Made by a program: the position numbers and the translations under genes. A stretch of 15,360 nucleotides of DNA, taken from assembly GCA_965662175.1 (NCBI GenBank), contig CBFIGT010000055.1, forward strand, positions 1 through 15,360, in the 5' to 3' direction. Of this stretch, positions 1-15,360 are shown one piece after another. Below the pieces are notes generated by a model. The model had not been told where the DNA came from. It saw only the letters and a list, made by a program, of their open reading frames with translations, and did no database searches. Origin of the DNA: Arcobacter sp. (GTDB lineage Bacteria; Campylobacterota; Campylobacteria; Campylobacterales; Arcobacteraceae). How positions within the stretch are numbered: position 1 is the first letter of the stretch; each line of letters opens with the position of its first letter.

Positions 1-922
1 CGATTATTCTGGGAGAGTCTCTTTACTTATTGTAAAACGTCCAGATATGTTTGGTTTTAGAAATCCCGGACTTATGAGAATTCCTATAGAAAATGCAATT
101 AGTGGTGGAGAGAGTGATTGTAGAAATAGAACCATTCATCAAATGTTTTTATTAATAGGTTTGGGTGAAAGAGCAGGTTCTGGTCTACCTAAAATTTTTA
201 GCGGTTGGAGTTCTCAACATTGGTCTAAGCCATTATTATATGAAAAACAAGAGCCTGAACAAACTCTTTTAGAACTTCGTATGATTAATTTATTTGATGA
301 TTCTGTTATAAATAATTTAATAGAAATTTATGGAGATAGATTTAAAAAATTAGATAATACAAAGAGAGTGATTTTGGCTACAACTTATTTAGAAAAAGTA
401 GTTAATCATTCTAGGTTAAATGAAATAATAGATGCTCATTCTCATGATATTTCCACAATTCTAAAACAACTTGTAGAAGATAATTTCTTAAATTCTGATG
501 GTATAGGTCGAGGTAAAGTTTATTTTTTACCTTCAAGAAATTTCAATATTCCAAATGATTTTACTTTTGAAGGTCCGGACATAAGTACAAAAGGTCCGGA
601 CATAAGTACAAAAGGTCCGGATATAATTTATGATTTAAAAATATTAGAATTGGATGAAAGAAATAGACTAGAAAAAATCTCTTATAAAATTAGTAATACC
701 CCTAGAATTAAAGATAAAAATGAATTAAAAGAAATTATTCTTAAGTTATGTTCAAATAAATACATTGCTTTATCTGTTCTATCCCAACTGTTAAATAGGT
801 CATCAGATTCTTTAAGAAAGCACTATCTAAATCCAATGGTAAAAAATGGCAATTTAATTAGAGCTTATGAAACTAAACCTAATCATCCAAATCAAGCATA
901 TAAAGTTTCAGATAATATATAA
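1..922 (+). CDS. 5'-truncated RecG-C/HATPase_c_4-like protein (family usually carrying an N-terminal AlbA_2/Schlafen domain), with winged-HTH and Fic-C-like C-terminal HTH
   Basis: The frame is open from the window edge (DYSGRVSLLIVKRPD-MFGFRNPG), so ATG 47 is internal. Motifs seen: F-RNPG, SDCRNRTI..MF..IGLGERAGSG..KI, GIGRGKVY and C-terminal KPNHPNQAY. The N-terminal domain is outside the window. Confidence 0.75.
   Translation, partial: DYSGRVSLLIVKRPDMFGFRNPGLMRIPIENAISGGESDCRNRTIHQMFLLIGLGERAGSGLPKIFSGWSSQHWSKPLLYEKQEPEQTLLELRMINLFDDSVINNLIEIYGDRFKKLDNTKRVILATTYLEKVVNHSRLNEIIDAHSHDISTILKQLVEDNFLNSDGIGRGKVYFLPSRNFNIPNDFTFEGPDISTKGPDISTKGPDIIYDLKILELDERNRLEKISYKISNTPRIKDKNELKEIILKLCSNKYIALSVLSQLLNRSSDSLRKHYLNPMVKNGNLIRAYETKPNHPNQAYKVSDNI
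570..626 (+). repeat. 21-bp in-frame tandem repeat (about 2.7 copies) encoding GPDISTK
   Basis: AAGGTCCGGACATAAGTACAA at 570-590 and 591-611, then partial AAGGTCCGGATATAA at 612-626. Confidence 0.95.
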
Positions 923-942
923 GAGGATTCTCTTATATATTA
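913..942. terminator. Probable bidirectional terminator hairpin between convergent genes
   Basis: Perfect 13-bp inverted repeat TAATATATAAGAG-gatt-CTCTTATATATTA. It contains both stop codons (920-922 on +, 942-940 on -). Confidence 0.7.
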
Positions 943-2283
943 ATCTCCCCAAGGCTCTGGATTTCCTACTACTTTAAAGATCTTATTATTTACAGCATTA
1001 CAAACATCAATTGCTAGATTTACAAGTCCGCTATATGCTCCATAACTCACCTTTTTTTCTTGATTTACATCCACAAAGGCTACTTTTTTCTTTATGGCTG
1101 TATAAAGGCTTCTTCCCCCTGCTAATAAAATATCTATATTATGTTCATCTATTAGTTTTGCTTGTTCGCTTCCTGGGTCCTTCATCAGTATTTTTACATA
1201 TTTTGCACAAATCTCTTTATCTTCTAGGGTTGCTTTTTTTACGCTAGTTGCTACCACATCAATTCCTATATCTTGTAAGGCTGAAGCTATTGACCAGGTT
1301 TTATTTCCACCTGTATTTAAAATAGCTTTTTTACCCTCTAATATTTTTTTATAGGGTAATAAGGCTTTTTCTAGTTTTTCTTCCTCTTCTTGGATAACTT
1401 TTTCGGCTCTTTTTTTTAGCTCTTCATCTCCAAAGGCATTTACTATACTTTTTATGGCGTTTGTTGTATCTCGTTTTCCATAAAATGAGATACTTATATA
1501 TGGAATATTGTATTTTTCTTGCATTTTTCTTGTTAGGCTGATTAGTGATTTTGCACAAACTATTACATTTAGTTTTGCCCTATGGGCCATTTGGATATTT
1601 TCTATTCTTCCATCACCTGCTAATGTTGAGACGATTTTGATACCTATTTTTTCTAGTATTGGAGTGTATTGCCACATATCACCTGTCACATTATATTCAC
1701 CAATTAAATTTATTCCAAAAGGGTGAATCTCTTCTGGCTCTTTTGTACCTATTAGTTGATGTAAAACTGACTCCCCTCCAAGTCTTGAACCAAGGTTTTT
1801 ACCACCTACAAAACCAGGAGAGTGAATAACTACTACAGGGATACCATGTTTTTGTTCCATACGATTACAGACATTATCCATATCATCACCAATCATAGCT
1901 GTAACACAAGTTTCATATACAAAAATACCTTTTGGATTTTTATGTTCAACTATATAATCAATAGCCTCTTCTAGCTTTTTATCTCCACCAAAAATCACAT
2001 CATTTGTATTTACATCTGTTGTATAACCTGTAATTGTATTATTTTCACCTATATGTGAAGTTAGGGTTTGTCTTGTTTCCCAAGAAGCTCCTATACAAGT
2101 TGCAGGAGAGTGTACTAAGTGAATAACATCAGCATAAGGAAAAAGTGCAATTTGAGCTCCCTCAAATGCACAACCACCACTTGTAGCTCCTGGTTTTGGT
2201 TTGTCACATGATGACTTTTTTATTTTATTGTGAGAACAGGCACTCTCATTTAGTAGCTCTTGAATTAGTTTTTTGTTTACCAT
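940..2283 (-). CDS. nifE: NifE-like nitrogenase FeMo-cofactor scaffold subunit (stand-alone, no adjacent nifN)
   Basis: NifE signatures: CDKPKPGATSGGCAFEGA, HLVHSPATC, YETCVTAMIGDD, PGFVGGKNLGSRLGGE, NLIGEYNVTG, SFYG, TGGNKTWS, AGGR, DVNQE and C-terminal PW. Cys26/38/63/126 are retained. Confidence 0.88.
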   Translation of the reverse strand: MVNKKLIQELLNESACSHNKIKKSSCDKPKPGATSGGCAFEGAQIALFPYADVIHLVHSPATCIGASWETRQTLTSHIGENNTITGYTTDVNTNDVIFGGDKKLEEAIDYIVEHKNPKGIFVYETCVTAMIGDDMDNVCNRMEQKHGIPVVVIHSPGFVGGKNLGSRLGGESVLHQLIGTKEPEEIHPFGINLIGEYNVTGDMWQYTPILEKIGIKIVSTLAGDGRIENIQMAHRAKLNVIVCAKSLISLTRKMQEKYNIPYISISFYGKRDTTNAIKSIVNAFGDEELKKRAEKVIQEEEEKLEKALLPYKKILEGKKAILNTGGNKTWSIASALQDIGIDVVATSVKKATLEDKEICAKYVKILMKDPGSEQAKLIDEHNIDILLAGGRSLYTAIKKKVAFVDVNQEKKVSYGAYSGLVNLAIDVCNAVNNKIFKVVGNPEPWGD

Positions 2284-2318
2284 AATAGACTCTTTGTATT
2301 CAAAATATTTTATAAAGA

Positions 2319-2334
2319 TGCAAAAACTATTCCA
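2319..2334 (-). promoter_or_regulatory. sigma54 (-24/-12) promoter for nifE-like gene
   Basis: Minus strand reads TGGAATAGTTTTTGCA (GG-N10-GC). Predicted +1 near 2308, about 25 nt before the ATG at 2283. Confidence 0.85.
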
Positions 2335-2344
2335 CTATCTATGA

Positions 2345-2360
2345 TGGAACAGTTTTTGCA
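2345..2360 (+). promoter_or_regulatory. sigma54 (-24/-12) promoter for the 2394-5382 operon
   Basis: TGGAACAGTTTTTGCA (GG-N10-GC). Predicted +1 near 2371, followed by RBS AAGGA and ATG 2394. Confidence 0.88.
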
Positions 2361-2393
2361 TAGGTGTATTTAACAAATACAAAAGGAAATAAA

Positions 2394-2780
2394 ATGATTG
2401 CGATACCACTAAGTAAGGATAGTTCAACAATAATTTCAGACCTATATGGAAATGCTCCATATTTTGCACTACTAGATTTAAACTCAGGATACTTTTCTGT
2501 AGCTGAAAATGAGGGTTGTGGAAATGGAATAGAAACTGCACAATGTGTCAAAGATTTAGGAGCAAGTTCAACTCTATTTTTTCATATGGGTGAGGGTGTT
2601 TATAAACAACTAGTAGAAGATGGTATAAAAGTTTATAGTGCATCAAAGGTTTTTTTGACTATTGAAGAGATATATAGAAGTTTTTTAAATAACACATGTA
2701 AGCTTGTAACAGAAGCTAATTATGAGCATCTATTAGATCCAGGGACTAGTTCTTGTTCTTGTGAGTGTGATAAAAACTAA
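2394..2780 (+). CDS. NifB/NifX-family (MTH1175-like) Fe-Mo cluster-binding protein with Cys-rich C-terminal tail
   Basis: MIAIP...ISDLYGNAPYFALLD...GNGIETAQCV...HMGEGVYKQLVEDGIKVY matches the NifX/NifB fold pattern; ends SCSCECDKN. Start moved from GTG 2364 to ATG 2394 because of the AAGGA RBS and because 2364 precedes the predicted +1. Confidence 0.8.
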   Translation: MIAIPLSKDSSTIISDLYGNAPYFALLDLNSGYFSVAENEGCGNGIETAQCVKDLGASSTLFFHMGEGVYKQLVEDGIKVYSASKVFLTIEEIYRSFLNNTCKLVTEANYEHLLDPGTSSCSCECDKN

Positions 2781-2800
2781 AAAGATTAAAAAGTTTTAGT

Positions 2801-3772
2801 ATGGAAAAGAGTTTAGAATATTATCTTAAATTGGATTATCCATTTGAGTGTTATAGTGGTGAGCATGAAGTTGGAGATGCTTTTTTGGTTGAGTTTTTAG
2901 ATTTTGATATAAAAGCCTCAAGTGAAGATGTAGATGAAGCAATAGAAATCGCCCATGACTATTTGAAAGAGCATATAAAAAAAGAGTTAGAAGCTAAAAG
3001 AGAGCTACCAAAACCCAATGAAGGAAGAAGATTTATGAAACATAGAGAAGCATTAGCTGCATATAAAAGTAAAGATTTTGATAAAGCTTTATCAATTTGG
3101 AAAGAAGAAGCAAAACTTAAAAATGACCAAGCTATGGCAAATCTTGGTTTAATGTACTTAAAGGGTGAGGGTGTAGAAAAAGATTATACACTTGCAAAAG
3201 ATTGGTTTGAAAAAGCTAGCTCTTATGATAATGATTCAGCAAACTTCAATTTAGCACTTATGTATCAAACAAAAATAGGTGTTGAAGAGGATTTGGAAAA
3301 GGCAATAGATTATTTTAGACGAGCTGTTTCTAAAAACCATACCCAAGCAGCTTTTAGATTAGCACTTATTTTACTTCAAGATAGACAAAATATAGAGGGT
3401 GTTAAAGAGGGATTTGAGTGTATGTTAAAAGCTGCTAAAAGTGGTCACACTATGGCAACTATTCAACTAACAGGTAGTGATAAAGAGTTACCAAGTGATT
3501 GTGAGTTAAATGAGCAGTTTAGAGCCCAAGATTTAGCAAAACAATTAGAGATTATAAATGACACTTTAGATAGATTTGTAAGACCTATTTTACTTAAAGA
3601 TGGTGGAAATATTTTATTAATTGATTATAAAAACGAACCAGAGATTGAACTTAGACTTGCATATCAAGGTGCTTGTGTTGGGTGTTCTATTGCTAGTACT
3701 GGAACTTATGAGATGATAAAAGGGACTATGGAAAAAGTAATTGATCCAAGAGTTAGAGTATATATATTATGA
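2801..3772 (+). CDS. Fusion protein: HicB-like N-terminal domain + Sel1-like repeats + NifU C-terminal (Nfu) Fe-S domain
   Basis: N-term LEYYLKLDYPF..FLVEFLDF..EDVDEAIEIAHD..ELPKP resembles HicB. Sel1 repeats AMANLGLMYLKGEGVEKDYTLAKDWFEKAS, ANFNLALMY..IGVEEDLEKAIDYFRRA, plus a third degenerate one. C-term VRPILLKDGGNI..LAYQGACVGCS is an Nfu CxxC domain. Confidence 0.82.
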   Translation: MEKSLEYYLKLDYPFECYSGEHEVGDAFLVEFLDFDIKASSEDVDEAIEIAHDYLKEHIKKELEAKRELPKPNEGRRFMKHREALAAYKSKDFDKALSIWKEEAKLKNDQAMANLGLMYLKGEGVEKDYTLAKDWFEKASSYDNDSANFNLALMYQTKIGVEEDLEKAIDYFRRAVSKNHTQAAFRLALILLQDRQNIEGVKEGFECMLKAAKSGHTMATIQLTGSDKELPSDCELNEQFRAQDLAKQLEIINDTLDRFVRPILLKDGGNILLIDYKNEPEIELRLAYQGACVGCSIASTGTYEMIKGTMEKVIDPRVRVYIL

Positions 3773-4128
3773 AAATTGCATTTGCTTCAAAAGATAATAT
3801 TTATGTTAATCAACACTTTGGTTGGTGTAAAGAGTTTTTTATTTATGAGATAAAAGATGACTCTTATACTTTTGTTAAATCAGTTGATTCTTCTATAGAA
3901 ATTGATGATGAGGTAGAGAAACTAATGTATAAAATAGAGTGTTTAGAAGATAGTGATATTTTATATGTACAACAAATAGGACCAAAAGCTTCAAGAATGG
4001 TAAATGCCTCAAAAATATTTCCTATGCAATCTGGAAATGAAGAAGAGAAAATAGAAGATATTTTAAATAAATTGATAAAAATGCAAGAAAATCCTCCTAT
4101 ATGGATGAGAAGATTGATTGCAAATTAA
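3769..4128 (+). CDS. nifX: NifX-family FeMo-cofactor precursor carrier
   Basis: MKIAFASKD...VNQHFGWC..F.IYEI, ILYVQQIGPKA and C-terminal NPPIWMRRL are typical of NifX. ATGA overlap with the upstream gene indicates translational coupling. Confidence 0.78.
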   Translation: MKIAFASKDNIYVNQHFGWCKEFFIYEIKDDSYTFVKSVDSSIEIDDEVEKLMYKIECLEDSDILYVQQIGPKASRMVNASKIFPMQSGNEEEKIEDILNKLIKMQENPPIWMRRLIAN

Positions 4129-4143
4129 AATAATGGATAGCAA

Positions 4144-5382
4144 ATGGACACTTCAAAACCTTTAGAAATAGCACCAAATATCTATTTTATAGGCTCTTTT
4201 GACCCTGATATTAGAACCTTTGATATTATAATGAAAACAGCAAATGGTTCTTCATATAATGCCTATTTGATAAAAACATCTGAGGGTGTGATAATTGTTG
4301 ATACTGTAAAACTAGAGTTTCAAGATGAATTTTTTAAAAAAATAGAATCACTTTGTTCTTATGATGAGATAAAGTATGTGATTTCCCATCACTTAGAACC
4401 TGATCACGCAGGAGCAATTCCAGCTCTTATAAAAAAAGCCCCTCAAGCTAGAGTACTTATTTCTCCACAAGGTGGAAATATGTTAAAAGCTATAACTCAA
4501 AATGAGAACATAGATTTTGAAACAGTTTGGACAAATAAAAGAATAAAACTTGGAGATAAAACTATTAAGTTTCTTACAACGCCATATTTACACTGGCCTG
4601 AGACACTTAGCTCTTATGTTGAAGAGGATAATCTACTTTTTTCAGGGGATGTTTTTGGTAGCCACTATTATGATAAAAGATTGTTTGATGATTTAGTTGG
4701 TGATTTTTCTTATGCTTTTAAATACTATTATGACCATATTATGAGACCTTTTAAATCCTATGTTTTAAATGCTTTAAAACTTTATGATAAATTAGATATT
4801 CAAATAATAGCTACCCTTCATGGGCCTATTATTAGAGAAAAACCATATAAATATATAGAACTATATAGAAAATGGAGTTTAGCAAGACCTGATAATATTA
4901 AACAAAATAATAAAATCATCTCTATTTTTTATCTAACAAGTTATAAAAATACAAGAGATATGGCTGAGGCTATTTTTGAGGGTGCTGAAAGTAATAAAAG
5001 TATAACAGCTAGTTTATATGATTTAGCCTCTGTTGATGAAGCAAATATGATAAATATACTTGAAGAGAGTGATGGTATAATTATTGGAACACCTACAATT
5101 AATGCAGATGCACCAAAACCTGTTTGGGATTTACTCTCTTCTATGATGTATATTGAAAAAAGAGGAAAAACCGGTGGTTCTTTTGGTTCATTTGGTTGGA
5201 GTGGAGAAGCTCCTGATATGATTATTGAGAGAATGAAAGCCTTACATTTTAGGGTTCCCCCAATTGATCCTATGAAAATAAAACTAATTCCTACAAAAAA
5301 AGAGATTGAAGATTGTTTTGATTATGGTGTTGAGTTTGCTGAAATAGTAAATGGAAAAATGATTGAAATGACTATGAATTAA
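4144..5382 (+). CDS. fprA: FprA-family flavodiiron protein (metallo-beta-lactamase diiron domain + flavodoxin domain), O2/NO reductase
   Basis: GSSYNAYLI, DTVK, HHLEPDHAG, LHWPET, FSGDVFGSH and HGP diiron motifs. Flavodoxin motifs GTPTIN and FGSFGWSGEA. Confidence 0.92.
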   Translation: MDTSKPLEIAPNIYFIGSFDPDIRTFDIIMKTANGSSYNAYLIKTSEGVIIVDTVKLEFQDEFFKKIESLCSYDEIKYVISHHLEPDHAGAIPALIKKAPQARVLISPQGGNMLKAITQNENIDFETVWTNKRIKLGDKTIKFLTTPYLHWPETLSSYVEEDNLLFSGDVFGSHYYDKRLFDDLVGDFSYAFKYYYDHIMRPFKSYVLNALKLYDKLDIQIIATLHGPIIREKPYKYIELYRKWSLARPDNIKQNNKIISIFYLTSYKNTRDMAEAIFEGAESNKSITASLYDLASVDEANMINILEESDGIIIGTPTINADAPKPVWDLLSSMMYIEKRGKTGGSFGSFGWSGEAPDMIIERMKALHFRVPPIDPMKIKLIPTKKEIEDCFDYGVEFAEIVNGKMIEMTMN

Positions 5383-5384
5383 TT

Positions 5385-5430
5385 GGTGATGAGTATACAA
5401 AACTTGACTAAAACTTAGATACTCATCACC
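5385..5430. terminator. Long-loop inverted repeat between convergent fprA and response regulator (probable terminator/3' stabiliser)
   Basis: GGTGATGAGTAT (5385-5396) and ATACTCATCACC (5419-5430) form a perfect 12-bp stem with a 22-nt loop. Confidence 0.65.
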
Positions 5431-5437
5431 TATTTGT

Positions 5438-6085
5438 TTATAAAATATTTAATTTGTACCCTATTCCACCTTGAGAAACTATTGTATCTTTTGGTAGTTT
5501 TTTTCTTAATCTTTTGATTAAGGCTCTTATATTTTCATTTGTAGTTAAATCACCCTCCCAAACATACTGTTCAATTTGTTCAAAACTTATCACTTTGTTT
5601 AGATTTTTTGCAAATAAATTAAAGAGTAAAATCTCTTTTTTTGCTAATTTTATCTCATTTTTTTTAATATCTAAAAGTAACTCTTTTTCAATATTATAAA
5701 TAAGATTTTCTTTTAAAACTAACTCTTTTTTAGTGTAATTACAAAGTTTTTCAAGCTTTAACTCAAGCTCATAAATATAAAAAGGTTTTTTCAAATACTC
5801 ATCACAACCTCTTACATAAGCATCTTTTATTGTCTCTAACTCTACATTTGCACTTATTATGATTGAGGGTGTTTTATCATCCATAACTCTTATCTCTTTT
5901 AATAAAGTAAGACCATCAATTCCTGGAACATTTATATCTAAAATAAAACAGTCATATCCATTATATATGGCTTCAAGGGCTTCTTTTCCATTTTCAAACC
6001 AATCAATATGATAGTTTTTTGCCTCTAAAGCATCAATAATTAAACTTGATAATCTTTTATTATCTTCAAGTAATAATATTTTCAT
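5438..6085 (-). CDS. OmpR-family DNA-binding response regulator
   Basis: Receiver domain: LLLEDN, FILDINVPGIDG, IISA, YLKKPF. Winged helix: VWEG...IRALIKRLRKKL...GIGYKL. Overlaps the kinase stop by 4 bp. Confidence 0.93.
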   Translation of the reverse strand: MKILLLEDNKRLSSLIIDALEAKNYHIDWFENGKEALEAIYNGYDCFILDINVPGIDGLTLLKEIRVMDDKTPSIIISANVELETIKDAYVRGCDEYLKKPFYIYELELKLEKLCNYTKKELVLKENLIYNIEKELLLDIKKNEIKLAKKEILLFNLFAKNLNKVISFEQIEQYVWEGDLTTNENIRALIKRLRKKLPKDTIVSQGGIGYKLNIL

Positions 6086-7917
6086 AAGATATTCTCTCCA
6101 TTTTTTATAGATATTAATATTGAAGCACCCTCTTTTGATTTTAGAGCTTCTATTTTACCATTCATTTTATCTTCAATAAGTAGTTTTACCATGTATAAAC
6201 CAAATCCATCACCATCTTTTTTACTTGTGAAAAATGGTTCAAATACTTTTTCAAGATGTTCATTTTTTATTCCTATTCCATTATCTTTTATTAAAATGTG
6301 AGTAAAAAACTCTTTGGAATAGACATCTATTGAGATTTTACCCTCAATATTTTCACTCTTTTTTCTTTTTAGTATACTATCTCTACAGTTATTTATGATA
6401 CTTAAAATACACTGTTTAAACTCATTTGGGTAACCATATATTGTAAAAACCTTATCTTTCTCATAGTTTAAATCAACACTTATATAGTTATATTTTATAT
6501 TATGCTCAACTACTCTTAAAAGTTCAGTCATAGCTGATTTGATATCAAATTCACTTTTTGCTAGTGAGGGTTTTATAAAGCTTCTAAAATCATCAATAGT
6601 TTTTGTCATATATTGAACTTGAGTCATAATTTCATCTACAAACTCTTGGCTATCCTCTTTTGTAAGATCCCTTTTACCTCTTTTATATAAGAGTTCTTGG
6701 GCAATAGTTGAGATTTCAATTAGAGGCGTTTTCCATTGGTGGGCGATTGAGGTCATAATTTCACCAATTTCAGAGAGTTTTGAACGTTGGATTAAAAACT
6801 GTTCATTTTTCTTTTGTTTTGCAAGTTTTATTTCTAGTTTTACTCTTTTAACAATATTTACAATAAGTCCTATAATAAGTAGTATTAGTAATGGCATAAG
6901 TAAAAAAGCACTATCTATAAATTTTCGATATTTTTCAAAGAATCCTTTTGGCTTATTTATCAAAGTGGCTAACAAAGAAATATCAGAGTTATTCAAATTA
7001 TATTTTTTGATGATATTATAATCAAAATAGTATTTTGAGGTTGGGGTATCAATTTTTATTGAAGATGGTTTTGCGCCATTGATTATCTCAAATGCTTTTT
7101 TTGCAGCTAAAGAGCCTTGTTCTATTGGATTTACAACAATTCCACCAATTACACCCTCCCCCAAATGGATTTTATTTAGTACAAAAATAGGATATTTTGA
7201 GTTTTGAAAAAATACTCTTAGATTATTATATGGAATATATCTTCCTTTTATATCACTATATAAACTTGTAAATAAAACAGCACTATTTTTGGGTAAAGAG
7301 TTGACTTTTTCTTTTAAGCTTGTAATATCAATTTTATTATCATAAATGATTTTAAATCTATTTTCAAACTTTTTACTCGCACTTAAGATTTGATTTTGAA
7401 TAGCTTTTGAAGATAAGGTATTATCGCTTATTATGTACAAAGTATCTAGGTTTTTGATAGTTTTTTCGATTAATTCTATATTTTTCTCTATCTCTTTATA
7501 CTCAACTACTCCTGTAACGTATCTTCTTAAATCTTTAGGAATCATATCTTCTTTGAAGTTTTCTACTCCTGTAAAAACAATAGGAATATTGTTGAATATT
7601 TTTTTATGATGATTTAAAGCAAAATTAAAGGCATAATTATCAGCTGCAATTAGAACTTCATATTTTCTACTTGAGAATTTTTTTTCATAAAGATTCAATA
7701 AACTATCAAAATACTCTTTTGTGTTTATTTTTTTACTATCCATATACTCAACAGTTAGTTCATAATCAGGGTGTTTTTCTAAAATCTCTTTTATTCCATA
7801 GGTAATATTATCAGTCCATTTAAGACCCATATTATATGAGTGTAATAAAAGAATCTCTTTTTGAGAGTTAGCGTATGTATATGATAAAAATATAAGTAAA
7901 CTTAGTAGTAGTCGCAT
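6082..7917 (-). CDS. Sensor histidine kinase with periplasmic ABC-substrate-binding-like sensor domain
   Basis: Signal peptide MRLLLSLLIFLSYTYA (ATG 7917 preferred over 7941). Sensor motifs LLLHSY..GLKWTD, EYMDSK, PIVFTGV, GEGVIGG; one TM helix; H-box IAHQWKTP; N-box SIINNCRD; DNGIGI, FEPFFTSK, GDGFGL. Confidence 0.9.
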   Translation of the reverse strand: MRLLLSLLIFLSYTYANSQKEILLLHSYNMGLKWTDNITYGIKEILEKHPDYELTVEYMDSKKINTKEYFDSLLNLYEKKFSSRKYEVLIAADNYAFNFALNHHKKIFNNIPIVFTGVENFKEDMIPKDLRRYVTGVVEYKEIEKNIELIEKTIKNLDTLYIISDNTLSSKAIQNQILSASKKFENRFKIIYDNKIDITSLKEKVNSLPKNSAVLFTSLYSDIKGRYIPYNNLRVFFQNSKYPIFVLNKIHLGEGVIGGIVVNPIEQGSLAAKKAFEIINGAKPSSIKIDTPTSKYYFDYNIIKKYNLNNSDISLLATLINKPKGFFEKYRKFIDSAFLLMPLLILLIIGLIVNIVKRVKLEIKLAKQKKNEQFLIQRSKLSEIGEIMTSIAHQWKTPLIEISTIAQELLYKRGKRDLTKEDSQEFVDEIMTQVQYMTKTIDDFRSFIKPSLAKSEFDIKSAMTELLRVVEHNIKYNYISVDLNYEKDKVFTIYGYPNEFKQCILSIINNCRDSILKRKKSENIEGKISIDVYSKEFFTHILIKDNGIGIKNEHLEKVFEPFFTSKKDGDGFGLYMVKLLIEDKMNGKIEALKSKEGASILISIKNGENIL

Positions 7918-7959
7918 TTGTCTCTTTTGGTTTTCTTCCATTTTATCTAAAATTTCTTT

Positions 7960-7988
7960 ACTATAAAGGGATTAAAGCCCTTTATAGT
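7960..7988 (-). terminator. Hairpin after DASS transporter
   Basis: ACTATAAAGGG (7960-7970) and CCCTTTATAGT (7978-7988) form an 11-bp perfect stem with a 7-nt loop, just past the stop at 7997. The U-tail is weak. Confidence 0.65.
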
Positions 7989-7996
7989 CTTATTAT

Positions 7997-9403
7997 TTAG
8001 ATAAAAATCAATGAACCAATAATAATAGCACTTAGATATAAAGCTCCAAAGATTGCTCCTAAAGCCCACCATCTTCCTTGTGAAATATATCCAGCACCAT
8101 ACCAAATAGGTGAAGGACCTGTTGCATATGGAGTGATAATCCCCATAACCCCTAAACTACCAGCTAGTAAAATAGAGAATGGAATTAATTGCTCAGGTGT
8201 CATAAGTTTTACAGCAATTGCTAAGAATATTGGCATCAAAGCAGTTGTATGAGCTGTTGTACTAGCAAAGAAATAGTGTAATAAAAAGAACAATAACAAC
8301 ATGGAAATTATTAAACTTGTTGGAGTCATATTTACTAAATATGGCTCAGCGGTATTTCCAATCCAAGTTAAAACTCCAACTTTTTTAAGTCCTGAAGCCA
8401 TAGCTACAAGTGAAGCAAACCAGATTAATACATTAAACGCCGCTTTATTTGAAATAACATCATCCCATGAGATAATATTTGCTAATACCATTACACAAAC
8501 AACTGCAATAGCTGCTGTAGTAGAGTGAATACCAAATGTTTTACCAAATATCCAAAGAACCAATGCTACAACAGCAAGTCCTGCCATTAGATACTCTTTA
8601 GCTGTAACCGAACCTAATTTTTGTAACTCATCAGCTGCCCAAGCAGGAGCTTCGGGAGATTTTTTTTGTGTTGGTGGATATACAATATATACTAACCAAG
8701 GAGTTAGTAAAAATAGTGGTATCATAAGTGGTAACATAATTGAAGCCCAAGCTGACCATGAAATAACATTTCCTGTACCTTTGTTGATTAAATCAACTGC
8801 TAGTAAATTTGGAGCAAGTGCTGTTAAAAACATAGAGCTTGTAACACAAGTAATAGCAATAGCAACCCAAGAGATATAAGAACCTAATTTTCTAGGATCA
8901 TTATCAGGAGTTGAATCAAAAATCAAAGGAATATTACTAGCAATAGGATAGATAGTCCCTGCACTTCTTGCTGTATTTGATGGCATAAATGGTGCTAAAA
9001 TCAAATCAGAAAAAGCAACCGCATAACCAAGACCTAATGAACTTTTTCCCATATATTTAATCATAATAAGAGAAATTCTTCTTCCAAGACCTGTTTTTTT
9101 GTATCCAAGTGCAAACATAAAAGCTGCAAAAATAAGCCAAATAACTGTATTTGAAAACCCTGAAAGTGCCCATGAGATATTCTCTTTTGAAGATGGTCCC
9201 ATTAAACCTAAAACCGCTGTTAGTGAAATTCCTACCATACCAATTAGTGCTGCAGGAACTGGCTCTATTACAAGACCAACAACGACAGCAAAAAATATAG
9301 CAAGGAAATGCCAAGCGTTTACACTTAAACCCTCAGGTGCTGGAATAAACCAAAACACCACTAATACCGCTAGAGGTATTATATATTTAACTGTTTGTGA
9401 CAT
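7997..9403 (-). CDS. DASS-family anion permease (CitT/TtdT-like di/tricarboxylate transporter)
   Basis: Highly hydrophobic. Motifs PAPEGLS..AWH, LSGFSNTVIWLIF, GYKKTGLGRRI, PSNTARSAG, TSSMFLTALAPN, HYFFASTTAH, TPYATGPSPIWYGAGY. RBS AAGGAG. Confidence 0.93.
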   Translation of the reverse strand: MSQTVKYIIPLAVLVVFWFIPAPEGLSVNAWHFLAIFFAVVVGLVIEPVPAALIGMVGISLTAVLGLMGPSSKENISWALSGFSNTVIWLIFAAFMFALGYKKTGLGRRISLIMIKYMGKSSLGLGYAVAFSDLILAPFMPSNTARSAGTIYPIASNIPLIFDSTPDNDPRKLGSYISWVAIAITCVTSSMFLTALAPNLLAVDLINKGTGNVISWSAWASIMLPLMIPLFLLTPWLVYIVYPPTQKKSPEAPAWAADELQKLGSVTAKEYLMAGLAVVALVLWIFGKTFGIHSTTAAIAVVCVMVLANIISWDDVISNKAAFNVLIWFASLVAMASGLKKVGVLTWIGNTAEPYLVNMTPTSLIISMLLLFFLLHYFFASTTAHTTALMPIFLAIAVKLMTPEQLIPFSILLAGSLGVMGIITPYATGPSPIWYGAGYISQGRWWALGAIFGALYLSAIIIGSLIFI

Positions 9404-9429
9404 AATGTCTCCTTTAAATCTTATATCAA

Positions 9430-9462
9430 ATTATAAAATAGTTAAGGGGACAAAAATGAGAC
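9430..9462 (-). promoter_or_regulatory. Putative sigma70 -10 (TATAAT) with an OmpR-type direct repeat over the -35 region, upstream of the DASS gene
   Basis: Minus strand reads GTCTCatttttGTCCCcttaactatttTATAAT. The GTCYC half-sites are 11 bp apart. Confidence 0.5.
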
Positions 9463-9478
9463 TTTTAATAGGAAGTTT

Positions 9479-10303
9479 TTAGAATTTTAGATTTTTCAAA
9501 TAATCACTAATTTTAGGTATATTATCTTTTCTACAAACCAAACAAGTGGGGATATTTGCGGTTTTTTTATTTAGTTTTTTTATTTTTACATCATTTATAA
9601 ACCCTAGTTTTTCAACTAGATTTGTAGGTAGTAGTGTTTTTCCCATTCCAGCTTTTACACAAGCTAAAATTGTCTCTAAACTCCCAAAAGATAAGCTTTT
9701 ATCTACTATTATGCCTTTTTTCTCATAGTAGTCTTTTAAAAACTCATCATAAGCACAGCCCTCTTTAAATGATAAAATCACATTTGGTGTGTTTTCCTCT
9801 TTTGGCTCTACAATTGCAATCTCTTCTTCAAATTTTTGTAAAACCACTAACTCACTATATTTTGGTTCTCCACTTACAAAGGCTATATCAACTTTATAGT
9901 TTAAAATCAAATTTATCATATCTCTTGTGGTACCTGTTAGAAGTTCTAGTTGTATTTTGGGAAAATCTTGATGAAGTTTCATCAAAAAAGAGGATATTCT
10001 AACAGCTGCATTACAATCTGTTGAGCCAACTATTAGTTTTTGTTGTTTTATATTTTGCATATCTAAAACAGCTGCTTCAACTTTTTTCACTATTTCTACT
10101 GCATGTTTATAAAGTTTTTCCCCCTCAAGGGTTAAAATAACACCCTTTGGAATACGATGAAACAGAGTACAAGCTACGGATTTTTCTAGTTGTTTTATTC
10201 TTGATGTTACATTTGATTGGGCAAAACCTAGCTTTTTTGCTGCTAAGGTTACACTCTTTTCTTCAGCTACTACTACAAAAACTTTGAGAAGATTTGAATC
10301 CAT
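9479..10303 (-). CDS. LysR-family transcriptional regulator
   Basis: HTH MDSNLLKVFVVVAEEKSVTLAAKKLGFAQSNVTSRIKQLE..LFHRIPKGVILTLEG followed by a substrate domain. The start is likely ATG 10303 (AAGGA RBS), not 10330. Confidence 0.93.
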   Translation of the reverse strand: MDSNLLKVFVVVAEEKSVTLAAKKLGFAQSNVTSRIKQLEKSVACTLFHRIPKGVILTLEGEKLYKHAVEIVKKVEAAVLDMQNIKQQKLIVGSTDCNAAVRISSFLMKLHQDFPKIQLELLTGTTRDMINLILNYKVDIAFVSGEPKYSELVVLQKFEEEIAIVEPKEENTPNVILSFKEGCAYDEFLKDYYEKKGIIVDKSLSFGSLETILACVKAGMGKTLLPTNLVEKLGFINDVKIKKLNKKTANIPTCLVCRKDNIPKISDYLKNLKF

Positions 10304-10340
10304 ATCACTTTTCCTTATATCATCAATCACGATTTAATAT

Positions 10341-10370
10341 TTGACATTACATCACTTTTAGTGATATTAT
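10341..10370 (+). promoter_or_regulatory. sigma70 promoter of the MFS gene containing a LysR-box palindrome
   Basis: TTGACA (10341-46), 18-bp spacer, then TGa-TATTAT (extended -10, 10365-70). The palindrome ATCAC-tttta-GTGAT (10351-65, T-N11-A) lies in the spacer. Confidence 0.65.
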
Positions 10371-10402
10371 ACAAGAAATTATATATTTAAACAAGGCACT
10401 TT

Positions 10403-11584
10403 ATGAGTTTAAATCTTTTAGATAGAAATAATAACTTAAGTATTTTAATAGCAGGTATTTTTGCTGTAATTGTTGGGCTTGGTATCTCAAGATTTGTTTT
10501 TACATCACTTTTACCAAATATGTTAGATGGATTTTTGGATATTACCTTTGCTGGAATTTTAGCCTCAATTAATTTTGCTGGATATTTAAGTGGCTCTATT
10601 TTATCAATATTTATAAAAGATATAAATCAAAAAGTGATACTTTTTAGAATAGGACTTGTGTTAGTTATTATTTTAACTTTTATACAAGGGATAACTTTAA
10701 ATGAGACTATATGGATTATTTCTAGGGTAATGGCTGGTTTTGCTGGAGCTATGGCTTTTGTGGTTGGTTCTGCAATTGTTATGACAAAGCTTCAAATGGA
10801 GAGTAAAACAAAAGCTATGGGAATACATTTTTCAGGAATTGGTTTTTCTATTTTGACAACAGATTTAATTAGCAGGGGAGTAATTGATATTAGTTCATCA
10901 TGGCAATACTCTTGGTTAGTTTTATCTTTTGTGGCTTTGGTTTTATCACTTTATTCTGCTTATATTCTATCTTTTGATAAAAAAGTTGATACAAAAATAG
11001 TCAAACACAAAGTTGATAAATCAATATTTACGGTATTTGTAATAATTTTAATTATTGCATATTTTACAGAGGGTGTTGGTTTTGTAGTTCAAGGAACATT
11101 TTTACCTGATATTATCAACAACTTACCAGGTCTTGAGGGTTATGGAAATTTAACTTGGACATTAGTTGGACTAGCTGGAATTCCATCTTGTATTATTTGG
11201 TTAAGATTAGCTCATAAATATGGAAGTGTAAATATAATTATAATCGCTCTTGCTTTACAAACAGTGGGAATTTTAATACCAACTTTTACAAGTAATATGT
11301 ATATGAATCTATTTAGTGGTGTTTTATTTGGAGGTACTTTTGTTGGACTTGTAGGGCTTTTTATGACTTTAGGTGGACATTTAGCAAAAGGGAACCCTGT
11401 TGTTTTAATGGGTGCTTTAACCACATCTTATGGAATAGGTCAAGTTATAGCTCCTTTATATTCTGTATATTTAATTGATAAATTTGGTAACTATGATTAT
11501 GCTTTATATTTAACAGCATTTATAGTAATTTCAGGAATTATTTTACTTCTTTTTGCTAAAAGGTTTGACACAATTAAACATTAA
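10403..11584 (+). CDS. YbfB/YjiJ-family MFS transporter
   Basis: About 12 hydrophobic segments; GLGISRFVFTSLLPNM, AGILASINFAGYLSG, HFSGIG, AYFTEGVGF, YGIGQVIAP. Divergent from LysR. Confidence 0.9.
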   Translation: MSLNLLDRNNNLSILIAGIFAVIVGLGISRFVFTSLLPNMLDGFLDITFAGILASINFAGYLSGSILSIFIKDINQKVILFRIGLVLVIILTFIQGITLNETIWIISRVMAGFAGAMAFVVGSAIVMTKLQMESKTKAMGIHFSGIGFSILTTDLISRGVIDISSSWQYSWLVLSFVALVLSLYSAYILSFDKKVDTKIVKHKVDKSIFTVFVIILIIAYFTEGVGFVVQGTFLPDIINNLPGLEGYGNLTWTLVGLAGIPSCIIWLRLAHKYGSVNIIIIALALQTVGILIPTFTSNMYMNLFSGVLFGGTFVGLVGLFMTLGGHLAKGNPVVLMGALTTSYGIGQVIAPLYSVYLIDKFGNYDYALYLTAFIVISGIILLLFAKRFDTIKH

Positions 11585-11598
11585 AATCTTTTTTAAAG

Positions 11599-11784
11599 CT
11601 ATGATAAATTACTTAAGTTTGATACTTTATAAACAACATCTTTAAGTTCATTTAGTTTTTTGATAATTGCATCATTACAGTGTTTATCCATCTCATATCT
11701 TGTCTCCATAAAATCATAGATATTATCAATATTTGAAAATAACTCTTTTAATAACTGCTCTTTTATTTGCTCTTGGATGCTCAT
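11599..11784 (-). CDS. Small hypothetical helical protein (61 aa) with its own sigma54 promoter
   Basis: Occupies otherwise intergenic space. RBS GAGGA 6 nt before ATG, amphipathic helical pattern, and a GG-N10-GC promoter about 50 bp upstream. Confidence 0.8.
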   Translation of the reverse strand: MSIQEQIKEQLLKELFSNIDNIYDFMETRYEMDKHCNDAIIKKLNELKDVVYKVSNLSNLS

Positions 11785-11831
11785 TTTAATTCCTCTAATA
11801 TTTATCTTTATAACAACGCTTTTTTCTTATA

Positions 11832-11847
11832 TGCAAATTTTATTCCA
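11832..11847 (-). promoter_or_regulatory. sigma54 promoter for the 61-aa ORF
   Basis: Minus strand reads TGGAATAAAATTTGCA (GG-N10-GC). Confidence 0.82.
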
Positions 11848-11868
11848 AGCTTTTTACTCTTTTTTCTA

Positions 11869-11884
11869 TGGAACGCTATGTGCA
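11869..11884 (+). promoter_or_regulatory. sigma54 promoter for nifB
   Basis: TGGAACGCTATGTGCA (GG-N10-GC), followed by RBS AAGGAG and ATG 11920. Confidence 0.85.
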
Positions 11885-11919
11885 TAAGTCAAAACAGATA
11901 ACAAAATAAAGGAGATACT

Positions 11920-13362
11920 ATGAGTTGTTCTTGTACATCTACTAGTACACAAGAGGAATTACAGCAAGAGGTTATGGATAAGATTAATAATCATCCATGT
12001 TATTCTGAGGGTGCTCATCAACACTATGCGAGAATTCACGTAGCTGTTGCACCTGCATGTAATATTCAGTGTAACTACTGTAATAGAAAATTTGACTGTT
12101 CTAATGAATCAAGACCTGGCGTAACATCTGCAAAACTAAGTCCCGAAGATGCTGTTAAAAAGGTTTTATATGTTGGTGGTGATATTCAGCAACTATCAGT
12201 TGTTGGAATAGCAGGACCTGGTGATGCTTTAGCAAATCCTGTTAAAACATTTGAAACATTTAGAATGCTTCAAGAGAAAGCACCTGATTTAAAACTATGT
12301 TTATCAACAAATGGATTAAGACTTCCAGAGTTTATTGATGAGATTGAAAAGTACAATGTTGACCATGTTACAGTTACTATTAACTCAGTTGATCCTACAG
12401 GAGCAGTTGGAGCTGAAATTTATCCATGGGTTCACTGGAATCATGAAAAAGTATTTGGGGCTGAGGGTGCGAAAATTCTATTAGAGCAACAACTACTTGG
12501 TATCAAGATGTTAACAGATAGAGGAATTTTAGTAAAAGCAAACTCTGTTTTAATTCCGGGAGTTAATGATAAAGAGTTACCAAATGTTGCTAAAAAACTA
12601 AAAGAGTTAAATGTATTTTTACATAATATTATGCCACTTTTATCTAAACCTGAATATGGTACTTATTATGGACTTAATGGACAAGAGAGTGCAACTGATC
12701 AAGAGGTAATGGCAGCACAAGAGGCTTGTGGAATGGATATGAAACTAATGAGTCATTGTAGACAATGTCGAGCTGATGCTGTTGGACTTATTGGTGAAGA
12801 TAGAGGAGAAGAGTTTACTCCTGATGTTTTCCAAAATATGAATTGGGAAGAGTTACAAGATCAATATAATATGGAAGCACGTGCTCAAAAACATGAAGTT
12901 ATCGAGAACTGGAGAGCAGCATTAGACCAAGCTAATGATAGAATTAAAATAGAACAAGCTAGCAAAAATGAATTAAGTAGCACAGGCGAAACAAAACTAG
13001 TAGCTGTTACAACTTCTGGTGAGGGAACTATTAACTTACATTTTGGTAGTGCAACTGAGTTTTTAATTTATGAAGCTGGGGATAAGGCTATTAAATTTTT
13101 AATGCATAGAAAAGTTGAAAATGCTTATTGTAAAGGACCTGAAGATTGTGATGGTTCATATCCTATTGAAGAGATTAAAAATACTCTAAAAGATGTGGAT
13201 ATTCTTTTAACAGAGAAAATTGGTGGCTGTCCTCAAGATGAGTTAAACTCAATTAATTTGATTTCTGATGATTCATATGCTTTACAGCCAATTGAAAAAT
13301 CAGTTTTTGAAGCGGTTAAAAAGCATTTCTATAAAAAAGAGCTAGTAGCAGAAGCTGGTTAA
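11920..13362 (+). CDS. nifB: Nitrogenase cofactor biosynthesis radical-SAM protein NifB with C-terminal NifX-like domain
   Basis: HPC, CNIQCNYC (CxxxCxxC), ESRPG, AGPGD, TVTIN and CRQCRADAVG motifs. C-terminal INLHFG...KIG..P NifX domain. Confidence 0.97.
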   Translation: MSCSCTSTSTQEELQQEVMDKINNHPCYSEGAHQHYARIHVAVAPACNIQCNYCNRKFDCSNESRPGVTSAKLSPEDAVKKVLYVGGDIQQLSVVGIAGPGDALANPVKTFETFRMLQEKAPDLKLCLSTNGLRLPEFIDEIEKYNVDHVTVTINSVDPTGAVGAEIYPWVHWNHEKVFGAEGAKILLEQQLLGIKMLTDRGILVKANSVLIPGVNDKELPNVAKKLKELNVFLHNIMPLLSKPEYGTYYGLNGQESATDQEVMAAQEACGMDMKLMSHCRQCRADAVGLIGEDRGEEFTPDVFQNMNWEELQDQYNMEARAQKHEVIENWRAALDQANDRIKIEQASKNELSSTGETKLVAVTTSGEGTINLHFGSATEFLIYEAGDKAIKFLMHRKVENAYCKGPEDCDGSYPIEEIKNTLKDVDILLTEKIGGCPQDELNSINLISDDSYALQPIEKSVFEAVKKHFYKKELVAEAG

Positions 13363-13369
13363 TTTTTTA

Positions 13370-13385
13370 GGGAATAGCTTTTGCA
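13370..13385 (+). promoter_or_regulatory. Internal sigma54 promoter for nifV and downstream genes
   Basis: GGGAATAGCTTTTGCA (GG-N10-GC) begins 8 bp after the nifB stop. Predicted +1 near 13396. Confidence 0.78.
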
Positions 13386-13415
13386 TATAAGTTTTATATG
13401 AAAAAAGGCAAAAAA

Positions 13416-14531
13416 ATGTTTATCATCAATGACACCACATTAAGAGATGGAGAACAAGCTCCTTATGTAGCATTTAATACAAAAGAGAAGTTAGATATTG
13501 CACAAAAGTTGTATGAAGCGGGAGCTGATGAACTTGAAGTTGGTATTCCTGCAATGGGGAAAAAAGAGCAAGATGATTTAAAAGAGATTCTTGCACTTAA
13601 TCTTCCTATTCAAATTATGAGTTGGAATCGTGCTACTTTTAGTGATTTGGAAGCCTCTTTAAGTTGCGGACTTAAAGCAGTTGATTTATCTATTCCTGTT
13701 TCTGATATTTTAATTGATGTGAAATTTGGTGGTGATAAACAAAAGGTTTTAGCACAACTTGAAAAAGTTGTTCTTGAAGCTAAAAAAGAGGGTCTTTTTG
13801 TTTGTATTGGTGGTGAAGATTCAAGTAGAGCTGATATGAATTTTTTAAAAGAGCTTTTGGCTTTTGGAAAGAGTCTTGGAGCAAATAGATTTAGATATTG
13901 TGATACGGTTGGAATTTTAACTCCAAATAAAACTTATCAAAATATCAGTGAACTTACAAGCTTAGATTTACTTGATATAGAGATGCACACACACAATGAT
14001 TTTGGTATGGCAACGGCAAATGCTATTTCAGGGTTTGAAGCAGGAGCAAAAAGTGCTAATACTACAGTTATTGGCTTGGGTGAGCGCGCGGGCAACGCAT
14101 CTTTTGAACAAGTACTTATGAGTTTGGCAAGACTTTTAGGGAAAAATAGTGAGATTAAATCTGATAAATTAAAGTCACTAATTCAAACAGTTGGAAAAGC
14201 TTCAAATAGAAGAATTGATTCTAACTTACCTATTGTTGGTGAATATATCTTTTCACATGAATCTGGAATTCATGTAAATGGTATGATGAAATCAAAAAGT
14301 GCTTATGAACCTTTTACTCCAACAGAAGTTGGACTTCAAAGATGTTTTCCTATTGGTAAACATTCAGGAACCTCAACTCTACTTTATCATTTACAAACAT
14401 TAGGAATAGAAGCTTCAAAAGAGTCCTTACAAAAACTTTTACCTCTTATAAGAGAGATAGTAACAAATAGAAAAAGAGTTCTTGATACAAAAGAATTGGA
14501 AGAGTTATACTTATGTTCGTTGGATATTTAA
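13416..14531 (+). CDS. nifV: Homocitrate synthase
   Basis: DTTLRDGEQ, ELEVGIPAMG, GGEDSSRAD, RFRYCDTVG, EMHTHNDFGMATAN, GLGERAGNA, FSHESGIH, GKHSG, plus nif context. Start ATG 13416 (AAGG RBS) is preferred over 13398, which sits at the predicted +1. Confidence 0.93.
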   Translation: MFIINDTTLRDGEQAPYVAFNTKEKLDIAQKLYEAGADELEVGIPAMGKKEQDDLKEILALNLPIQIMSWNRATFSDLEASLSCGLKAVDLSIPVSDILIDVKFGGDKQKVLAQLEKVVLEAKKEGLFVCIGGEDSSRADMNFLKELLAFGKSLGANRFRYCDTVGILTPNKTYQNISELTSLDLLDIEMHTHNDFGMATANAISGFEAGAKSANTTVIGLGERAGNASFEQVLMSLARLLGKNSEIKSDKLKSLIQTVGKASNRRIDSNLPIVGEYIFSHESGIHVNGMMKSKSAYEPFTPTEVGLQRCFPIGKHSGTSTLLYHLQTLGIEASKESLQKLLPLIREIVTNRKRVLDTKELEELYLCSLDI

Positions 14532-15319
14532 GAAACAACTTTGAAGAGGATATCTCTTTGATTTTGGAAAGTGATAAGTTATTTGAACTTGAGTTACTAA
14601 AACAAACATATAATGTTTTTCCTCAATACTGTTTTGCTGCTTATGAAAATGGAAAAATAGTAGGTGTAATAAGTGCTTATAGCTTCAACAAACATATATT
14701 TATAAATGTAATAAAAGCTTTGGATTCCCATCAAGATGTTTTGACAAGACTTATAAAACTATTAGTTCAAAATGTTTCTAGTATGAATATTTTTGTATTG
14801 ATTGAACAAAAGTTAAGTTCATATTTTGAGGCATTTAAATTCCAAGAGCACTCTAAATTTATTAGATTTATGCATAGTGGAGAGGCAGTTGCTTTTAATT
14901 TCTCTAATTCAACTGCAAAACAGGTCAATGGAGAAAATTATGAGGATATCTCTAAAAAAATAGATAAAGAGGTCTTTTTAGATGATAGGGAAGAGTATAT
15001 AAAAAATGATTGTACTTTTTCTAACTCTTTAAAACTATCTACTACAAGTGGATTTTTACACTCTTATGTTGTAAATAAAAGATATATAAGAGTTTCACCT
15101 TGGCTTATGCAAAGTGAATCTTATTTGGATGCTGAAAAACTTCTTCGAGGAGTTTTATATTATAGAGGATTAAAAAAGATTTTTGGATATGCGCCCAAAG
15201 AGATAAAAGAGATAAGTGAGTTATATGAGAGTTATAAGTTTAAAAAAGATGAGGTTTTTAGCCTGCTTTATTTAGGGGAAAAACCAGAACTTAAACTTGA
15301 AAATCTATATGCAATTTAA
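14513..15319 (+). CDS. Hypothetical protein, probable degenerate two-domain GNAT-like fold
   Basis: FPQYCFAAYENGKIVGVISAYSF resembles GNAT beta2-beta3; C-terminal D..VF..DR and 'SPW...AEKLL' resemble YitH-type second domains. No R/Q-x-x-G-x-G motif seen. Overlaps the nifV end by 19 bp. Confidence 0.6.
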   Translation: MFVGYLRNNFEEDISLILESDKLFELELLKQTYNVFPQYCFAAYENGKIVGVISAYSFNKHIFINVIKALDSHQDVLTRLIKLLVQNVSSMNIFVLIEQKLSSYFEAFKFQEHSKFIRFMHSGEAVAFNFSNSTAKQVNGENYEDISKKIDKEVFLDDREEYIKNDCTFSNSLKLSTTSGFLHSYVVNKRYIRVSPWLMQSESYLDAEKLLRGVLYYRGLKKIFGYAPKEIKEISELYESYKFKKDEVFSLLYLGEKPELKLENLYAI

Positions 15320-15331
15320 AAGGAGATAGAG

Positions 15332-15360
15332 ATGGCATTAAGTGAAGAAGAAAAAGAGTT
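15332..15360 (+). CDS. Start of next gene (MALSEEEKE...), truncated by window
   Basis: RBS AAGGAG upstream of ATG 15332; frame open to the window end. Confidence 0.6.

Follow-up and report, generated by a model that had tools for sequence, protein, structure and literature searches.

A gene in the nif region of Arcobacter sp. encodes a three-part fusion protein that we propose to be a nif-dedicated, Nfu-type Fe-S carrier, with clients chosen by its Sel1 repeats and with a docking surface derived from a HicB antitoxin fold on the longer of two isoforms. We put the probability of this combined reading at roughly 0.6. The window, that is, the whole stretch of 15,360 nucleotides analysed, is a nif region holding a nifE-like gene, NifB/X-family genes, a flavodiiron gene, nifB and nifV. 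Features of the fusion gene and its operon are collected in Table 1.

Table 1. Features of the fusion gene and its predicted operon, in positions of the window.
Feature	Position	Strand	Basis or remark
Predicted second sigma-54 site, back to back with the first, for the nifE-like gene	2320-2334	-	
Predicted sigma-54 (-24/-12) promoter of the operon	2345..2360	+	GG-N10-GC match
NifB/NifX-family (PF02579) gene, first of the operon	2364..2780	+	Likely start 2394
HicB-fold, Sel1 and Nfu fusion gene, long form, 323 aa	2801..3772	+	ORF, Pfam, AF2 model, homologue search
HicB-derived domain, aa 1-72	2801..3016	+	Profile and structure comparison
Predicted internal ribosome-binding site AAGGA (3021-3025) and in-frame ATG (Met79, 3035)	3021..3037	+	Conservation
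Helical hairpin and about three Sel1 repeats, aa 79-224	3035..3472	+	Pfam PF08238, Foldseek
Nfu domain, aa 244-323	3530..3769	+	C292-x-x-C295 at 3674-3685
NifX-like gene, overlapping the stop codon of the fusion gene (ATGA)	3769..4128	+	TIGR02663 E 5e-28, below its cut-off
Flavodiiron protein (FprA/flavorubredoxin-like) gene, last of the operon	4144..5382	+	

The initial annotation of this DNA had described a fusion of a HicB-like domain, about three Sel1 repeats and an Nfu domain with a CxxC motif, and this layout was borne out by the open reading frame, by Pfam and by an AF2 model; it is also common to the genomes of many relatives. Pfam searches matched the Sel1 repeats with an E-value of 2e-19 (PF08238, 69.7 bits against a cut-off of 30.7) and the NifU/Nfu domain at residues 252-320 with an E-value of 1e-13 (PF01106, 51.6 bits against a gathering score of 27). 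The AF2 model, built with 38 sequences, had a pLDDT of 88.9 and a pTM of 0.77, and consisted of an alpha-beta-beta-beta-alpha N-terminal domain, four helical hairpins plus a cap, and then the Nfu fold; its CxxC loop (residues 292-299) was of low confidence. The top 10 Foldseek matches of the Sel1 part were all Sel1 proteins. Homologue searches returned 356 matches at E <= 0.001. Because the best 120 of these 356 were all full-length, with at least 73% identity, the fusion is not an artefact confined to one genome. Names among the matches listed came from Halarcobacter, Arcobacter, Aliarcobacter and Marinarcus, and 50 genome loci stretched the range to Sulfurimonas, Sulfurovum, Nitratifractor and Sulfurospirillum. 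Databases name the protein 'NifU family protein' or, wrongly, 'beta-lactamase', and one protein (P0213) already bears an automatic label in which NfuA stands together with 'RNase H-like HicB family'. When longer fusions were sought, which is weak evidence, 80 proteins were listed, none with PF01106, and a metagenome scan with one of the proteins (P0129) gave five loci, none full-length. In one genome (loci L003/L022), the first helical hairpin is interrupted by an in-frame TAA at about codon 94, downstream of both the 5' start and the predicted internal start, which marks either a pseudogene or an assembly error.

By its sequence, the fusion protein is of the Nfu type, with both a PF01106 domain, matched by 38/38 aligned family members, and a CxxC motif in which C292 was conserved in 73/73 and C295 in 72/73 sequences, the single exception being a truncated contig. 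Two closer assignments were rejected. The degenerate A-type N-terminal domain of NfuA proper was not found, and the NfuA model TIGR03341 covered only residues 246-312 (18.7 bits against a cut-off of 269.35). In NifU proper, the Nfu domain is preceded by U-type and ferredoxin-like domains, and these are missing; the NifU model TIGR02000 covered only residues 209-320 (27.7 bits against a cut-off of 273.3). The Nfu domain is 36% identical to the NifU C-domain encoded in the same genome. Three Nfu domains were counted in 15/15 nifH-positive and two in 14/14 nifH-negative Arcobacteraceae genomes and, because carriers of the fusion gene keep both housekeeping proteins, NifU and the small Nfu, the fusion protein represents a third Nfu paralogue. 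The single nifS-nifU pair of the Arcobacter sp. assembly lies on a contig without other nif genes, outside the nif contigs inspected; a small Nfu and A-type carriers were sought in this 94% complete assembly and not found.

Profile and structure comparisons identify residues 1-72 as a HicB-derived domain. As a single sequence, the domain matched PF15919 with an E-value of 0.1 (13.2 bits against a cut-off of 27) and S. pneumoniae HicB (5YRZ) with an E-value of 0.15. A profile of 31 N-terminal domains matched 5YRZ with an E-value of 0.006 and found the genome's own hicB with an E-value of 6.9e-6 (hhalign 95.3% over 63 columns). Run against 1.84 billion representatives, the profile gave 26 matches, several of them HicB proteins with an RHH domain; the remainder include repeat proteins aligned over one short stretch. 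A model of the domain alone reached a pLDDT of 90.1 and showed no strand after helix 1. When this fold was compared with 48,161 chains using VIA-align, the top six were TTHA0281 (Z 8.0) and five HicB structures (Z 7.4-6.1), with dsRBD folds close behind (Z <= 6.0). ESM Atlas gave HicB-named clusters as best matches (0.88), a lead only. Foldseek, the search put forward with the initial annotation, returned no match for the domain at E <= 0.001, but the HicB-like N-terminus that the annotation had described stood on the profile matches and on the first ranks of TTHA0281 and HicB structures. Its remarks that the protein has no DNA-binding tail and that no hicA lies within the window were also correct, as was the absence of the PGC..G motif from the Arcobacter sp. 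protein, though distant orthologues keep the more HicB-like 'FPDIKGVGDTFEEA'. G25, D26, K38 and E46 were invariant across 40 aligned long forms, and the domain is acidic (17 D/E against 4 K/R in residues 1-58).

The fusion gene is predicted to belong to a sigma-54-dependent nif accessory operon and to be coupled to the NifX-like gene. GG-N10-GC sites occurred three times in the window against 0.20 expected from shuffling, and other nif operons of the genome are preceded by similar sigma-54-type sites. No sigma-54 site was found within the HicB part of any long gene in a set of 50 loci, and a scan for sigma-70 promoters and terminators remained at chance level. The recurring gene order among relatives is a NifB/X-like gene, an optional ferredoxin or cowN gene, the fusion gene, the NifX-like gene and fprA, sometimes followed by nifQ-nifS-nifU. 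NifB/NifX-family (PF02579) homologues were present in 46/55 clustered loci, cowN lay directly upstream of the fusion gene in several loci, and a NifX-like gene followed on the same strand in 81/104 loci, at a distance of 30 nucleotides or less in 42, some loci repeating a genome. FprA was found in 9/10 nifH-positive and 0/10 nifH-negative Arcobacteraceae genomes tested, and the flavodiiron protein is a candidate nitrogenase-protecting O2/NO reductase.

Several other features of these loci were observed. In clade II (L087-L097, L115-L144), a TOBE-domain gene and a ferredoxin gene lie between the fusion gene and the NifX-like gene. The nifE-like gene of the window (940-2283, minus strand) scored 500.7 with TIGR01283 against a cut-off of 505.1; variable inserted genes separate nifE-like gene and nifN in many Arcobacteraceae loci (L021-L070), and here nifN is on contig C42. 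Between fprA and nifB (5438-11584) lie a two-component pair, a DASS transporter, a LysR regulator and a YbfB-type MFS gene; this block is missing from most relatives, and a LysR/MFS pair occupies the same place in a few. Divergent from nifB is a 61-amino-acid ORF (11599-11784, minus strand) with no Pfam family above cut-off, homologues in 26/55 clustered loci and its own sigma-54-type site at 11833-11847, an uncharacterised nif-linked small protein. A tandem GNAT-like protein (14513-15319) overlaps nifV and has homologues in 28/55 clustered loci, and a conserved 119-amino-acid ORF lies between nifH and nifD (C42:2426-2785; L065:4102-4461).

The fusion gene is confined to nitrogen-fixing Campylobacterota. 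Among 37 Arcobacteraceae genomes, it was present in 16/16 nifH-positive genomes (12 long, 4 short) and in 0/21 nifH-negative ones; 24 genomes of other families included five nifH-positive genomes without it. A phylum sample of 401 genomes gave 31 matches, one of which was to Sel1 repeats only, and the other 30 all came from genomes with nifH. None of the 350 nifH-negative genomes of this sample had the gene, five candidates having been scored per genome and 276 genomes belonging to two families almost without nif. Of its 50 nifH-positive genomes, 20 were unmatched at first and one was then found to hold a 152-amino-acid form; because 19/50 remained without a match, the fusion gene is dispensable. 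Twelve of the 19 belong to one genus that retains the NifX-like and FprA genes, and at the two loci inspected the fusion gene was absent. In a second family of 251 genomes, 96 matched one query, 103 had nifH and 83 had both; when the search was repeated, 10/20 nifH-only genomes proved to carry the gene. The 13 carriers without detected nifH were all drafts, and nifB was present in eight of them and also missing in five. One carrier (L094) had no nif gene within 1.5 kb.

All three domains are under purifying selection, with pooled dN/dS values, from 10 pairs, of 0.096 for HicB, 0.107 for Sel1 and 0.069 for Nfu, and the HicB region stays in frame despite a variable linker length. The number of Sel1 repeats varies, giving forms of about 245, 207, 166 and 144 amino acids. 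A quick, unrooted Sel1-Nfu tree of 73 rows (L003, L045 and L066 left out, L092 mislabelled as long) required at least 10 changes between long and short forms, six of them forced by well-supported branches, with short forms nested among long ones. Because both deep clades of this unrooted tree share the HicB-domain signature, we infer that the domain was captured once and then lost repeatedly. The losses are clean: no credible HicB remnant was found upstream of short genes at 15 loci, and apparent decayed remnants, with stops inside the matches, were rejected as spurious alignments to cowN. Comparison of loci by eye revealed no gene lost together with the HicB domain, and therefore no partner is pointed to.

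An internal start at the HicB-Sel1 junction, as judged from its conservation, is probably real, and translation from Met79 would give a 245-amino-acid Sel1-Nfu isoform. The Shine-Dalgarno (SD) energy at Met79 was -6.1 kcal/mol, a stronger value than at 96% of the internal Met codons of the genome; at the 5' start, which has no SD-like signal, it was -0.8 kcal/mol. Since Met208 also has a good SD energy, this measure by itself was not accepted as a test, and codon resampling was used in its place. AGGA or GGAG followed by ATG was present at the junction of 50/54 long genes, compared with 20.6 predicted by codon usage. Split by clade, and with amino acids and local codon usage taken into account, the counts were 32/36 against 12.9 expected in clade I and 18/18 against 7.9 in clade II, related genomes in these counts not being independent; with one gene per subclade, the motif was present in 16/18 against 6.8 expected (0 of 200,000 simulations). 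Control Met codons showed no excess (Met208, 2/36 against 10.7; elsewhere, 21/441 against 25.7). The motif is encoded as E-G, K-E, K-D, Q-E, E-E, R-R, R-K and others, so that all three reading frames are used. Bias at single codons was less distinctive, with G75 at 40/42 against 24.3 expected nearly equalled by G269 at 37/42 against 23.5, and the junction did not stand out in RNA folding (z -0.66 to 0.47). The junction Met was kept in 41/42 clade I genes and in 61/67 clade II proteins, the latter count coming from a window test and possibly one too high; it is missing in L055, P0124, P0129, P0157-P0161 and P0210. Natural short genes start at the equivalent of Met79, and several share upstream letters with long genes. 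Because natural short forms begin at the junction Met, the gene product is likely to be made as two isoforms, with and without the HicB domain.

In the reading that we propose, the CxxC motif would hold a cluster of the [4Fe-4S] or [2Fe-2S] type, probably as a bridge between two Nfu domains, and would receive it from NifS/NifU, as the known biology of Nfu proteins suggests. The cluster would then be handed to Nif clients such as NifB, NifH, NifEN, NifQ or a co-encoded ferredoxin, a transfer that may be most useful under O2 exposure. The Sel1 repeats would, in analogy to NfuA and its degenerate A-type domain, select the client. The internal start would provide a constitutive Sel1-Nfu core; the long form would carry the HicB-fold domain in addition, as an optional, acidic surface on which a non-toxin partner could dock. 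We have good confidence that the gene product is a nif-dedicated carrier, whose clients the Sel1 repeats would choose, and favour with somewhat less assurance the HicB-derived docking surface of the long isoform. A more speculative extension, which we offer tentatively, is that nitrogen fixation in Campylobacterota took up an antitoxin domain at an early stage and made it a switchable address tag. One nif gene would then yield two Fe-S carriers, the old toxin-binding face would dock a nitrogenase-maturation protein, and the ratio between the starts would set the destination of the cluster.

The fused domain could still be an antitoxin whose release of a HicA-like RNase depends on Fe-S or O2 status, as the initial annotation had suggested beside its other proposal of a domesticated antitoxin fold. 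In S. pneumoniae HicB, Glu47 blocks the histidine of HicA (PMC6159526), and the equivalent position, mapped through a weak HMM alignment, was E or D in 34/46 rows (one mislabelled) and did not vary among 27 clade II proteins; a hicA is also present in the genome. However, hicA was found in 4/12 long-form genomes, about the background level of 13/49 other genomes, and the single hicA of the Arcobacter sp. genome, on another contig, has its own adjacent hicB. Moreover, 12 rows have T, K, N, A, G, M or Q in place of the Glu47-equivalent residue, and loss of the domain has occurred repeatedly. We therefore regard a HicA-coupled sensor as highly improbable. The complete hicAB pair of this genome (L071:1114-1764, contig C150) encodes a HicB with an N-terminal helix motif nearly the same as that of the fused domain. 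Because the Glu47-equivalent position is mostly acidic, the old HicB binding face may still be in use, with the cognate toxin usually missing. Of the two initial proposals, then, the sensor is poorly supported, while the other, Fe-S delivery by a protein with a domesticated antitoxin fold, agrees with the HicB ancestry, the purifying selection, the invariant CxxC and the strict nif linkage; the initial reading had overlooked the nif context, the repeated loss of HicB and the conserved internal start signal at the junction.

Two further explanations deserve more weight than a HicA sensor, and both are nonetheless unlikely. It is possible that the protein serves in the control of O2 damage, its CxxC repairing oxidised clusters or forming a thiol-disulfide relay beside FprA and CowN. 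The flavodiiron gene that ends the operon and the cowN gene just upstream in several loci would suit this role, as would the dispensability of the gene in some diazotrophs and the reported requirement for NfuA under oxidative stress (PMC8593673). FprA does not co-vary with the fusion gene, however, being present in 12/12 genomes of the genus that is without the gene and not found in 12/29 carriers tested, and the domain is Nfu rather than thioredoxin-like. Slightly less probable again is a single functional product, either with HicB as a passenger that is selected but binds nothing, or with a junction motif that makes ribosomes pause. This would account for the several losses of the HicB domain with no visible consequence, and for the long forms from which the junction Met is missing; the long form may also be a minor product, because an SD-like signal is missing at the 5' start (-0.8 against -6.1 kcal/mol at Met79). 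A passenger, on the other hand, fits poorly with a domain held in frame despite the variable linker, with a dN/dS of 0.096 and four invariant residues (G25, D26, K38 and E46), and a pause site needs no ATG at start-site spacing, nor would it have short genes beginning at that very Met with the same upstream letters.

In many Campylobacterota, one NifS/NifU system serves all Fe-S proteins. The fusion gene is a direct candidate for the routing of clusters to nitrogenase in this phylum, members of which are reported to be dominant in dark nitrogen fixation in mangrove sediments (PMC11474244). It also offers a clear example of purifying selection acting on an antitoxin fold that has no toxin linked to it, and an example of an internal start signal whose conservation spans all three reading frames. 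No description of a HicB-Sel1-Nfu fusion was found in the open-access literature searched. NifU does not occur in the searched text of a survey of HicA/HicB classes (bioRxiv 2023.12.08.570793), and nifU and Sel1 are absent from the main text of two studies of isolates from these groups (PMC11474244 and PMC12029903) and from two supplements of the former; the gene-cluster figures of both papers may label the gene. The fusion is real, and as a variant of Nfu-type carriers it is apparently undescribed and has two unusual features.

Among known carriers, Nfu domains are reported to bind a bridging cluster and to transfer [4Fe-4S], and the cofactor-free extra domain of NfuA to target apo-proteins (PMC8593673). 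The fusion protein resembles NfuA of E. coli and A. vinelandii in having a C-terminal Nfu domain with CxxC preceded by a cofactor-free domain from another family; it differs in that the extra domains are Sel1 repeats and a HicB fold instead of a degenerate A-type domain, and in being nif-linked rather than a general stress carrier. With NifU and the small Nfu proteins such as YutI it shares the PF01106 domain and CxxC, but it lacks the N-terminal and central domains of NifU, and its carriers keep NifU and a small Nfu besides. The one-domain YutI of Paenibacillus is reported to support nitrogenase, its deletion halving activity (PMC8038749), and the small Nfu of the H. pylori NIF system is described as a dispensable carrier (PMC8144621). 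The N-terminal domain resembles that of HicB and TTHA0281 (UPF0150) in its partial RNase H-like fold and in detectable sequence homology; unlike HicB, it lacks an RHH or HTH tail and a linked hicA, and its model shows no strand following helix 1. As described for E. coli infB, clpB, mrcB and arcB (bioRxiv 10.1101/520783), an SD sequence and an in-frame ATG would yield an N-terminally shorter isoform. Unlike those E. coli internal starts, the Met79 start is deduced from conservation alone, would remove exactly one domain, and has a counterpart in genes that naturally encode the short form.
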